Notes under the pieces: model-generated
The model's database searches: none
What the model saw: the letters and a program-made list of their open reading frames with translations, nothing else
What the model was told of the DNA's origin: nothing
Shown here: positions 1 to 64,000 of the stretch, in pieces
Position numbering within the stretch: the first letter of the stretch is position 1
Layout: each line of letters opens with the position of its first letter
NCBI GenBank assembly: GCA_017471825.1
Contig: JAFURQ010000007.1
Coordinates: 28,036-92,035, forward strand
Direction of reading: 5' to 3'
Origin: Clostridia bacterium
GTDB taxonomy: Bacteria; Bacillota; Clostridia; Oscillospirales; CAG-272
Length of the DNA stretch: 64,000 nucleotides
Program-made: the position numbers and the translations under genes

Positions 1-422
1 CCCTTCTGTGCGCCCCTGTGCGACCTCTTCTTTGCCGCGCTCTTTACCTCGTGCGCACTCTTAACGTATAAATTTATCACCGACTCAATGGACTCTCGCA
101 GAGCTGCCCTCAATTCCTTCGGCATCGTCCTCGTCTTTCGGTAAAGCTGTAAAAGCCGTACCTCGTCCTCGGACAGCTCCGCCCCATCCTTTTTTAGCGG
201 CATATCGAGAATTTCACTAACCCCGATGTTCAGCTCCTCTGCGAGCCTCGGCAGCATTTTCATATACGATGCACTCCTGCCCCTGCGCCAGTTGTTTACC
301 GTCTTGTCGGCAAGCCCCATCGCGCGCTCAAAGGCGGCATCACTTTCAAATTCCGAATCAATAAGCGCAAGCACGCGCCTGCGAATTCGCTCGGAATCCT
401 CAACCTTGATTTTTTCGTCCAT
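1..422 (-). CDS. XRE/Cro-like helix-turn-helix regulator (3' end runs off the window; absent from the ORF track)
   Basis: Manual translation from ATG at 422: MDEKIKVEDSERIRRRVLALIDSEFESDAAFERAMGLADKTVNNWRRGRSASYMKMLPRLAEELNIGVSEILD..., HTH-like 'TVNNWRRG'; frame open to the window edge; starts 6 nt after the flavin reductase stop. Confidence 0.75.
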   Translation of the reverse strand, partial: MDEKIKVEDSERIRRRVLALIDSEFESDAAFERAMGLADKTVNNWRRGRSASYMKMLPRLAEELNIGVSEILDMPLKKDGAELSEDEVRLLQLYRKTRTMPKELRAALRESIESVINLYVKSAHEVKSAAKKRSHRGAQK

Positions 423-428
423 TTTTAT

Positions 429-1010
429 TTATTTCCCTCTCGGTCTTTTCTTCTTTTTTGCCGCGCTGAAGCCGAAATTACCGAGCTTCTTGCCAAGCGA
501 AAAATACTCTCCGTGCGAATACGCAATAAGATGCGCACGGTCAAGGCATATCTTTCCCCTCTCGTCAAGAAGGCTCTCGTCGCAGGATACGCTCACAATA
601 TCCGCCATAAATACGTTGTGCGTTCCGCTCTCCATCACCTGAAACACCTTGCACTCCAGCGCAAGCGGCGACTCGGCTATCGTGGGCGCGCTGACGCATT
701 TACTCGGCACCCGTGTCAAATTACACTTCTCAAATTTGTCAACCTTCGCACCCGTGAACACACCGACGTAATCGGTTGCCCTCGCGAGCTGCTCGGTTGT
801 GAGGTTTATTACAAACTCACCGCGCTCGGTGAGATATTTGTGTGAATGTCTGCCCGGACGAACCGATATATAAGCTCTTGCGGGGTCGGTCGAAAGTATT
901 CCGCACCAGGCCACCGTCAGAACGTTGCTGTCCTCCATATCTCCGACGGTTACCATAACCGCAGGCACGGGGCCAAGAAGCGTTCCCGCCTTAAAATCAA
1001 GTCTTGCCAT
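429..1010 (-). CDS. Flavin reductase-like (flavoredoxin/DIM6-NTAB family) protein
   Basis: PVPAVMVT...NVLTVAW...GEFVINL...PTIAESPLALEC...GTH motifs; start moved to ATG 1010 (MARLDFK), which has a GGAG RBS. Confidence 0.85.
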   Translation of the reverse strand: MARLDFKAGTLLGPVPAVMVTVGDMEDSNVLTVAWCGILSTDPARAYISVRPGRHSHKYLTERGEFVINLTTEQLARATDYVGVFTGAKVDKFEKCNLTRVPSKCVSAPTIAESPLALECKVFQVMESGTHNVFMADIVSVSCDESLLDERGKICLDRAHLIAYSHGEYFSLGKKLGNFGFSAAKKKKRPRGK

Positions 1011-1091
1011 ATTAACTCCGTTCCGTCGCCAAAGGCGACAGTATTTTGATAGCTTTGCAACCGAGAAGCTTAATTCTCGGAGCACAGTATC

Positions 1092-1147
1092 ATTATAGCA
1101 GATTTTACGAAAATTGTAAACACTTTTACGAAAATTCGTATTTTACG
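1092..1147 (-). promoter_or_regulatory. Sigma-A promoter for the flavin reductase-XRE operon with tandem operator-like repeats
   Basis: Minus strand TTTACA(1120-1115)-17 nt-TATAAT(1097-1092); TTTTACGAAAATT occurs twice (1103, 1124), the first within the palindrome TTTAC-GAAAATT-GTAAA over the -35. Confidence 0.6.
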
Positions 1148-1264
1148 CCAAATCACCGCATTTTCATAAAATAGTGTATTAGTTTTTATACTTTTGTATA
1201 GAATTATTCATAATTTGTGTGTAAAATAATAGTTGAATTATTGCAACAGAAAGAAGATGATAGG

Positions 1265-4159
1265 ATGCTTCAATTAAGAGACATCAAAAAGGACTACGTC
1301 ACCTCCTCCGAAACGGTGGCGGCGCTGAAGGGTGTAACCCTCTCCTTCAGACAGTGCGAATTTGTTTCCATTCTCGGCCCCTCGGGCTGCGGCAAAACCA
1401 CGATGCTCAACATCATAGGCGGCCTCGACCACTACACCTCGGGCGACCTTATCATATCGGGCAAAAGCACGAAGGAATACCGCGACAGAGATTGGGACGT
1501 TTACAGAAACCACAGAATAGGCTTTATATTCCAGAGCTATAACCTCATACCTCACCAGACCGTGCTCGGCAACGTCGAGCTCGCCCTCACCATATCGGGC
1601 ATCTCGCGTGAGGAGCGTATCGCTCGCGCAAAGCTCGCCCTCGACCGCGTAGGACTCGCAGGACAGTATTATAAGCGCCCCAATCAGCTCTCGGGCGGTC
1701 AGTGCCAGCGCGTCGCCATAGCGCGCGCCCTCGTAAACGACCCCGAAATTCTCCTTGCCGACGAGCCCACAGGCGCCCTCGATACCGCAACCTCAAAGCA
1801 GATAATGGATCTCATCAGGGAGATCTCCGGCGAGCGCCTCGTAATAATGGTAACCCATAACCCCGAAATAGCCGAGGAGTATTCCTCGCGTATCATAAGA
1901 CTCCGCGACGGCGTCGTTATCGAGGACACCAATCCCTTCTCCCCCGAGGAAGAGGAGGCGGAGGTCGCCGCAATTCTCGCCAAGGAGGCAGAGGAAGAAG
2001 CGGCAGAGGAGGCAGAGCAAAAAGCCACCGCCGAGGCAACCGGCAAGAAAATCAAGCAGAAAAAACCGAAGAAGGAAAAAGCGAAAATGTCCTTCTTCAC
2101 CGCCTTTATGCTCTCCGCGAGAAACCTTCTGTCAAAGAAGGGCAGAACCGCTATGGTCGGCTTCGCCGGCTCCATAGGCATCATCGGCATCGCAATGGTC
2201 CTCGCCTTCTCCGCAGGCATCAAGGGCTATATCGCCTCAATGCAGGACGATATGCTCTCAGGCAACCCCATCGAAATCGCGGAAACAGGCTTTAACGCAA
2301 GCGCCGTTGCCGACCTTATGGAAATGTCAGAGCTCAAGAATATCGACAAGCTCTCCGATAAGGTTTATATCACCAGCACGGTTGAAAATCTCGCCGAAAT
2401 GAACGAAAGCCTCGAGCGTCTGTTCAAGGCAAACACCATCTCGCGTGAATACGTCGAGTACGTCAAGGCAATGCCCAAGGAAGCATACAACGCTATGCTT
2501 TTGAGCTACGGCATAAATATGTCCACCAACATATTTACCGATTTCAAATATAACACAGACGCAGATTCCGAGCACATCTCGGTAAAGCGGCTCATAGACG
2601 TCTATACCTCGGTCCTCAAGGAAACCGAGTACGCGCAGTATTCGTCGTTCATCCCCTACCTCGTTCCGTCTATGCAGCAGGCTCCGTCCAATAACGACTA
2701 CATTCTCTCGCAGTACGACCTGCTCGGAGATAGCGAAATCGCAGACGACGCAGGCGAAATAATGCTCGTCCTGAATCCCGACGACGAAATCTCCGACCTT
2801 CTTCTCGCCGCCTTCGGCTATTATACGCAGGAGGAATTTCTCGCCATAGTCGATAAGGCAACGGCAGAAAACGAGGAGGAATTCAACAGCAAATCGGTCT
2901 ACCGCGAATATTTCGATTACGACGAGCTCCTTGGCAAAAAATTCGTCTGGTATCCCACCGACACCGTGTTCACCAAGGCACAGTCGGGCGACCCAACCGC
3001 GTTGAACGGCACCTACAAATATAACTCTCAATTCACGGGTGACGCCATAGGCGCAGAGGGCGGCGTTGAGCTGAAGGTCGTGGGTATCCTCACCCCCAAG
3101 GACACCGTTTCCTACGGCTGTCTTTCCGCAGGTATATACTACACCGAGGCACTCACCAATCACATTCTTGAGACTAACGCCGAGTCGGAGTACATCGACT
3201 ACCTTCTCTCCCCCACAGCGCTTACCGAAATAGGCTCGAGAACCTTCCCCATCGTTAACCCCGACGACCCCGAAAACCCCACCATTCTCAGCCTCATATT
3301 CTCATCTCTTTACACCTACACCTACCGCTATGACGACCCCACCACCCCCGAGGATGAGTCACTGCTCAACAGCGTTGACAATCCCGACACCCCCAATGTA
3401 GACGAATCAAAAATTCCCGTAATCAAAACGGGAATGGGCGTAATCTCCCCCTCGTCCTCAGGTATATCACCCGCGGCTCTTATGGGCTTCGGCGGTGGCT
3501 CCTCTAACACCGTTGAGGATAGCAGAGATACACTGATCCGCAACCTCGGCGGCAACAATGTTGCAAACAATATCCTCATTTACCCCACCTCGTTTGACGA
3601 AAAGGACCTCGTCACCGACTACCTTGATAAATGGAGCGACGAAAACGCCGTCATCACCGTAAACGGAGTGGAAATTCCGCCCGAGCAAAGAGTTCAGGTA
3701 ACCTACACCGATACCCTCGAGCTCGTTATCTCTATGATAAACACGATGATAGACATCATCTCCTACGCCCTCATAGCCTTCACGTCGGTATCGCTCGTCG
3801 TTTCCACGGTTATGATAGGCATAATAACCTATGTGTCTGTTGTTGAAAGAATAAAGGAAATCGGCGTTATCCGCTCTCTCGGCGGACGCAAGAAGGACGT
3901 TTCTCACCTCTTCAATGCCGAAACCTTCATTATCGGACTTCTCGCAGGCATATTCGGCGTCGGAGCAACCTACCTCATCTCCGTCATAGTAAACCTCATT
4001 CTGAAGCCGCTCATCGGCTACGCAAGCATCGCGGCGCTTCCCCTCAGCAACGCACTGCTGCTTGTCCTGCTCAGCGTGCTTCTCACCTGCATCTCGGGAC
4101 TTATCCCCGCAAGAAGCGCGGCGAACAAGGATCCCGTAGTAGCCCTTCGCACAGAATAA
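1265..4159 (+). CDS. MacB/FtsX-type ABC transporter, fused ATPase + permease with large extracellular domain
   Basis: Walker A GPSGCGKT, LSGGQCQRVAIARAL, LLADEPTGALD; C-terminal FtsX permease 'SVVERIKEIGVIRSLG...DPVVALRTE'; start MLQLRDIKK at 1265. Confidence 0.92.
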   Translation: MLQLRDIKKDYVTSSETVAALKGVTLSFRQCEFVSILGPSGCGKTTMLNIIGGLDHYTSGDLIISGKSTKEYRDRDWDVYRNHRIGFIFQSYNLIPHQTVLGNVELALTISGISREERIARAKLALDRVGLAGQYYKRPNQLSGGQCQRVAIARALVNDPEILLADEPTGALDTATSKQIMDLIREISGERLVIMVTHNPEIAEEYSSRIIRLRDGVVIEDTNPFSPEEEEAEVAAILAKEAEEEAAEEAEQKATAEATGKKIKQKKPKKEKAKMSFFTAFMLSARNLLSKKGRTAMVGFAGSIGIIGIAMVLAFSAGIKGYIASMQDDMLSGNPIEIAETGFNASAVADLMEMSELKNIDKLSDKVYITSTVENLAEMNESLERLFKANTISREYVEYVKAMPKEAYNAMLLSYGINMSTNIFTDFKYNTDADSEHISVKRLIDVYTSVLKETEYAQYSSFIPYLVPSMQQAPSNNDYILSQYDLLGDSEIADDAGEIMLVLNPDDEISDLLLAAFGYYTQEEFLAIVDKATAENEEEFNSKSVYREYFDYDELLGKKFVWYPTDTVFTKAQSGDPTALNGTYKYNSQFTGDAIGAEGGVELKVVGILTPKDTVSYGCLSAGIYYTEALTNHILETNAESEYIDYLLSPTALTEIGSRTFPIVNPDDPENPTILSLIFSSLYTYTYRYDDPTTPEDESLLNSVDNPDTPNVDESKIPVIKTGMGVISPSSSGISPAALMGFGGGSSNTVEDSRDTLIRNLGGNNVANNILIYPTSFDEKDLVTDYLDKWSDENAVITVNGVEIPPEQRVQVTYTDTLELVISMINTMIDIISYALIAFTSVSLVVSTVMIGIITYVSVVERIKEIGVIRSLGGRKKDVSHLFNAETFIIGLLAGIFGVGATYLISVIVNLILKPLIGYASIAALPLSNALLLVLLSVLLTCISGLIPARSAANKDPVVALRTE

Positions 4160-4163
4160 TTTT

Positions 4164-4226
4164 AAGGCAGAGCGATTGGCGTGTTCTCCGTTAAGGATAG
4201 CGCGCTAAATCGGTCTGCTTTATTTT
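4164..4226 (+). terminator. Long imperfect hairpin followed by T-rich run after the ABC gene
   Basis: AAGGCAGA...TCTGCTTT outer stem with inner CGATT/AATCG pairing, then TATTTT. Confidence 0.5.
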
Positions 4227-4245
4227 ATAAATATATTTGAGCAGG

Positions 4246-4274
4246 TTGACAACACTCCCTAAATATGATAAAAT
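4246..4274 (+). promoter_or_regulatory. Sigma-A promoter with extended -10
   Basis: TTGACA(4246)-17 nt-TAAAAT(4269), preceded by TG. Confidence 0.7.
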
Positions 4275-4309
4275 CATTAGTTGAAGAATAAGACTTAATT
4301 GGAGGCACT

Positions 4310-4933
4310 ATGCTTAAGGTTGAAAGAATTTCGGTTATGAATATGGAAAATGCCATCAGAGGAGCGAGAAACCCCCTCAACAGCTGGGCAAGAATGGACA
4401 GCTATTACGACGAGGATGGCAATTTCGTCCTCGGTGAAAACGATATATCCCTCGCCACAAGACTTGCGAAGGCAGGTAGCGACCACAGAAAATATCTCCG
4501 TCAAATAATCGTAAGCATGGATATTACCGCTCCGCTCTATTGGTGGAAGGAGTTTGACACCTACAAGGTCGGAACCGTTGCAAATTCCACCTCAACAATG
4601 CATAAAATTCAGGCAAAGGAGTTCACAAGAGCCGATTTCTCCTGTGAAAAGCTTACGGGAAAATCGCTTGAGGTTATGGACTCGGTCATCTCCTGTCTTG
4701 AGGAGGAAAGACTCAAATTTATAGAAACCAAGGATAAGGCAAACTGGATAAATATGATCCAGCTTCTTCCCTCGTCCTACAATCAGCTCCGCACCGTAAC
4801 ACTCAACTATGAGGTTCTCATAAATATCTATTACGCGCGCAAAACGCATAAGCTCACCGAGTGGCACACCCTTTGCGAAGCAATCGAATCGCTTCCCTAT
4901 GCGGATAAGCTTATACTCGTCAAGGAAAAATAA
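4310..4933 (+). CDS. ThyX/Thy1-fold-like conserved hypothetical protein
   Basis: DHRKYLRQI, APLYWWKEFDTY, QLLPSSY and RKTHKLTEW segments align by eye with the ThyX layout; canonical RHRx7S motif absent; GGAGG RBS. Confidence 0.6.
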   Translation: MLKVERISVMNMENAIRGARNPLNSWARMDSYYDEDGNFVLGENDISLATRLAKAGSDHRKYLRQIIVSMDITAPLYWWKEFDTYKVGTVANSTSTMHKIQAKEFTRADFSCEKLTGKSLEVMDSVISCLEEERLKFIETKDKANWINMIQLLPSSYNQLRTVTLNYEVLINIYYARKTHKLTEWHTLCEAIESLPYADKLILVKEK

Positions 4934-4959
4934 TCTCTGAAAAGCTTTTTGGAGGATTT

Positions 4960-6744
4960 ATGGAAAACACAATAAGAATAGTCGCCGCCGCGCCGAAAAT
5001 ACGCCTGTGCGACGTCGAATATAACCTCGACCTATTCATAAACGAAGCGGCTCGCGCCGAAAAGAACGGAGCCGAAATAATAGTATTCCCCGAGCTCGCG
5101 CTCACGGGCGCAACCGCAGGCGACCTCTATTTTTCGGAGGTGCTTACCTCGGCGGCAGAGAACGCCCTGCTCGACTATGCAGAGGCTACGAAAGAATATA
5201 AAATTTTGAGCTTCGTAGGTCTGCCTCTCCGTGTCGGCGGTGCCGTATATAACGCGGTTGCCGCAATTTCCGAGGGCGAAATTATAGGAATTACGGCAAA
5301 GAGTGAGCACTCGCGCCACTTTGCCCCCGTAATCTCCGATATGACCGTCACACTCGGTGATATGAGCGCCATTATGCGCTCGAATTCGGTGTACTCAACT
5401 GAGAAGCACGGCACCCGTGTGAAAATTTTTGTCAAAATCGGCGATAGCAACGAGCCCATTCCCGAGGGCGTCAGCATCATAATCAACCCCACCGCCACAC
5501 CCGAATATGTCGGCATCGCGGCAAAAAGGCGCCGCGAGCTTTTGAGCCTCTCTTCACGCCTCGGTGTCAGCGCCGTGCTCTGCGGAGCATCTGAGGGCGA
5601 GAGCGGCACCGACGGTATTTATGCCGCGGCTCGACTTGCCGCAGCAGACAGGAAAATACTCTGCGAGGCTCCCCTCTTCTCGGGTGAGCAGCTTGTTTGC
5701 GATATTCCCACCTGTCCTGCCGAGGCAAAGGCAGAGCCTACCGCAACCGAAGAAAAAATACCGAAATTCCCCTTTATTCCCGAGGATAAGACAGAGCTTG
5801 ATTTAGCTCTCACCCTTCAGGCGCGCGCCCTCGCAGGCAGAATGGAGCGCGCATATATCAAAACCGCCGTTTTGGGCGTGTCAGGCGGACTCGATTCCAC
5901 CCTCGCACTGCTCGTTGCGGCGCACGCTATGGACGTTTTGGGCAAGCCGCGCACTGACGTTATCGCCATCACTATGCCCTGCTTCGGCACCAGCTCGCGC
6001 ACCAAATCAAACGCCCTCGCTCTTGCCGAGCTCCTCGGCTGTACTCTAAGGACAATCGACATCAAGGAAGCCGTGAGCGTTCATTTCAAGGACATCGGCC
6101 ACAGCGAAAACGATTACAGCGTCGTATACGAAAACGCGCAAGCGCGTGAGCGCACACAGATTCTTATGGACGTTTCCAATGCTACGGGCGGTCTTGTTGT
6201 CGGCACGGGCGACCTGTCCGAGCTCGCTCTCGGCTTTGCCACCTACGGCGGCGACCATCTCTCAATGTACGGAGTCAACGCATCAGTGCCGAAAACTCTT
6301 ATGCGCGCTATGATAGCACGCTATGCAGAGAATGCAAGAGCGGCAGGTAACGAAAGGCTCGCCACCGTTCTTTTCGACGTTATTAACACCCCCGTCAGCC
6401 CCGAGCTTCTTCCCACAGAGCGCGGTGAGGAAAACGGTCAGCACACAGAGAAAATCGTCGGCCCCTACGAGCTTCACGACTTTTTCCTCTACTGCACGGT
6501 TAAGCACCGCCTCTCCCCCGCGAAAATTCTCGCACTCGCAAGCGAGGCATTCGGCGGCGAATATACAGAAGCAGAGCTTCGCTCCTATCTCGGCATTTTT
6601 ATATCCCGATTCTTCTCACAGCAATTCAAGCGCTCCTGTATGCCCGACGGACCCCGTGTGACGGAAATCTCCCTTTCACCGCGCTCAGCCTGGCAGATGC
6701 CATCCGATTGCAGTGCGGCTCTTTGGAAAAAATCCCTTCAGTAA
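4960..6744 (+). CDS. nadE: NAD+ synthetase, two-domain (nitrilase-like + synthetase)
   Basis: FPELALTG N-domain; GVSGGLDST PP-loop, ENAQARERTQILMD, GTGDLSE, QQFKRSCMPDGP. Confidence 0.93.
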   Translation: MENTIRIVAAAPKIRLCDVEYNLDLFINEAARAEKNGAEIIVFPELALTGATAGDLYFSEVLTSAAENALLDYAEATKEYKILSFVGLPLRVGGAVYNAVAAISEGEIIGITAKSEHSRHFAPVISDMTVTLGDMSAIMRSNSVYSTEKHGTRVKIFVKIGDSNEPIPEGVSIIINPTATPEYVGIAAKRRRELLSLSSRLGVSAVLCGASEGESGTDGIYAAARLAAADRKILCEAPLFSGEQLVCDIPTCPAEAKAEPTATEEKIPKFPFIPEDKTELDLALTLQARALAGRMERAYIKTAVLGVSGGLDSTLALLVAAHAMDVLGKPRTDVIAITMPCFGTSSRTKSNALALAELLGCTLRTIDIKEAVSVHFKDIGHSENDYSVVYENAQARERTQILMDVSNATGGLVVGTGDLSELALGFATYGGDHLSMYGVNASVPKTLMRAMIARYAENARAAGNERLATVLFDVINTPVSPELLPTERGEENGQHTEKIVGPYELHDFFLYCTVKHRLSPAKILALASEAFGGEYTEAELRSYLGIFISRFFSQQFKRSCMPDGPRVTEISLSPRSAWQMPSDCSAALWKKSLQ

Positions 6745-6753
6745 AGGTGACCG

Positions 6754-7377
6754 ATGAGTAACATTTTTGACCTGTTTAAGAAAATAGAAAAAAAGGACGA
6801 CAACAGCCCCCTCTCCCATATCATAGTGGGACTCGGCAATCCCGGTGCCGAGTATGAAAAAACCCGACACAACGCAGGCTATCTCGCGATAGACAGCATA
6901 GCCGAGCGGTGCGGCGTGAAAATTGACAGAGTAAAATTTCACGCCCTTATCGGTGAGGCGCGCATCTGCGAGCACCGCGTGCTTTTGATGAAGCCCACCA
7001 CCTATATGAACAACTCGGGCGTCGCGGTATCCGAGGCGGCATCGTTCTACAAAATCCCACCCGAGAATATAATCGTATTGCACGACGAGATAAGCTTTGA
7101 GCCGGGAGCCTTCAGAATCAGACGTAAGGGCTCCGCAGGCGGTCACAACGGACTGAAAAGCATTATAGAGCATCTGGGCTCCGATGCATTTCCGCGTATC
7201 AAGCTCGGGGTAGGAAAAAAGCCCACCCCCGAATACGACCTCGCCGCTTGGGTGCTCGGTAAGCTTCCGAAGGAGGCAGCCGACGCACTTTCCGCAAGAT
7301 TTGGCGACGTATTTTCATCTCTTGAGCTTATCCTCACTGACAAAATCGAAGAAGCAATGAATAAATATTCAAAATAA
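6754..7377 (+). CDS. pth: Peptidyl-tRNA hydrolase
   Basis: IVGLGNPG..Y..TRHNAG, KPTTYMNNSG, GSAGGHNGLKSI. Confidence 0.97.
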   Translation: MSNIFDLFKKIEKKDDNSPLSHIIVGLGNPGAEYEKTRHNAGYLAIDSIAERCGVKIDRVKFHALIGEARICEHRVLLMKPTTYMNNSGVAVSEAASFYKIPPENIIVLHDEISFEPGAFRIRRKGSAGGHNGLKSIIEHLGSDAFPRIKLGVGKKPTPEYDLAAWVLGKLPKEAADALSARFGDVFSSLELILTDKIEEAMNKYSK

Positions 7378-7387
7378 AGGGGTAATT

Positions 7388-10300
7388 ATGCATAACATCC
7401 CCGCCCTGATCCGACAGGACAAGGAGTTCGCCGAGTCACTCTCGGCGCTCCTCGAGCAGCTGTCGGCAAAATCCCCCCTTCCGCTGATTATCAACGGACT
7501 CTCGGGGGGCAGCGCGGACGCGTACCTTATCGAAAGCATCCGAGCCCTCACGGGCTCCTCGGCTCAGTCGGACTCCTCGGCTCCGTCGGGCTCCTCGGCT
7601 CCGTCAGGCTCCTCGGCTCACTCGGACCTCGCCGCCCCGCGCGGCAGAGCGCCTGCCGTCGTGCTCGCGGCGAGCGACGCCGAGAGGGGACGGCTCTGCC
7701 GCCTGCTTTGCGATTTCGGAATACGCGCGCTCGAGTTCAAGCCGCGCGACCTTGTTTTCCATAACATCAGCGCCTCTTGCGACGTAGACCGCGAGAGGCT
7801 TTCGGTGCTTGACGCGATATTGCGCGGCGAGTGCGACGCGCTCGTCACCACGCCCTCGGCGGCGGTGGCGTTCACTGTTCCACGTGAAACATTTGCAAAT
7901 TGCGCGGTCGCTTTGCGCGTCGGTGCGGAATTTCCGCCCGAGGAGCTGACGGAAAGGCTCGCGGCGCTCGGCTTCAGCCGCACGGATATGGTCGAATCGG
8001 CAGGGCAGTTCTCGCGGCGCGGAGATATTGTCGATATTTGGGCTTCGGCGTCGGAGCTGCCGATCCGTGTCGAATTTTTCGGCGACGAAATCGACCGAAT
8101 CGCCTATTTTGACGCGCAGACTCAGCGCTCCGAGGGGGCGGTCGAGGAGGCTCGGCTGCTGCCGGCGAGAGAGGTTCTGCTATCGGCGGAGGCGCGAGCG
8201 CGTGTGATCGCCGAAATCGACCGCCTGACAGCGCGCGCCGCAAAGGGCGGCGCGAAGGCCTCGGGGGGCGCGGAAGGCTCGAGGGGCGCGAGGGGCGGCT
8301 CTGGCGACGGAGAGCGCGAGGCGGACGGCTCGGCGGGCGAGGCGCTGACGAAGCTCGGACACGAGCGGGCGCTGCTCGCGGCGGGGCTCGATATTGACTC
8401 GCGCGACCGATATATTAGTATAATTTACCAAAAACACGAGTGTGTTTTAGACTACGTTACGAGTCGGGGTCGGGCGGCGATATTCGTGCTCGGCACCAAT
8501 GAGGTGCGTGAGGAGCTCTCACGGGCGCAGGCGCACATCAAGGAGCAACGCGCGGCTATGATTGAGGGCGGACTCATAAGCGAGTCTCTGGCTAAATATT
8601 CGGGCGGTACGACAGAGCTCGACAAATTTCTCTCGGAGTGTGCGACGGTCCACATAAACGCCTTTGCCGGCGGTGTAGGCTCGCTTCGCGCGGCGGGGCT
8701 CTTCGGCTTCAGAGCGCGGCGCTCCACGCCATACGGCAGCTCCCCCTCCCTGCTCTATGAGGACGTACGAGCCTTCAGAAAATCGGGGTACCGCACGGTT
8801 ATAATCACGGACAACGCGCAGGGGGCGGATTCTCTCGTTTCGGCGATGGCAAACGAGGATATTTATGCATCGGCTATCTACGGGCGCGAGGGCTTTGCCA
8901 TAGAGGCGGCGGAGCCCGGGACGGTTTTCGTAACGGTCGGGCGGTTTGACGGATTCGAGCTTATTGTGCCGAAAATTGCCGTTCTATCAATGGCGACGCC
9001 CGAGGGGCGCGCCATTATGGAGAAGCGCAGACAGAAGCGAATTCTCAAGCGCGTCGGCGGTGCGGGACAGCGACTGATGAGCTATGCCGACCTTTCAGTT
9101 GGAGATTACGTCGTTCACGCGAATTACGGTATCGGTCTGTTCGAGGGAATCGAGGCTGTTACCGTCAACGGCGTGACGAAGGACTATATAAAAATACAGT
9201 ACGCCGGTACGGATAAGCTCTTCGTCCCATGCGACAAGCTGGAGATGATAGGCAAATATATCGGCGCGCGCGACGATACGGGCAAGGTAAAGCTGTCGAA
9301 AATGGGCGGCGGAGACTGGACACGCGCGAAAACGAGGGCAAAGACAGCGGCAAGGGATATGGCAAAGGACCTTATTCGCCTTTATGCCGAGAGGCAGAGG
9401 CTGCCCGGCTTTGCTTTTCCTGCCGATTCCGAGATGGAGGACGAATTTGCCGCGGGCTTCGAGTATGAGGAAACCGAGTCACAGCTGGTGGCTATCGAGG
9501 AAATAAAGCGCGATATGATGCGCCCCGTGCCTATGAACAGACTGCTGTGCGGTGACGTTGGCTTCGGAAAAACCGAGGTTGCACTGCGTGCGGCGTTCAA
9601 GGCTATAATGGGCGGCAAGCAGGTCGCGATACTCGTGCCCACGACTATTCTGGCGCTTCAGCACTTCACCACTGCCACCTCACGCATGCGCGGATATCCT
9701 GTAACGGTGGAAATGATTTCACGCTTCAGGACGCCGAAGCAGCAGGAAAAAATACTGAAAAACACCGCACGGGGTGCGGTTGACATACTCATCGGCACCC
9801 ACAAGCTCCTATCCAAAAACGTGCAGTTCCGCGACCTCGGTCTCCTTATAATCGACGAGGAGCAGCGCTTTGGAGTGGCGCAAAAGGAGAAGCTGAAGCA
9901 GATGGCGAAAAACGTCGACGTGCTCACCCTCTCGGCGACACCCATTCCGCGCACGCTCAATATGGCTATGAACGGAATCAGCGATATGTCGATTCTCGAC
10001 GAGGCACCGGGAGCGCGCCGCCCCGTTCAGACCTACGTGCTTGAATACGACGATGCTATACTCTTTGACGCTATGCGGCGCGAGCTGGCGCGCGGCGGTC
10101 AGGTTCTCTACATTTATAATAAGATAGACGACATCGACGTGGTTGCCACAAAAATTATGCAGGCATTGCCGAATGCGAGGGTTGCGACCGCGCACGGTGC
10201 AATGGACAAGGACGAGCTCGAGGATATATGGGGAGAGCTTGTCAGGGCGAAGATAGATATTATCGTCTGCACCACTATAATAGAAACAGGTGTGGACCTG

Positions 10301-11098
10301 CCCGGTGCGAACACTCTGATAATCGAAAATGCGGACAAAATGGGACTCTCCCAGCTTCACCAGATACGAGGACGCGTGGGAAGAAGCGAGAGGCAGGCTT
10401 ACGCCTATTTCACCTTCCGCCCCGGGAAAGCCCTGTCCGACGTTGCGCGCAAGAGGCTGACCGCTATACGCGAGTTTGCGACATTTGGCGCGGGATTCAA
10501 GGTAGCTCTTCGCGACCTGGAGATACGCGGAGCGGGAAATCTGCTCGGCGCGGAGCAGCACGGATATATAGAGAGCGTGGGATACGATATGTACGTCAAG
10601 CTCTTGTCCGAGGCTGTGTTAGAAGAGAGCGGCAGGGCGGCAGAGGCTCCGTATGAGTCGAGCGTGGATATAAATGTTTCCGCAAATATACCCGAGAGAT
10701 ATATCGGTGTGAGCTCACAAAGAATGGAGATGTACAAGAAGATATCCCTCATACGTGACTGTGACGATATGCAGGATATAATCGACGAATTTATCGACAG
10801 ATTCGGCGAGCCGCCGCGCGAGACCTACGCTATAATAAAAATTTCTCTCATACGTGCGCTATGCTCGCGCGCGAGAATACCGAGGGTTGAATACACGGGC
10901 GGAACGCTTATATTCCACCTCGAAAAGCCCGAGCTGGCGGTGTGGAGTGAGCTGTTTGCGGATATTCCGTCGCTATCGTTCAGAGTAGCGGTGGGAGCAC
11001 CGACGGTTGTATGCAAGATAAAGAAGGGCGAGAGCGAGCTTGACAAAGCTATTGAAATACTCTCACGCTACGTGAAAATCCTTACTGAAGGAGAATAA
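7388..11098 (+). CDS. mfd: Transcription-repair coupling factor
   Basis: CarD/TRCF domain (GDYVVHANYGIG), GDVGFGKT, DEEQRFG, SATPIPRT, QIRGRVGR, RDLEIRGAGNLLG; follows pth. Confidence 0.97.
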   Translation: MHNIPALIRQDKEFAESLSALLEQLSAKSPLPLIINGLSGGSADAYLIESIRALTGSSAQSDSSAPSGSSAPSGSSAHSDLAAPRGRAPAVVLAASDAERGRLCRLLCDFGIRALEFKPRDLVFHNISASCDVDRERLSVLDAILRGECDALVTTPSAAVAFTVPRETFANCAVALRVGAEFPPEELTERLAALGFSRTDMVESAGQFSRRGDIVDIWASASELPIRVEFFGDEIDRIAYFDAQTQRSEGAVEEARLLPAREVLLSAEARARVIAEIDRLTARAAKGGAKASGGAEGSRGARGGSGDGEREADGSAGEALTKLGHERALLAAGLDIDSRDRYISIIYQKHECVLDYVTSRGRAAIFVLGTNEVREELSRAQAHIKEQRAAMIEGGLISESLAKYSGGTTELDKFLSECATVHINAFAGGVGSLRAAGLFGFRARRSTPYGSSPSLLYEDVRAFRKSGYRTVIITDNAQGADSLVSAMANEDIYASAIYGREGFAIEAAEPGTVFVTVGRFDGFELIVPKIAVLSMATPEGRAIMEKRRQKRILKRVGGAGQRLMSYADLSVGDYVVHANYGIGLFEGIEAVTVNGVTKDYIKIQYAGTDKLFVPCDKLEMIGKYIGARDDTGKVKLSKMGGGDWTRAKTRAKTAARDMAKDLIRLYAERQRLPGFAFPADSEMEDEFAAGFEYEETESQLVAIEEIKRDMMRPVPMNRLLCGDVGFGKTEVALRAAFKAIMGGKQVAILVPTTILALQHFTTATSRMRGYPVTVEMISRFRTPKQQEKILKNTARGAVDILIGTHKLLSKNVQFRDLGLLIIDEEQRFGVAQKEKLKQMAKNVDVLTLSATPIPRTLNMAMNGISDMSILDEAPGARRPVQTYVLEYDDAILFDAMRRELARGGQVLYIYNKIDDIDVVATKIMQALPNARVATAHGAMDKDELEDIWGELVRAKIDIIVCTTIIETGVDLPGANTLIIENADKMGLSQLHQIRGRVGRSERQAYAYFTFRPGKALSDVARKRLTAIREFATFGAGFKVALRDLEIRGAGNLLGAEQHGYIESVGYDMYVKLLSEAVLEESGRAAEAPYESSVDINVSANIPERYIGVSSQRMEMYKKISLIRDCDDMQDIIDEFIDRFGEPPRETYAIIKISLIRALCSRARIPRVEYTGGTLIFHLEKPELAVWSELFADIPSLSFRVAVGAPTVVCKIKKGESELDKAIEILSRYVKILTEGE
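7551..7622 (+). repeat. Four in-frame 18-bp tandem repeats in the mfd N-terminus (GSSAQS/DSSAPS/GSSAPS/GSSAHS)
   Basis: Units near cggrctcctcggctcmgt start at 7551, 7569, 7587 and 7605. Confidence 0.9.
7876..7891. other. parS: parS centromere-like site (ParB/Spo0J binding) inside mfd
   Basis: TGTTCCACGTGAAACA, exact match to the TGTTNCACGTGAAACA consensus. Confidence 0.88.
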
Positions 11099-11100
11099 AA

Positions 11101-12324
11101 ATGACGAAAGTTAAAGGCAAAACGCCCCTCACAAAAAAGAGGAAAGTGCCGATAATATTGATAATTGTTGCCTGCGTTGTTGCGGCGGCGCTGATTTTCG
11201 GCGCGGTGCTCGGCATAATTGCCATAGTGAAGCGCTCGCGTGCGGTCGTTTCATACGGCGGTGTCACAATGGACAAGGGAGAGGCGGCATTCTTTGTCAG
11301 CAGGTACAAGGTCAGCCATATATCCTCACTGCGTGCGAAGGGTATTGCCGCAGAGGATACGGCGGAGTTCTGGGCGAGTGCGGCAGAGGACGGTGTGAGC
11401 TACGGCGAGCGTCTGAATGACGGTGCGGTGCTGTATCTCAAGGAAATCGTTGTCGGGTGCTATCTGTTCGACAGATACGCATCACTCACGGGCGATGACA
11501 GAGATGCTATAAGCCGTGCGGTCGACGAGGTTATAGAATATCACGCCGATGGCGATAGGGATAAGTTTGAAGCCGAGGCAGAAAAGCTCGGATTTGATTA
11601 TTCGGATTTTACCGATGCGACAACTATGCTCTACAAGGCTAACAAGGCGTTCGCCGCGATTTACGGCGAGGACGGGTCGGCTATCTCGAGCGATGCTACC
11701 GCGTGTGCCGAATACCTTAACGAATATTCTCACGTTAAGCTTCTGTTCATTCGTACGGAGGAAAAGATGACAAAGGACGAGGAGGGGCGCGAGGTATTCA
11801 CCCCTCTGACCGACGAGGAGAAGGCAGAGAGGCTCGCGGTTATAGAAAAGATAAAGGGCGCGATAGATGCAAAGGACGGCGAGGACGGACAGATGACGCA
11901 GACCGCCTTCGAGAGCTTTTTACAAAAGCATGGCGAGGGCGATGCTACGATGGACTCGCTCGGCTATTATTTCCACCCGAATGCCGAGATGACTGCGGAG
12001 TTTGCCGAGGCGTTTCCAACCGTTGTCGAGCGAGCTCTTGCTATGGAGAAGGGCGAATTCGACTACGCGGAAACCACCGTACAGGACGAGGAGCTCGAGG
12101 GATTTGACGGATTTTGCTTCATATATAAATATGACGCGAGCGCGGGCGCGTACGCGAGCGACGAGCTCGAGATATGGTTTTCCGATTTCCTGTGGGATGC
12201 TTCGGTTGCGAGCTTCACAGAGGCTATGGACGAGCTTATAGCCGCCGCGGACGAGGGCAAGCGGATATCGGAGGTCGATGCCGTTAATATTCCTATGAAT
12301 ACTGTTTTTGCACCAAAATTTTAA
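11101..12324 (+). CDS. Membrane-anchored PrsA/SurA-like foldase (degenerate parvulin domain)
   Basis: N-terminal TM; 'YSHVKLLFI...FESFLQKHGEG...AEFAEAF...ALAMEKGE' parvulin-like layout; position directly after mfd is typical of Clostridia. Confidence 0.6.
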   Translation: MTKVKGKTPLTKKRKVPIILIIVACVVAAALIFGAVLGIIAIVKRSRAVVSYGGVTMDKGEAAFFVSRYKVSHISSLRAKGIAAEDTAEFWASAAEDGVSYGERLNDGAVLYLKEIVVGCYLFDRYASLTGDDRDAISRAVDEVIEYHADGDRDKFEAEAEKLGFDYSDFTDATTMLYKANKAFAAIYGEDGSAISSDATACAEYLNEYSHVKLLFIRTEEKMTKDEEGREVFTPLTDEEKAERLAVIEKIKGAIDAKDGEDGQMTQTAFESFLQKHGEGDATMDSLGYYFHPNAEMTAEFAEAFPTVVERALAMEKGEFDYAETTVQDEELEGFDGFCFIYKYDASAGAYASDELEIWFSDFLWDASVASFTEAMDELIAAADEGKRISEVDAVNIPMNTVFAPKF

Positions 12325-12350
12325 AGGGGCTGTCGTATTTAGGCATAACC

Positions 12351-12480
12351 GAATAAAAACAGAGGTATTGTGCAAAAAAACACAGTACCTCTTTCTTATA
12401 TTATAAAAGCATTTTTTAGAGGAAAACAGAGGTAGAAAACCTGCGGTTTTCCTCATTTTTTATTTTTACTGTTTTTATTC
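12351..12480. repeat. 130-bp element with 12-bp terminal inverted repeats and two internal hairpins (MITE-like)
   Basis: GAATAAAAACAG(12351)/CTGTTTTTATTC(12469); AGAGGTATTGTG/CACAGTACCTCT; GAGGAAAAC/GTTTTCCTC. Confidence 0.5.
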
Positions 12481-12481
12481 T

Positions 12482-12610
12482 ATTGCCGTTTCCTCCCTCC
12501 GACGTATTCATATACGCCTCTCGGTCGGAGAACGACAATTTCTGCTCTAAATCCGTTCGCCCCAAGGTTCAGTCTCTTATTTTTTGGGCAAGCTCTCTCG
12601 GGGAGGGAGC
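12482..12610. repeat. Multi-hairpin REP-like palindromic element
   Basis: ATTGCCGTT/AACGACAAT enclosing CTCCGAC/GTCGGAG; GCCCAA/TTGGGC; GCTCTC/GGGAGC. Confidence 0.45.
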
Positions 12611-12612
12611 CT

Positions 12613-12642
12613 TAAAAAAAGAGCAGCGCCGAAGCGCTGCTC
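12613..12642 (-). terminator. Intrinsic terminator of the 1553-aa gene
   Basis: GAGCAGCGC-cgaa-GCGCTGCTC with A8 on the + side, i.e. a U-tract on the minus strand. Confidence 0.8.
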
Positions 12643-12734
12643 CCGAAAGGAAAACCATGCATACGAGTACACGGTTTTTCTACACAGCATACCGAAAGGC
12701 GCAGTCCTTTAATATGCTGAATGTAGCGATTCAA

Positions 12735-15700
12735 TTATCTGGCGTCATGCACCAGATTGCCGTTGGCTCTGGGAGGACCGAAGCGGTATGCCGCAACGGA
12801 GCGTGCGTAGGCATCCATCGCAAGAAGTACGTCTGCCGTGGCAGCAAAGCTCTCATCACCTGATGACTGAAGATTCTGATAGTAGGTAGGAAGGTCGTAG
12901 ATGCCGGAAACCGTTGCTCCGTCCTCAAAGGTGAGGGTTATCCTGATCTGCTTATTTATATGGTAGATAGGCATATTGTCAGGAGAGGCGACACAGATGT
13001 AGCTTGTAATGCTGTCATCTGACGCAACCGCGCCATTGTTAGCGGTCCAAGCGTCATTGGTGTAGTTGCCACAGTAGCTCTGGAGTCCTTCTGTTGTCCA
13101 ATATGAGGTACCCCAGGAGGCGTTGGGCGAATAGGTTTTAACGTCCGTGCCCCAGTTATTGCCGCCCTCTGCCGTATTATAGCCCTGAATCCAGCCCTCA
13201 ACGACTGTGAAGCTGACGGCGGTAACCTTTGAGCCCTCTTTAAGCTTTATTCTGTATCTCGGCTGATAGTCGTAGACCTGGAAGCTTACTTTCTCGATGT
13301 AGTCAGCGAGAGCTGTGGGAGCGTCCGCATCGGTTGCGGTCGTGAAATACTTGGTATCAAGTGCGGTGAGATTTTCGGTACATACCTCGCTATTGTAAAG
13401 CGCGTCAACTATGTCGAAATTATACCTTGACGTCAAGCCCTCAAAGGACATAAGCGTGTGGGTATATCTTACCATATCTGCCATCATGGGCTTAGCCTTA
13501 TCGTAGGCACCGGTGGTGTCATTGAGAAGCTGTTTTGCATAGCCGATGGGGGAGAGAGTTACGGTCTGCGTTGCGGACTTCACCTGATTGCCATCGAGGG
13601 TAACGTTGAAGTTAACGGTAAGGGTAACGTCAACGGCAAGCTGAGTTGCGGAGATGGAGCCGAGGGCGTATTTTCTATATTTTGCGCTGTCGCCGTAGAA
13701 GGTTGCCGAGGTGGTGGAGGCACTGATTGTTTTATCTGCGCTATTCACTACGCTGACAAGCTCTACGTTATCGGGATATTCCGTAGGAATGTAGAAATAG
13801 AGTCCTACGTGGCCCATAAGCACGAGATTGTACCTTGCGGCGGTGAGATAGGGCGTAACCGCTACCTCGGGATAGAGCTGCATGGTGCTACCCGTGGCGA
13901 CGAGGTTGGAAACCACGTTGCCCTCGGCATCAACCCAGCCGCCCGTGTAGGAGAGCTTATACCAGCCGGACGAGGAGTCAACGGTCGTTGTATCTATCGA
14001 GGGGACGGGGATTGCCGCACCGGGTGCAAGGGTCGCGGAGGTGGCGGTATCGGTTGCGGGGTCGTATATATCAACTATAACGCCACCCGTAATTTCGACT
14101 GTGAAGGTACACTGCTCGTTTACCTTACCTGACGTAAAGTCTGTAGTGTATTTTTCTGCGTCGATTATAACGTCGGTGGAAAGAAGCTTATATACGGGAA
14201 CGCCCTGTGTAGTGGAAACGTTCTCGAGGATGCCGCCCTCACCCGCAACGAGAAGGCCGTCGGTATAGGTGCCGCCGTAAAGCGTGCCGACACCGAGGGT
14301 GATAGAGGTTATGGCGGTTCTGCCGTTGGTGGTGTCGAGCGCGGGTGTCAGCTTTCCATACACGCGGCAGTCGTTAAAGGCTATTGTGGTAAGGTCGTTC
14401 GCGTGGTTGAAGATCGGGCTGTTGCCACCCTCTGTTATAACGTTACAGTTAGTGAACGTGTAATTGAGCTTACCCGTATAAGAGGATGAGCGCGCACAGA
14501 AGAGAGAAATGCCGTCCTCGCTATAGAAGGTAGCATCGTTTGCAACGAAATCAACTCCATTACGAACAGCAAACCAGGTGGCTGTATAGTTGTTGTGCGT
14601 GTTATAAATTGCGTGATGCTCGCCGCCCTCAACGGTGAAGGTGCCTGATTTATCGTACGAGTAGAAGAGCGCGCCCGAATAGGTCTTAAGATTTGTAAGT
14701 GTTATATCAAAATCGGTACCGTCTGCCTCAAATATGGGGTAGGATCTGCCTACATGACTAGCATCAGTGCTTTTAACGGTTACGGCGGTTATGGTACCGT
14801 TCTGGAACACTACGGGAACGTTCTTCGTTATAACGATGGCCTCCTTACCGGCTGCCTGAACATTACCCTGCTTTATTGTAAGGGTTCTGCCGTCGAGGTC
14901 GAAGGTAAGAGCCTTATCAATATTTACAATTCTGTTGGGGTTTGTTGCTGTATTGTAGCCGACGTGCGAGCCGTCGGCGGTGTAGTTACCGAGGAATTTG
15001 ATAGTGGTGCCTGCGTCGGCTGCAGTTACGGCCTCCTGAATGGAGCCCTTCAAATACGTAACGACGCCGTTCGTGGTTACTTCAAAATAGTCGCCGGAGA
15101 CGGTTCTGTCGAAGGTGTAGCTTTTTGCGGTTGCGACGCCCTTGAAGCCGTAGAAGGCGGGGTCACCCTCAAGAAGCTTGAGCGTTACGTCGAGGGTTGA
15201 GGCGCCGGAAACGAATATGCCCACCTCGGGAGAAACCACGCCGTCGGTCACGGTCGCCGAGGAGGTGTAGTATGACGCGGAATCGAGCATTACAGTGTTG
15301 GCATCGGGCTGACCGATGGTTATGCCCGCCTGTACGAAGGGGTTGTACTGATTGTTATTATCGTAGCCGTTATTGCTGACGGGAGCAAGCGAGCCGTAAA
15401 CGTAGCTGTTACGGAAATATACGGTTGTAAACTCGTTTGCACTCTGTATAATATTATGCGTTACTTTTTCCGCGATGATTTCAGAGTTTTCTACCACAAA
15501 CTCAACGCCGGGGTTGTAGAGAGAAACGGTTCTTGAAGCCGCGCCGAAGAGCCTTCCTCTGCTTCCGACGTATACGAGGGCGTCGCTTACCTTAACGTTA
15601 CCCGAGCAAAGCATACCTACAATGCCGCCGATTGAGCCCTGCGCGGTATATATTACGTAGTGCTCGCCGCCTGTTATATTGATATTCGAGCCGTTGCCGG

Positions 15701-17396
15701 AGAAGGCGTATACAAGTCCGCCTGAATATGAGGTTACGTTCTCGATGTTGAGGTTTACGGCATAGCCGTGGTCTCCGTTTCTGAAGAGGGGATATGCGGA
15801 GGTTGTATCGGTATGCTTAACGCCTACGGTGCCGTTTTTAAGAGTTACCGTTTCCGTGGTATCAATCTCTATGGTGGACTCGCCGTTCGGACCGTCGGTG
15901 GTTTTTACCTGATTTATAGAGAGGGTTTTGCCGTTGAGGTCGAAGGTGATACCTGCCTTGATTATAGCGATGTCACCGTTTCCTTCGGGGTAAACCTCGA
16001 CGTCACAGAGAAGCTGCACGGTGGTACCCGATTCGGCGTTGGAGAGGACGTCGTAGAGGGAGATGTCACCGTAGTAATAGTAGGTATCGGTGCCGCTGTA
16101 GTAGAACTCCGGAACGCGCTCCTCGGTATCGAAGGTGTAGATTCTTTTTGTCGCGGTTGTGGAATAGTCGTAGGTATAGACGTTGTTTTCCGCATCGGTG
16201 AAGGTGACGCGCTCGTCATTAGGCAAATTAAGGGTTACAGTGAGCTCCTCGCTGATGCTTTCGGTATAGTAGATTTTTTCACCGTTGGTGTCGAGATTAT
16301 AGTAGGACGCAACGACGGCGGTGGGGTTGGTGTAATCACCTACGGCAACGCCGTTTGCAAAGTACGCCTTGGTTTCACCGTCGGCGGTAGCATAGGTGGT
16401 ACCGGGGCCGAGGAGGATATCGCCTGCCTCGATGGGAGAGATAGCGCCGTCGGTGTACTCGGTATCCCAAGGCTCCATATCAATCTGAATGACGCCGTCC
16501 TTTGTGAGCCTACCGAGCGAGCCGTAGATGTGGCTGTTATTGAATTTTACCGTTGTATACTGGTTCGCATACTTGATAAGAGAGGTGGTGATTTTCTCGC
16601 TGAGAACGTTACAGTTTGTAAAGACAAACGAGGATTCGAGGTCCCAGTAATCGAAGGTATTATCCCAGTTGGCGCTATTGTTATACGCAGGATAAATAAG
16701 CGAGGTAAGAAGCGTGGATTCATCTGCAACGTAGAAGGTTGCACCCTTGGCATTGAAGATGATGGGAGTTCTCGATTCTACGAAGCCGCCCTTGCTGTCG
16801 CTTACCTTACCTATGACGTAGTGGGTACCACCTTTGACAGTAACCTTAACGTCGTATGACGCACCGGGGGCATAGACGAAGGACGCGGCATAGGTATTTA
16901 CGTTCTCAAGCACGAGCTGTGCGCTACCCCATCTAAGAGAAAAAAGAGGATGAGATTTTTGCGTTTCGGGGTCGGTCGAATCGGCAAAAAGAACCTTTAC
17001 CGTACCGTTTTTGACGGTGAATTTGTTCTGCGAGCGAAGCGCTATATAATTTTCCTTGTGCTGCTGAATGACCGTGAGGGTATGTCCGCCGAGGTCAAGC
17101 GTCAGGGGGCCGCCCTCGTTGGTTTCGTTGTAAGCGTAGAGGTCCGCGATTTTCGTTGCGCTCGCAGGTGCCACATACGTGGTGTCGCCGTGCATGGTGA
17201 CGGTTGTACCTGCCTTTGCATTTTCAAGCGCGGTACCGAGATCGGTTGCCGTGTAGACGGTTGATTCGTCTGCATAGGACGTGTAGGTAAAGCCTGTATC
17301 GTAGGCAACGTCCTCAGCCGATACTGCAAGCATAACGCCTGCGGCTATCAGCGCGACGGATAGAATTATTGAGAGAATTTTAATCGTTCTTTTCAT
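12735..17396 (-). CDS. Large secreted protein with three tandem ~350-390 aa beta-rich (beta-helix/pectin-lyase-like) modules
   Basis: Sec signal MKRTIKILSIILSVALIAAGVMLAVSA; repeated DL(G/N/D)GxTL at 17076, 15921 and 14880, repeated GGxH(Y/H) and 'ANxxTTxxFxxxxVYG'; GGAG RBS. Confidence 0.8.
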   Translation of the reverse strand: MKRTIKILSIILSVALIAAGVMLAVSAEDVAYDTGFTYTSYADESTVYTATDLGTALENAKAGTTVTMHGDTTYVAPASATKIADLYAYNETNEGGPLTLDLGGHTLTVIQQHKENYIALRSQNKFTVKNGTVKVLFADSTDPETQKSHPLFSLRWGSAQLVLENVNTYAASFVYAPGASYDVKVTVKGGTHYVIGKVSDSKGGFVESRTPIIFNAKGATFYVADESTLLTSLIYPAYNNSANWDNTFDYWDLESSFVFTNCNVLSEKITTSLIKYANQYTTVKFNNSHIYGSLGRLTKDGVIQIDMEPWDTEYTDGAISPIEAGDILLGPGTTYATADGETKAYFANGVAVGDYTNPTAVVASYYNLDTNGEKIYYTESISEELTVTLNLPNDERVTFTDAENNVYTYDYSTTATKRIYTFDTEERVPEFYYSGTDTYYYYGDISLYDVLSNAESGTTVQLLCDVEVYPEGNGDIAIIKAGITFDLNGKTLSINQVKTTDGPNGESTIEIDTTETVTLKNGTVGVKHTDTTSAYPLFRNGDHGYAVNLNIENVTSYSGGLVYAFSGNGSNINITGGEHYVIYTAQGSIGGIVGMLCSGNVKVSDALVYVGSRGRLFGAASRTVSLYNPGVEFVVENSEIIAEKVTHNIIQSANEFTTVYFRNSYVYGSLAPVSNNGYDNNNQYNPFVQAGITIGQPDANTVMLDSASYYTSSATVTDGVVSPEVGIFVSGASTLDVTLKLLEGDPAFYGFKGVATAKSYTFDRTVSGDYFEVTTNGVVTYLKGSIQEAVTAADAGTTIKFLGNYTADGSHVGYNTATNPNRIVNIDKALTFDLDGRTLTIKQGNVQAAGKEAIVITKNVPVVFQNGTITAVTVKSTDASHVGRSYPIFEADGTDFDITLTNLKTYSGALFYSYDKSGTFTVEGGEHHAIYNTHNNYTATWFAVRNGVDFVANDATFYSEDGISLFCARSSSYTGKLNYTFTNCNVITEGGNSPIFNHANDLTTIAFNDCRVYGKLTPALDTTNGRTAITSITLGVGTLYGGTYTDGLLVAGEGGILENVSTTQGVPVYKLLSTDVIIDAEKYTTDFTSGKVNEQCTFTVEITGGVIVDIYDPATDTATSATLAPGAAIPVPSIDTTTVDSSSGWYKLSYTGGWVDAEGNVVSNLVATGSTMQLYPEVAVTPYLTAARYNLVLMGHVGLYFYIPTEYPDNVELVSVVNSADKTISASTTSATFYGDSAKYRKYALGSISATQLAVDVTLTVNFNVTLDGNQVKSATQTVTLSPIGYAKQLLNDTTGAYDKAKPMMADMVRYTHTLMSFEGLTSRYNFDIVDALYNSEVCTENLTALDTKYFTTATDADAPTALADYIEKVSFQVYDYQPRYRIKLKEGSKVTAVSFTVVEGWIQGYNTAEGGNNWGTDVKTYSPNASWGTSYWTTEGLQSYCGNYTNDAWTANNGAVASDDSITSYICVASPDNMPIYHINKQIRITLTFEDGATVSGIYDLPTYYQNLQSSGDESFAATADVLLAMDAYARSVAAYRFGPPRANGNLVHDAR

Positions 17397-17583
17397 TGCT
17401 TTCTCCTTTGTAAAAAACGAAAAAATTTAAAATATTTTATTATATATTTATTCGGCGCTTCTGTATATTTTGCAGCAAAAGAGTTTTGAGGACATTTGTC
17501 AAATAGTGAAAATATACAAAATTGCCGGTAGATAACGGAATTTTATTCATATTTATTCATTTTTAATGAATTAAAAAACATTA

Positions 17584-17594
17584 CCCCCCCCCCC
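17584..17594. repeat. C11 (G11 on minus) homopolymer in the leader of the large surface-protein gene
   Basis: Eleven consecutive C in an otherwise AT-rich region. Confidence 0.9.
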
Positions 17595-17774
17595 GCACTT
17601 TTCACAATGCAGAGGAGAGAGCTTTGTGCACACTGACGAAAATATGTATTTTTACATATACGTTCGTCTTTTATAATCGGTTTTTCAAGAGCTTTTGCGG
17701 CGTGCTTGAAATTTAATGCACAATAAACCCTATGCTTATTTGAGCATAAAAATTCAAAAAAGAAATTTGAAGTA

Positions 17775-17803
17775 ATTATACTACTTTATGATACATTTGT
17801 CAA
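17775..17803 (-). promoter_or_regulatory. Consensus sigma-A promoter ~380 nt upstream of the 1553-aa gene
   Basis: Minus strand TTGACA(17803-17798)-17 nt-TATAAT(17780-17775). Confidence 0.75.
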
Positions 17804-17864
17804 TAGTTTTTTAATTATTTTTATATATTTAATTGCTGCGGGGATTTTTTCGGAAAAATGAAAA

Positions 17865-17898
17865 CAAAAAAGGCGTGCGAGTTCGCTCACGCACGCCT
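17865..17898 (-). terminator. Intrinsic terminator of the small peptide gene
   Basis: AGGCGTGCG...CGCACGCCT stem with A-run on the left (U-tract on minus). Confidence 0.7.
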
Positions 17899-17919
17899 AT
17901 AATTATTTCAGTCGGTGTC

Positions 17920-18048
17920 TTACGACAACATATCGTCCGTCATTCCCATGCCGGGCGTGTCGCTACCTATGTCCGTAGGCGACGTGGATATTATATCAGA
18001 TACTACGATCTGCTTGATTTCTATTTCAAGTTCTTCGTACATTCTCAC
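17920..18048 (-). CDS. 42-aa acidic small peptide of the 'YxxxxxEIxxxxxxDIIxTS' type (not in ORF track)
   Basis: GTG start with GGGAGGA RBS 8 nt upstream; MRMYEELEIEIKQIVVSDIISTSPTDIGSDTPGMGMTDDMLS*; own promoter and terminator. Confidence 0.72.
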   Translation of the reverse strand: MRMYEELEIEIKQIVVSDIISTSPTDIGSDTPGMGMTDDMLS

Positions 18049-18124
18049 GACAAGAATCCTCCCTGAGATATAACCATCTCATATACTAAGGGCATAATAC
18101 CCCAAATGCTCATAATTTATCATA

Positions 18125-18153
18125 ATTCTATCACTTTAAATTACAAATGTCAA
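18125..18153 (-). promoter_or_regulatory. Sigma-A promoter of the small peptide gene
   Basis: Minus strand TTGACA(18153-18148)-17 nt-TAGAAT(18130-18125) with extended TG. Confidence 0.7.
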
Positions 18154-18165
18154 GCCGAACATAGA

Positions 18166-18187
18166 TTGTTAACAATTTGTTAACAAT
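18166..18187. promoter_or_regulatory. OmpR/WalR-type direct-repeat operator
   Basis: TTGTTAACAAT repeated twice; contains TGTTAA-N5-TGTTAA, matching the TGTWAH-N5-TGTWAH WalR-box pattern. Confidence 0.5.
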
Positions 18188-18318
18188 TTAGTGTGTTTCG
18201 TATAAATAAAAATTTTATCAAATGTACAAGTTTAGTAACAGTTAATTAACAAAGACAATGTATAATAAGTATATGTTAGGGATAAAAAATAAATAACCTT
18301 ATATTTTCGGAGATTTTT

Positions 18319-19554
18319 ATGAAAACAAGGATTACGGCTATTTTATTGACGGTTTGCCTTTTGTTCTCCGCGGTTTCCCTTACCTCGTGCGTTATGCTGG
18401 AGGACGGGATATTCTCGGGAGATACAAGTGGGGGCGGTGACATAAATCAAAACGTAACCGTAGAGGGCGGCGACAGCTATGACGTAACCATAGAAAACCC
18501 TGCCACATCAAACGTGGTGGCGGCGAGCAAGGCTATGCTCAGTGCTGTAAGCGTTGTCGCGACCTTTCAGGGACAGAGCTCGGGAATTTTCGGCACGTCG
18601 TCATCCTCGGCGGCGAGCGGCTCGGGAGTTATTTACAGGCTCAACAAGGAGATGGGAGAGGCGTATATCCTCACCAATCATCACGTTGTTTACGATTCTG
18701 CGTACGGAATCAGCAAGAATATTGACGTTTACCTGTACGGTCAGGAGGCGGAGAATTACGAGCTTAATGCGACCTACGTCGGCGGCTCTCTTTACTACGA
18801 CCTCGCGGTGCTGAAGGTTACGGGAAGCACGGTTCTGATGAGCAGTAATGCGGTTGCCGCGACCTTTGCCGATTCTGACAAGCTCGCCGTGCTTGACACG
18901 GTTATAGCGGTTGGAAACGCGGAGGGCAACGGAATTTCCGCGACGGTCGGCTACGTCAATGTCGACAGCGAATACATCGAGATGCTCGGCGCAGATGAGA
19001 AAACGCAGATTACTCTGCGCGTTATCAGAACCGATGCGGCGGTAAACCCGGGCAACTCGGGCGGCGGACTTTTCAACACGAGCGGAGAGGTTGTGGGTAT
19101 AGTTAACGCAAAGAGCGCTGACGATTCGATTGACAATATCGGCTTCGCAATCCCATCAAACGTGGCAAAAAGCATAGCCGAAAACATAATCTACTACTGC
19201 GACGGAACGAACAAGACCAACGTATACAGGTGCCTCTTGGGTATAGAGGTTACCTCGCAGAACTACCGCACCGAATACGACCTCGAAACAGGTAAGATAT
19301 ATAAGTTAGAGGACGTTGTAGTTCATTCCACCACCGCAGGCAGTGCCGCGGCAGAGGTGCTCAAGGTCGGCGACATCATACGCTCGATAAGCGTCGACGG
19401 CAAGGTTACCGAGGTGACAAGACGGCACCACGTTGTTGACTGTATGCTCGATGCACGCGCCGGCTCAACCATTGTATTCACGCTTGTGCGCGACGGAGTC
19501 GAGGTTTCGGCTACGATAACCGCGACGTCGGATATGCTCAAGGCTTACAGCTAA
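18319..19554 (+). CDS. htrA: HtrA/DegP-type serine protease (trypsin + PDZ), lipoprotein
   Basis: LTSC lipobox; GSGVIY, LTNHHVV, DLAVLKV, TDAAVNPGNSGGGL; C-terminal PDZ. Confidence 0.9.
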   Translation: MKTRITAILLTVCLLFSAVSLTSCVMLEDGIFSGDTSGGGDINQNVTVEGGDSYDVTIENPATSNVVAASKAMLSAVSVVATFQGQSSGIFGTSSSSAASGSGVIYRLNKEMGEAYILTNHHVVYDSAYGISKNIDVYLYGQEAENYELNATYVGGSLYYDLAVLKVTGSTVLMSSNAVAATFADSDKLAVLDTVIAVGNAEGNGISATVGYVNVDSEYIEMLGADEKTQITLRVIRTDAAVNPGNSGGGLFNTSGEVVGIVNAKSADDSIDNIGFAIPSNVAKSIAENIIYYCDGTNKTNVYRCLLGIEVTSQNYRTEYDLETGKIYKLEDVVVHSTTAGSAAAEVLKVGDIIRSISVDGKVTEVTRRHHVVDCMLDARAGSTIVFTLVRDGVEVSATITATSDMLKAYS

Positions 19555-19566
19555 AAATGAAAATGA

Positions 19567-19598
19567 AAAAAGAAGCGCTCACACGAGCGCTTCTTTTT
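19567..19598. terminator. Bidirectional terminator between htrA and rlmL-like gene
   Basis: AAAAAGAAGCGCTC-acac-GAGCGCTTCTTTTT. Confidence 0.85.
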
Positions 19599-20716
19599 TA
19601 TTTATTCTTGAAAAATTGGTACAGGTAGCACGGTATCATACCGTTATAGAGCTTTCTCACCTTATCGGCGCGCTTGCCGTAGAGGCGCTCGAAGGAGGGG
19701 TGGGAGGTGATGATATAGACCTGCCACGGTGCGAGGGAGCGAAAATGCTCGCCGATTTCGCGATAGAGGGCTTCGACCGAGCGAAGACTGCCGAGGCGCT
19801 CGCCGTAGGGCGGGTTGGTGACTATGGTGCCGCGCCTGCCGTCAGCGGTGATTTTCCGACAGTCACGGACGAAGGGGCGGACTATATCAGACACGCCTGC
19901 AAGGCGCGAATTCTTCTCCGTCAGGGCGATACAATCAGGGTCGATATCCGAGGCGAAAACCTCGAATTTCGTTACACGCTCCCCATCCTTTGCCTCCTCG
20001 CGAGCCGACCGCCATATAGAATCCGAGATAAACGGGAAGGTCTCTGCGGCGAAGTGGCGGTGGACGCCGGGGGCGATGTTTTTCATAAGCATTGCCGCTT
20101 CGATAGCGATGGTGCCCGAGCCGCACATGGGATCCCAGAGGAGAACCTCCTCACGCGGTCTTGAGGTTTTCGCGATAGCGGCGGCGAGGGTTTCTCTGAT
20201 TGGGGCGGCGTTGGAATCGCGGCGGTAGCCGCGCTTATGAAGCGCGACGCCCGAGGTGTCTATCATAAGGGTGGCGACGTCGTTCAGTATGAAAAATTCT
20301 ATCTGATATTTCACGCCCTCCTCGGAGAAAATGGATATACCGTATTTTTCGCCAAGCGAGCGGACGACCGCCTTTTTCACTATTTTCTGACAGTCGGGAA
20401 TGGAGGTGAGCTTTGACTTTATGGAGTGTCCCTTCACGGGGAAGGCGTCGTTTTTGCCTACAAAATCGCTCCACGGGAGCGCACGGGTGCCCTCAAAAAG
20501 CTCGTCAAAGGTGGATGCAGGAAATGAGCCGAGCTTTATAAACACTCTCTCGGCATAGCGAAGAAAGATGTTGGAAAGCGCGACAGCCTCCTCGTCACCG
20601 AGGAAGGTCACTCTGCCGTCTATTGTGGATATTCTCTCATAGCCGAGAGCATCTATTTCCTCACCGAGAAGGTGCTCAAGGCCGAAAAGACAGGTAGCTA
20701 CAAGCTGAATTTTCAT
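19598..20716 (-). CDS. THUMP-domain 23S rRNA methyltransferase (RlmL/YpsC-like)
   Basis: IDTSGVALHKRGYR, APIRETLAAA, DPMCGSGTIAIEAA, TNPPYGERL. Confidence 0.92.
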   Translation of the reverse strand: MKIQLVATCLFGLEHLLGEEIDALGYERISTIDGRVTFLGDEEAVALSNIFLRYAERVFIKLGSFPASTFDELFEGTRALPWSDFVGKNDAFPVKGHSIKSKLTSIPDCQKIVKKAVVRSLGEKYGISIFSEEGVKYQIEFFILNDVATLMIDTSGVALHKRGYRRDSNAAPIRETLAAAIAKTSRPREEVLLWDPMCGSGTIAIEAAMLMKNIAPGVHRHFAAETFPFISDSIWRSAREEAKDGERVTKFEVFASDIDPDCIALTEKNSRLAGVSDIVRPFVRDCRKITADGRRGTIVTNPPYGERLGSLRSVEALYREIGEHFRSLAPWQVYIITSHPSFERLYGKRADKVRKLYNGMIPCYLYQFFKNK

Positions 20717-20727
20717 TGTTTATTCCT

Positions 20728-21567
20728 TTATTTAAGCTCTGATTCGTAGTTTTCAAAGATAAAGCCTGTGAAGCCGTGCTCCGCCGCCTGCCTCTCCTCC
20801 TCTGCCGAGCGAAGCGTCCAGCAGAAAAGCGGAGTTTTGCTGAAGAAGAATCTTACAAGGCTGATGGCGGCATTGCGCCACTCGGAGTGATTGTAGGCTA
20901 TAAAATCGGGGCGGCAGCGGAAGTTCAGGAGCATATTCTGAAGCGCGAAATACATAATTTTTCTGTATTTCTTTTCCCTCAGGTAATTGGTACAGAGAAG
21001 TCCTGTGGGAATACCGGGGACAAGCTGTCTGAAACGGGTGATGGAGAGAGGATTGAAGGACTCAACTATGTATTCTCCGTCGTAATCTGCCAAAATTTCA
21101 GCCGCTTTTTCGGTTACGCCGTATTTATATGCGTCCTCCTTGATTTCGACGAGCAACGGCACTCTGCCGCCGACAAGCTCCAGCACCTCACGGAAGGTGG
21201 GGATACCGTCGTTTGTGCCGCAAAGCTTGATTTCGGCGAGCTCGGCGGCGGTTTTGGAATCCACCCTGCCCTCTTCCTCGGTTACGCGCTCGAGGGTATC
21301 GTCGTGGAACACGACGAGCTCGCCGTCCAACGAGAGTCTAATATCAAGCTCGATACCGTAGCCTGCCTCAACTGCAGCGGCGAAGGCGGACATAGAGTTT
21401 TCCGCTCTTTCGGCGTTATGAAGTCCTCTGTGGGCGAATTTTGCGCCCTTATATTTTTTCATTTCCTCTCTTTTTTTCTTGCTTGGCATTATAATCATAA
21501 GATATGCAAAGAATAACACAGAAAGGGAGAGTAGAACGATGGAGCAAACGATAAGTGCAGTTTTCAT
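20728..21567 (-). CDS. Glycerophosphodiester phosphodiesterase, N-terminal membrane anchor
   Basis: FAHRGL..ENSMSAF, GIELDIRLSLDGELVVFHD, LLVEIK; start MKTALIV after GGAGG. Confidence 0.9.
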   Translation of the reverse strand: MKTALIVCSIVLLSLSVLFFAYLMIIMPSKKKREEMKKYKGAKFAHRGLHNAERAENSMSAFAAAVEAGYGIELDIRLSLDGELVVFHDDTLERVTEEEGRVDSKTAAELAEIKLCGTNDGIPTFREVLELVGGRVPLLVEIKEDAYKYGVTEKAAEILADYDGEYIVESFNPLSITRFRQLVPGIPTGLLCTNYLREKKYRKIMYFALQNMLLNFRCRPDFIAYNHSEWRNAAISLVRFFFSKTPLFCWTLRSAEEERQAAEHGFTGFIFENYESELK

Positions 21568-21639
21568 TTTTTTCCTCCGGAAAGTAAAATACACGAATAT
21601 TTTAACACACGCGCGTAGGATTTGTCAATATCGGTATGC

Positions 21640-21668
21640 TTGACTTTTTGTGTGGCAGGCTGTATAAT
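21640..21668 (+). promoter_or_regulatory. Sigma-A promoter of ribF-prmA-rsmE
   Basis: TTGACT-17 nt-TATAAT. Confidence 0.7.
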
Positions 21669-21700
21669 ATATAAAAATGCAAGCTCGGGAGGTGAACGCC

Positions 21701-22606
21701 GTGAAAATTTATAATTATCGTACAGATATGCCGCGACTCGACGGCGAGCGCGTGATGGCACTCGGCTTCTTTGACGGTGTGCATATCGGGCACAGGCGCC
21801 TTCTCGACGTGGCGAGGCGCGAGGCGCGAGAGAAAAATCTCACCTTCTCGGTATTCACCTTTGCCGATTCGAGCGAGATAAAACGCGACACGGGTAGGCT
21901 CTATTCGGACAGAGAGCGTTTCTTTCTGATAGAGGAATGCGGTGCTGACGAGATAGTTGTGGCAGGCTTTGACGATATGAAAAACCTCGCACCCGAGAGC
22001 TTTGCCAAGGATTTTCTGTGTGGCGTTTGCTCCTGTCGGGTGGCCATAACCGGCAAGGACTTCCGCTTCGGCAAGGGGGCTACGGCAGATGCCGATGCCC
22101 TGGCGGCTCTTATGAAGGAGTCGGGCGGCAAGGCAATTGCGATAGACGACGTAATGCTGTACTCAAAAAAGGTATCGACCACCGCGATAAAGGAATACCT
22201 TAAGGTCGGAGATACAGTCCGCGCAAATGAAATGCTCGGCGCACCCTATTTCATCAGGGCGGAGGTTGAGCACGGCAGGAGCGTTGGAAAAACGCTCGGA
22301 TTCCCCACCCTCAACTGCAATCTCGAAAGCAGGCGTGGGATATTGCGACGCGGTGTGTACCGCTCAAGCGTGATAATCGGCGGCAAATGCTACGATGCGC
22401 TGACGAACGTCGGCACCTGCCCAACCTTCTCTGAAAGAGAGGAGCACGCGGAAACCTATATCCTCGATTTCAAGGGGGAGCTTTACGGTGAAGAGGTGCG
22501 CATAAATTTGTTAAAATTTTTGAGAGATGAAATGCAATTTTCGAGCGAAAATGAGCTGAAAATGCAAATAAATATTGACATAAACAGGGTTAAAAACCAC
22601 AAATAA
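21701..22606 (+). CDS. ribF: Bifunctional riboflavin kinase/FAD synthetase
   Basis: ALGFFDGVHIGH, GKDFRFG, VSTTAIK, LGFPTLN, GVY, NVGTCPT; GTG start after GGAGGTG. Confidence 0.93.
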   Translation: MKIYNYRTDMPRLDGERVMALGFFDGVHIGHRRLLDVARREAREKNLTFSVFTFADSSEIKRDTGRLYSDRERFFLIEECGADEIVVAGFDDMKNLAPESFAKDFLCGVCSCRVAITGKDFRFGKGATADADALAALMKESGGKAIAIDDVMLYSKKVSTTAIKEYLKVGDTVRANEMLGAPYFIRAEVEHGRSVGKTLGFPTLNCNLESRRGILRRGVYRSSVIIGGKCYDALTNVGTCPTFSEREEHAETYILDFKGELYGEEVRINLLKFLRDEMQFSSENELKMQINIDINRVKNHK

Positions 22607-22629
22607 CATTGAATTGGAGATACAAAAAA

Positions 22630-23547
22630 ATGGGCGCTTGGACAAAGCTTACGGCACACGGAAGAGTTGACAGACTCGACGACATTTGCGCGGTTATGAG
22701 CATGCTTGATAACGGGCTTATGATAGAGGATTTTTCGGATTTTTCGCTGAATGGAGTTTACGGCGAGCTGGTTGACGAATCCATACTGAATGCAGACAAG
22801 GAGGCGGTCAGGGTTTCTATTTTCGTGCCTGCGGAAAAGAGCCTTGCGGAAGCGAGAGCCTTTCTTACGGAGAGATTCACCACTCTCGGAATTGACGCCA
22901 CCATCACGGCAGACGGAGTCAACGAGGAGGATTGGGCGCAGAGCTGGAAGCAATATTACAAGCCGATACCGTTAGGACGCGTAACTATCGTGCCTGCGTG
23001 GGAGAGCTACGAGGCGAGCGAGGGCGAAATTCTCATAAGAATGGATCCCGGTATGGCGTTCGGAACGGGAACGCACGAGACCACAAGACTCGTTATGCTT
23101 ATGATGCAGGAGGAGGATCTTGTCGGCAAGAGATTTCTCGATATGGGTACGGGCTCGGGCATTCTGTCGATTTGTGCATCGAAGCTTGGCGCAAAGAGCT
23201 GTAACGCATACGACATCGACCCCGTTGCCGTCAAGGTGGCGCGCGAGAATGCAAAGGACGACGGCTGTGACAACATAACCGTTGGCGTTTCCGACCTTTT
23301 GCTCGGAGTTGATCTTGCCTGCGGAAAATACGATTTCTGCGTTGCAAACATAGTTGCCGACGTAATTATCAGAATGCTCCCCGACCTTGATAAATACGTC
23401 AAGGCAGAGGCGCCGATAATTCTCTCGGGAATTATCTCAATGAGAGCCGACGAGGTTCGCGCGGCGATAGCGGAAAACGGATATGCCGTGATAAAGGAAA
23501 TTCAGGAAAACGACTGGCTTGCAATAATGGTAAAGAAGGCGGTTTAA
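22630..23547 (+). CDS. prmA: Ribosomal protein L11 methyltransferase
   Basis: EEDWAQSWKQYYKP, DPGMAFGTGTHETT, LDMGTGSGILS, ANIVA. Confidence 0.95.
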   Translation: MGAWTKLTAHGRVDRLDDICAVMSMLDNGLMIEDFSDFSLNGVYGELVDESILNADKEAVRVSIFVPAEKSLAEARAFLTERFTTLGIDATITADGVNEEDWAQSWKQYYKPIPLGRVTIVPAWESYEASEGEILIRMDPGMAFGTGTHETTRLVMLMMQEEDLVGKRFLDMGTGSGILSICASKLGAKSCNAYDIDPVAVKVARENAKDDGCDNITVGVSDLLLGVDLACGKYDFCVANIVADVIIRMLPDLDKYVKAEAPIILSGIISMRADEVRAAIAENGYAVIKEIQENDWLAIMVKKAV

Positions 23548-23550
23548 ATT

Positions 23551-24285
23551 ATGCCGAGATTTTTTGTTTCGTCGGACGGAATTGAAGAAAATACAATAAA
23601 AATCAAGGGCGACGATGCCTTTCACATTGCGCGCTCACTGCGTATGGCAGAGGGTGATGCAATCACCGTTTGCGATATGCACGGGCGTGAGCACTCCTGC
23701 ACTCTTACCAGAATACGCGACGACGAGTGCGAGTGCCTTATTCTCGAAACGCGCGAGGGAAACACCGAGCCGCCCGTACATATAACGCTGTATATGGCGT
23801 ATCCGAAGGGGGATAAGCTGGAGACCGTGGTTCAGAAGGCGGTGGAGCTCGGTGCTTCGAGGATAGTGCCGTTTGAGTCGTCGCGCTGTATAAAGCGGCC
23901 GAAGGCGGAAAAGGCGGAGAAAAACACCGCAAGGCTCACAAGAATCGCCGAGGAGGCGGCAAAGCAATGCGGGCGCTCACGCCTGCCCGAGATTTGCCCG
24001 CCGACAGACTTCGGCGGTATGCTCGCGGATGCCGCGCGGGCGGAGCTTGCGCTATTCTGCTACGAGGGTGACGGAACACTCTCTATTAAAGATATATTAA
24101 AGGAAGAAAAAATTCCCGAGAGCATCGCTGTTATCGTAGGCTGTGAGGGCGGCTTCTCGCTTGATGAGGCGGAGGCGGCAAGGGCGGCAGGCTGCAGGCT
24201 TACGGGGCTTGGTGTGCGGATACTCCGCTGCGAAACCGCGCCCACCTATGCACTCACCGCAATCAGCTACCGATATGAGCTATAA
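23551..24285 (+). CDS. rsmE: 16S rRNA m3U1498 methyltransferase
   Basis: HIARSLRM, KAVELG, EAAKQCGR, GCEGGFS, LGVRILRCETA. Confidence 0.95.
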   Translation: MPRFFVSSDGIEENTIKIKGDDAFHIARSLRMAEGDAITVCDMHGREHSCTLTRIRDDECECLILETREGNTEPPVHITLYMAYPKGDKLETVVQKAVELGASRIVPFESSRCIKRPKAEKAEKNTARLTRIAEEAAKQCGRSRLPEICPPTDFGGMLADAARAELALFCYEGDGTLSIKDILKEEKIPESIAVIVGCEGGFSLDEAEAARAAGCRLTGLGVRILRCETAPTYALTAISYRYEL

Positions 24286-24539
24286 CTGTTATTTTTTGGT
24301 AAAAAATAGGTAAGTAAAGTTAAAATACACAAAAAGTTGTAAATTTTTTTGTATATTCCGTAATTATTTTTGAAAAAACTATTGAAAAATATCAAAAAAT
24401 AGGTTAAAATATAGTACAGTATAAACAAAACCGCTTTATGAATGCGCGGTTTTCAGAGCAAAAGGAGCCTTTACCGCAAAAAACTAAGGGCTTTTTTTGT
24501 GTCCGAGCTAAATAACAATCAGAATTTTTGGAGGTTTTT

Positions 24540-25625
24540 ATGTCCAACCGACTTTTCCAGACGATCATTCATCAGATGAAGGATGTCGTCGGACGCACGA
24601 TCGGCGTAATAGATGAAAACGGTATTATCATTGCATCCAGCGAGCTTGGAAAGATTGGCGAGTCCAGACAGAGAATCAAGGACGAGCTCCCCTACTCCTC
24701 CGACTCTATGGTGCTTGAGGGTTATACATACCGTTTTATCGGTGCGGCGGAAAAATTCGAGTGCATCGCCTTCGTTGAGGGCAACGATGCTCACGCGGCA
24801 AAAATGTGCCAGCTTATTTCCATTGCACTTGGCAACATAAAGAGTCTTTACGATGAAAAATATGACAAGGGCTCGTTCATCAAGAACATTATTCTTGACA
24901 ACATTCTCCCGAGTGATATTTACATCAAATCCAACGAGCTTCATTTCAACAGTGAGGAGAAGCGCGCGGTTATCGTTATAAAGTTCCAGGGCTCTGCTAC
25001 CACCCCTCCCTACGAGGTAATTCAGGGCATAGTAACCGACAAGACGAAGGATTACGTTATCAGCATCAGCGAGCAGGATATCGTTGTTGTCAAGGAGGTC
25101 GAGGAGGACACCACTCCCGAGGACCTTGAGGCGTTTGCACAGGGAATGCTCAAGACCGCAAGCGAGGCAAGCGGAACGAAGCTCCTTATCGGTATTTCAT
25201 CTATCGTTGACAATCTTAAGGATCTTGCAAGGGCATACAAGGAGGCTAAAATCTCTCTTGAGGTTGGAAAGGTTTTTGATATAGAAAAGCCCGTTATGTC
25301 GTACGAAAACCTCGGCATAGGCAGACTTATATACCAGCTTCCCACCACTCTTTGCGAAATCTTCCTTCAGGAAGTGTTCAAGCGCGGCTCTCTCGATTCT
25401 CTCGACAGAGAAACGCTTATGACCGTACAGTCCTTCTTTGAGAACAACCTCAACGTTTCCGAAACGTCGAGAAAGCTTTTCGTTCACAGAAACACCCTTG
25501 TTTACAGACTTGAGAAGATAAGAAAGCTCACAGGTCTTGACCTGCGCGAGTTTGATCACGCGGTTACCTTCAAGGTTGCGCTGATGGTTAAAAAATATCT
25601 CACCAGCAAGCCTACAAAGTTCTGA
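24540..25625 (+). CDS. CdaR/PucR-family transcriptional regulator
   Basis: N-terminal sugar-diacid-recognition-like 'IGVIDENGIIIAS'; C-terminal 'FFENNLNVSETSRKLFVHRNTLVYRLEKI' HTH. Confidence 0.9.
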   Translation: MSNRLFQTIIHQMKDVVGRTIGVIDENGIIIASSELGKIGESRQRIKDELPYSSDSMVLEGYTYRFIGAAEKFECIAFVEGNDAHAAKMCQLISIALGNIKSLYDEKYDKGSFIKNIILDNILPSDIYIKSNELHFNSEEKRAVIVIKFQGSATTPPYEVIQGIVTDKTKDYVISISEQDIVVVKEVEEDTTPEDLEAFAQGMLKTASEASGTKLLIGISSIVDNLKDLARAYKEAKISLEVGKVFDIEKPVMSYENLGIGRLIYQLPTTLCEIFLQEVFKRGSLDSLDRETLMTVQSFFENNLNVSETSRKLFVHRNTLVYRLEKIRKLTGLDLREFDHAVTFKVALMVKKYLTSKPTKF

Positions 25626-25740
25626 TAAAGACAAATTTCGCGCCTCGAAAGAGGTAAAATACATATACTGAAGTTTTATATAACTTTACCCTGCGGATAG
25701 TATCGGCAGGGTAAACTATTGCAGAAAAGAGATCGATTCG

Positions 25741-27060
25741 ATGAAAAGAACAAACAAACGGTGGCTCGCGTCACCTTTGCTTCTCCTTCTGTCTATACTG
25801 CTTGTAATATCACTGACAGGCTGCTCTACGGCGGGCAGCAAAACCGTTTATTCCAAGGAAGAGCTTGCAGAAAACGTTACACGGGGTGCCACCGATTGCG
25901 ATTCTGTTGCAGAATTCCTGGACGAATGGGACTTTCCCCGCTTTTCCGAGAGAAAGGTAAACCAAGCGGAATCAATCCTGCAAAAGAGATACTACCTTGA
26001 GCTTCCGACCACCGAGGAGCTTGCCGAGATGACGGCGCGGGGCTTCCTTGAAAATTACTATGATAAAATAGACCTCACGAGCGAGGACGCTGTCACGGAC
26101 GCGTTAATTTATTCTTACGTGGATTCAATCGGCGACGTGTACACGGTTTATCGCACGGCAGAGGAATACGAGAGCTACTCCTCCGGACTTAGCGGCAGCT
26201 TTGTCGGAATCGGCGTTACGGTGACTTATAACGCGGACACCGCGGAAATGACGGTCATTGAGGTTATGGAGGGCGGCGGTGCCGAGGCGGCAGGCGTGCT
26301 CGTTGGCGACGTAATTATAGCGGTCGACGGCGAGAGAGTTGCTGACCTGGGATACGAAAATGCGGTGAATGCTGTGCGCGGCGAGAGCGGCACTGACGTG
26401 GTACTGACGGTCAAGCGCGGCGATGGCGAGGTTCATATCACTGCGACGAGAAAGGCAATAGAGGAAAAAACTGTTAAATATTCTTTGACCGACGGCATAG
26501 GATATATAAAAATCTCTGCATTTAAGCGCAACACGTACGGGCAATTCGTCGAGGCGGTTGATTATATGGAGCGCAACAATGCAAGGGGCGTTGTTTACGA
26601 CCTGCGAAACAACGGTGGCGGATACCTCTCCTCCGTTGTAAACGTTCTCTCCTACATTGCGCCGGAGGGAACCACTATTTCGACCTTTTCAAACAATTAC
26701 GGCGATGATGCGGTTGCGACGGGCGAGCACACGTTTCTCATACCGTCCGTGGTTTTGTGCAACAGCGGAACAGCCTCTGCGGGAGAGCTTTTCACCTCTG
26801 CGATCCGAGATTTCGGAGAAATGCGGCTGATGGAAAGCGCTGTTGTTGGCGAAAACACCTTTGGAAAAGGGATTATGCAATCCACCTTCTCTCTTTTTGA
26901 CGGTTCGTCAATAACGTTAACGGTTGCATATTACACCTCTCCGCTCGGAGAAAACTATCACGGTGTCGGCATAGAGCCGAGCCTGACGGTTGCGCCCGCG
27001 GCAGACGGTGACAATCAGCTTTCATCCGCGTATGAGACGGTTGAAAAATTAATTGATTAA
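25741..27060 (+). CDS. ctpA: S41 carboxy-terminal processing protease, lipoprotein
   Basis: LTGC lipobox; PDZ (FVGIGV), DLRNNGGG, TASAGELF, GENTFGKG. Confidence 0.9.
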   Translation: MKRTNKRWLASPLLLLLSILLVISLTGCSTAGSKTVYSKEELAENVTRGATDCDSVAEFLDEWDFPRFSERKVNQAESILQKRYYLELPTTEELAEMTARGFLENYYDKIDLTSEDAVTDALIYSYVDSIGDVYTVYRTAEEYESYSSGLSGSFVGIGVTVTYNADTAEMTVIEVMEGGGAEAAGVLVGDVIIAVDGERVADLGYENAVNAVRGESGTDVVLTVKRGDGEVHITATRKAIEEKTVKYSLTDGIGYIKISAFKRNTYGQFVEAVDYMERNNARGVVYDLRNNGGGYLSSVVNVLSYIAPEGTTISTFSNNYGDDAVATGEHTFLIPSVVLCNSGTASAGELFTSAIRDFGEMRLMESAVVGENTFGKGIMQSTFSLFDGSSITLTVAYYTSPLGENYHGVGIEPSLTVAPAADGDNQLSSAYETVEKLID

Positions 27061-27088
27061 AAAATAATTATATACAGGAGATAAGAAA

Positions 27089-27568
27089 ATGGAGATAAAG
27101 ACATACACCCCTCAAGGCTTTAAGGCGCTTCAGGATGAGCTTGACTACCTTGTGAACGTTCGCGTTGAGGAGAACAAAAAGGACATCTCGACCGCGCGCG
27201 CATTCGGCGACCTTTCCGAGAACAGCGAATACGACGAGGCAAAGGCTGAGCAGGGCAAAATTCACGCACGCATTGCAGAGCTTCGCGAAATGATAGCGCA
27301 CGCAAAGGTTATAGACGAATCTCAGATTGACGAATCGGTTGTCAGCGTTGGCTCTATTGTTGTTGTTTACAACGTTGAGCGCGCAAAGGAATTCACCTAT
27401 CACATCGTTGGCTCGTACGAGACCGACCCCGTAAACGGCAAAATTTCCGACTCCTCTCCCATTGGTGTCGCGCTTCTCGGTGCGAGAGCCGGCGACGAGG
27501 TCGTTGTAAGCGGAGTGAGAGAGCAGCACATTCAGGTTAAGAGCGTTTCAAGAGCTAAGGAAGCATAA
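27089..27568 (+). CDS. greA: Transcription elongation factor GreA
   Basis: ARAFGDLSENSEYDEAK, ISDSSPIGVALLG. Confidence 0.97.
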   Translation: MEIKTYTPQGFKALQDELDYLVNVRVEENKKDISTARAFGDLSENSEYDEAKAEQGKIHARIAELREMIAHAKVIDESQIDESVVSVGSIVVVYNVERAKEFTYHIVGSYETDPVNGKISDSSPIGVALLGARAGDEVVVSGVREQHIQVKSVSRAKEA

Positions 27569-27580
27569 AGGAGCTTTGAT

Positions 27581-29083
27581 ATGGCAGACAATAATCAGAC
27601 ATTCAATTCAACAAGCGAGCTCGCGGTAAGACGCGAAAAGCTCGCCGCATTGGTAGAATCGGGAAACAACCCCTTTGAAATAACCAAGTACGACGTTACC
27701 TACACCGCTCCCAATGCCATAAAGGAGTTTACCGAGCGCGAGGCAGAGCTTGCCGAGGGCGAGGAGATTCACGTAAAGATGGCGGGCAGAATGATTGCAA
27801 AGCGCGTTATGGGTAAGGCATCGTTCGCAAGAATCAACGACGGCGAGGGCGAGATTCAGATATACACCTCACGCGATGATCTTGGCGAGGAGGCTTATGC
27901 AGGCTTTAAAAAGTGGGATATTGGCGACGTTATGGGCATCGAGGGCGTGCTTTTCCGCACGAGGACCGGCGAAATCTCGGTTCACGTAAAGAGCGCTACC
28001 CTTCTTGCAAAGTCTCTTCTTCCCCTCCCCGAAAAGTTCCACGGTCTTACAAATCTTGAGCAGAGATACAGACAGAGATACGTCGACCTCATTGCCAACC
28101 CTGAGGTTAAGGACACCTTCATTAAGCGCTCAAGAATACTTAAGCTTATCCGCGAGTTCCTTGACTCGAGAGGATTCCTTGAGGTTGATACCCCCATTCT
28201 CGTTCCGCTTGAAATCGGCGCATCCGCGCGTCCGTTCGTAACTCACCATAACACTCTTGATATGGATATGTATCTCCGTATTGAGACCGAGCTCTATCTT
28301 AAAAGACTTATCGTTGGCGGTATGAACAGAGTTTACGAGGTTGGTAGAATTTTCAGAAACGAGGGTATGGACACCAAGCACAACCCCGAGTTTACCACCA
28401 TTGAGCTTTACCAGGCATATACCGACTATTACGGAATGATGGATCTCGTTGAGGATCTTTACAAGATGCTTGCCAAGGAGGTTTGCGGCTCTACCGTAAT
28501 TCCTTATCAGGGAAATATGATAGACCTCGGACACTGGGAGCGTCTTACGATGGTGGACGCTGTTAAAAAGTACGCAGGCGTTGATTACAACGACTGGAAA
28601 ACCGACGAGGATGCTCGTGCGGCGGCAAAGGAAAAGCACGTTGAGGTTCCCGAAAACGCGACACGGGGTACGGTTCTCGTTGAATTCTTTGATGCTTACG
28701 TAGAGGACAAGCTCGTTCAGCCCACCTTTATTTACGACTACCCCGTTGAGAACAGCCCTCTTGCAAAGAAGAAGCCCGAGAATCCTCTTTTCACCGAGAG
28801 ATTCGAGTATTTCATCAACTGCACGGAGTTCGGCAACGCGTTCTCCGAGCTTAACGACCCTATCGACCAGAAGGAAAGATTCGAGCGTCAGGTTGAGGCG
28901 AAGCGTAAGGAAGAGCCCAACTGCAACGCAGAGGTTGACTATGATTACGTAACCGCGCTTGAATACGGAATGCCTCCTACAGGCGGTCTCGGCTTCGGCG
29001 TTGACAGACTCGTTATGCTTCTTACCGACTCGGCTTCCATTCGCGACGTTCTTCTCTTCCCCACTATGAAGCCCGAGGTATAA
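27581..29083 (+). CDS. lysS: Lysyl-tRNA synthetase (class II)
   Basis: RYRQRYVDLI, GRIFRNEG, HNPEFT, YGMPPTGGLGFGVDRL. Confidence 0.98.
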   Translation: MADNNQTFNSTSELAVRREKLAALVESGNNPFEITKYDVTYTAPNAIKEFTEREAELAEGEEIHVKMAGRMIAKRVMGKASFARINDGEGEIQIYTSRDDLGEEAYAGFKKWDIGDVMGIEGVLFRTRTGEISVHVKSATLLAKSLLPLPEKFHGLTNLEQRYRQRYVDLIANPEVKDTFIKRSRILKLIREFLDSRGFLEVDTPILVPLEIGASARPFVTHHNTLDMDMYLRIETELYLKRLIVGGMNRVYEVGRIFRNEGMDTKHNPEFTTIELYQAYTDYYGMMDLVEDLYKMLAKEVCGSTVIPYQGNMIDLGHWERLTMVDAVKKYAGVDYNDWKTDEDARAAAKEKHVEVPENATRGTVLVEFFDAYVEDKLVQPTFIYDYPVENSPLAKKKPENPLFTERFEYFINCTEFGNAFSELNDPIDQKERFERQVEAKRKEEPNCNAEVDYDYVTALEYGMPPTGGLGFGVDRLVMLLTDSASIRDVLLFPTMKPEV

Positions 29084-29105
29084 TGAACCTCCGATTATAA
29101 AAATA

Positions 29106-29136
29106 AAAACACGGTTTTTCGAAAACCGTGTTTTTT
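29106..29136. terminator. Bidirectional terminator
   Basis: AAAACACGGTTTT-tcg-AAAACCGTGTTTT. Confidence 0.8.
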
Positions 29137-29647
29137 ATTTTTTGCTTTTACTGTTCGGCTTGTTTATGCGATTAATTATTATGCCTGCGACTATGCCCAC
29201 GCCGACACCGGCAAGGGTGCCCGAAATGACGAGGGGAATGAAATAATAGGCTATTTCCGCAGTGCCCATTACGAATATCGCCGCAACCGTCTGCCCCGCG
29301 TTGTGAGCAACGCCGCCGAGGACGCTCGTTCCGACGGTGCCGAAGGGGAGAAAATTCTTCACAACAAGCATAACGGCGAAGCTCAAAATCGCTCCGGAAA
29401 GGCTGAATATAAGACTCTGCACCGTGCCAAAAAGAAGGGCGGAGAGCAAAACTCTTACAAGCGATACGGCGCCTGCCGCGCCGGCACCGAGAGTGTAAAG
29501 AAGATACACCGTTACGATGTTTGCGAGTCCGAGCTTAACGCCCGGAATGAAGGCAAGAGGAGGAATCAGGGTTTCGATGAAGGACAGCACCATGGCAAGA
29601 GCCACGGAAAGCGCCATAACCGTCATATTTTTGGTATTTAATTTCAC
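29135..29647 (-). CDS. Gx transporter / 'heptaprenyl diphosphate synthase component I' family (EetB-like) membrane protein
   Basis: E..IP....PGVKLGLANI, SLSGAILS, GGVAHNAGQ signature. Confidence 0.88.
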   Translation of the reverse strand: MKLNTKNMTVMALSVALAMVLSFIETLIPPLAFIPGVKLGLANIVTVYLLYTLGAGAAGAVSLVRVLLSALLFGTVQSLIFSLSGAILSFAVMLVVKNFLPFGTVGTSVLGGVAHNAGQTVAAIFVMGTAEIAYYFIPLVISGTLAGVGVGIVAGIIINRINKPNSKSKK

Positions 29648-29681
29648 ACGCCCCCTCCTTTCTTCCGTTTTTTACTTTATA

Positions 29682-30029
29682 TTACTCTAAAATTTCCACT
29701 CTCACTCTGTTGGGCAGGCAGGTGAGGTCGTCGCCGATGTAATAGATTTTTCCCTTTCTCACGCAGGTTTTGTCGGGGCAGTCGGCATAAATCATATATG
29801 CCCTGCCGTCCTCTATTTTCAGAACGTTTGTGCCGCCGTTGAGGGTGTACTCACCGTCCTTATACAAGGAGTATTCGCCAACCTTTTCTCCGTTGACGCT
29901 CACCTCTACGACGCTGCCCACGCTCCTGTTCGAAAAAACAAAATAAAGAGCGGAAAGGCTTATAACGAGAAGAACGAGAACAAGGATAGAGTCAAAAATT
30001 ATTTTTTTCTTCGTTTCCTTGTTAAGCAT
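29682..30029 (-). CDS. NusG domain II (DUF1312; EetA-like) membrane-anchored protein
   Basis: N-terminal TM, then N.L.I.DG......ADCPDKTCV..G.I......TCLPNRV. Confidence 0.88.
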   Translation of the reverse strand: MLNKETKKKIIFDSILVLVLLVISLSALYFVFSNRSVGSVVEVSVNGEKVGEYSLYKDGEYTLNGGTNVLKIEDGRAYMIYADCPDKTCVRKGKIYYIGDDLTCLPNRVRVEILE

Positions 30030-30060
30030 TTTTCTCTTGCCTTTCCGCTTTTACGAAATT

Positions 30061-30879
30061 TTAGATAAAGTGAGTACCACAGATGAAGTTGCCCTCGTGG
30101 ATGCAGTGCGTGGGGCAAACCTGACGGCATTTGCCGCAGGAGATACATTTGCTGTAATCTATGGTTGCAAGATTGTCAACAACCGTGATAGCGCCCGTGG
30201 GACAGGTCTTTTCACACTTGCCGCAGGCGATACATCCGTCGAGGCAGACCTTTCTTACAGCCGCGCCCTTGTCGTGACTGGAGCAAAGGACTACCACACG
30301 CGTGGTATCCGGAACGAGATGAATGATGCCGTTGGGGCAGGTTCTCGCACAGAGACCACAGGATATACACTTACGGGAGTCAACCTCTGCGACGTTACGC
30401 TCGTTGATTTTTATAGCGTTCGCAGGGCAAACCCTCACGCAGTCGCCGTAGCCAAGACAAGCGTAGGTGCAGTTTCTGTCGCCCGAATAGAGCTTGTTTG
30501 CCATACGGCAGCTCTTTGGGCCTTTGTAATCGAATTTTTTGTTTTCGTCGGGGCAGTTTCCGTTGCAGGCAACGTATGCCACCATTTCAACAACGTCCTG
30601 GGGCTCAACGCCGAGAACTTTTGCAATGTCCTTTGCAGCACCGTCGCCGCCGGGGGTACAGAGGTTTGTTTTATCGGTTACGCCGTCGGCAAGAGCCTGA
30701 GCATATCCGTCACAGCCCGAGAAGCCGCAGGCACCGCAGTTTGCGCCGGGCAGACAGTCGCGGATTTCGGACATTTTTTCATTTCCCTGCACACCGAAAT
30801 ATGCAGATGCAACGGTAAGAAGAAGCGCGCAAAGCGCTCCGATTGCAAGAAGAACAATAATGGGAATCAATATTTCCAT
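30061..30879 (-). CDS. rnfB: Rnf complex subunit B
   Basis: [14 protein letters not shown] FeS motif plus several CxxCxxCxxxCP ferredoxin motifs. Confidence 0.93.
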
Positions 30880-30891
30880 GTCATATCCTCC

Positions 30892-31488
30892 TTAACCCAA
30901 AAGGTTCTCAACAACGCCCGCGAAGCCGAAGAAGGCAAGCGATACGATGGATGCCGCCGTGAGAGTGATGGGAAGTCCTACGTAGCTCTTGGGCGAGGGG
31001 CAGTTCTCTATTCTCGAACGAACGCCTGCAAAAAGAACCATTGCAAGCAGGAAGCCGAGTCCGACGCCGAGTGAGGATACCATAGACTCAATGAAGTTAT
31101 ATCCGTCGCTTATATTGTTGAGGGTAACGCCGAGAACGGCGCAGTTGGTGGTGATAAGGGGAAGGTAAACACCCAGCGATTTATGAAGCGCGGGAAGGAA
31201 TTTCTTGAGAACTATCTCAACAAACTGAACGAGCGCCGCAATAACGAGGATGAATACGATGGTCTGAAGATAGCCAAGACCGAATTTATCAAGCAGGTAG
31301 GTTTGTATGGGCCAGGTTACAGCGGTCGCACAAAGCATAACGAAGATAACCGCAACACCCATACCGCTCGCCTGATTGAACTTCTTTGAAACGCCGAGGA
31401 AGGGGCAGATTCCGAGGAAGCGCTGAAGAACGTAGTTGTTTATAAGAACTCCGCCCATAAGAATGAGTATCAATGCTTTAATATCCAT
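30892..31488 (-). CDS. rnfA: Rnf complex subunit A
   Basis: NNYVLQRFLGICPFLGVS, LPLITTNCAVLG. Confidence 0.95.
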   Translation of the reverse strand: MDIKALILILMGGVLINNYVLQRFLGICPFLGVSKKFNQASGMGVAVIFVMLCATAVTWPIQTYLLDKFGLGYLQTIVFILVIAALVQFVEIVLKKFLPALHKSLGVYLPLITTNCAVLGVTLNNISDGYNFIESMVSSLGVGLGFLLAMVLFAGVRSRIENCPSPKSYVGLPITLTAASIVSLAFFGFAGVVENLLG

Positions 31489-31490
31489 AC

Positions 31491-32252
31491 TTATGCCTCC
31501 TCCTTTTCAGTTTTTTCGCCGCTTTCGGCATTTTCGGTGACCTCAAGCATATCGCTGCAGGAGGTTTTGCCGCAGATAGAGGCAACAGGACAGCCCTCGC
31601 AGCTGAATTCCTTTCTCTTTTCGGCACCGCGCTTTGCGCCGAGCTTATTGACTATTGCAATAAGCATACCGAATATAAGGAAGCCGCCGGGTGCCTGTGC
31701 AAGAATCGGAATAGTGTAATTGAATATTTCCTCGCCTGCCTCGTTTCTTCCGATGAGGAAGGGGATTTCGATGCCTGCGAAGGTTCCCGCACCCAAAACC
31801 TCGCGAATGATAGCCATTGCGAGCAGGGCAATAAGGAAGCCGACACCCATACCGAGACCGTCGAGTGCGGAATCAATAACGCCGTTCTTTCTTGCGAACA
31901 TTTCGGCTCTGCCGAGAATGATACAGTTAACGACTATGAGTGAGAGGAACACGCCCATCATATCATACGCCTCGGGCACGTATGCGTGAAGGAGCAGCTG
32001 TACTATGGTAACGAACGCCGCTATAATAACGATATAGCAGGGGATTCTTACCGTTTCGGGAATGACCTTACGAAGTGCGGAGATAGCCACGTTTGAGCAA
32101 AGCAGAACTATCGTTGCCGCGATGCCCATATACACTGCGTTCATAACGCTTGTGGTTTGTGCAAGAGTGGGACAGGTACCGAGAACGAGGACGAGAACGG
32201 GGTTTTCCTGTATGAGACCCTTTAAGAAAATGAAAGCCTTACTGTTTTTCAT
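31491..32252 (-). CDS. rnfE: Rnf complex subunit E
   Basis: ENPVLVLVLGTCPTLA, LIVVNCIILGRAE. Confidence 0.95.
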   Translation of the reverse strand: MKNSKAFIFLKGLIQENPVLVLVLGTCPTLAQTTSVMNAVYMGIAATIVLLCSNVAISALRKVIPETVRIPCYIVIIAAFVTIVQLLLHAYVPEAYDMMGVFLSLIVVNCIILGRAEMFARKNGVIDSALDGLGMGVGFLIALLAMAIIREVLGAGTFAGIEIPFLIGRNEAGEEIFNYTIPILAQAPGGFLIFGMLIAIVNKLGAKRGAEKRKEFSCEGCPVASICGKTSCSDMLEVTENAESGEKTEKEEA

Positions 32253-33709
32253 TTTACCGCCCTCCTTTTCTTTGAAATGATGATAGCTGCCGTTGCGGCT
32301 ACTACTGCGATTGCGGCTATTACTATACCCACAATCATAGGCGTGCGGTCTTTTCCAACGGCCCTAAGTGCATCGCTTACCGCAGTCTTGAGGTTTTCGG
32401 AGGTTGTGGTAGCGCTGGTTACGATCTCTACCTCAGAGATTTCGTCCGCGTCCTTACCGATGAAGCCATCGGCGAAATCGCCGGGCTCAACGCCGTGACC
32501 TACCGTCCAGGTGAGGAGATTGATATCCACTACCTCATATCTTGTGTTGATATAAACGAGCGCCTCGGTTTCCTTGTCGGTATATTGAGTTGAGGTAACG
32601 ACGTAGGCTACGTATCCGGGAGCACCTACGGGCTTGTAAAGAAGCTTAAGAGTGCTGCCGGCATCCTCGGGAAGCTGTACGGGCTCAAATTCCTTCGCTC
32701 CGGGAACGAGCTGTGCGGCATATTTGAGAACGCTTTTCTCGGTTCTTTCAACGTTGCTTTCGATAAATGAAACCGAGCTTTCAAGCGCGGCACGGAAGTC
32801 CGAGGAGGTTCCCGTTGCACCGGTTACAAGCTCTACGTCACCGACTGTATTTTTATCGGTGCCGTCAAACGAGTCTGCCCAGTTGCCCGGGGTGACGTCG
32901 TGTCCTACTATCCAGGAAAGAAGGTTTACGTCTACTATTTCACATTCTCTGTTCAGGTGAACTACCGCCTCGGTTGCAACGGGGACGTATGCACCGGGGA
33001 CAACGATATATGCGAGGTAGCCCTGCTCGCCTGCGCTGTAAAGACGCTTGAGCGCCGAGGGAGCCTTGTAAAGATAAACGTCCTCAAGCTCTACGGCGTA
33101 TTCAAGCATATCCGCGCCGATTGCCTTGATTTCGTCATCGGTTTTAGGAAGGGTTTCGGGCGTTTCTTCCTCGCCGCCTTCAGTATCGGGAGCCTCTACG
33201 GTGCTTCCCGTAATGAAATTAACGGCGTCTATTATCGCGCCCTTGATTGCACTTGATGAAACGGTTGCACCCGTGAAGGTTTCAACCGAAGCAATCATAT
33301 CTGCGTTCGCACCTGTAAATCTGTCGGTATAATTTTTCATACCCGATTTTCCGTGAGATTCGGATTCGTTTGTAACTATCGCCTTGGTGACCTTGCCCTC
33401 TGCGTCGATACCGACGGTGATGGAAATATCACCTGCGTAGCCCTTTGTTTTGAGGGTAACAACGTGTCCCTTGAGGCTTCCGTCCTCGGTAACCTTATAA
33501 AGCGCGGTAACCGTTTTGGGTGCGCCTGCGTGGACCTCGGCGCTTTCGAAGTCGCCGTCAAGAACGACTCTGAAAGAGTCGTAGACCTTCTGCTCCTCCG
33601 CCTTCTCAATTATGGGAGCAGTGATAAGATTTACTACCGCGAGGATTCCCGCAACGATGACGCATATCACAACGAGGACAACCACGGGCATTATATTTTT
33701 CTTTGTCAT
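32249..33709 (-). CDS. rnfG: Rnf complex subunit G, extended: three FMN-binding domains and a C-terminal TM
   Basis: Position between rnfD and rnfE; GYAGDI; flavinylation-type motifs TGATVSS, TGATGTS and TSATTTS; 486 aa. Confidence 0.88.
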   Translation of the reverse strand: MTKKNIMPVVVLVVICVIVAGILAVVNLITAPIIEKAEEQKVYDSFRVVLDGDFESAEVHAGAPKTVTALYKVTEDGSLKGHVVTLKTKGYAGDISITVGIDAEGKVTKAIVTNESESHGKSGMKNYTDRFTGANADMIASVETFTGATVSSSAIKGAIIDAVNFITGSTVEAPDTEGGEEETPETLPKTDDEIKAIGADMLEYAVELEDVYLYKAPSALKRLYSAGEQGYLAYIVVPGAYVPVATEAVVHLNRECEIVDVNLLSWIVGHDVTPGNWADSFDGTDKNTVGDVELVTGATGTSSDFRAALESSVSFIESNVERTEKSVLKYAAQLVPGAKEFEPVQLPEDAGSTLKLLYKPVGAPGYVAYVVTSTQYTDKETEALVYINTRYEVVDINLLTWTVGHGVEPGDFADGFIGKDADEISEVEIVTSATTTSENLKTAVSDALRAVGKDRTPMIVGIVIAAIAVVAATAAIIISKKRRAVK

Positions 33710-34644
33710 GCCTTTTTACCTCCCAATGCGCGAGGTGCGGTCCACTTCTCAATATAGGGAGAGAGGATATTCATAAGAAGAATGGAGAACGAAACGCCCT
33801 CGGGATAATTTCCGAAATATCTGATAAGGAAGGTTATAAGTCCGCAGCCGACGGCGTAAATCATTTTACCCGAGCGGGTTATGGGTGTCGTTACGTAGTC
33901 GGTTGCCATAAAGACGGAGGCAAACACAAGACCGCCGGCAAGCATCTGGTAGGTAGCAACCGTGAAGCTGTTGTCCACTATAAGAGAGAGCACGAAAACG
34001 GTTGCAACGAGGATGAGCGGTGTTTCAAAGTGTATTACCCTTCTTACAACGAGGTAAACGAAGCCAAGAAGGATTGCCGCGATGCACGCCTCACCGATAG
34101 CGCCGCCTCTGAAGCCGAGGAACATATCGAGGAGCGAGGGGAGCGCGCCGCCGTTTTTGAGCACGGAGAGGGGAGTTGCTCCCGAAACGAGCTCGGGCGC
34201 GGATGAGATTTTTGGAATAGCGCCGCCGCCGAGGGTTCCAGCAAAGCATATAAGCAGGAATATACGCGCTGTTGCCGCGGGGTTTGCGAAATTACAGCCG
34301 AGGCCGCCGAAGAGGCACTTGACAACGACTATCGCAAACACGGAGCCGATAACGCACTGCCATATAGGAGCATCGGCGCGAAGATTGAGCGCGAGTATAA
34401 GTCCTGTGACAACCGCGGACAGATCGCCTATCGTCTGCTCTTTCTTTACTATGAGGTTAAACACGAACTCGGAAAGCACAGCGGACGCAACGCAGGTTGC
34501 TATTACCGCGAGGGCTCTCCAGCCGAAGATAACCACGCCCATTATTGCGGTGGGCAAGAGCGCGATAATCACGTCGAGCATTATTCGGTTGGTGGTTGCC
34601 GACGAGCGAATATGAGGAGATGACGAAACAGAAAGCTTATTCAT
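33706..34644 (-). CDS. rnfD: Rnf complex subunit D
   Basis: Start MNKLSVSSSPH at 34644; DLSAVVTG, FGGLGCNFANPA, SGATPL, MATDYVTTP. Confidence 0.95.
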   Translation of the reverse strand: MNKLSVSSSPHIRSSATTNRIMLDVIIALLPTAIMGVVIFGWRALAVIATCVASAVLSEFVFNLIVKKEQTIGDLSAVVTGLILALNLRADAPIWQCVIGSVFAIVVVKCLFGGLGCNFANPAATARIFLLICFAGTLGGGAIPKISSAPELVSGATPLSVLKNGGALPSLLDMFLGFRGGAIGEACIAAILLGFVYLVVRRVIHFETPLILVATVFVLSLIVDNSFTVATYQMLAGGLVFASVFMATDYVTTPITRSGKMIYAVGCGLITFLIRYFGNYPEGVSFSILLMNILSPYIEKWTAPRALGGKKA

Positions 34645-34648
34645 TTTT

Positions 34649-35998
34649 TCATTTCTCCTTCTTCTCGTTATTCTTTTTCTGCTGTGCGGAGAGATACTCG
34701 CGCAGCTGGAATTTTGCAAGTCTGTTGTTTTCCACAAGCGGACGCTTTGAGGGGCATACGAAGGAGCAGCTGCCGCACTCGATACAAAGAGAGAGCTTTG
34801 CCGCTGTGAATCTTTCGATTCTTTCCTCTGCCACGTCAACGTTGAGCGTGCGCGCATAAACCGTGGGGTTAAGTCCCATCGGGCAGGTTCTCACGCATCT
34901 TCCGCAGTGTATACAGGGATTCTGCTTTGCCGGGGTTGCATCCTTTTCGTTAAGAGCAACGACGGCGTTGCAGTTTTTCATTATGGGGTCATCGAGCGAA
35001 TATATCGCAACACCCATCATAGGTCCGCCGAACAGAACCTTTTTGGGCTCGCATTTGAATCCGCCTGCGGCGTTTATGACCTCCTTCACCGCCGTGCCGA
35101 CGGGGACTATAAGGTTTTTAGGTGTAGCAATCGCAGAGCCGTCAACGGTTACGCACTTTTCAACGAGGGGCATACCGGTTTCGACGTACTTCGCAAGATA
35201 TGCTATCGAGGTTACGTTCATAACGATAATTCCAACGTCGGAGGGAAGACCGCCCTCGGGAATTACTCTGCCGGTGGAGTTATATATCAGCACCTTTTCG
35301 GCTCCCTGAGGATAGGAGTCGGGCAATGCAACAACGGTTACTGCCGAATTTTCCGCAAAAACCTCGCGCAGCTTCTCTATGCATTGTGGCTTGTTCTTCT
35401 CCACGCCGATAACGACCGCTTTGATTTTTGAGAATTTCTGAATAAGCTCGACTCCCGCCTTGATGTAGTTGGCGTTTTCAAGCATTGTACGCGTATCGCT
35501 CGTGATATAGGGCTCGCACTCCGCGCCGTTAAGCACGAGGGTGTCGATGGAATCAATCTTTTTGGGATCAAGCTTTACAGAGGTCGGGAAGCCTGCGCCA
35601 CCAAGACCTACAAGACCCGAATTACGTGCCGCCCGAGAAAGATCCTCAAAGCTCTCAACAGTCGGGGGATCAAGATTGGGGTCGGGCGTCATCTGACCGT
35701 CGGATTCGATTAGGATTGCATCGCATTTTTTGCCGTTCGACTGAAGAATAGTATCTATTTTCTTTACCGTTCCCGAAACAGATGAATGTACAGGGGCGCT
35801 GACGTAGCCCGATGCCTCTGCTATCAGTGTTCCGACGTATACGGTATCACCCACCTTTACAACGGGGGTTGCGGGCGCACCTATGTGCTGTACCGTGGGA
35901 ATGAGCACGCTTGCGGGCGGATTCATTCTTTCGGAAGCCATTTCCGCTGTGTTTTTGTAGTGCGGAACCTTTGTTTTTCCGAGTTTAAAAAGCAACAT
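34649..35998 (-). CDS. rnfC: Rnf complex subunit C
   Basis: QHIGAPA, GLVGLGGAGFPT, NGAECEPYITSD, YPQGAE, two CxxCxxCxxxCP. Confidence 0.96.
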   Translation of the reverse strand: MLLFKLGKTKVPHYKNTAEMASERMNPPASVLIPTVQHIGAPATPVVKVGDTVYVGTLIAEASGYVSAPVHSSVSGTVKKIDTILQSNGKKCDAILIESDGQMTPDPNLDPPTVESFEDLSRAARNSGLVGLGGAGFPTSVKLDPKKIDSIDTLVLNGAECEPYITSDTRTMLENANYIKAGVELIQKFSKIKAVVIGVEKNKPQCIEKLREVFAENSAVTVVALPDSYPQGAEKVLIYNSTGRVIPEGGLPSDVGIIVMNVTSIAYLAKYVETGMPLVEKCVTVDGSAIATPKNLIVPVGTAVKEVINAAGGFKCEPKKVLFGGPMMGVAIYSLDDPIMKNCNAVVALNEKDATPAKQNPCIHCGRCVRTCPMGLNPTVYARTLNVDVAEERIERFTAAKLSLCIECGSCSFVCPSKRPLVENNRLAKFQLREYLSAQQKKNNEKKEK

Positions 35999-36106
35999 TG
36001 TTTGTCCTTTCTTTTGGAAAAATTTGCTGTGTATCCTCTTTATATTATCATATATTTTGTATTATGTCAACAAATTCGGCTCATTATGAATTTCGTTAAT
36101 TTAATG

Positions 36107-37117
36107 TCAGGATATTACCGTTACCTCACCGTCGGCGGTTACGAGGGTAATCTCTATATTGCCAAGCGAATCGGCAAGCGAGCGCGCCTCGTCGGGTGTC
36201 ATATTGAAAACGGCGGTCGATAGCGCATCGGCAAGCGCCGAGGACGGCGACATAATTGTTACCGACACGTATTTATCGGCAGGCATAAGGGTATCCTTGC
36301 TTATGATGTGGTGATAGCTTACCTCCCCAACCGTGTAAAATCTTTCGTAGGTTCCTGAGGTTACGAGCGCCGCGTCCCTTACCATAACGGTGCGCACGTA
36401 GGCGTCGGGGGCGAGCGGGTCGGGATTTCTTATTCCGCTTACCCAGCCGTCACCGCTTGGCTTCTCGCCGACGGCGCGCAGATTGCCGCCGAAATCAAGA
36501 ACGTAGCCGGAGATTCCGCGCTCCTTCAGCATCAATGCTATGCGCTCGGCGGTATATCCCTTTGCAACGGCTCCGACGTCAAGGGACATTTCGGGGTCGC
36601 ACAGCTCAACCGTCATTGCCTCGCGGTCTATTACCATTTTCGTAATATCGGTATGCTCTGCCGCCGCCGAAAGCTCCTCCGGTGTTGGAATTTTCTCACC
36701 AAGCTCGCGCTCCCTGTGCCAGATGGAGAGGACGGATCCCATAGCCACGTTTACGTTTCCGTCCGTCAGCTCGTACATTTCAACCGAGAAGGTGAGCAGG
36801 TCGATAATCCTTTCATCAACCTTCACAGCTCCCATGCCGGCTCTGTCGTTAAGCGTTTTCAGATTCGTGACGCCGTCATATTCCTCGTATATATCGTAAA
36901 GCCTGTGGCATTCGGCAAGCTCTGCCTCCACGAGCGCGCAGGTGGCGTCAAAATCGGCTTGGGTGCCACCCGTGTAATCGTAAACGACCGACACCGTGTC
37001 AAAATATTCGTAAAAAATTCTGTTTTTCGCCACTATCTGTTGCTCGCACGAGGCAAGCGCCAGCACAGAGAGTAAAAGTGCGGCAAGGGCGGCAATTTTT
37101 CGGGTTAAGGTTTTCAT
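36107..37117 (-). CDS. apbE: FAD:protein FMN transferase (ApbE/FmnB), lipoprotein
   Basis: LASC lipobox; DVGAVAKGY, GGNL, TSGTYERF, HHII, ADALSTA. Confidence 0.93.
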   Translation of the reverse strand: MKTLTRKIAALAALLLSVLALASCEQQIVAKNRIFYEYFDTVSVVYDYTGGTQADFDATCALVEAELAECHRLYDIYEEYDGVTNLKTLNDRAGMGAVKVDERIIDLLTFSVEMYELTDGNVNVAMGSVLSIWHRERELGEKIPTPEELSAAAEHTDITKMVIDREAMTVELCDPEMSLDVGAVAKGYTAERIALMLKERGISGYVLDFGGNLRAVGEKPSGDGWVSGIRNPDPLAPDAYVRTVMVRDAALVTSGTYERFYTVGEVSYHHIISKDTLMPADKYVSVTIMSPSSALADALSTAVFNMTPDEARSLADSLGNIEITLVTADGEVTVIS

Positions 37118-37289
37118 TGTTCCTCTTTTTTATCTCTTGGAATATTTTTCTTCTTATTTACTCAATTATACATTATCCGAAGCAACGTGTCAATAAAAGT
37201 TATTTAATATTTGCGCGGCGGTTGACTTTGTCCGTCTTTTGTGATAAACTGTTATTTGTGATTTTTGATTTTTGTTTATTGGAGAAGAT

Positions 37290-37880
37290 ATGTCAGAAAT
37301 TGAACTTTTGATAACCGCGATAGCGCTATCTATGGATGCCTTTGCGGTGGCGGTATGCAAGGGACTTGCGACCGGTGAGGTAAAATTCAAGCATATGATG
37401 ATAACGGGCGCGTGGTTTGGCGGCTTTCAGGCTCTGATGCCGCTTCTGGGCTATCTGCTCGGCTCGCTTTTTGCCTCGTATATAACGGCATTCGACCATT
37501 GGATTTCCTTTGCTCTGCTTGCCATCATAGGCGCAAATATGATAAAGGAAGCGTTTGAAAAGGACGATGAGTGTGAGTGCAAGGACGGCTGCAAGCCCAC
37601 CAAGAACGCCTTCGCGTTTTTGACTATGCTCACCATGGCGATAGCGACGAGCATAGATGCTCTTGCCGTCGGAATCGGCTATGCAATGCTCGGCAATATA
37701 AACATAATTTTTGCCGTTGCCTCGATAGGTGTTATTACGTTTATCATTTCCGCAGTCGGTGTAAAAATCGGCGCGATATTCGGTGCTAAATATAAATTCG
37801 TTGCCGAGCTTGTCGGCGGTATTATCCTCATAATTATGGGTGGTAAAATTCTCATAGAACATTTGTTTTTCGGGGGTTGA
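37290..37880 (+). CDS. mntP: Manganese efflux pump MntP
   Basis: ALSMDAFAVA, FGGFQALMP, ATSIDALAVG; promoter TTGACT(37222)-17-TAAACT. Confidence 0.92.
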   Translation: MSEIELLITAIALSMDAFAVAVCKGLATGEVKFKHMMITGAWFGGFQALMPLLGYLLGSLFASYITAFDHWISFALLAIIGANMIKEAFEKDDECECKDGCKPTKNAFAFLTMLTMAIATSIDALAVGIGYAMLGNINIIFAVASIGVITFIISAVGVKIGAIFGAKYKFVAELVGGIILIIMGGKILIEHLFFGG

Positions 37881-37886
37881 TAAAAT

Positions 37887-39389
37887 ATGAAAACACTCAA
37901 CTTGTCAATTTACGAGCTTGTTAACTATGCAATATCAAAAGGGCTCATAGAGCGCTGTGACAAATGCTATGCGGTGTCCTCGGTGATGGAGCTTTTTAGT
38001 ATCTCCTCAATAGACGAAAAATGTGACACGGGTGCGGTCTGCCGCCCCATCTCCGAGATTCTCGACTCTCTTTGCGACTGTGCGGGGAAGCTTGGAATAA
38101 TTGACGGAGAAAGCATTACGGAAAGAGATCTTTTCGACACAAAAATAATGGGAAGGCTCACTCCCCGTCCGTCAGAGGTTATAAGGGTATTCAAGGAGCT
38201 TTACACCGCCTCTCCCGAGCGTGCGACCGACTACTTTTACTCACTCGCGATAGATTCCAACTATATAAGAGAGGACAGAATAAAGCGCGACCTGAGGTGG
38301 CGCGTCAGCTCCGAGTACGGAGATATTGATATATCCATAAATCTCTCGAAGCCTGAGAAGGATCCCAAGGCGATAGCGGCGGCAAGGCTTTTGCCGCAGA
38401 ATGACTATCCGAAGTGCGCGCTTTGCCACGAAAACGAGGGCTATGCGGGAACTGTTTCCAAGCCTGCGCGCCAGAATCTGCGCCAGATACCCTTTACAAT
38501 GAACGGCGAGGAGTGGTATCTCCAGTATTCGCCATACGTTTATTACAACGAGCACTGCATCGCTCTGTCGGCGAAGCACTCCCCCATGAAGATAGACCGC
38601 TCCACGTTTGTGAAGCTGTTGGGCTTCGTTACCGAGTTCCCTCATTATTTCATCGGCTCAAACGCCGACCTCAAAATTGTCGGCGGCTCAATTCTCTCAC
38701 ACGATCATATGCAGGGCGGAAAATGCGTTTTTCCAATGGAGAGAGCGCCGATTGATACAGAGCTTGAATTTCCGCGTTATCCCACGGTAGCGGCAGGTAT
38801 TGTCAAGTGGCCGATGTCGGTCATCAGGCTTCGTTCGCGTGACACGGGTGCGCTCGTTTCTCTCGCTGACGAGATACTCGCCGCCTGGCGAGGATACACC
38901 GATGCCGATGCCTTTGTTTTTGCCGAAACCGACGGTGAGCCGCACAACACCATAACCCCCATAGCTCGAAGAAGGGGTGAGGAATACGAGCTCGATCTCG
39001 TGCTTCGAAACAATATAACAACAGACGAGCATCCGCTGGGCGTATACCACCCTCACGCCGAGCGACATAATATAAAAAAGGAAAACATCGGACTTATCGA
39101 GGTTATGGGTCTTGCCGTGCTTCCTGCTCGGTTAAAGAATGAAATGGCGCTCATGAAGCGCGCTATACTCTCGGGTGAGGATATAGACTCCGTACCCGAT
39201 ATTGCAAAGCACAAGGCGTGGCTCGACACCTTCTTAGGTAAATACAGCTTCACCGAGGAGAATACCGAGCAAATCATAAGGCAAGAGATTGGAAAAACCT
39301 TTGTAGAGGTTCTTTCGGATGCCGGTGTTTACAAGGACACTCCCGAGGGAAGAGCCGCTTTCCTTAAATTTATAAAAACTGTTCGATAA
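37887..39389 (+). CDS. galT: Galactose-1-phosphate uridylyltransferase (Gram-positive type II)
   Basis: INLSKPEKDP, YPKCALC.ENEGY, GSNADL.IVGGSILSHDHMQGG, KKENIGLIEVMG. Confidence 0.95.
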   Translation: MKTLNLSIYELVNYAISKGLIERCDKCYAVSSVMELFSISSIDEKCDTGAVCRPISEILDSLCDCAGKLGIIDGESITERDLFDTKIMGRLTPRPSEVIRVFKELYTASPERATDYFYSLAIDSNYIREDRIKRDLRWRVSSEYGDIDISINLSKPEKDPKAIAAARLLPQNDYPKCALCHENEGYAGTVSKPARQNLRQIPFTMNGEEWYLQYSPYVYYNEHCIALSAKHSPMKIDRSTFVKLLGFVTEFPHYFIGSNADLKIVGGSILSHDHMQGGKCVFPMERAPIDTELEFPRYPTVAAGIVKWPMSVIRLRSRDTGALVSLADEILAAWRGYTDADAFVFAETDGEPHNTITPIARRRGEEYELDLVLRNNITTDEHPLGVYHPHAERHNIKKENIGLIEVMGLAVLPARLKNEMALMKRAILSGEDIDSVPDIAKHKAWLDTFLGKYSFTEENTEQIIRQEIGKTFVEVLSDAGVYKDTPEGRAAFLKFIKTVR

Positions 39390-39406
39390 AGAAACGGAGT
39401 AAGACT

Positions 39407-40351
39407 ATGAAATCTGCATACGATGGCAAGGAGCCATATATTTTCATAAGCTATTCACACAGAGATACGGATATTGTCTACCAAGTTATAGATTACCTAA
39501 CAGACCGCGGATTCCGCGTCTGGTATGACGGCGGAATCGAGGCAGGAAGCGAATGGCCCGAATACGTAGCATCACATCTTCGCGGAAGCAATTGCGTGCT
39601 TTCCTTTGTTTCGAAAAATTTCGTTGCTTCCAAAAACTGCAGAAGAGAGCTTAATTTCGCACAGGACCTCGAAAAGCCGATGCTCAACGTTTTCATAGAG
39701 GACACAGAACTTTCAGACGGAATGAAAATGCAGCTCGGACTCAATCAGGCGGTTTTCAGATGGAAATTCCCCACCGATGAGGACTTTTTCGAGGCTATTG
39801 CGTGTGCAAAAATCGTTGAGGCGTGCCGCTCATATACCAAGGACCCCGAGGATGCAATCACAGTAAGCATACCCCAGACGATGATCGACGATCTCAAAAA
39901 GGATGAGACACCGATCGCTAAGGAGGAGCCGGCTCCGCAGCAGACCACCTACGACAAGCGCGCATACGCCAAGGTAACTGCTCTGTCCTGGATATGCGGA
40001 CTTATTGCCTTTTCATACGCGGCACTTGAGCCGTGGGTTATGCATTTAGCAACGGGCAATTACATAAACGTTGTTCTGCTGATACTGTTTACCGCGCTCC
40101 CCGCTCCCCTGCTCTGCGTGCTTGCAAGAGTTATCTATTCGGCAGGCTCCAAATCGTTAGGCAGTAACTCGCGCAAGGAGATTTCGGATGCGATAGCAGC
40201 AGGCTGGCTCATCAGCTTTGTAGTCGTGCTCGTCGCGTGTCCCTTCTTCGTTCATACGACCTCAAGCGTTATATTGAAGATACTCATTTCTCTCGGTCTT
40301 AATGCTCTGCCGTTTATTATCTCGGCAATGATTCTTCCGACCGACAGCTAA
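39407..40351 (+). CDS. TIR-domain protein with about four C-terminal transmembrane helices
   Basis: YIFISYSHRD, GFRVWYDGGIEAG, S.NF..S.NCRRELNFA; hydrophobic C-terminal third. Confidence 0.85.
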   Translation: MKSAYDGKEPYIFISYSHRDTDIVYQVIDYLTDRGFRVWYDGGIEAGSEWPEYVASHLRGSNCVLSFVSKNFVASKNCRRELNFAQDLEKPMLNVFIEDTELSDGMKMQLGLNQAVFRWKFPTDEDFFEAIACAKIVEACRSYTKDPEDAITVSIPQTMIDDLKKDETPIAKEEPAPQQTTYDKRAYAKVTALSWICGLIAFSYAALEPWVMHLATGNYINVVLLILFTALPAPLLCVLARVIYSAGSKSLGSNSRKEISDAIAAGWLISFVVVLVACPFFVHTTSSVILKILISLGLNALPFIISAMILPTDS

Positions 40352-40352
40352 T

Positions 40353-40383
40353 AAAAAAGCCTTCCGTGCAGGAAGGCTTTTTT
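40353..40383. terminator. Bidirectional terminator
   Basis: AAAAAAGCCTTCC-gtgca-GGAAGGCTTTTT. Confidence 0.8.
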
Positions 40384-41350
40384 ATTTCAACGTAGAATAT
40401 ACAGCGGTAAAGACCTCGTCGTAGGTCGTGGAGACGTTTATCGCCGCGCGAAGCTCTGCGGCACCGCGGAAGCCCTTGAAATACTGGGCTATTTGCTTGC
40501 GTGCCTCGCGGACAGCACATTCCTCACCTTTTTCCGAAACTGCGTACGAAAGCTGCTTCAAGGCGACTTCAATACGCATATCGAGTGTCGGCTCGGTGTA
40601 CGTATCACCGCTTAAAAAGGAGATTATCTCCGAAAAAACAAACGGATTTCCAACTGCTCCTCTGCCTATGGCGATACCGTCAGCCCCCGTCTGCCGAAGC
40701 ACACGCGCCGCATCGGCGGCAGATGTGATATCTCCGTTTGCAACAACGGGAATTTGCAAAGCTTTCTTTACTTTTTCAATCTCGGTCATGTTGGCTTCAC
40801 CTGCGTATAATTGCACACGGGTGCGACCGTGTACTGTCAAGAGGGTGGCACCGCCCTCCTCTGCCGCCTTCGCGCATTCAAGCACGTTTACGTGTGCGGA
40901 ATCCACGCCAAGACGCATTTTTACGGTGCAGGGCAGCTCTATTGCCGCGCTTACGCTCCTCACTATATCGTATATAAGCTCGGGGCTTTTCATAAGGGCG
41001 CTTCCCTCTCCGTTATTAAAAACTTTGGGCACGGGGCAGCCCATATTTATATCTATCGCAACCGGCGCCACGCCATCTCCTACAGGGGCGCAGAGCCGCG
41101 CCGCCGCCTCTGCCATAATAGCAGGCTCAGAGCCGAATATCTGAAGCGCAACCGGTCCCTCGTCCCTAGTTATTTTGGCAAGCGTCAAAGTCTTTTTATC
41201 CTCGTATACCACTGCTCTTGCACTGACCATTTCGGTCACCGAGTATTCACAGCCGTGCTCGCGGCATATTCTGCGCATTGCATAATCCGAAAATCCCGCC
41301 ATAGGAGCGAGCATAAGACCGTATTTAAGCTCCACGTTTCCTATTTTCAT
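40382..41350 (-). CDS. dusB: tRNA-dihydrouridine synthase B
   Basis: LAPMAG, IDINMGCP, VHGRT, ANGDI, IGRGA.GNP. Confidence 0.94.
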   Translation of the reverse strand: MKIGNVELKYGLMLAPMAGFSDYAMRRICREHGCEYSVTEMVSARAVVYEDKKTLTLAKITRDEGPVALQIFGSEPAIMAEAAARLCAPVGDGVAPVAIDINMGCPVPKVFNNGEGSALMKSPELIYDIVRSVSAAIELPCTVKMRLGVDSAHVNVLECAKAAEEGGATLLTVHGRTRVQLYAGEANMTEIEKVKKALQIPVVANGDITSAADAARVLRQTGADGIAIGRGAVGNPFVFSEIISFLSGDTYTEPTLDMRIEVALKQLSYAVSEKGEECAVREARKQIAQYFKGFRGAAELRAAINVSTTYDEVFTAVYSTLK

Positions 41351-41429
41351 ATCTTTACCGTCTTCTTTTTGAATTTGTACCTTGTCTAATTATACTATAT
41401 CCGTTTTCCTTTTTCAAGTACCCGCCCTA

Positions 41430-41458
41430 TTGACATTTTTTTCTGAATGTAGTATAAT
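41430..41458 (+). promoter_or_regulatory. Consensus sigma-A promoter
   Basis: TTGACA-17 nt-TATAAT. Confidence 0.75.
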
Positions 41459-41489
41459 AATTATAATTTGTTGAAAAGAGGTTTTCTAT

Positions 41490-43217
41490 ATGGCTAAAAA
41501 AATCATTGCGCTGATTGTTTTCGCGTGTACGCTGCTCACGTTGCTCGTGCCCGTGTCATTCGCCGCCGATGAGTCATCAACCACTCCCATTTCCGCGGAG
41601 ATTGCCGAGGTCTACGGTGGACGCGACGGAATGATTTCAATGACGTTTGACGACGGATATTATGAAACCGCCGTGCTTTTGCAAGAGCTTTTTGAGCAGT
41701 ATGATCTTTACGGCTCTCTTATGCTGATAACACAATATACAAAGCTGACCGGTACCGGTTCACAGTACGGATCGGTAGAGGGCTTGTCCGCTCTTTTTGA
41801 GCAGGGAAGGCTCGAGCCTCAGAACCATTCATACAGCCATACAAGGCTTGACTCTACGGGTGATCCCAATGATCAAACAGAGGCTGTTTTTGAGCGCGAA
41901 ATGCTTGATTCCAAGACAACGCTTGAAGAATACTTCCCCGATTACGATTTTATAAGCTTTGCAATTCCCTACGGCTCAATGACCGATGCCGCGCACCAGT
42001 ACGGCAACCCCATTTACTACGCGCTACGTACAACCGGAATCGGCGTTCAGTCGCTTGACCCCGGTTTCTCAAACTCGTACGGAAGCTGGAACAAAATGTA
42101 CTCCCCCGGAGTTATGCAGCCTCAATATAGAGAGGATCCCGACGCGCAGTGGACCTGGATAAAGAAGTGTATTGATGACGCAGCAAACAGCTGGTATCTG
42201 CCGATAATACACAGAGTCGGCGACGTTGAAAATACCGACCTGCCTCTTGAGGTGGCTCATAAAATGTTCTCATACATTTCCGATCTTCAAACAGAGGGCA
42301 AGGTATGGGTAACCACCTACTCCAACGCGATCAAGTACGTGCGCGAAAGACAAAATTCCTATGCTCAGGCATGGGAAGAGGACGGAGTTATCCACCTTCG
42401 CGTCACTATGAACGAATATACCGAGGACAACAAGCCCCTTCCTCTCGACGTGTTTAACCATCCTCTTACCGTTAAGGTGAACGTGCCCAGCAGCTACGGC
42501 ACCGTCCGCTATACCATAGATGGAGTGGAGCACACCGCGAAAGCCTTCTCCGAGGGTGATGAAAACTACGTTTACGTTAACGTACGCCCCGACGGTAGCG
42601 ACATAAAGCTCAGAATTGACTCAACTCACACCTACGGCGAATGGACAAAGCACGACGCAGACTATCACGAAAGAGTCTGCACCGACTGTGGCGTGCTGAA
42701 CTACGGCGCACACAACTGGGATGAGGGCACGGTTGTCGAGGAAGCCACCTGCATGGACGAGGGCTTAAAGATATGCACCTGCCTTGACTGCGGCGAAACG
42801 TCCGAAAGAACCGTCGACACGAACGATAACCATAGCTTCACTGTCGAAAGAAAAACCGCCGCTTACAGAGCCGAAGAAGCTAACTGTCAGCACGGCGATA
42901 TTTACTATTACTCCTGCGCCTGCGGTGAAAAGGGTACTGAAACCTTTGAGAGCGGCAAAAAGGAAGAACACGAGTTCGGCAAATGGAAGTATCCAAAGCC
43001 CGCTACCGAGACCGAGGACGGCTACAAGGAAAGAGTCTGTGAATACGGTTGCGGTGAATTCGAGCGCGAGGTTATACCTAAAACAGGAACCTCGGACACA
43101 GAACCCAAGAATACTATGACGACGGTTATCATAATAGCCGCAGGCGCCGTAGTGCTTGTCGGTGCCGCTGTCGTCACAATCGTAATAGTTAAAAAGAAGA
43201 AAAAGACTGCCGAATAA
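41490..43217 (+). CDS. Surface polysaccharide deacetylase (CE4/NodB-like) with Cys/His-rich repeats and C-terminal anchor
   Basis: Signal peptide; SMTFDDG, NHSYSH, FAIPYG; 'ATC..EG....C..CG' repeats; TM followed by KKKKK. Confidence 0.8.
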   Translation: MAKKIIALIVFACTLLTLLVPVSFAADESSTTPISAEIAEVYGGRDGMISMTFDDGYYETAVLLQELFEQYDLYGSLMLITQYTKLTGTGSQYGSVEGLSALFEQGRLEPQNHSYSHTRLDSTGDPNDQTEAVFEREMLDSKTTLEEYFPDYDFISFAIPYGSMTDAAHQYGNPIYYALRTTGIGVQSLDPGFSNSYGSWNKMYSPGVMQPQYREDPDAQWTWIKKCIDDAANSWYLPIIHRVGDVENTDLPLEVAHKMFSYISDLQTEGKVWVTTYSNAIKYVRERQNSYAQAWEEDGVIHLRVTMNEYTEDNKPLPLDVFNHPLTVKVNVPSSYGTVRYTIDGVEHTAKAFSEGDENYVYVNVRPDGSDIKLRIDSTHTYGEWTKHDADYHERVCTDCGVLNYGAHNWDEGTVVEEATCMDEGLKICTCLDCGETSERTVDTNDNHSFTVERKTAAYRAEEANCQHGDIYYYSCACGEKGTETFESGKKEEHEFGKWKYPKPATETEDGYKERVCEYGCGEFEREVIPKTGTSDTEPKNTMTTVIIIAAGAVVLVGAAVVTIVIVKKKKKTAE

Positions 43218-43247
43218 GATACTCGGGCAAAAATCTATACCGCAAAC

Positions 43248-43278
43248 AAAAACCTCCCTTTGCAAAGGGAGGTTTTTT
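43248..43278. terminator. Bidirectional terminator
   Basis: AAAAACCTCCCTT-tgca-AAGGGAGGTTTTT. Confidence 0.8.
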
Positions 43279-43280
43279 AT

Positions 43281-45455
43281 TTAAAGGTGAAGCACTCTGT
43301 CCCTTATTTCGGACGTTCTGCCCTGGTTCCAATACTGTGTGCCGATGTATCCGCAGGTACGTCTGGCAACGTTCATTTTCGCCTGATCGCGATTTTTGCA
43401 GTTGGGACATTCCCAAACGAGCTTGCCGTCCTCGTCCTCAACAACGAGAATCTCTCCGTCGTAGCCGCAGACGTGGCAGTAGTCGCTCTTGGTGTTGAGC
43501 TCGGCGTACATTATGTTGTCGTATATAAACTCCATAACGCCAAGCACCGCGTCAAGATTGTTCTGCATATCGGGAACCTCGACGTAGGAAATAGCGCCTC
43601 CGGGCGAGAGAGCCTGGAATTTCGCCTCAAGGGTGAGCTTGTCAAACGCGTCAATCGGCTCGGTTACATGAACGTGATAGGAGTTCGTTATATACTGCTT
43701 GTCGGTGACGCCCTCAATGACTCCGAAGCGGCTCTGAAGGCATTTTGCAAATTTGTACGTAGTGCTTTCAAGGGGTGTGCCGTAAAGTGAATAGTCAATA
43801 TTCTCCTCTGCCTTCCACTTCGCAGTATAGGAGTTGAGCATTCTCATAATTTCAAGGCCGAGCTCCTCGCCCTCCGGCTCTGTAAGCTTTTTGCCCGAAA
43901 GCGCGTACACGCACTCCCAGAGGCCCGCATAGCCGAGAGAAAGGGTGGAATATCCGCCAAAGAGGTATTTGTCAATAACCTCTCCCTTGGGGAGTCTTGT
44001 AAGCGCGCCGTACTGCCAGAGTATCGGTGCGGCATCCGAAAGGGTTCCGAGCAGGCGCTCGTGACGTGCGCGAAGCGCTCTGTGGCAAAGGCGCATACGG
44101 TCGTCAAACACCGCACGGAATTTCGCCATATCGCCCTCGGCGGTAAGCGCGATATCAACGAGGTTGACAGTAACGACGCCCTGATTGAATCTGCCGTAAT
44201 ACTTGGGCTTGCCGTCCTCGTCAACGTAGGGGGTGAGGAAGCTGCGGCAGCCCATACAGGTGTAGCAATGTCCCTCTCCGTTTTTGTCTATCTTGTTCTG
44301 AAGCATTATCTTTTCCGAAATATAATCGGGCACCATACGCTTTGCGGTGCATTTTGCCGCAAGCTTGGTGAGATAATAGTACTTCGAGCCCTCGCGGACG
44401 TTATCCTCCTCGAGAACGTAGATGAGCTTGGGGAATGCGGGAGTTATCCACACGCCCGACTCGTTTTTAACGCCCTGACAGCGCTGCTCGAGCGTTTCCT
44501 CTATTATGAGAGCAAGGTCCTCGCGCTCGCGCTCGTTCTTTGCCTCGCCAAGATACATAAATACGGTGATAAAGGGAGCCTGTCCGTTCGTGGTAAGAAG
44601 GGTTACTACCTGATACTGTATGCACTGAACTCCGCGATTTATTTCCTCGCGAAGTCTTGATTCGGCTATCTTATTTACTGCCGCCTCGTCCTCGACGCCG
44701 ATTTCTGCAAGCTCGCGCTTTACAGACTCGCGGATCTTTTTGCGGCTGATGTCAACGAAGGGAGCAAGATGTGTAAGGCTTATCGACTGACCGCCGTATT
44801 GGTTAGAGGCAACCTGCGCTATTATCTGCGTAGCAATGTTGCAGGCGGTGGAAAAGCTGTGCGGCTTCTCTATCATTGTTCCGCTGATTACCGTTCCGTT
44901 CTGAAGCATATCCTCAAGGTTTACGAGGTCGCAGTTGTGCATATGCTGTGCGAAATAGTCGGCATCGTGGAAATGAATGAGTCCTTCCTCGTGTGCCTTA
45001 ACTATCTCCTCGGGGAGAAGTATTCTGCGCGTAATATCCTTCGAAACCTCGCCTGCCATATAGTCACGCTGAACGCTGTTGACGGTGGGGTTCTTGTTTG
45101 AGTTTTCCTGCTTTACCTCCTCGTTATTGCACTCGATAAGCGAGAGGATTTTCTCATCGGTTGTATTGGATTTTCTTATCAGAGCTCTCTTGTAGCGATA
45201 GGTTATGTATGCCTTTGCAAGCACAAAGGCGCCGAGGCGCATAATCTCCTCCTCGACCATATCCTGAACCTCCTCCACGCTGACAGCGCGGCGAAGCTTT
45301 TCGCATTTTTTCTCTACTCTGTCGGTGATTTTTTTGATTTCACCTTCCGAAATTTTATCGGCATCCTCTACCGCGGTGTTCGCGTTTACAAGAGCCGCGT
45401 ATATTTTTTCCCTGTCGAAAACCACTTCGGTTCCGCTTCTTTTTATAAGCTTCAT
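43281..45455 (-). CDS. nrdD: Anaerobic (class III) ribonucleoside-triphosphate reductase with ATP cone
   Basis: IKRSG ATP cone, HNCDL, MGCRSFL, GTPLES, CxxC...CPNC, glycyl loop RRTCGYIG. Confidence 0.95.
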   Translation of the reverse strand: MKLIKRSGTEVVFDREKIYAALVNANTAVEDADKISEGEIKKITDRVEKKCEKLRRAVSVEEVQDMVEEEIMRLGAFVLAKAYITYRYKRALIRKSNTTDEKILSLIECNNEEVKQENSNKNPTVNSVQRDYMAGEVSKDITRRILLPEEIVKAHEEGLIHFHDADYFAQHMHNCDLVNLEDMLQNGTVISGTMIEKPHSFSTACNIATQIIAQVASNQYGGQSISLTHLAPFVDISRKKIRESVKRELAEIGVEDEAAVNKIAESRLREEINRGVQCIQYQVVTLLTTNGQAPFITVFMYLGEAKNEREREDLALIIEETLEQRCQGVKNESGVWITPAFPKLIYVLEEDNVREGSKYYYLTKLAAKCTAKRMVPDYISEKIMLQNKIDKNGEGHCYTCMGCRSFLTPYVDEDGKPKYYGRFNQGVVTVNLVDIALTAEGDMAKFRAVFDDRMRLCHRALRARHERLLGTLSDAAPILWQYGALTRLPKGEVIDKYLFGGYSTLSLGYAGLWECVYALSGKKLTEPEGEELGLEIMRMLNSYTAKWKAEENIDYSLYGTPLESTTYKFAKCLQSRFGVIEGVTDKQYITNSYHVHVTEPIDAFDKLTLEAKFQALSPGGAISYVEVPDMQNNLDAVLGVMEFIYDNIMYAELNTKSDYCHVCGYDGEILVVEDEDGKLVWECPNCKNRDQAKMNVARRTCGYIGTQYWNQGRTSEIRDRVLHL

Positions 45456-45512
45456 ATCAATTTTCTTACCTTATTTTTCTACTTGTTATTTTGTGAGTGC
45501 GAGAAACATTAT

Positions 45513-45560
45513 ACACTATATCTTGTATAAAAGTCAATAGTAAAAACCAATATATTGTGT
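45513..45560 (-). promoter_or_regulatory. Two NrdR boxes at the nrdD promoter
   Basis: ACACTATATCTTGTAT (45513) and AACCAATATATTGTGT (45545), 32 bp apart, resemble acaCwAtATaTwGtgt; the first lies between minus-strand TTGACT and TATAAT. Confidence 0.75.
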
Positions 45561-45622
45561 TTTTTGGGGTGAAGATTTTTGTAGAAAAAAATCGCATAAA
45601 TTTGTTTATTTTACCGATTGAC

Positions 45623-45654
45623 AAAAAAACAGGCACTGAACAGTGCCTGTTTTT
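45623..45654 (-). terminator. Terminator after the XRE gene
   Basis: AAAAACAGGCACTG-aa-CAGTGCCTGTTTTT. Confidence 0.75.
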
Positions 45655-45664
45655 ACAAATATTT

Positions 45665-45883
45665 TCATTTAATCTTTCTCGGTGTGTCGATAAATCCCGC
45701 AAGATAATCAAGAGAAACGTTATAGTATTTTGCCAAAGCAACCATACGGTCAAACGGAATAGCTCTTTTGCCATTTTCATACTGCGCGTAATAGGATTGG
45801 CTGGTACCTATAATTTTTGCAATCTCTGCCTGACTCTTATCAGAATCCTCTCGCAGATCCTTTAGTCTTTGATATACGCTCAT
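45665..45883 (-). CDS. Small XRE-family HTH regulator
   Basis: RLKDLRED...SQAEIA..IG.SQS.Y..YENGKR...LAKYYNVSLDYL. Confidence 0.9.
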   Translation of the reverse strand: MSVYQRLKDLREDSDKSQAEIAKIIGTSQSYYAQYENGKRAIPFDRMVALAKYYNVSLDYLAGFIDTPRKIK

Positions 45884-45912
45884 TTTCTACCACCACGTGC
45901 TTTTTTGAAAAT

Positions 45913-45989
45913 TATAGCATAAATGAACTAAAAAGGGTTGACTTTAGTTCGCATTTGAACTATAATATATTTAGTTCACTTTTAAACTA
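45913..45989 (+). promoter_or_regulatory. Promoter with palindromic operators between the XRE gene and the divergent gene
   Basis: TTGACT(45938)-17-TATAAT(45961); TAGTTC-N6-GAACTA in the spacer (45945), TAGTTC-N6-AAACTA (45972), half site GAACTA (45925). Confidence 0.75.
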
Positions 45990-46007
45990 CAAACAAAGGA
46001 AGAAAAA

Positions 46008-46280
46008 ATGAGAGAAACACTTGAAAAGCTATGGAACGAATATTTTTCAGACGAATGTGCCGTAATCGATACGGACGAAGAACGAAAATTAACGAAAAAG
46101 GCGGTAGAAATGCACGAAAAAGCAAATGCTTTACTTAACAAAGAACAAGAGGATGCCATAGAAAAATACATCGACTCCTTGTGCGACATTGAAGCACACT
46201 TTGTTAAAAAGGCGTTTTTTAAGGGGTGTGAATTTGCAATCTCGTTTCTCGCAGAAACGGGAAATTTATGGAATGCTTAA
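46008..46280 (+). CDS. Small helical hypothetical protein (DUF6809-like)
   Basis: 90 aa; 'L.KLW...E.......L...L..EQ......Y.D.......F.KG...A..F..E' pattern; family name from memory. Confidence 0.55.
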   Translation: MRETLEKLWNEYFSDECAVIDTDEERKLTKKAVEMHEKANALLNKEQEDAIEKYIDSLCDIEAHFVKKAFFKGCEFAISFLAETGNLWNA

Positions 46281-47395
46281 ACGGTACTATCTCTTCCGAA
46301 TTTTCTATCAAGAAATTCTATATACGCATCCCAATCGGCAGGGTCAAGAAAATGCACTCCGCCGCGAAGCTGATATCCAACGTCTCCGTCATAAAATCGC
46401 TCGCCTGCCTCGGGCATTCTGTCGGGGCATACAAGCCCTCTGCCGCCGAGGAGCTCCCAAGCGCGAGAGGCATTCAGCGTTGTCAGAAATTCCGCCTTGG
46501 GATCCGCACCCCTGTCAAGCGTTGCCGAGCCGACGCACAGATAGCGCGGCGCGATAAGCGCAAGCAAAAGGCTCTGGTCATACGGCTTTCTGTCCTCGCC
46601 GTCGCCGGTATAATCCTTGAAGCGCTCGCAGAACCAATCCCAGCTGCCCGAGCGAAGAAAATCGGTAATTCTCTCTCCCGCGCCGTGCCGTGAGGATGCC
46701 GCGCCGCCATATCCCGAATCGTTTGAAATTGCGGCGGCAAAGCGCTCGTCCTGCGCGGCGCACCAAAGCGCAGTTTTACCAAGCCTTGAATGCCCTATAA
46801 CAGCGACGCGCGCGGTGTCAACGTCGTGACGAGATTCTATCATATAGTCAAGCACGCGGCTTGCGCCGTATGCCCACATTCCTATCTTGCCCCACTCCTC
46901 ACGACCTCTTTTTTCATCGGTGCCGAAATGCTCGGCTATTCCGCCGGAAAAATCGCCGAAGTGGTCATCGTTCATCATATCGGTATACACCACGACGCAA
47001 AGAGCATAGCCTGCGGCGGTTATTTTTTCTACGGGTATATATTTGTCGGGGACGGGTCTGAATGCGATATGTAAAAATACAGGCGGCTTTTCCTCTCCCT
47101 TTGGAATAAAAAACTCCACGGGAAAGCTCGTTTTTCCTCGCTCTGTTTCAAAAAACAGTCTGACGCGCTCTCGAAAAACCCGACCGTCATAGGCATCGTT
47201 TGAGATGAGCTCACTCTCGCCCCACACTCTGACGGGGATGCGCGGAGTTTTTCCGTAGGAATAGCGTTCAAGCAGCTCCGTCATTTCCTGTCTGTGCTCC
47301 GCCCATTCCTCGCGGGCTACGGGTCTACCGTCTGCGGTCTGCAAAACGGACGGATATTCTCTTTTTTGAATTTCATCAGTCAAAAGGGTTGCCAT
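46277..47395 (-). CDS. CE15 glucuronoyl-esterase-like alpha/beta hydrolase, no signal peptide
   Basis: WGKIGMWAYGASRVLDY, GHSRLGK nucleophile, SGYGGAA, LIAPR, ADPKAE. Confidence 0.82.
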   Translation of the reverse strand: MATLLTDEIQKREYPSVLQTADGRPVAREEWAEHRQEMTELLERYSYGKTPRIPVRVWGESELISNDAYDGRVFRERVRLFFETERGKTSFPVEFFIPKGEEKPPVFLHIAFRPVPDKYIPVEKITAAGYALCVVVYTDMMNDDHFGDFSGGIAEHFGTDEKRGREEWGKIGMWAYGASRVLDYMIESRHDVDTARVAVIGHSRLGKTALWCAAQDERFAAAISNDSGYGGAASSRHGAGERITDFLRSGSWDWFCERFKDYTGDGEDRKPYDQSLLLALIAPRYLCVGSATLDRGADPKAEFLTTLNASRAWELLGGRGLVCPDRMPEAGERFYDGDVGYQLRGGVHFLDPADWDAYIEFLDRKFGRDSTV

Positions 47396-47419
47396 TTTAA
47401 TTTCCTTCCCCCAATATTC

Positions 47420-47779
47420 TTACTGCTCTTCGATAAAGGACTTAAACTTTTCGCCCATTTGTTCCAATTCGGAATCCGCAGAGGGGGTGCCGTTTGAATC
47501 GGTTGGCGTATAATGAGAGCTGCGATTCGCCGATACGGTATATTCTCCCGTAGGTGAATAGCTGTAGGTGCCGCTCGTGCTGTACGAGGTCTGAGTGCCG
47601 TTTTTCTTTGAGCGGATGCAGGCGACTATGACTATAGCAGGCCAGCCGATAACGAGTGAAAGCATAACCCAGCCGAAGGTATTAAAGCCCTTTTTGTGCG
47701 CCAAAACTCCGCACACAATCGGAACCGCGGTTCCAATAATAATATACAAAAAAACAATAATAATGCTAACTGCTTCCAC
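47420..47779 (-). CDS. Small membrane protein with Ser/Thr-rich tail
   Basis: GTG start after GGAG; two hydrophobic segments around 'LAHKKGFNTFGW'. Confidence 0.6.
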   Translation of the reverse strand: MEAVSIIIVFLYIIIGTAVPIVCGVLAHKKGFNTFGWVMLSLVIGWPAIVIVACIRSKKNGTQTSYSTSGTYSYSPTGEYTVSANRSSHYTPTDSNGTPSADSELEQMGEKFKSFIEEQ

Positions 47780-47933
47780 GGTGCTTCTCCTTGCCGAAAT
47801 TTTAATAGCAATTTGCTTTGTAATAATTATATATAAAATCGAAATAAAAGTCAATCCACACTCACACTTTTTCCATAATGCAATATAATAAGAAGGAAGA
47901 TGTGCAAAACTTTCTGAAAAAGAGAAAAAACCC

Positions 47934-47962
47934 TTGACAAATCCGAAAGCCTTTGCTATAAT
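47934..47962 (+). promoter_or_regulatory. Consensus promoter of tRNA-Cys
   Basis: TTGACA-17 nt-TATAAT with extended TG. Confidence 0.85.
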
Positions 47963-47981
47963 ATTAAAGCACGATAAATAC

Positions 47982-48056
47982 GGCGCCATGGCCAAGCGGT
48001 AAGGCAAAGCTCTGCAAAAGCTTCATTCCCCAGTTCAAATCTGGGTGGCGCCTCCA
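47982..48056 (+). tRNA. tRNA-Cys(GCA)
   Basis: GGCGCCA/TGGCGCC acceptor stem, AAGCT-CTGCAAA-AGCTT anticodon arm, TTCAAAT T-loop, U discriminator and encoded CCA. Confidence 0.97.
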
Positions 48057-48096
48057 AACAAAAGAGCACTGCGAGAGCAGTGCTCTTTTGTTTGGA
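48053..48096 (+). terminator. Perfect 20-bp hairpin overlapping the tRNA CCA end
   Basis: TCCAAACAAAAGAGCACTGC-gaga-GCAGTGCTCTTTTGTTTGGA. Confidence 0.8.
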
Positions 48097-48097
48097 A

Positions 48098-48259
48098 ATG
48101 AAGCGCGCTAACGCGCACGAAAAATGAAGCAGGTCTTCGCCCTATGAAGCGAGCCTTCGGCTCACGGAGAGATTAGTGTGCGCTTTGCTTCACGGCGGCA
48201 ACTCCGCCGCTTCATACGAGCGTAGCGAGTGCTTCATATCGACGAAGTCGATGCTTCAT
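48098..48259. repeat. ATGAAGC/GCTTCAT periodic multi-hairpin array (candidate structured RNA or protein-binding array)
   Basis: ATGAAGC at 48098, 48124, 48144; GCTTCA(T/C) at 48187, 48209, 48231, 48253; hairpins between the units. Confidence 0.8.
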
Positions 48260-48287
48260 TGACAAAACGTTGGTTTTATGTTATGCT
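48259..48287 (+). promoter_or_regulatory. Promoter of the four-helix-bundle gene
   Basis: TTGACA(48259)-17 nt-TATGCT(48282) with extended TG; the -35 overlaps the last GCTTCAT. Confidence 0.7.
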
Positions 48288-48309
48288 TTATTCCAAGGAC
48301 GGTGATATT

Positions 48310-48663
48310 ATGGCAAACGATAAGCTTTCGGAACAATCTATGGATTTTGCAGTTCAAATTATCAATCTCGTTAAGCAATTAAAAGAGCAACGCGAGAGTA
48401 TTATTTCCAATCAGATCGGAAGAAGCGGAACGTCAATCGGTGCGAACATTTATGAAGCCAAATATGCACATGGTACGGCGGATTTTATCTCTAAAATGCA
48501 GATTGCGCTCAAAGAGGCGAACGAAACGGGGTATTGGTTAGAGTTGCTTTACAAAACCAATTACATCGAAGAGAAACAGTATAATTTTCTTGAATCAAAA
48601 TGTAAATCTCTCCGAGCTATGCTTGTTTCCTCAATCAACACCGCAAAAAATAATAACAAATAA
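48310..48663 (+). CDS. Four helix bundle protein (TIGR02436 / 23S-IVS protein / Avd-like fold)
   Basis: S..FAV.II.L...L......IS.QI.RSGTSIGANI.EA......DF..K..IALKEANET.YWL.LL signature. Confidence 0.9.
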   Translation: MANDKLSEQSMDFAVQIINLVKQLKEQRESIISNQIGRSGTSIGANIYEAKYAHGTADFISKMQIALKEANETGYWLELLYKTNYIEEKQYNFLESKCKSLRAMLVSSINTAKNNNK

Positions 48664-48687
48664 ACTTCCTTTCGGTATAAAAGAAAT

Positions 48688-48726
48688 ACAAAAATAACAG
48701 CCGCTTCAATGCGGCTGTTATTTTTG
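48688..48726. terminator. Bidirectional terminator
   Basis: CAAAAATAACAGCCGC-ttcaat-GCGGCTGTTATTTTTG. Confidence 0.8.
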
Positions 48727-48876
48727 CTTATTTGGATTATCTAATATACCGAGGATATAATCAACCGAAACGCCGTAAAAATCGGAGAGCTTTATAAGTA
48801 TATCGGTCGGAATATCCCTTTGCCCGAGCTCGTAATTGCTGTATACCTGCTGTGAGCAGTTGAGCGCGGCGGCAAG
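48718..48876 (-). pseudogene. 5'-truncated XRE gene, inverted paralog of 50254..50469
   Basis: Manual translation LAAALNCSQQVYSNYELGQRDIPTDILIKLSDFYGVSVDYILGILDNPNKQK*; in-frame stop upstream and no start codon. Confidence 0.85.
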
Positions 48877-48897
48877 TAAATATTAAAGCTAAACTTC

Positions 48898-48943
48898 AAT
48901 AAAAATCTGAAACAAGAGTAACCTTGTTTCAGATTTTTTATTT
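48898..48943 (-). terminator. Terminator of the AT-rich gene
   Basis: AATAAAAAATCTGAAACAAG...CTTGTTTCAGATTTTTTATT. Confidence 0.75.
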
Positions 48944-48965
48944 TATATGATTACTCATTTGATTA

Positions 48966-50141
48966 TTACAGAAAATAGCTTAGAATCACATATGCAATAG
49001 GTATAATTGAAATGCCAAAAAAAGAACCTACGGTAATGCTTGGATAAAAAGTCACGGAAAAGTCCTCAGGAATTTTCTTCTCTAATATGCATAGCTTTGC
49101 TTTTTGTAAAACAGCCGTACATTCTTCTATCGCCGCTTTATCTGCGGTTATTCCCTTTGCACAGTTAACAATTGATAGAATAGCACAAATTACAGCCGGA
49201 AGGATACCATAAAACAAAAGATGGTCTATAATCATACTGTTTTCTTGTGGTGATGTTTCTTGAAACATGTACCAAACAACTCTAATCAATGTAAAAAATG
49301 CTATAAGAATTGCCGACAAAATTGCGACCGTTGCGCGTACTTTATCCTTTTTAAACTTTTTAATTGTTGTCTCACATTTTTCCTCTATCTCTTTGCACTT
49401 GTCCAAAATTTGTTTTAAATCTATCTGAAAGAAATCTACATCGTAAAAGAATCCATCTGCATCAGATTCAAAGCTATATGCTATGTCGTTATAAACAAAT
49501 TTAATCTCATAAAGTGCATAAATATATGCATTGAATGAATAGGGATCATGTGTAGAAATTTCAGTGGAACGAATTTCACTATTCATAATTTCAGCAGTAG
49601 AAGAATAAATCAAATCGTTTCTGTCATAATCGACACACTCGCTGGCAAATTTTCTTATTACATTTTTATTGAGGGATATTTCATGAAACAGATTATCTAT
49701 TCCGTAGGGATTTCTTTCTTCAAAGTCATCAGGATCTATCCAACATGCTTCATACGAAGATATCACAGATGCATTATTGCATTCAGCACAAATAAAATAC
49801 GTTTCATCATAATATAAGGTTTCTGTATGATCTTCTGTAAGTGTTGTTTTATTATAATGTGGGGACACACTAATTCCCTCTTTGTCTGATAAATTAACTC
49901 GATAATCCTCTACATAGGTCAATTCTTTTCTTGTTTTATAATCTACTACACATCGTGCTGAACAATCCAAAGACAACGCCTGATAATATTTGGGAGTAAC
50001 CGTGAAATTGTTAGGGTTCTTTAAAAATTCCAAATATCGCTGTGAAGCGCGGCTGATATCCTTTCCCTGCAATGCAGTTTTTCTAAAATTTTCAACTATT
50101 TCGTTTTTTCCTATTGATCTTTTGTAATAAAAAACTTCCAT
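48966..50141 (-). CDS. AT-rich hypothetical protein with three C-terminal TM segments (likely horizontally acquired)
   Basis: 391-aa ORF, AGGAG RBS, visibly lower GC than the flanks; no family recognised. Confidence 0.7.
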   Translation of the reverse strand: MEVFYYKRSIGKNEIVENFRKTALQGKDISRASQRYLEFLKNPNNFTVTPKYYQALSLDCSARCVVDYKTRKELTYVEDYRVNLSDKEGISVSPHYNKTTLTEDHTETLYYDETYFICAECNNASVISSYEACWIDPDDFEERNPYGIDNLFHEISLNKNVIRKFASECVDYDRNDLIYSSTAEIMNSEIRSTEISTHDPYSFNAYIYALYEIKFVYNDIAYSFESDADGFFYDVDFFQIDLKQILDKCKEIEEKCETTIKKFKKDKVRATVAILSAILIAFFTLIRVVWYMFQETSPQENSMIIDHLLFYGILPAVICAILSIVNCAKGITADKAAIEECTAVLQKAKLCILEKKIPEDFSVTFYPSITVGSFFGISIIPIAYVILSYFL

Positions 50142-50168
50142 TGACTTCTCCTTTTCCTTTTTTATTCA

Positions 50169-50214
50169 ATTATACCGCAATTTGCGGTAATTGTCAATAC
50201 TGCAAATTGCAGTT
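50169..50214 (-). promoter_or_regulatory. Promoter of the AT-rich gene with two palindromic operators
   Basis: Minus TTGACA(50197-50192)-17-TATAAT(50174-50169); TACCGCAATTTGCGGTA (50173) over the spacer and TACTGCAAATTGCAGTT (50198). Confidence 0.75.
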
Positions 50215-50253
50215 TAATATAATATCTTTATAACACTATAATATGGAGTATAT

Positions 50254-50469
50254 ATGGTCTATAGAAGAATTCGAGATTTACGAGAAGATCACGATTTAAC
50301 TCAAAAAGAGGTAGCAAGAAAATTGAATTGCTCTCAACAGGTTTATAGCAATTACGAACTTGGGCAGAGAGATATTCCCACAGATATACTAATTAAAATT
50401 TCGGCTCTATACAATGTATCTGTTGATTATATCCTTGGTATAAGCGACAACCCTAAGATACAAAAATAA
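50254..50469 (+). CDS. Small XRE-family HTH regulator
   Basis: RIRDLREDHDLTQKEVA..L.CSQQVYSNYELG.RDIP...YNVSVDYILG. Confidence 0.92.
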   Translation: MVYRRIRDLREDHDLTQKEVARKLNCSQQVYSNYELGQRDIPTDILIKISALYNVSVDYILGISDNPKIQK

Positions 50470-50679
50470 AGAGTTATACATGTTTATTATTTCTAAAAAT
50501 CGCCCCGATTTTTATCGGGGTTTTCTATTTACTTTTTTGTCGTTTTATGTTATACTGATAAACGCTTAGCCTTAATTTTGATACAGACAGTACTTTTTCG
50601 TCTGGCTGGAGTAGGCGAAAATATTTTTTAAATTTCTGCAAATAATTAATTGTAAAAGCATTAACAAGAGGTATTGAAA

Positions 50680-51831
50680 ATGATTGTTTCAAGCAGCATC
50701 AAATTCATTGGAGTAAACGATAAAAATATCGACCTTTTCGAGAGTATATATAAGGTTCCGCACGGCGTTTCCTACAATTCCTACGTCATTATTGACGAGC
50801 AGGTAGCCGTTGTCGATTCCGTGGATTCGGATTTTACGGGCGAGTGGCTCGACAGGCTTGATGCCGCGCTTGACGGCAGAGAGGTGAACTATCTCATAGT
50901 TCAGCATATGGAGCCCGATCACTCCGCAGGCATCGCCGCCTTTGCGGAAAAGCACCAAGGCGCAAAAATCGTGTCCTCGGCAAAGGCTTTTGCTATGATG
51001 AAGGGCTTTTTCGGAACCGATTTTTCCGAGAGAAGAATAGTCGTCACGGAGGGTGATACCCTTTCGCTCGGTAAGCATACGCTTACCTTCATAACCGCAC
51101 CTATGGTGCATTGGCCCGAGGTTATTATGACCTACGAAAGCACGGAGAGGGTGCTTTTCTCCGCCGATGCCTTCGGCAAATTCGGCGCGCTCGACGCGGA
51201 CGAGCCGTGGGAGGACGAGGCAAGAAGATACTATATCGGAATCGTTGGAAAATACGGTGTGCAGGTACAGAACGTGCTCAAAAAGGCGGCGGCTCTTGAT
51301 ATAGCCGTTATTTGCCCCCTGCACGGACCCGTGTTAAAAGAAAACCTCGCTCATTACGTAAATCTTTACGATACGTGGTCAAGCTACAGACCCGAGGAGG
51401 ACGGCGTGGTTATCGCCTACGGCTCGGTTTACGGCAACACAGCAAAGGCGGCAAGGCTTCTTGCCGACGAGCTGAAGAGCCGCGGCTGTAAGGTAGCTCT
51501 TTACGACCTTGCAAGATGCGATACGTACGCGGCAGTTGCCGATGCATTCAGATACAGTAAGCTCGTTCTTGCGGCGGCAAGCTACAACGCCGACGTATTC
51601 CCCGCTATGCGCGAATTTATAACCCACCTCACCGACAGAGGCTACAAATCTCGCACCGTAAGCATTATTGAAAACGGAAGCTGGGCACCCACGGCGGCGA
51701 AGGTGATGCGCTCCTTGCTCGAGGGGGCAAAGGACGTCACGTTTACGGAAGCGGGTGTAAAAATCCTCTCCGCTCCAAATGGTGAAACCGAAGCACAAAT
51801 AACCGCACTCGCCGATGCGCTTTGCGGTTAG
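50680..51831 (+). CDS. fprA: Flavodiiron protein (FprA/A-type flavoprotein)
   Basis: GVSYNSY, HMEPDHS, PMVHWPE, FSADAFG, CPLHGP; C-terminal flavodoxin SVYGNT, ENGSW. Confidence 0.93.
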   Translation: MIVSSSIKFIGVNDKNIDLFESIYKVPHGVSYNSYVIIDEQVAVVDSVDSDFTGEWLDRLDAALDGREVNYLIVQHMEPDHSAGIAAFAEKHQGAKIVSSAKAFAMMKGFFGTDFSERRIVVTEGDTLSLGKHTLTFITAPMVHWPEVIMTYESTERVLFSADAFGKFGALDADEPWEDEARRYYIGIVGKYGVQVQNVLKKAAALDIAVICPLHGPVLKENLAHYVNLYDTWSSYRPEEDGVVIAYGSVYGNTAKAARLLADELKSRGCKVALYDLARCDTYAAVADAFRYSKLVLAAASYNADVFPAMREFITHLTDRGYKSRTVSIIENGSWAPTAAKVMRSLLEGAKDVTFTEAGVKILSAPNGETEAQITALADALCG

Positions 51832-51919
51832 GCAAGAGAGAATAATACGAACCCGTTTTTTTCACACGGGTACTCACCTCTACGGTAAAATAAAGTTATA
51901 ACAGCTCCGAGGTATACTA

Positions 51920-52519
51920 ATGAAAATAATTCACAACACCGAAACGGCGATTTACACAATTGCCGCAGAGATAAAGGCCTTTGCTCACTTTTTCACAATT
52001 GCGCAGCAGGGCGCTTACATACTCTATCTCATTTATATGATAGCATTTGTCAGCGAGCGGATGCTCGTGCCGAATATATGCCTTTGTGTCGGCGCTATCG
52101 TATTTTTGATATTCTATATCATCAACATCAACAAAATCGGCAAGGAGGCACGTCTTGCAAAAAAGACGCTCCGCAGAAATTACAGACGGTTTAAAATAAT
52201 CACGCAAAGCGTTATGCTCGTCATAACCGCCTACAATATAGTTATAGCAATACACGACACCTCGCCCCTGACGTTTGCCCTTGCAATTTTCCTCGGCATC
52301 TCGTGGCTTGTAAACGTTGTTATCGAGCTTATTTCGCTGTATGTTGAAAGCAGACTCGAGCTTTTGAGAAGCAGTCTTGCCTCGGATTTCGAGGTGGTTA
52401 CGAGAACCGCCGAAACGGTTAGCGGAATATTTAAAAGAGGCAGCACGCGCGAGGACGCCGGCGAGGACGAGGGCGCCGGAACGGGCAGAAGCTTCTTTGG
52501 CGGTTTTTTCAGAAGATGA
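51920..52519 (+). CDS. Hypothetical membrane protein (about 4 TM)
   Basis: GAGG RBS, 199-aa ORF with hydrophobic segments. Confidence 0.65.
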   Translation: MKIIHNTETAIYTIAAEIKAFAHFFTIAQQGAYILYLIYMIAFVSERMLVPNICLCVGAIVFLIFYIININKIGKEARLAKKTLRRNYRRFKIITQSVMLVITAYNIVIAIHDTSPLTFALAIFLGISWLVNVVIELISLYVESRLELLRSSLASDFEVVTRTAETVSGIFKRGSTREDAGEDEGAGTGRSFFGGFFRR

Positions 52520-52694
52520 TTTAGAAAACGGCTCGGCGGTACTGCCGAGTCGTTTTTATTGAACAAATGTCCCATTATTGTATATTTTTTTGTCAAAATT
52601 ATTGATTTTTTGTTAACATGGTGCTATAATGTATATGTTATGAATTTTGACAAGTCAACATCACCTGCTCATTTTTTCGCAAAAAGGAGGAAAG

Positions 52695-53909
52695 ATGGAA
52701 CGTAAATTAAACAAACAAAATATGTTCTTATATAGATTCACCCAAGCTGCCGCGTGGATTGTTTCAAAGGCTTTTTTCAAAAGAAAGGTCGTGCGCAACG
52801 AGCTGAAGGGCAAAAAGGGCCCCATAGTCGTTATCGCTAATCACCAGGCGGCACTTGATTTCGTGAATCTCATAAGCTCTGTACGCCAGCCGATGCGCTT
52901 TGTTATAAGCAACTCATTTTATAAAACCATGCCCGTCAAGGGCATAATGACTAAAATCGGAGTCATTCCCAAGCAACAGTTTCAGACGAGTCTGAAGGAT
53001 ATGCACAGCATGAAGGCGGTAATAGACTCAAATGAAATTTTGGCTATTTACCCTGCGGGACTGATGTGTGAGGACGGAATTTCCACCCCCATTCCAATCG
53101 CCACCTACCGTTTTCTGCAATGGCTTCAGGCGGATATATACGTAGCCAAAACCAGCGGAACCTATTTCTGCACGCCGAAATGGTCAAAAAAGAACCGCGC
53201 AGGCAGAACCTATCTCGACATATACAAGCTATTCTCAAAGGAAGAGCTTGCGACCCTTTCCAACGAGGAAATAAGGGAGAGAGCCGACGAGGCGCTTCTC
53301 TTTGACGCCTATCGCGAGCAGGAAACGCTCAAGGTAAAATACTGCCATGGCGATAATATCGAAGGACTTGAAAACGTGCTGTACCTTTGCCCGCATTGCA
53401 AGCGAGAATACACCGTGCGCGTCCGCGATAAGCACACGATATATTGCACCGAGTGCGGATTCGCCGAAAAGAGCGATAAATACGGCTTTTTGCACAAGGA
53501 AGGCGAGGTTGGCGAGGAGCTTCGCTACGTTTCCGATTGGTCGCGCCTTGTTCACGACGACCTCAAGGCTCGTATGAGTGATGGGGAATGCGCAGAGCTT
53601 TCGTGCGGTACAAAATTCCTTACCGTCAATGAAAAGAAGAAGAAATTCGTCGAATCGGGTGAGGGCACCGTTACCCTCACTGCTGATAAATTTATTTTGA
53701 GCGGCACCATGAACGGAGAGGAAATATGCCTTGAAATTCCTTCAAAAATGTTCCCCTCCCTTCCCTTCAAGCCGGGAAAATACATAGAAATACAGCACAA
53801 CGATGACATCATCCGCTGTATGCTTGACGATGGCAAGCTTGCTATGAAATTCATAAATATGCTTAAGATAAATCACGAAATATTTGAAGACGAGCACTGT
53901 CACGTATAA
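52695..53909 (+). CDS. PlsC-like lysophospholipid acyltransferase with C-terminal CxxC/CxxC extension
   Basis: ANHQAALD, IYPAG; LYLCPHC...CTECG; start after GGAGG. Confidence 0.8.
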   Translation: MERKLNKQNMFLYRFTQAAAWIVSKAFFKRKVVRNELKGKKGPIVVIANHQAALDFVNLISSVRQPMRFVISNSFYKTMPVKGIMTKIGVIPKQQFQTSLKDMHSMKAVIDSNEILAIYPAGLMCEDGISTPIPIATYRFLQWLQADIYVAKTSGTYFCTPKWSKKNRAGRTYLDIYKLFSKEELATLSNEEIRERADEALLFDAYREQETLKVKYCHGDNIEGLENVLYLCPHCKREYTVRVRDKHTIYCTECGFAEKSDKYGFLHKEGEVGEELRYVSDWSRLVHDDLKARMSDGECAELSCGTKFLTVNEKKKKFVESGEGTVTLTADKFILSGTMNGEEICLEIPSKMFPSLPFKPGKYIEIQHNDDIIRCMLDDGKLAMKFINMLKINHEIFEDEHCHV

Positions 53910-53990
53910 TTTCAACTATTTAGGGCTTCCCTTGCGGAAGCCCTTATATTTTTGCTCCTTCGGGAAACAATAAGAAAAAACGGAGTAATT

Positions 53991-55289
53991 ATGGAGTCTA
54001 TTTGGGAAAAGGAAATCACCCCGCGGAGCTTTGAACGCCTGCGCGGAGATTTAAAAACCGACGTGCTTATTGTCGGGGGCGGACTTGCAGGGCTTCTGTG
54101 CGCATATAAGCTTCACGAGGCGGGAGTTGATTACGCTCTTGTAGAGGCAAAGAAAATTTTTTCGGGAACCAGCGGAAAATCAACCGCAAAAATCACCCTT
54201 CAACACGGTCTGATTTATGATAAATTGTTAAGAAAATACGGCAAAAGCTTTACACGGGGGTACCTCAACGCCAATTTGAAGGCAATGGACGAGTATCGCA
54301 CACTATGCGACGGCGGCGAGTGTGACCTCACCGAGAGAAGCGCGTACGTCTACTCTCTCGAGAACAGAGAAAAAATTGAAGCAGAGGTCCGTGCATACGA
54401 GAGCCTCGGTATCAATGCACACTTTTGCAAGAATACCGAGCTTCCGTTTTCGGTGGCGGGAGCGGTCAGAATTGACGGACAGTTAGAGATAAACCCATTA
54501 AAGCTTGCCGAGAAAATCTCTCGCGGACTTAATGTTTATGAAAATACGAAGGTGCTTGAGCTTGGAAAAAATGAGGCCACCGTCCACGGCGGCAAGATAA
54601 GAGCCAAAAAAATAATAATAGCCACTCATTTTCCAATACTCAACAAGCACGGACTTTACCCTCTGAAATTGTATCAGCACCGCTCCTACGTTATGGCACT
54701 CACGGGCGCTGACACCCCGAGCGGAATGTACGTCAGTGACAGACGCGACGGAATCTCCATCCGCGACTATAACGGCCATCTCATTCTCGGCGGCGGAGCA
54801 CACCGCACGGGAAAGGAGGGCGGAGGCTGGCAGGCGCTCGAGGATTTCGCGCAAAAATATTACACGGGTGCGCACGTCGCGGCAAAATGGGCGGCGCAGG
54901 ACTGTATCTCTCTTGACGGAGTAGCTTATATCGGAGAGTATTCAAAAAGGGCGAAAAACCTGTTCGTCGCAACGGGATTTAATAAATGGGGACTCACCAC
55001 CTCTATGGTGGCGGCAGACCTGCTCTGCGATCTTGTTACGGGGAAGAAAAACGAGCTTGCCGAAATATTTTCACCAAGCCGAAGCATTTTCCACAAGCAG
55101 TTAATCGTGAATATAACCGAGTCGGTAAAGGGGCTTCTGACCCCATCGGCTCCGCGCTGTCCGCACCTTGGGTGCGCACTGAAATACAACAAAGCGGAGC
55201 ACAGCTGGGACTGCTCCTGCCACGGCTCGCGCTTTGGCGAGGACGGGGAGGTTATCGACAATCCCGCAACCGATGATCTGAGGCAATGA
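53991..55289 (+). CDS. FAD-dependent oxidoreductase with C-terminal Rieske domain (YhfW-like)
   Basis: IVGGGLAG, ATGFNKWG, CPHLGC...WDCSCHGSRF. Confidence 0.9.
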   Translation: MESIWEKEITPRSFERLRGDLKTDVLIVGGGLAGLLCAYKLHEAGVDYALVEAKKIFSGTSGKSTAKITLQHGLIYDKLLRKYGKSFTRGYLNANLKAMDEYRTLCDGGECDLTERSAYVYSLENREKIEAEVRAYESLGINAHFCKNTELPFSVAGAVRIDGQLEINPLKLAEKISRGLNVYENTKVLELGKNEATVHGGKIRAKKIIIATHFPILNKHGLYPLKLYQHRSYVMALTGADTPSGMYVSDRRDGISIRDYNGHLILGGGAHRTGKEGGGWQALEDFAQKYYTGAHVAAKWAAQDCISLDGVAYIGEYSKRAKNLFVATGFNKWGLTTSMVAADLLCDLVTGKKNELAEIFSPSRSIFHKQLIVNITESVKGLLTPSAPRCPHLGCALKYNKAEHSWDCSCHGSRFGEDGEVIDNPATDDLRQ

Positions 55290-55299
55290 TGGTTCAAAC

Positions 55300-55336
55300 A
55301 AAAAACAGCAAGGCTTTTACGCCTTGCTGTTTTTTT
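55300..55336. terminator. Bidirectional terminator
   Basis: AAAAAACAGCAAGGC-ttttac-GCCTTGCTGTTTTTT. Confidence 0.8.
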
Positions 55337-56999
55337 ATTTCTTTACAATCGCGAGATTCTCAACCATTTTTTGAGTACCGTAGGTGTAATACACGGTTTC
55401 ATAAAAATATTCATCGCCGTAGTATTCAAGCATCTCTGCCTTTATGGTCATAACCTCGGCGTTGTATGCATCGCCCTCAAGCTTTGAGAGCTCGTCGGCG
55501 TGAAGCTTAATATAATAGTCAAGGTGTTCATTCACCGACTCGTTATAAAGTGCCTCAAGCTCATCGCCCGTCGGCAGAAAATCCTCCTTTTGCATTACGT
55601 AGAAGAATATCACCTTTTCGAGCGCAACCTCCTCGGCGGCTTTCGTTAAATGCTCTCTCCAATCCGTGCCCGAGGAAAGACCGAGATAGGCTATCGCACA
55701 AGCGTCAATGTCCTCGTATACAGACGAATTCTGAGAATATACCGAGGCTATCTCGTTATAGTAGTTGTCATAATACTCATTAACGGTTGCTTCGGGATAA
55801 GAATGAACCTCGGTTTTTTCAAGAAGCACATCCCATATCGCGTCGGATATGACCGTTTCGTTTATCTCATCGACCTCATCCATCGCTTCCTTGCGAAGAA
55901 GGCTCGTGTACCTCTCAACTATGTTCGCACCCTCATAGTCAGCAACGTCCGCATCGTTAATCTTCAAGGTTTCCTTTATAAATGCCTCGTTGAACTCGGG
56001 AGTATTGTAAACCTTGGCGGTGTAAAGATATATATCAAACCTCGCCTCAACGCCGCGCAGACTCTTTTCCGAATAGTCGGCAGGAAAAACAACGTTAATC
56101 GTCAAGGGATTTGATTCGCAGGTCGTCGCATAATTTATCTTCATATCGGTATAAGCAACGCTGCCCGAATCACCGTAGGGGAAGGTCTGGGATTTAAGAT
56201 CCTCGCCTATCTTCTGCGCCTCGGTGCCTTCCTCGGTGCCGAGGATAAAGGCAAGGAATCCCTCGCCGTATTTCTCATCAATATTATCAAGCGCGAGGTC
56301 TATTCTCTCCTCGCTCTTCTGCTGATAGCTTCCGTCGGGATACATTGCGGTGTAGGTAAGGTAAATTACGCTTCCCGCCTCTACCGTGCCGCTTTTTTGC
56401 ATTTCGAAGCTCGTGTAATCGGACGGCTTCTTACCTATAAACTGCTCAACAAATCCGGGAATAAAATATCTCTGCTGTGAAGTATCTTCGATTATTATAA
56501 GGTTGGTGCCAACCTCTATTTTTGTTCTCTCCGTCAGATTCGTTCCGCCTTCAAAATCGGTTTCATTACCGTCTGCGTCGACCGTGTAGCCGCGATAAAC
56601 GAACTCAACCTCGTCACCGAGCGTTATAGCTACGCTAGTCATTCCGAGCCCGTCGTATTCGGGAGTCTCGCTCTTATGCTCTGCCAGAAGCTTGTTTATT
56701 TTCCTCTGAACGTCAGCCTCGGAAAAGGTCTGAAAGGGTCCCTCAACCACTATGTTCTTGTAATCATCCTCGGAAAGAGTAATGTATTTCGAAAGGTCAT
56801 CCTTAAGGTAATCAACCTCTCCGTCATCGGTAATCGCGCGAATGATAAAAACGACACCTACCGCTACCAGCGCGACTATGAGAATCGCCGCGATAATAGT
56901 GAAAACTATCTGCTTTTTGGTCATTTTGTCGCTCGCCTGTGCCTTTACGGGAGCCTGCACCTCGTTATTTTGTGCCTTTTTCTTTTGTTTTCTTGCCAT
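55335..56999 (-). CDS. Membrane-anchored trigger-factor-like protein (FKBP domain with inserted second FKBP-like module, TF C-terminal domain)
   Basis: GDEVEFVYRG...FEGG...FIPGFVEQFIG...[insert]...VFPADY....LRG.EARF; helical TF-C-like tail; N-terminal TM. Confidence 0.72.
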   Translation of the reverse strand: MARKQKKKAQNNEVQAPVKAQASDKMTKKQIVFTIIAAILIVALVAVGVVFIIRAITDDGEVDYLKDDLSKYITLSEDDYKNIVVEGPFQTFSEADVQRKINKLLAEHKSETPEYDGLGMTSVAITLGDEVEFVYRGYTVDADGNETDFEGGTNLTERTKIEVGTNLIIIEDTSQQRYFIPGFVEQFIGKKPSDYTSFEMQKSGTVEAGSVIYLTYTAMYPDGSYQQKSEERIDLALDNIDEKYGEGFLAFILGTEEGTEAQKIGEDLKSQTFPYGDSGSVAYTDMKINYATTCESNPLTINVVFPADYSEKSLRGVEARFDIYLYTAKVYNTPEFNEAFIKETLKINDADVADYEGANIVERYTSLLRKEAMDEVDEINETVISDAIWDVLLEKTEVHSYPEATVNEYYDNYYNEIASVYSQNSSVYEDIDACAIAYLGLSSGTDWREHLTKAAEEVALEKVIFFYVMQKEDFLPTGDELEALYNESVNEHLDYYIKLHADELSKLEGDAYNAEVMTIKAEMLEYYGDEYFYETVYYTYGTQKMVENLAIVKK

Positions 57000-57022
57000 A
57001 TTTCACCTTTTAAAAGGAATAT

Positions 57023-57457
57023 TTATTGAAAGGAATCGGCGTACGCCGTTGCAAGCCTGTCACAGCGCTCGTTGTAGTCGTGACCGTTGTGTCCCTTTAC
57101 CCACACGAACGTTACCTCGTGCGTTTCTGTCAGCTCGTAAAGCCTTGCCCAGAGGTCGGGGTTCTTCAGCTCCTCCCTGCCTCTGCGCCAGCCCTGCGAG
57201 CGCCAGGAGTGCACCCACCCCTGCAAGAACGCCTCGACAACGTACTTCGAGTCGGAATAAAGAGTCACCTTACACGGCTCCTTCAACGCCTCAAGCCCCA
57301 CTATCGCCGCCATAAGCTCCATGCGGTTGTTGGTCGTTTCACGCTCACCGCCACAGATTTCCTTTTCATATTTACCGTATACGAGTATCGCACCGTAGCC
57401 GCCCTTGCCGGGGTTGCCGCGGCACGCACCGTCTGTATAAAGCTGTACTTCTTTCAT
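57023..57457 (-). CDS. rnhA: Ribonuclease HI
   Basis: [43 protein letters not shown]. Confidence 0.97.
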
Positions 57458-57475
57458 ATTTTATCTTTTTAATAG

Positions 57476-57506
57476 GAAATCCGACAGTACTCGGCTGTCG
57501 GATTTC
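57476..57506 (-). terminator. Hairpin between the TF-like lipoprotein gene and rnhA
   Basis: GAAATCCGACAG-tactcgg-CTGTCGGATTTC. Confidence 0.55.
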
Positions 57507-57542
57507 TCTTTTATCCTGATGTCTTTTCTTTAAGCCATCCGA

Positions 57543-59750
57543 TTATTCGGTTTCGGTGGTTTCATCCTCTTCTTCTTCGGGAAGCTCCTCAACGAACTGG
57601 ATGTCACCTATAAGAGCGTTGGTGTACTCAACGAGAGTTGCCTTGCCGTCCTCCTTCTCCTCGCTCTCAAGAATAAAGTCAAGGAGCTTGTCGAACTGGT
57701 ATGCGGAGCGAACGGTGTTGTCGCCGTATGCGTCAACGTAGTACTCCATATTGTCGGTTTCAAGGTAATCCTCGTATTCGTCATCGCTTGCTACCATACC
57801 GTATTTTTCAGCAACGATATAGATTGCAATGATTTCGGCAACGTGTCTTTGTGCTTCCTTCTCGATTGCGGCATAAGCCTCGTCGGCGTTGGATACCTCA
57901 ACCTTGAGGTCGGTGGGTACTGCGTACTTAACAAGGAAGGTTTCGAAGCTTCCGTTGTACTTCTTGTAGTTGGAATCGGAGCTCGAGGAAACGGAGCTTC
58001 CGGTTACGGTCTTATTCTCATAGAAGCAGTACTCATAGTTCTCTATAAGATAATTGTATGCTTCCTTAACAGCCTTCTTGGGATAGGAGCTAACTGTTAC
58101 GTTCTCAATGATTGCATCGTAAACGTAGGAAGCGAGCTTTTCCTTAATTTCAGCATTGTAGGTGCTTTCAAGGTTCTTGTAGGTTACGTTATACTCGTAG
58201 CCCTCGAGAATCTTTGCGGCGCCCTTTGCCTGAGCTTCGCCCTCGCCCTCTTCAGCCTCACCGACGGTGGTGATGAATTCTGCTACGAGAGCATCTCTTT
58301 CGGTCTTGGCTTCCTTCGCGTCCTTCTTCTCGCCGCCTTCGCCCTCGGTGTATTCACCCTCAGCTACCTCAACGGGAGTTTTCGCATCCTCTGCGGTGCC
58401 GTCGTAGATGGTTCTCTCTACCTTGAAGGTCTTGAGAGCAGCATCGTACTTGCCCTGTGCGGTGGTGTGCGCGGTTGTTGCCTTGTCAAGAGCGGTCTTG
58501 TTTTCGTCGGTTGCATTTGCGTCGTATGCAGCCTGTGCCTCGTCAAGAGACGTCTTTGCCTTATCGAGAGCGGTCTTTGCGGTCTCGAGAGCCTCAAGAG
58601 CATCGTCGTAATCCTCTTTTGCCTTTTCAAGAGCCTCATCAGCCTCGGTAAGCTTGGTCTGTGCAGTGGTAAGAGCGGTTATGAAGTCCTCAAGAGAGAG
58701 CTCCTCGCCGTCCTTTGTGAACTTATACTTTGCAAGAAGTGCCTCTACCTCTGCCTCCTCACCCTCGGTGTAATCGGCACCGAAGAGAATGGTTGCGGCG
58801 GTAGCAAGGGTAAGATTCTTGCCGTAGATTTCGTTGATAACGGTTTCAGCAGTATATGCGGGGGTCTCAACGTAGTATGCGGGATATACGTGGTAGGTAA
58901 GCTCTACGCCCTTGAGATCCTGATTCTTCGTTGTGGTGTAAAGAGTGGAGGGCTTGTTGGTAGCAACGTCATAGGTTGCATCAACAACGGTAAACGCCTC
59001 TGCGCCCTTCTCTATCCATTCAACCTTGGTCTTGGTGTACTTGCCGTTGGTGCTTGCATCACCGTCGGTGATATTGATTTCGTCAAGAGTCTTTGCAACG
59101 TCCTTGCCTATAAGAGCCTTATGGAAAGGGTTGTTCTCGTCAATAACGATTCTGTGGGTGGTTGCGGTCTGGGTTTCCTTACCTACCTCACCCTCGGTAC
59201 CGGTGGTCTTGTCGTACTCTCTGGTGTAAGAGATGTATACAACGTCGCCGTTTTTAACGGTGCCGGTGGTAACCTGAGAATAGGTGCTTTCCTCGGTGAA
59301 CTCAAAGCCCTCGAGCTTTTCTTCAATTGCCGCAAGAACGTCGTCGTCGATGAAGTTAAGTCCGTACTGAACGTTGTCCATCTTGCTTGCTTCCTCAACC
59401 TTCATATTCTCGGTAAGGAAGATGTATTCTACGTCCTTAATGGTCGCAGTTACGTAATAGCAGTAGTAAACGGTGTCGTTAACCTTGGGAGTGCCCTCGG
59501 TCTTGTGGTCTGTGGTGTCTGCCTTTGCGGCAAGAGCCTTTGCGATAGCATCAGCAACTCTTCCCTCTCTCTCGGCAACGGCGAAGTCACCCTCCTCAAG
59601 AACGATAGTTGCAAGAGCAGTTTCAAAAGCTTCCTTGTCAAAGGTAGCGTATGCGCTCATGTCGTCGTCCGCATAGCTGTATGCACAGCCCGCAAGAGCA
59701 AGAACGGACATAACCGCCACAAGAATTAAACTGATAATTCTCTTTTTCAT
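57543..59750 (-). CDS. Trigger-factor-like lipoprotein with degenerate FKBP modules and an Ala/Lys/Glu coiled-coil insert
   Basis: LAGC lipobox; 'NDTVYYCYY', 'KNGDVVYISY', 'LKGVELTYHV'; 'TVSSYPKKAV' resembles 'EVHSYPEATV' of the 554-aa paralog. Confidence 0.6.
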   Translation of the reverse strand: MKKRIISLILVAVMSVLALAGCAYSYADDDMSAYATFDKEAFETALATIVLEEGDFAVAEREGRVADAIAKALAAKADTTDHKTEGTPKVNDTVYYCYYVTATIKDVEYIFLTENMKVEEASKMDNVQYGLNFIDDDVLAAIEEKLEGFEFTEESTYSQVTTGTVKNGDVVYISYTREYDKTTGTEGEVGKETQTATTHRIVIDENNPFHKALIGKDVAKTLDEINITDGDASTNGKYTKTKVEWIEKGAEAFTVVDATYDVATNKPSTLYTTTKNQDLKGVELTYHVYPAYYVETPAYTAETVINEIYGKNLTLATAATILFGADYTEGEEAEVEALLAKYKFTKDGEELSLEDFITALTTAQTKLTEADEALEKAKEDYDDALEALETAKTALDKAKTSLDEAQAAYDANATDENKTALDKATTAHTTAQGKYDAALKTFKVERTIYDGTAEDAKTPVEVAEGEYTEGEGGEKKDAKEAKTERDALVAEFITTVGEAEEGEGEAQAKGAAKILEGYEYNVTYKNLESTYNAEIKEKLASYVYDAIIENVTVSSYPKKAVKEAYNYLIENYEYCFYENKTVTGSSVSSSSDSNYKKYNGSFETFLVKYAVPTDLKVEVSNADEAYAAIEKEAQRHVAEIIAIYIVAEKYGMVASDDEYEDYLETDNMEYYVDAYGDNTVRSAYQFDKLLDFILESEEKEDGKATLVEYTNALIGDIQFVEELPEEEEDETTETE

Positions 59751-59966
59751 TGTTCAAATTCCTCTATGTTATTTTATTTTTTCATTTTTTAGCTCGAAGG
59801 GAGCCTCGGGATGCAAAAAATATGCTCTATCGCTCAAAAAGAGCGACCCATTGAATTATTATAGCATAACATTATCAAAAAAGCAAATGTTTTTTTAATT
59901 TTTTTATAATATATTTATTTTGTGCGAAATGCCGCAGGCTTTTCCCTGCCCCGAGGCCATATCTTA

Positions 59967-62924
59967 TCAGTTATATCCCGCTTCAAGATCAAAGAGCTCG
60001 CCATTCAGAAGCGCCACAAAGGTCGTAACTATTCTGCGGAAGCCATAGCTGGATATATAGAAATCCGAAACCTCTCCGCCGCCAACAGGCGCGCCGTCGT
60101 CGGTTGTTCTGTAAAGCCTTACAAGCACGCGTCTGTCGGAGCAACGGTAGAATTCGTAATTGTAATATCCCTCGTCCTCGGAATCTCCGTCCTTATCCGT
60201 GTCAATTTTTATCGAGAATTTCATAAGCATAGGATAGTTTTCGAACGCATCCTTCTGCTCCTCGGGGCTCATTGCGCCCTCGAAATCCACGTAAAACATC
60301 GCACGAATAAATTCCTTGAAGTAGGTCGTTCCAAGGCTGTCGGTGAAATACTCGTTCTGAACGTCCTTGTCGGTGTAAAGATGGTTGTAAAGCTCGGTCA
60401 GGCTCATATAATTGCGGTCATTGTCGGCAATATACTCTGTGAGCTTGTTGGGAGTGCAGTTCTCGCCGGGGTGTACGTTTACCGTGATGTAATCGAAGGT
60501 ATCCGAATAGCTCTTGGGCGGAGTGCCTCCGACCTGCAGGCCCGTTGAGGTAATATACGAGGTCTTGTGGTCTATGTCAAGCTCGTAGCTGCCGGTAAGG
60601 TCCTCAAAATTAAACTCTACCTTTATATTCTGCATAAACTCAACGTCGGTCATAATGAGATTATCTCTCGCCCAGAAGCCCGTGAAGGTTTCGTCAAGGA
60701 AGAAGAAAACGTCATTTCCGACCTTTGTAATAACGTCGTAAAGGTCCGACGCAACGTATCTTGTTCCGTCGTCAAGAATGTCGCTTATATAAAGAGTAAA
60801 GCCAAGCTTTTCATACGAGGTATAGTCATCTATGGTGTCCTCGTCGCCGCTGTCAATCGGAATAAGTCCGCGCGGAAGCTCGAAATAAATTCTGTGCTCG
60901 TAAAGACCGAACTCGAGAAGCTTTTCGGGGGTCAGACCCACCGCGACGGTCTCGGTTCCCTGAAGTCCCACGGAATTCGAGGTGTTCTCACCTATTCCTC
61001 CCACGAGATCGAGAATATGGTCGCACGCGGAGTTATCAAGACCGTAAAGAAGGTATCCGTCCGTGTTGTTCTGATAAATGGAGTCGCCGTAGAAGGGGTC
61101 GCGCTCGGAGTTGGAAAGGAAGCTGAAGGAAACAACCTCTTTTCTGGTGACAAAATACTTTATCTCGCTTATTTCATAAGCCCTGAAGGCTCTGAATACC
61201 TCGTAATAACGGTTGCCCTCGTCTATGATTATAGAAAGATATCTCGACGTCTTTCTGCCAACCAATTCGTTTTTGATTGCGAGCTCCGCTCCGCTTGTTG
61301 CGGCGGAGAGGTCTATCGAGTCGGTGTATTCCTCGTCGCGAAGCTCACCGTTTACCATTATCTGATAGCGGTAGACAACTATCGAATCCTCCTCAACCTT
61401 TTCAAGCGTCTTTCCGGTTTTGCTTAAAATGTTTATTATCTCGGTAATCTTGCTCTTGTAGCTCGTCGCAAGTGCGTTTTCCTCGGTGTAGTTGATGTCA
61501 AATGCAACTCTGTCGCTCTCGTCAAGCGGGCCTACCGAAAGGGCGCGAAGCGCACTCACAGCCTCTGTGGGAAGCGCAGGAGAGGTGAGATCCAGCACCG
61601 CGTGTGAAACAATATCGGCAGTCTGCTTACCGTTTACGGTAAAGCGGTATGCAACTCTTATTACGTTGTTGTCACCGACGGGCGTGCCAACGGCGGATAT
61701 ATCGTCGTTTGAATTTACTATCGCCTCTATCTCGCAAATCTCATAGTGATATTTTACCGAGGGAGATGCGGTAAGGTTAATCGAATGTGAGCTGTCCGTG
61801 TCAATCGGAACCGTCAGGGAAATTGCCGTCGTTTTATCGGCGTTCGGGTCGGAGGGATCGTAATAAACGCCGATCTCTCTGCCTATTATCGAATTTTTGA
61901 TTTCGTTTGCCGCACTGCCGAACAGATCCACTATCATATCCGTATATCCGCTTGAGGAATATCCGTTAAGACCGTCAGCGTAGGACGACGGGTCGTCAAT
62001 GTAGCTCGAGGGGTCGATGGGAACCGAAAGATTTGCGGAAATAACTATCTCCGCCTCATCGGGTACCGTCTCTCCCGCATTCTTGTGAAGCTCGGTTTTC
62101 CAGTGCGTAAAATCCGAGGTATAAAGCGGCTCAAGGGTGGAATCTCCCTCAAGTCCCTCGGAAACAAGGGCGCTGTTTACGTAAGAATAGAAGCCTAAAA
62201 GCGCATAGTCAAGGTATACAGAGAGCGAATTGTAAACGTAATCTCTGTCGTCAACCGTGAAATAGTATCCGACACCGGTTACAGTGCGGTCGCCTATAAC
62301 CACCTTGTGCGTTTGGGTAACGCCCATCTCATCCTCGTAGTCAAAGATAACCACCGAGGTGTTTTCGCCCTGAAGTCCGAACTGCTTATACTGTGCCTCT
62401 CTTTCGGCAGGGTCTTTTGAAAGAGGTATTCTCTCGCCAAAGTAAGAAACCTCAAGAGCGGAGAGCAGATAGGAAAGCTTGCTTATCGTTCCGTATCCGT
62501 CATTCGTTTCAAGAGCGTAAAGGCTATCGTATTCAAAATAGGAGTCGGCGTCACATATAGACGGGTAATAAATCTTTACCTCTCCGTTCTCCATATACGT
62601 GAACATAAAATTGTTATCAATCGTTTCGGAGCGGAGGAGGGTGTACTCTCCGTCCTTATTATTGTTGCTTACCGTGATACGGGTTATATCCGCGTCGTCA
62701 ACGACGGGGTACGCCACGAGCGTGCCGCGGTAAACGTCCTCGTCACCTATCGCAACCGGCGGCTCGGCGGTTTGCTGCTCGTCATCGGTATCGGTGTTCT
62801 TGAACACAATACCTATCACGATTGCCGCCGCAACGAGAACGGCTATAATACCAAGGAGAATCAGAGTCAGGCGAAGCTTTCTCTTACCCCTTGCAATGCT
62901 CTCGATTTGCTGTCTTGTTTTCAT
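59967..62924 (-). CDS. Large membrane-anchored protein, DUF4340-like ends with internal FKBP-like modules
   Basis: N-terminal TM; 'YKQFGL...HKVVIGDRTVTGVGYY....DYVY' and 'LEFGL...YISD..DDGTRYV' DUF4340-like segments; follows the GldG-like gene. Confidence 0.55.
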   Translation of the reverse strand: MKTRQQIESIARGKRKLRLTLILLGIIAVLVAAAIVIGIVFKNTDTDDEQQTAEPPVAIGDEDVYRGTLVAYPVVDDADITRITVSNNNKDGEYTLLRSETIDNNFMFTYMENGEVKIYYPSICDADSYFEYDSLYALETNDGYGTISKLSYLLSALEVSYFGERIPLSKDPAEREAQYKQFGLQGENTSVVIFDYEDEMGVTQTHKVVIGDRTVTGVGYYFTVDDRDYVYNSLSVYLDYALLGFYSYVNSALVSEGLEGDSTLEPLYTSDFTHWKTELHKNAGETVPDEAEIVISANLSVPIDPSSYIDDPSSYADGLNGYSSSGYTDMIVDLFGSAANEIKNSIIGREIGVYYDPSDPNADKTTAISLTVPIDTDSSHSINLTASPSVKYHYEICEIEAIVNSNDDISAVGTPVGDNNVIRVAYRFTVNGKQTADIVSHAVLDLTSPALPTEAVSALRALSVGPLDESDRVAFDINYTEENALATSYKSKITEIINILSKTGKTLEKVEEDSIVVYRYQIMVNGELRDEEYTDSIDLSAATSGAELAIKNELVGRKTSRYLSIIIDEGNRYYEVFRAFRAYEISEIKYFVTRKEVVSFSFLSNSERDPFYGDSIYQNNTDGYLLYGLDNSACDHILDLVGGIGENTSNSVGLQGTETVAVGLTPEKLLEFGLYEHRIYFELPRGLIPIDSGDEDTIDDYTSYEKLGFTLYISDILDDGTRYVASDLYDVITKVGNDVFFFLDETFTGFWARDNLIMTDVEFMQNIKVEFNFEDLTGSYELDIDHKTSYITSTGLQVGGTPPKSYSDTFDYITVNVHPGENCTPNKLTEYIADNDRNYMSLTELYNHLYTDKDVQNEYFTDSLGTTYFKEFIRAMFYVDFEGAMSPEEQKDAFENYPMLMKFSIKIDTDKDGDSEDEGYYNYEFYRCSDRRVLVRLYRTTDDGAPVGGGEVSDFYISSYGFRRIVTTFVALLNGELFDLEAGYN

Positions 62925-62935
62925 CCTCTACCTCC

Positions 62936-64000
62936 TTACAAAAATCTGCGGCGCACGCAGACTATTATACCTATCACAAGGAAGGTAAAGGGAACCAGAG
63001 CAACTATTACGGTATAAACTACCTTGGCACCGGTGGTGATTGCGTAATTTACCTTAACCACCTCGTCACCCGTCGGAGAAAGAACCTCCACGTCCTCCTC
63101 CGTCAGCTCGGTGGAGAGAAGCTCCTTACCTCCGGGGGATGCCGAGTTCCAGGTGTCACCGCCGAGGTCGATATCGGCGTAAACGTCGGTTCTGGATATA
63201 TTCTTAACGAGCGCACTGATTACGTCGTAATTTGCATACGAGGGATTGGAGAGCGCCTCGTTTGAAAGAAAATCGGGAGAAGCCGAGCAGAATAAATACG
63301 AGTGAAAGTATTCTGCACTGAAGTTGTCGAACGCCTCTCTTACAGAGAGCGCGGCAAGATCGAGCTGACCGTACTTTGCAATATAGTTTTCTGCCGTAAG
63401 GTCAAGAATCGAGCTGTCCGCATATCCGTCGTCTGCCGCGGAGTTGTAAAGATACGCCGAGGCGGTAGCGGCGGTTTTAAGGAAGGTGGCGTAACGCTTT
63501 ACGGTAAACATAGAGCCCGCCTCGTTCTTAACGCCCTCCTCGCCGTAAGCGGGGATGATATATCCCGTGTTGTTCACTATCGTCTGCGGTGAGGTTCCGA
63601 GTGAGGCGTAATCGCCGTATATCGCGTTTGCATAGCTGTCGGTTTCGGTCTCGTAAACGGTTATTATTCCGGTATCCGAGCTTCCGCTCACGGAGGACTC
63701 GGGATCTCTTATTATTGCCGTTCCGAAATCAAAGCCCCATTCGTGAAGGAAGTCCTCAAGCACGGGCAGCTTCAGATTTTCATCATAGTCCTTGTTAACC
63801 ATTATGGCGCCCTGATTGTTGATAAGGTATTTATCAAGCTTGTCAAGGTCGGACATATAGTAAAGCTCGTTATATCTGTCGGGGTCGGTCGAAAAATCGC
63901 TTCTCGGGTTATTTATTATAAGAAGCGCACAGTCGTCGGGAATCTCGTCCACCTCGGAGATTTTAAGCGTCTTTACCTCAAGGCCGCAATCTCTGAGCAG
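62936..64000 (-). CDS. GldG/ABC-type uncharacterised transport auxiliary protein (5' part outside the window)
   Basis: 'IPDDCALLIINNPRSDF...KLDKYL...LEDFLHEWG', 'NYDVISALV', C-terminal TM 'LVPFTFLVIGIIVCVRRR'; frame open to the window edge. Confidence 0.75.
   Translation of the reverse strand: MLRDCGLEVKTLKISEVDEIPDDCALLIINNPRSDFSTDPDRYNELYYMSDLDKLDKYLINNQGAIMVNKDYDENLKLPVLEDFLHEWGFDFGTAIIRDPESSVSGSSDTGIITVYETETDSYANAIYGDYASLGTSPQTIVNNTGYIIPAYGEEGVKNEAGSMFTVKRYATFLKTAATASAYLYNSAADDGYADSSILDLTAENYIAKYGQLDLAALSVREAFDNFSAEYFHSYLFCSASPDFLSNEALSNPSYANYDVISALVKNISRTDVYADIDLGGDTWNSASPGGKELLSTELTEEDVEVLSPTGDEVVKVNYAITTGAKVVYTVIVALVPFTFLVIGIIVCVRRRFL

Follow-up and report, generated by a model that had tools for sequence, protein, structure and literature searches.

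The REP and BIME elements, and the REPINs that accompany RAYT genes, are short palindromic units with a conserved flanking motif that are arranged in inverted sets and dispersed in intergenic DNA, and a RAYT gene is flanked by its own type of repeat, which varies with the clade of the gene. Iteron-controlled rep genes and the operators of the omega repressor carry direct repeats with a period of about 22 bp or contiguous 7-bp heptads upstream of a promoter, together with inverted copies, and in iteron replicons the gene adjoins its repeats. Proteins of the PF05635/TIGR02436 family are, to our knowledge, very common in bacteria and represented by solved structures, with a function known only in DGRs. 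A literature search, with supplementary files outside its scope, returned no paper tying PF05635/TIGR02436 to arrays of words and hairpins or to tRNA flanks.

Proteins of the PF05635 family were originally recognized within the intervening sequences of 23S rRNA, hence the Pfam name 23S_rRNA_IVP, and Avd has a homologous four-helix-bundle fold (PMC10053308). In the DGR complex, the Avd pentamer touches a cis-encoded stem-loop through all five protomers, and flipped-out bases lodge between the protomers; this complex of Avd on an RNA stem-loop, not on a DNA hairpin, is the only one known to have been solved for a family member (bioRxiv 10.1101/2023.10.23.563531). GCGNAGC sequences form mini-hairpins that are extraordinarily stable as DNA and much weaker as RNA, and this motif occurs in the phage G4 origin, ssiA of RSF1010, and the N4 early promoters (PMC13037366).

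The locus studied here lies in a 64-kb stretch of DNA from a Clostridia bacterium, referred to as the window, and comprises an array of 7-nt words and hairpins between a tRNA-Cys gene and a gene for a PF05635 protein. It resembles the 23S rRNA intervening sequences in its protein family, in being a small cassette on a stable-RNA gene, and in its inverted repeats, and relatives of the window's gene sit between inverted heptamer runs. Unlike those sequences, the cassette of the window is outside any RNA gene, behind a tRNA terminator, with both arms upstream of the gene, hairpin-spaced words, its own promoter-like site, and an opposite-strand bias. As for Avd, the fold is homologous, and self-association of the window's protein was modelled; unlike Avd in DGRs, the gene has no RT domain near it among the scanned ORFs, and the candidate target is not one stem-loop but repeated words and mini-hairpins upstream of the gene, possibly as DNA. 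Like REP, BIME, and REPIN elements, window-type arrays are dispersed palindromic units in inverted sets, but the gene encodes a 117-aa helical bundle rather than the HUH nuclease of RAYT systems, and each unit is a 7-nt word with an 11- to 18-nt hairpin. The direct repeats just upstream of the promoter of the candidate binder's gene recall iteron rep genes and omega operators; unlike in those systems, the spacers are hairpins kept by compensating changes, the cassettes are chromosomal and multicopy, the fold is unrelated to winged-helix Rep or ribbon-helix-helix proteins, and the neighbor is a PF05635 gene, not a Rep family gene. The strand-specific GCGNAGC motif is shared with the single-strand signals and N4 promoters (PMC13037366), but here it occurs in arrays of 6 to 8 hairpins alternating with a word beside a four-helix-bundle gene, and the scanned ORFs include neither a primase nor a phage polymerase. 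The array differs from a CRISPR in its 7-nt repeat, its palindromic spacers, and the lack of a cas domain among the scanned ORFs. Set against a MITE, it has inverted arms, and no transposase was found among the same ORFs. At gathering thresholds, Rfam recognized only the tRNA-Cys and no rRNA in the whole window. The array itself fits no Rfam family, and the best match in a permissive scan of 47800 to 48800 was Gut-1 (19.5 bits versus a threshold of 50).

Architecture of the array and the adjacent gene

The cassette starts at the last bases of a tRNA-Cys (GCA) gene (47982 to 48056, plus strand), which is preceded by a promoter-like site (47934 to 47962, plus strand; TTGACA-17-TATAAT, 12/12). 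A perfect 20-bp hairpin with an A-run, a stem, and a T-run (48053 to 48096) takes in the CCA end of the tRNA and is terminator-like on both strands. The array follows at 48098 to 48259, where the coordinates given in a preliminary description of this DNA were all borne out, base for base. Its distal (left) arm (48098 to 48163) carries three ATGAAGC words (48098, 48124, and 48144), with a small hairpin downstream of each (A, 48105 to 48116; B, 48131 to 48143; C, 48151 to 48163), and one degenerate word, ACGAAAA (48117); the hairpins of this arm look optimized on the minus strand. The 23-nt center (48164 to 48186) begins with the degenerate word ACGGAG (48164) and holds one side of a helix, P1, described below. 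The proximal (right) arm, on the gene side (48187 to 48259), has four words with an exact 22-nt period, GCTTCAC at 48187 and GCTTCAT at 48209, 48231, and 48253, and three hairpins (D, 48194 to 48208; E, 48216 to 48230, with tandem G.A pairs; F, 48238 to 48252) that look optimized on the plus strand. The spacers of this arm are GGCGG..CCGCC, ACGAGCGTAGCGAGT, and ATCGAC..GTCGAT, and the second, previously called imperfect, is a hairpin with two adjacent G.A mismatches.

A promoter-like site (48259 to 48287, plus strand; TTGACA-17-TATGCT with TG) whose position is conserved in relatives follows the array. The last word had been said to overlap the -35 element of the four-helix-bundle gene, and it does so by one base, the final base of the word being the first base of the site. 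The gene for the four-helix-bundle protein (117 aa) occupies 48310 to 48663 on the plus strand and is followed by a terminator-like hairpin (48689 to 48726). Its product matches PF05635 (E value, 2.3e-28; 99 bits versus a cutoff of 33.8) and TIGR02436 (110 bits versus a cutoff of 24), and its closest solved relative is PDB 2RLD, an entry of five chains (E value, 1.9e-31). No RT, integrase, or cas gene had been noted nearby, and none of these domains, nor any transposase domain, was found among 17 scanned ORF products between 37.9 and 57 kb; the domain scan took 10 of the 23 ORFs of at least 150 aa, and the remainder overlap these in other frames.

The array pattern exceeds chance, as judged from heptamer enrichment, fold z-scores, and the same architecture at many other loci. 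The heptamer occurs 18 times in the window (9.45 expected; none of 100 shuffles reached 18), with six of these copies inside 162 nt; downstream of the array, there is a copy at 48452 within the gene, and the next is not found before 49747. The fold z-scores relative to shuffled sequences are -3.0 for the plus strand and -4.3 for the minus strand.

Linkage to PF05635 and stable-RNA genes

Homologues of the window's protein were found in 255 of the 401 genomes of its bacterial family. A sample of 70 homologue loci was taken, comprising the 30 best-scoring loci and 40 picked by hand lower in the list (53% to 73% identity), and 64 were usable since 6 had less than 250 nt of upstream sequence. A two-armed array of words and hairpins lies upstream of the gene in 62 of these 64 loci, in agreement with the proposed coupling of array and gene. 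Arrays were called by an automated search for one word present at least twice in each orientation, and one locus counted among the 62, L216, for which the search gave a palindromic artifact, was judged by eye. The two misses (L170 and L172) have decayed array remnants, and the gene of L172 contains an in-frame TAG. The layout is constant and consists of a terminator hairpin, distal arm, center, proximal arm, promoter-like site, ribosome-binding site, and gene. In the window's own genome (1.63 Mb), a word-array detector found four arrays after low-complexity ones were excluded, two of which adjoin two of the three PF05635 genes while the other two are solo; the third PF05635 gene has a one-armed array.

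A three-word pattern was matched in 53 of the 401 family genomes, belonging to 35 of 97 genera (matches in two of the 53 genomes, G091 and G317, are coding or simple repeats), whereas a reversed-pattern control gave two matches. It is present in up to 18 copies per genome, often at contig ends. A scan of public records for the three-word pattern returned at least 120 stretches, many of those listed being coding or simple tandem repeats in unrelated taxa, and only loci with palindromic spacers were kept. Among the matches listed, the same arrays were found in records titled Acutalibacteraceae, Oscillospiraceae, Eubacteriales, and Clostridia and also, from a different phylum, in those titled Lentisphaeria, Victivallaceae, and Kiritimatiellia. 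Victivallaceae share this array and have a 68%-identical protein, and one Victivallaceae locus has tRNA-His.

Other PF05635 genes of Lentisphaerota genomes and of the genome G002 are preceded by contiguous heptad runs, often with the inverse run after the gene. Seven loci (L229, L236, L239, L240, L262, L264, and L267) have the gene flanked on both sides by runs of one 7-nt word, in inverted orientation to each other, and in L267 it is bracketed by hairpin-spaced arms. The window's clade is unlike this bracket layout in having both arms upstream of the gene.

The suggested link to tRNA genes also holds. Among 57 loci with at least 400 nt of upstream sequence, 46 have the array behind a same-strand tRNA or tmRNA gene whose 3' end is no more than 420 nt from the start codon. 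The distance from the end of the stable-RNA gene to the start codon is mostly 255 to 290 nt, and 16 kinds of stable-RNA gene are represented. The window (tRNA-Cys) and a locus from another genus (L164; tRNA-Thr) have an identical terminator from the last bases of the tRNA onward, and their proteins are 96% identical. DNA similarity between differently flanked loci extends from the terminator to about 80 nt beyond the stop codon, which indicates a unit of about 0.7 kb. Comparison has strengthened the original observation, and the links to the gene and to the tRNA are real. The array is not confined to them, since solo copies exist. Such copies, which the preliminary description had proposed looking for, include an array on contig C5 of the window's genome that has the same order of parts as in the window with different hairpin stems. 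This copy follows the terminator of rplM-rpsI and has no tRNA or four-helix-bundle gene as a neighbor.

At varied intergenic sites, many of the solo arrays consist of one half only and are joined to other repeats, much like BIME or REPIN elements. One array-rich genome (G023; 94% complete) has 13 matches to the word pattern and no detectable homologue of the protein, and another (G094) has 18 matches and a sole protein that is 75% identical, with a slightly different word of its own; these two genomes indicate that arrays can persist or spread without a cognate gene. The possibility of mobility raised earlier is consistent with the tRNA-Cys site, whose occupancy differs within the genus. Among nine tRNA-Cys sites of the same genus, the array of the window is present at one, which lies at a contig end; a different one-armed array is present at three, another repeat element at two, and plain heptads at two, and one is empty; a four-helix-bundle gene is present at none of the nine. 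This variation indicates that the cassette moves or turns over. Insertion of the integrase type was rejected, as a repeat element other than this cassette accounts for the partial tRNA-Cys 3' ends seen in L062 and L166, and no regular target duplication was seen, a single flanking direct repeat of 45 nt being noted in L167. At the array, DNA contigs are interrupted and the depth increases. Two RNA libraries (X15 and X20) contain low-depth contigs from relatives that cover the tRNA and part of the distal arm, without strand or end information.

These observations could also be read as those of a mobile noncoding repeat of the MITE, BIME, or REPIN kind, in which the arms would be ends or units for some recombinase or replicative process and the gene a frequent passenger or neighbor rather than the reader of the word. 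Such a reading would accommodate the spread of the pattern over genomes and genera, its copy number and its position at contig ends, the solo and half arrays fused with other repeat modules, the arrays of G023, the differing occupancy of the tRNA-Cys site across the nine species, the array and protein of Victivallaceae, the twofold symmetry of the arms, and the contig breaks with increased depth. It is less easily reconciled with the scanned ORFs in and near the cassette, among which no transposase or integrase was found, or with the target sites, where no regular duplication was seen and the only direct repeat noted was that of L167. The Y1 transposase family (PF01797) has no match in the array-rich genomes G023, G094, and G229, so that RAYT-type mobilization is not supported; there is one PF01797 match in the window's genome (G000), on contig C4 away from the arrays, and one weak match in G234. 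In addition, the word changes with the protein clade and with the paralogue, which a shared host enzyme would leave unexplained. We consider this reading unlikely.

Hairpin pairing and strand bias

The statement that the word is conserved while the hairpin sequences vary was supported by an alignment of 26 canonical arrays, in which the stems alter by compensating substitutions. Over the six hairpins, 92.7% of the positions are paired, compared with 29% to 42% in slid-partner controls. The proposed covariation check gave a positive result, with 29 of 34 stem pairs changed on both sides (138 cells) and none of 500 shuffles reaching this level.

A further helix, P1, is formed by 48178 to 48186 (GTGCGCTTT) and the complementary stretch 48100 to 48108 (GAAGCGCGC), with two G.T pairs. 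It joins the first word and the 5' half of hairpin A to the center and thus competes with hairpin A. In the 26 arrays, P1 is 96.2% paired, with three compensating pairs, and other clades preserve it although their sequences there are very dissimilar. The longest complementary stretch averages 8.8 nt over 58 loci, compared with 4.5 nt in shuffled sequences, and it reaches at least 9 bp in 33 of them; the parser missed the GTGAAG clade, in which the first unit has a variant word, and those loci were judged by eye. Covariation of one column with its partner in hairpin A and also with its partner in P1 indicates that both alternative pairings are maintained. The strand test for P1 based on G.T versus A.C pairs (56 versus 46) indicated no strand.

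The two arms have opposite strand signatures. Read on the sense strand, the loops of the distal arm (112 hairpins) are T..C in 73 cases and G..A in 11, and the non-Watson-Crick stem pairs comprise 12 C.T, T.C, A.C, or C.A pairs and one G.G, with no G.T. In the proximal arm (110 hairpins), the sense-strand loops are T..C in 5 cases and G..A in 43, and the non-Watson-Crick stem pairs are 11 G.T, 10 G.A, one A.A, and one T.T, with no A.C or C.T. Mismatches of the G.T and G.A types are confined to one strand per arm, the sense strand for the proximal arm (21) and the antisense strand for the distal arm (12). The motif GCGN(1-2)AGC occurs in the distal arm 62 times on the antisense strand versus 5 times on the sense strand and in the proximal arm 36 times on the sense strand versus twice on the antisense strand, and these counts reverse in a clade with flipped arms. 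Since loops, mismatches, and the GCGNAGC motif all split by arm, the unit can be written as 5'-word-hairpin-3', with the two arms on opposite strands.

The preliminary description had envisaged that left and right heptamers pair within one strand into a ladder of multiway junctions. This ladder is the minimum-energy fold, yet it was rejected as the main structure on account of the opposite-strand bias and helix P1: the arms are optimized on opposite strands, and the first word pairs with the center. The ladder model is probably wrong. Inside one clade the words are invariant, and no covariation signal for a ladder is obtainable there.

A related possibility is that the cassette is an RNA processing signal resembling an intervening sequence, in which read-through from the tRNA promoter would let the complementary words pair into a ladder or long helix and host RNases would cut the cassette RNA from the tRNA precursor. 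The inverted word sets are indeed paired in the predicted fold, the gene lies between inverted heptamer runs in the seven loci named above, the cassettes adjoin stable-RNA genes, and the family was first encountered in 23S rRNA intervening sequences (PMC10053308). In the window's clade, however, a strong terminator precedes the two arms, both of which are upstream of the gene; a separate promoter-like site serves the gene, the hairpins are optimized on opposite strands, and the partner of the first word is the center, not the last word. Seven-bp helices interrupted by junctions are poor substrates for double-strand RNases, which also speaks against processing. On balance, this explanation appears quite improbable.

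The opposite-strand mini-hairpins might instead be priming or loading signals of a single-strand initiation or origin-like element, with the words spaced by 22 bp serving as iterons for an initiator. The proximal-arm period has a mode of 22 (47 intervals), the gene adjoins its repeats in the style of an iteron replicon, and the GCGNAGC mini-hairpins on opposite strands of the arms are the motifs of the phage G4 origin, ssiA of RSF1010, and the N4 early promoters (PMC13037366). Such a role is nevertheless very improbable, as the cassettes are chromosomal with up to 11 copies per genome, look vertically kept at the tRNA-Cys cluster across genera, and have no primase or Rep-type gene among the scanned ORFs, and relatives use heptads without hairpins.

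Word specificity and the proposed mode of recognition

The words differ by protein clade and include ATGAAGC, GTGAAGY, AATGAAGA, ATGATGT, GTGATG, AGCTAAAT, GATGAAATC, and the arm-flipped ACATCATT. Word classes placed on a protein tree, a quick one with many unresolved forks, require 16 changes compared with 46.9 after shuffling (0 of 200 shuffles reached this value), although such clustering is expected from linkage alone because neighboring DNA and the gene diverge together. Paralogues of one genome have different words, with three in the window's genome, four kinds in G279, and six kinds in G002, several of the last being contiguous heptads. Two paralogues of the window's genome, C30 and C19, are intact, and the words of the C19 paralogue are GTGAAGT. 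Words are uniform inside an array while the spacers differ. Words that are alike within an array and differ by paralogue point to a reader with one specificity per paralogue, whereas arm-arm pairing alone would not demand like words within an array. The adjacent protein would be the obvious candidate for this reader.

In a four-copy model, the protein self-associates head to tail with a score of 0.79 versus 0.40 for the best control, a result that may echo solved pentamers; contacts agree between runs at a level of at least 97%, with a partner pLDDT of 89 or more. In calibration, the mark for self-association was reached by 20 of 30 solved pairs and 1 of 23 single chains. Because solved pentamers of the PF05635 family exist, the pass may reflect memory, and the model shows likeness, not binding.

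Our main reading, to which we give roughly even chances, is that a ring-oligomer protein attaches to its own words where the nucleic acid beside its promoter is locally unpaired, as part of a cassette of about 0.7 kb. The array and the four-helix-bundle gene would form one such cassette directly following a tRNA or tmRNA gene, with three or four 5'-word-hairpin-3' units in each arm and the two arms on opposite strands. The protein, as an Avd-like ring oligomer, would recognize its own 7-nt word, with about one word per protomer. With the mini-hairpins folded out, successive words would become neighbors, and recognition would take place on locally unpaired nucleic acid; this reading presupposes that hairpins of 5 to 7 bp are extruded in vivo. 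On duplex DNA, a 7-bp period would not be equivalent to one of 22 bp, which suggests a single-stranded target; folded hairpins would make spaced words equivalent to contiguous heptads on a single strand only. Extruded DNA mini-hairpins are slightly favored over RNA because the GCGNAGC motif is far more stable as DNA than as RNA; the solved Avd complex, with its RNA stem-loop, speaks against this preference. Binding beside its own -35 element would lead to autoregulation, and gene-less arrays would be derived copies that spread on their own. The binding of the words by the protein, the choice of DNA over RNA, and the autoregulation are what we infer from these comparisons. As a counterpoint to the main reading, no promoter accounts for antisense-strand transcription of the distal arm.

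More tentatively, and with some doubt, PF05635 proteins may be a large family of word-specific nucleic acid readers with one 7-nt word per paralogue, which would be displayed either in contiguous heptads or, in two arms that use opposite strands, between extruded DNA mini-hairpins. The cassette would then be self-maintaining, would colonize the 3' flanks of stable-RNA genes, and might sense DNA supercoiling in the interval from a highly transcribed tRNA gene to the promoter of the cassette. Avd, the bacterial heptamer repeats, and the ORFs within rRNA intervening sequences would all belong to one system of recognition between protein and nucleic acid.

The distinctive set of features comprises the hairpin-spaced form with both arms upstream, the opposite-strand mini-hairpin signature, helix P1, the exact tRNA 3' junction, and the paralogue-specific words. 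With these, PF05635/TIGR02436 gains a concrete candidate ligand, the word array ahead of each gene, and paralogues with different words in one genome are natural specificity controls. If the proposed binding is true, it would account for a class of repeats found between the genes of gut Clostridia and Lentisphaerota, could provide a set of orthogonal small DNA- or RNA-binding modules, and would connect these cassettes with the ORFs in rRNA intervening sequences, which have long lacked an explanation.

Flanks of the cassette and of the solo array on contig C5

A truncated copy of an XRE-type helix-turn-helix (HTH) protein is encoded on the reverse strand at positions 48721-48861 of the window, directly past the cassette terminator. 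The fragment corresponds to residues 25-71 of the protein encoded at 50254-50466, with which it shares 85% identity, and its position just beyond the terminator shows that the right flank of the cassette has been rearranged. In the same genome, contig C5 carries two copies of the 3' end of rpsI (locus L002, 1024-1078 and 1269-1323), one on each side of an insert of ~180 nt directly upstream of the solo array, which adjoins no four-helix-bundle gene. The duplication could have arisen as a long target duplication on insertion, or it could be an artefact of assembly.

Other repeats associated with tRNA genes and half arrays

A second, hairpin-rich repeat family of ~170 nt, terminating in an incomplete 3' end of tRNA-Cys, was found in loci L166 (870-1215) and L062 (5100-5260) and after tRNA-Cys in L280 and L287, with two tRNA-terminator copies flanking the repeat in L287. 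After tRNA-Cys in L281 and L288, loci of the same genus, the heptad TACCTCT occurs in runs, with its inverse farther along; no PF05635 gene was detected in either locus. On contig C19 of the window's genome, the interval that separates tRNA-Glu from the third four-helix-bundle paralogue holds a long inverted repeat on the reverse strand (GGAGGGATTCGA...TCGAATCCCTCC, 76540-76360); this repeat encloses hairpins and has a second terminator after it. Several half arrays of genome G023 (L247-L250) carry a conserved module of ~35 nt (GCGGGCGCCCGATGGGACGCCCCTACC...) ahead of the distal arm, and G023 is without the four-helix-bundle gene.

Other genes in the window

Between galT and a dihydrouridine synthase gene, a forward-strand gene (39407-40348) encodes a 314-amino-acid protein that carries a TIR domain at its N terminus (E = 3.2e-20). 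The gene is a candidate for a role in defence. An XRE-type HTH gene (45668-45883, reverse strand) and a DUF6809 gene (46008-46277, forward strand) are divergently oriented, and the pair resembles a small module of regulatory or toxin-antitoxin-like type.
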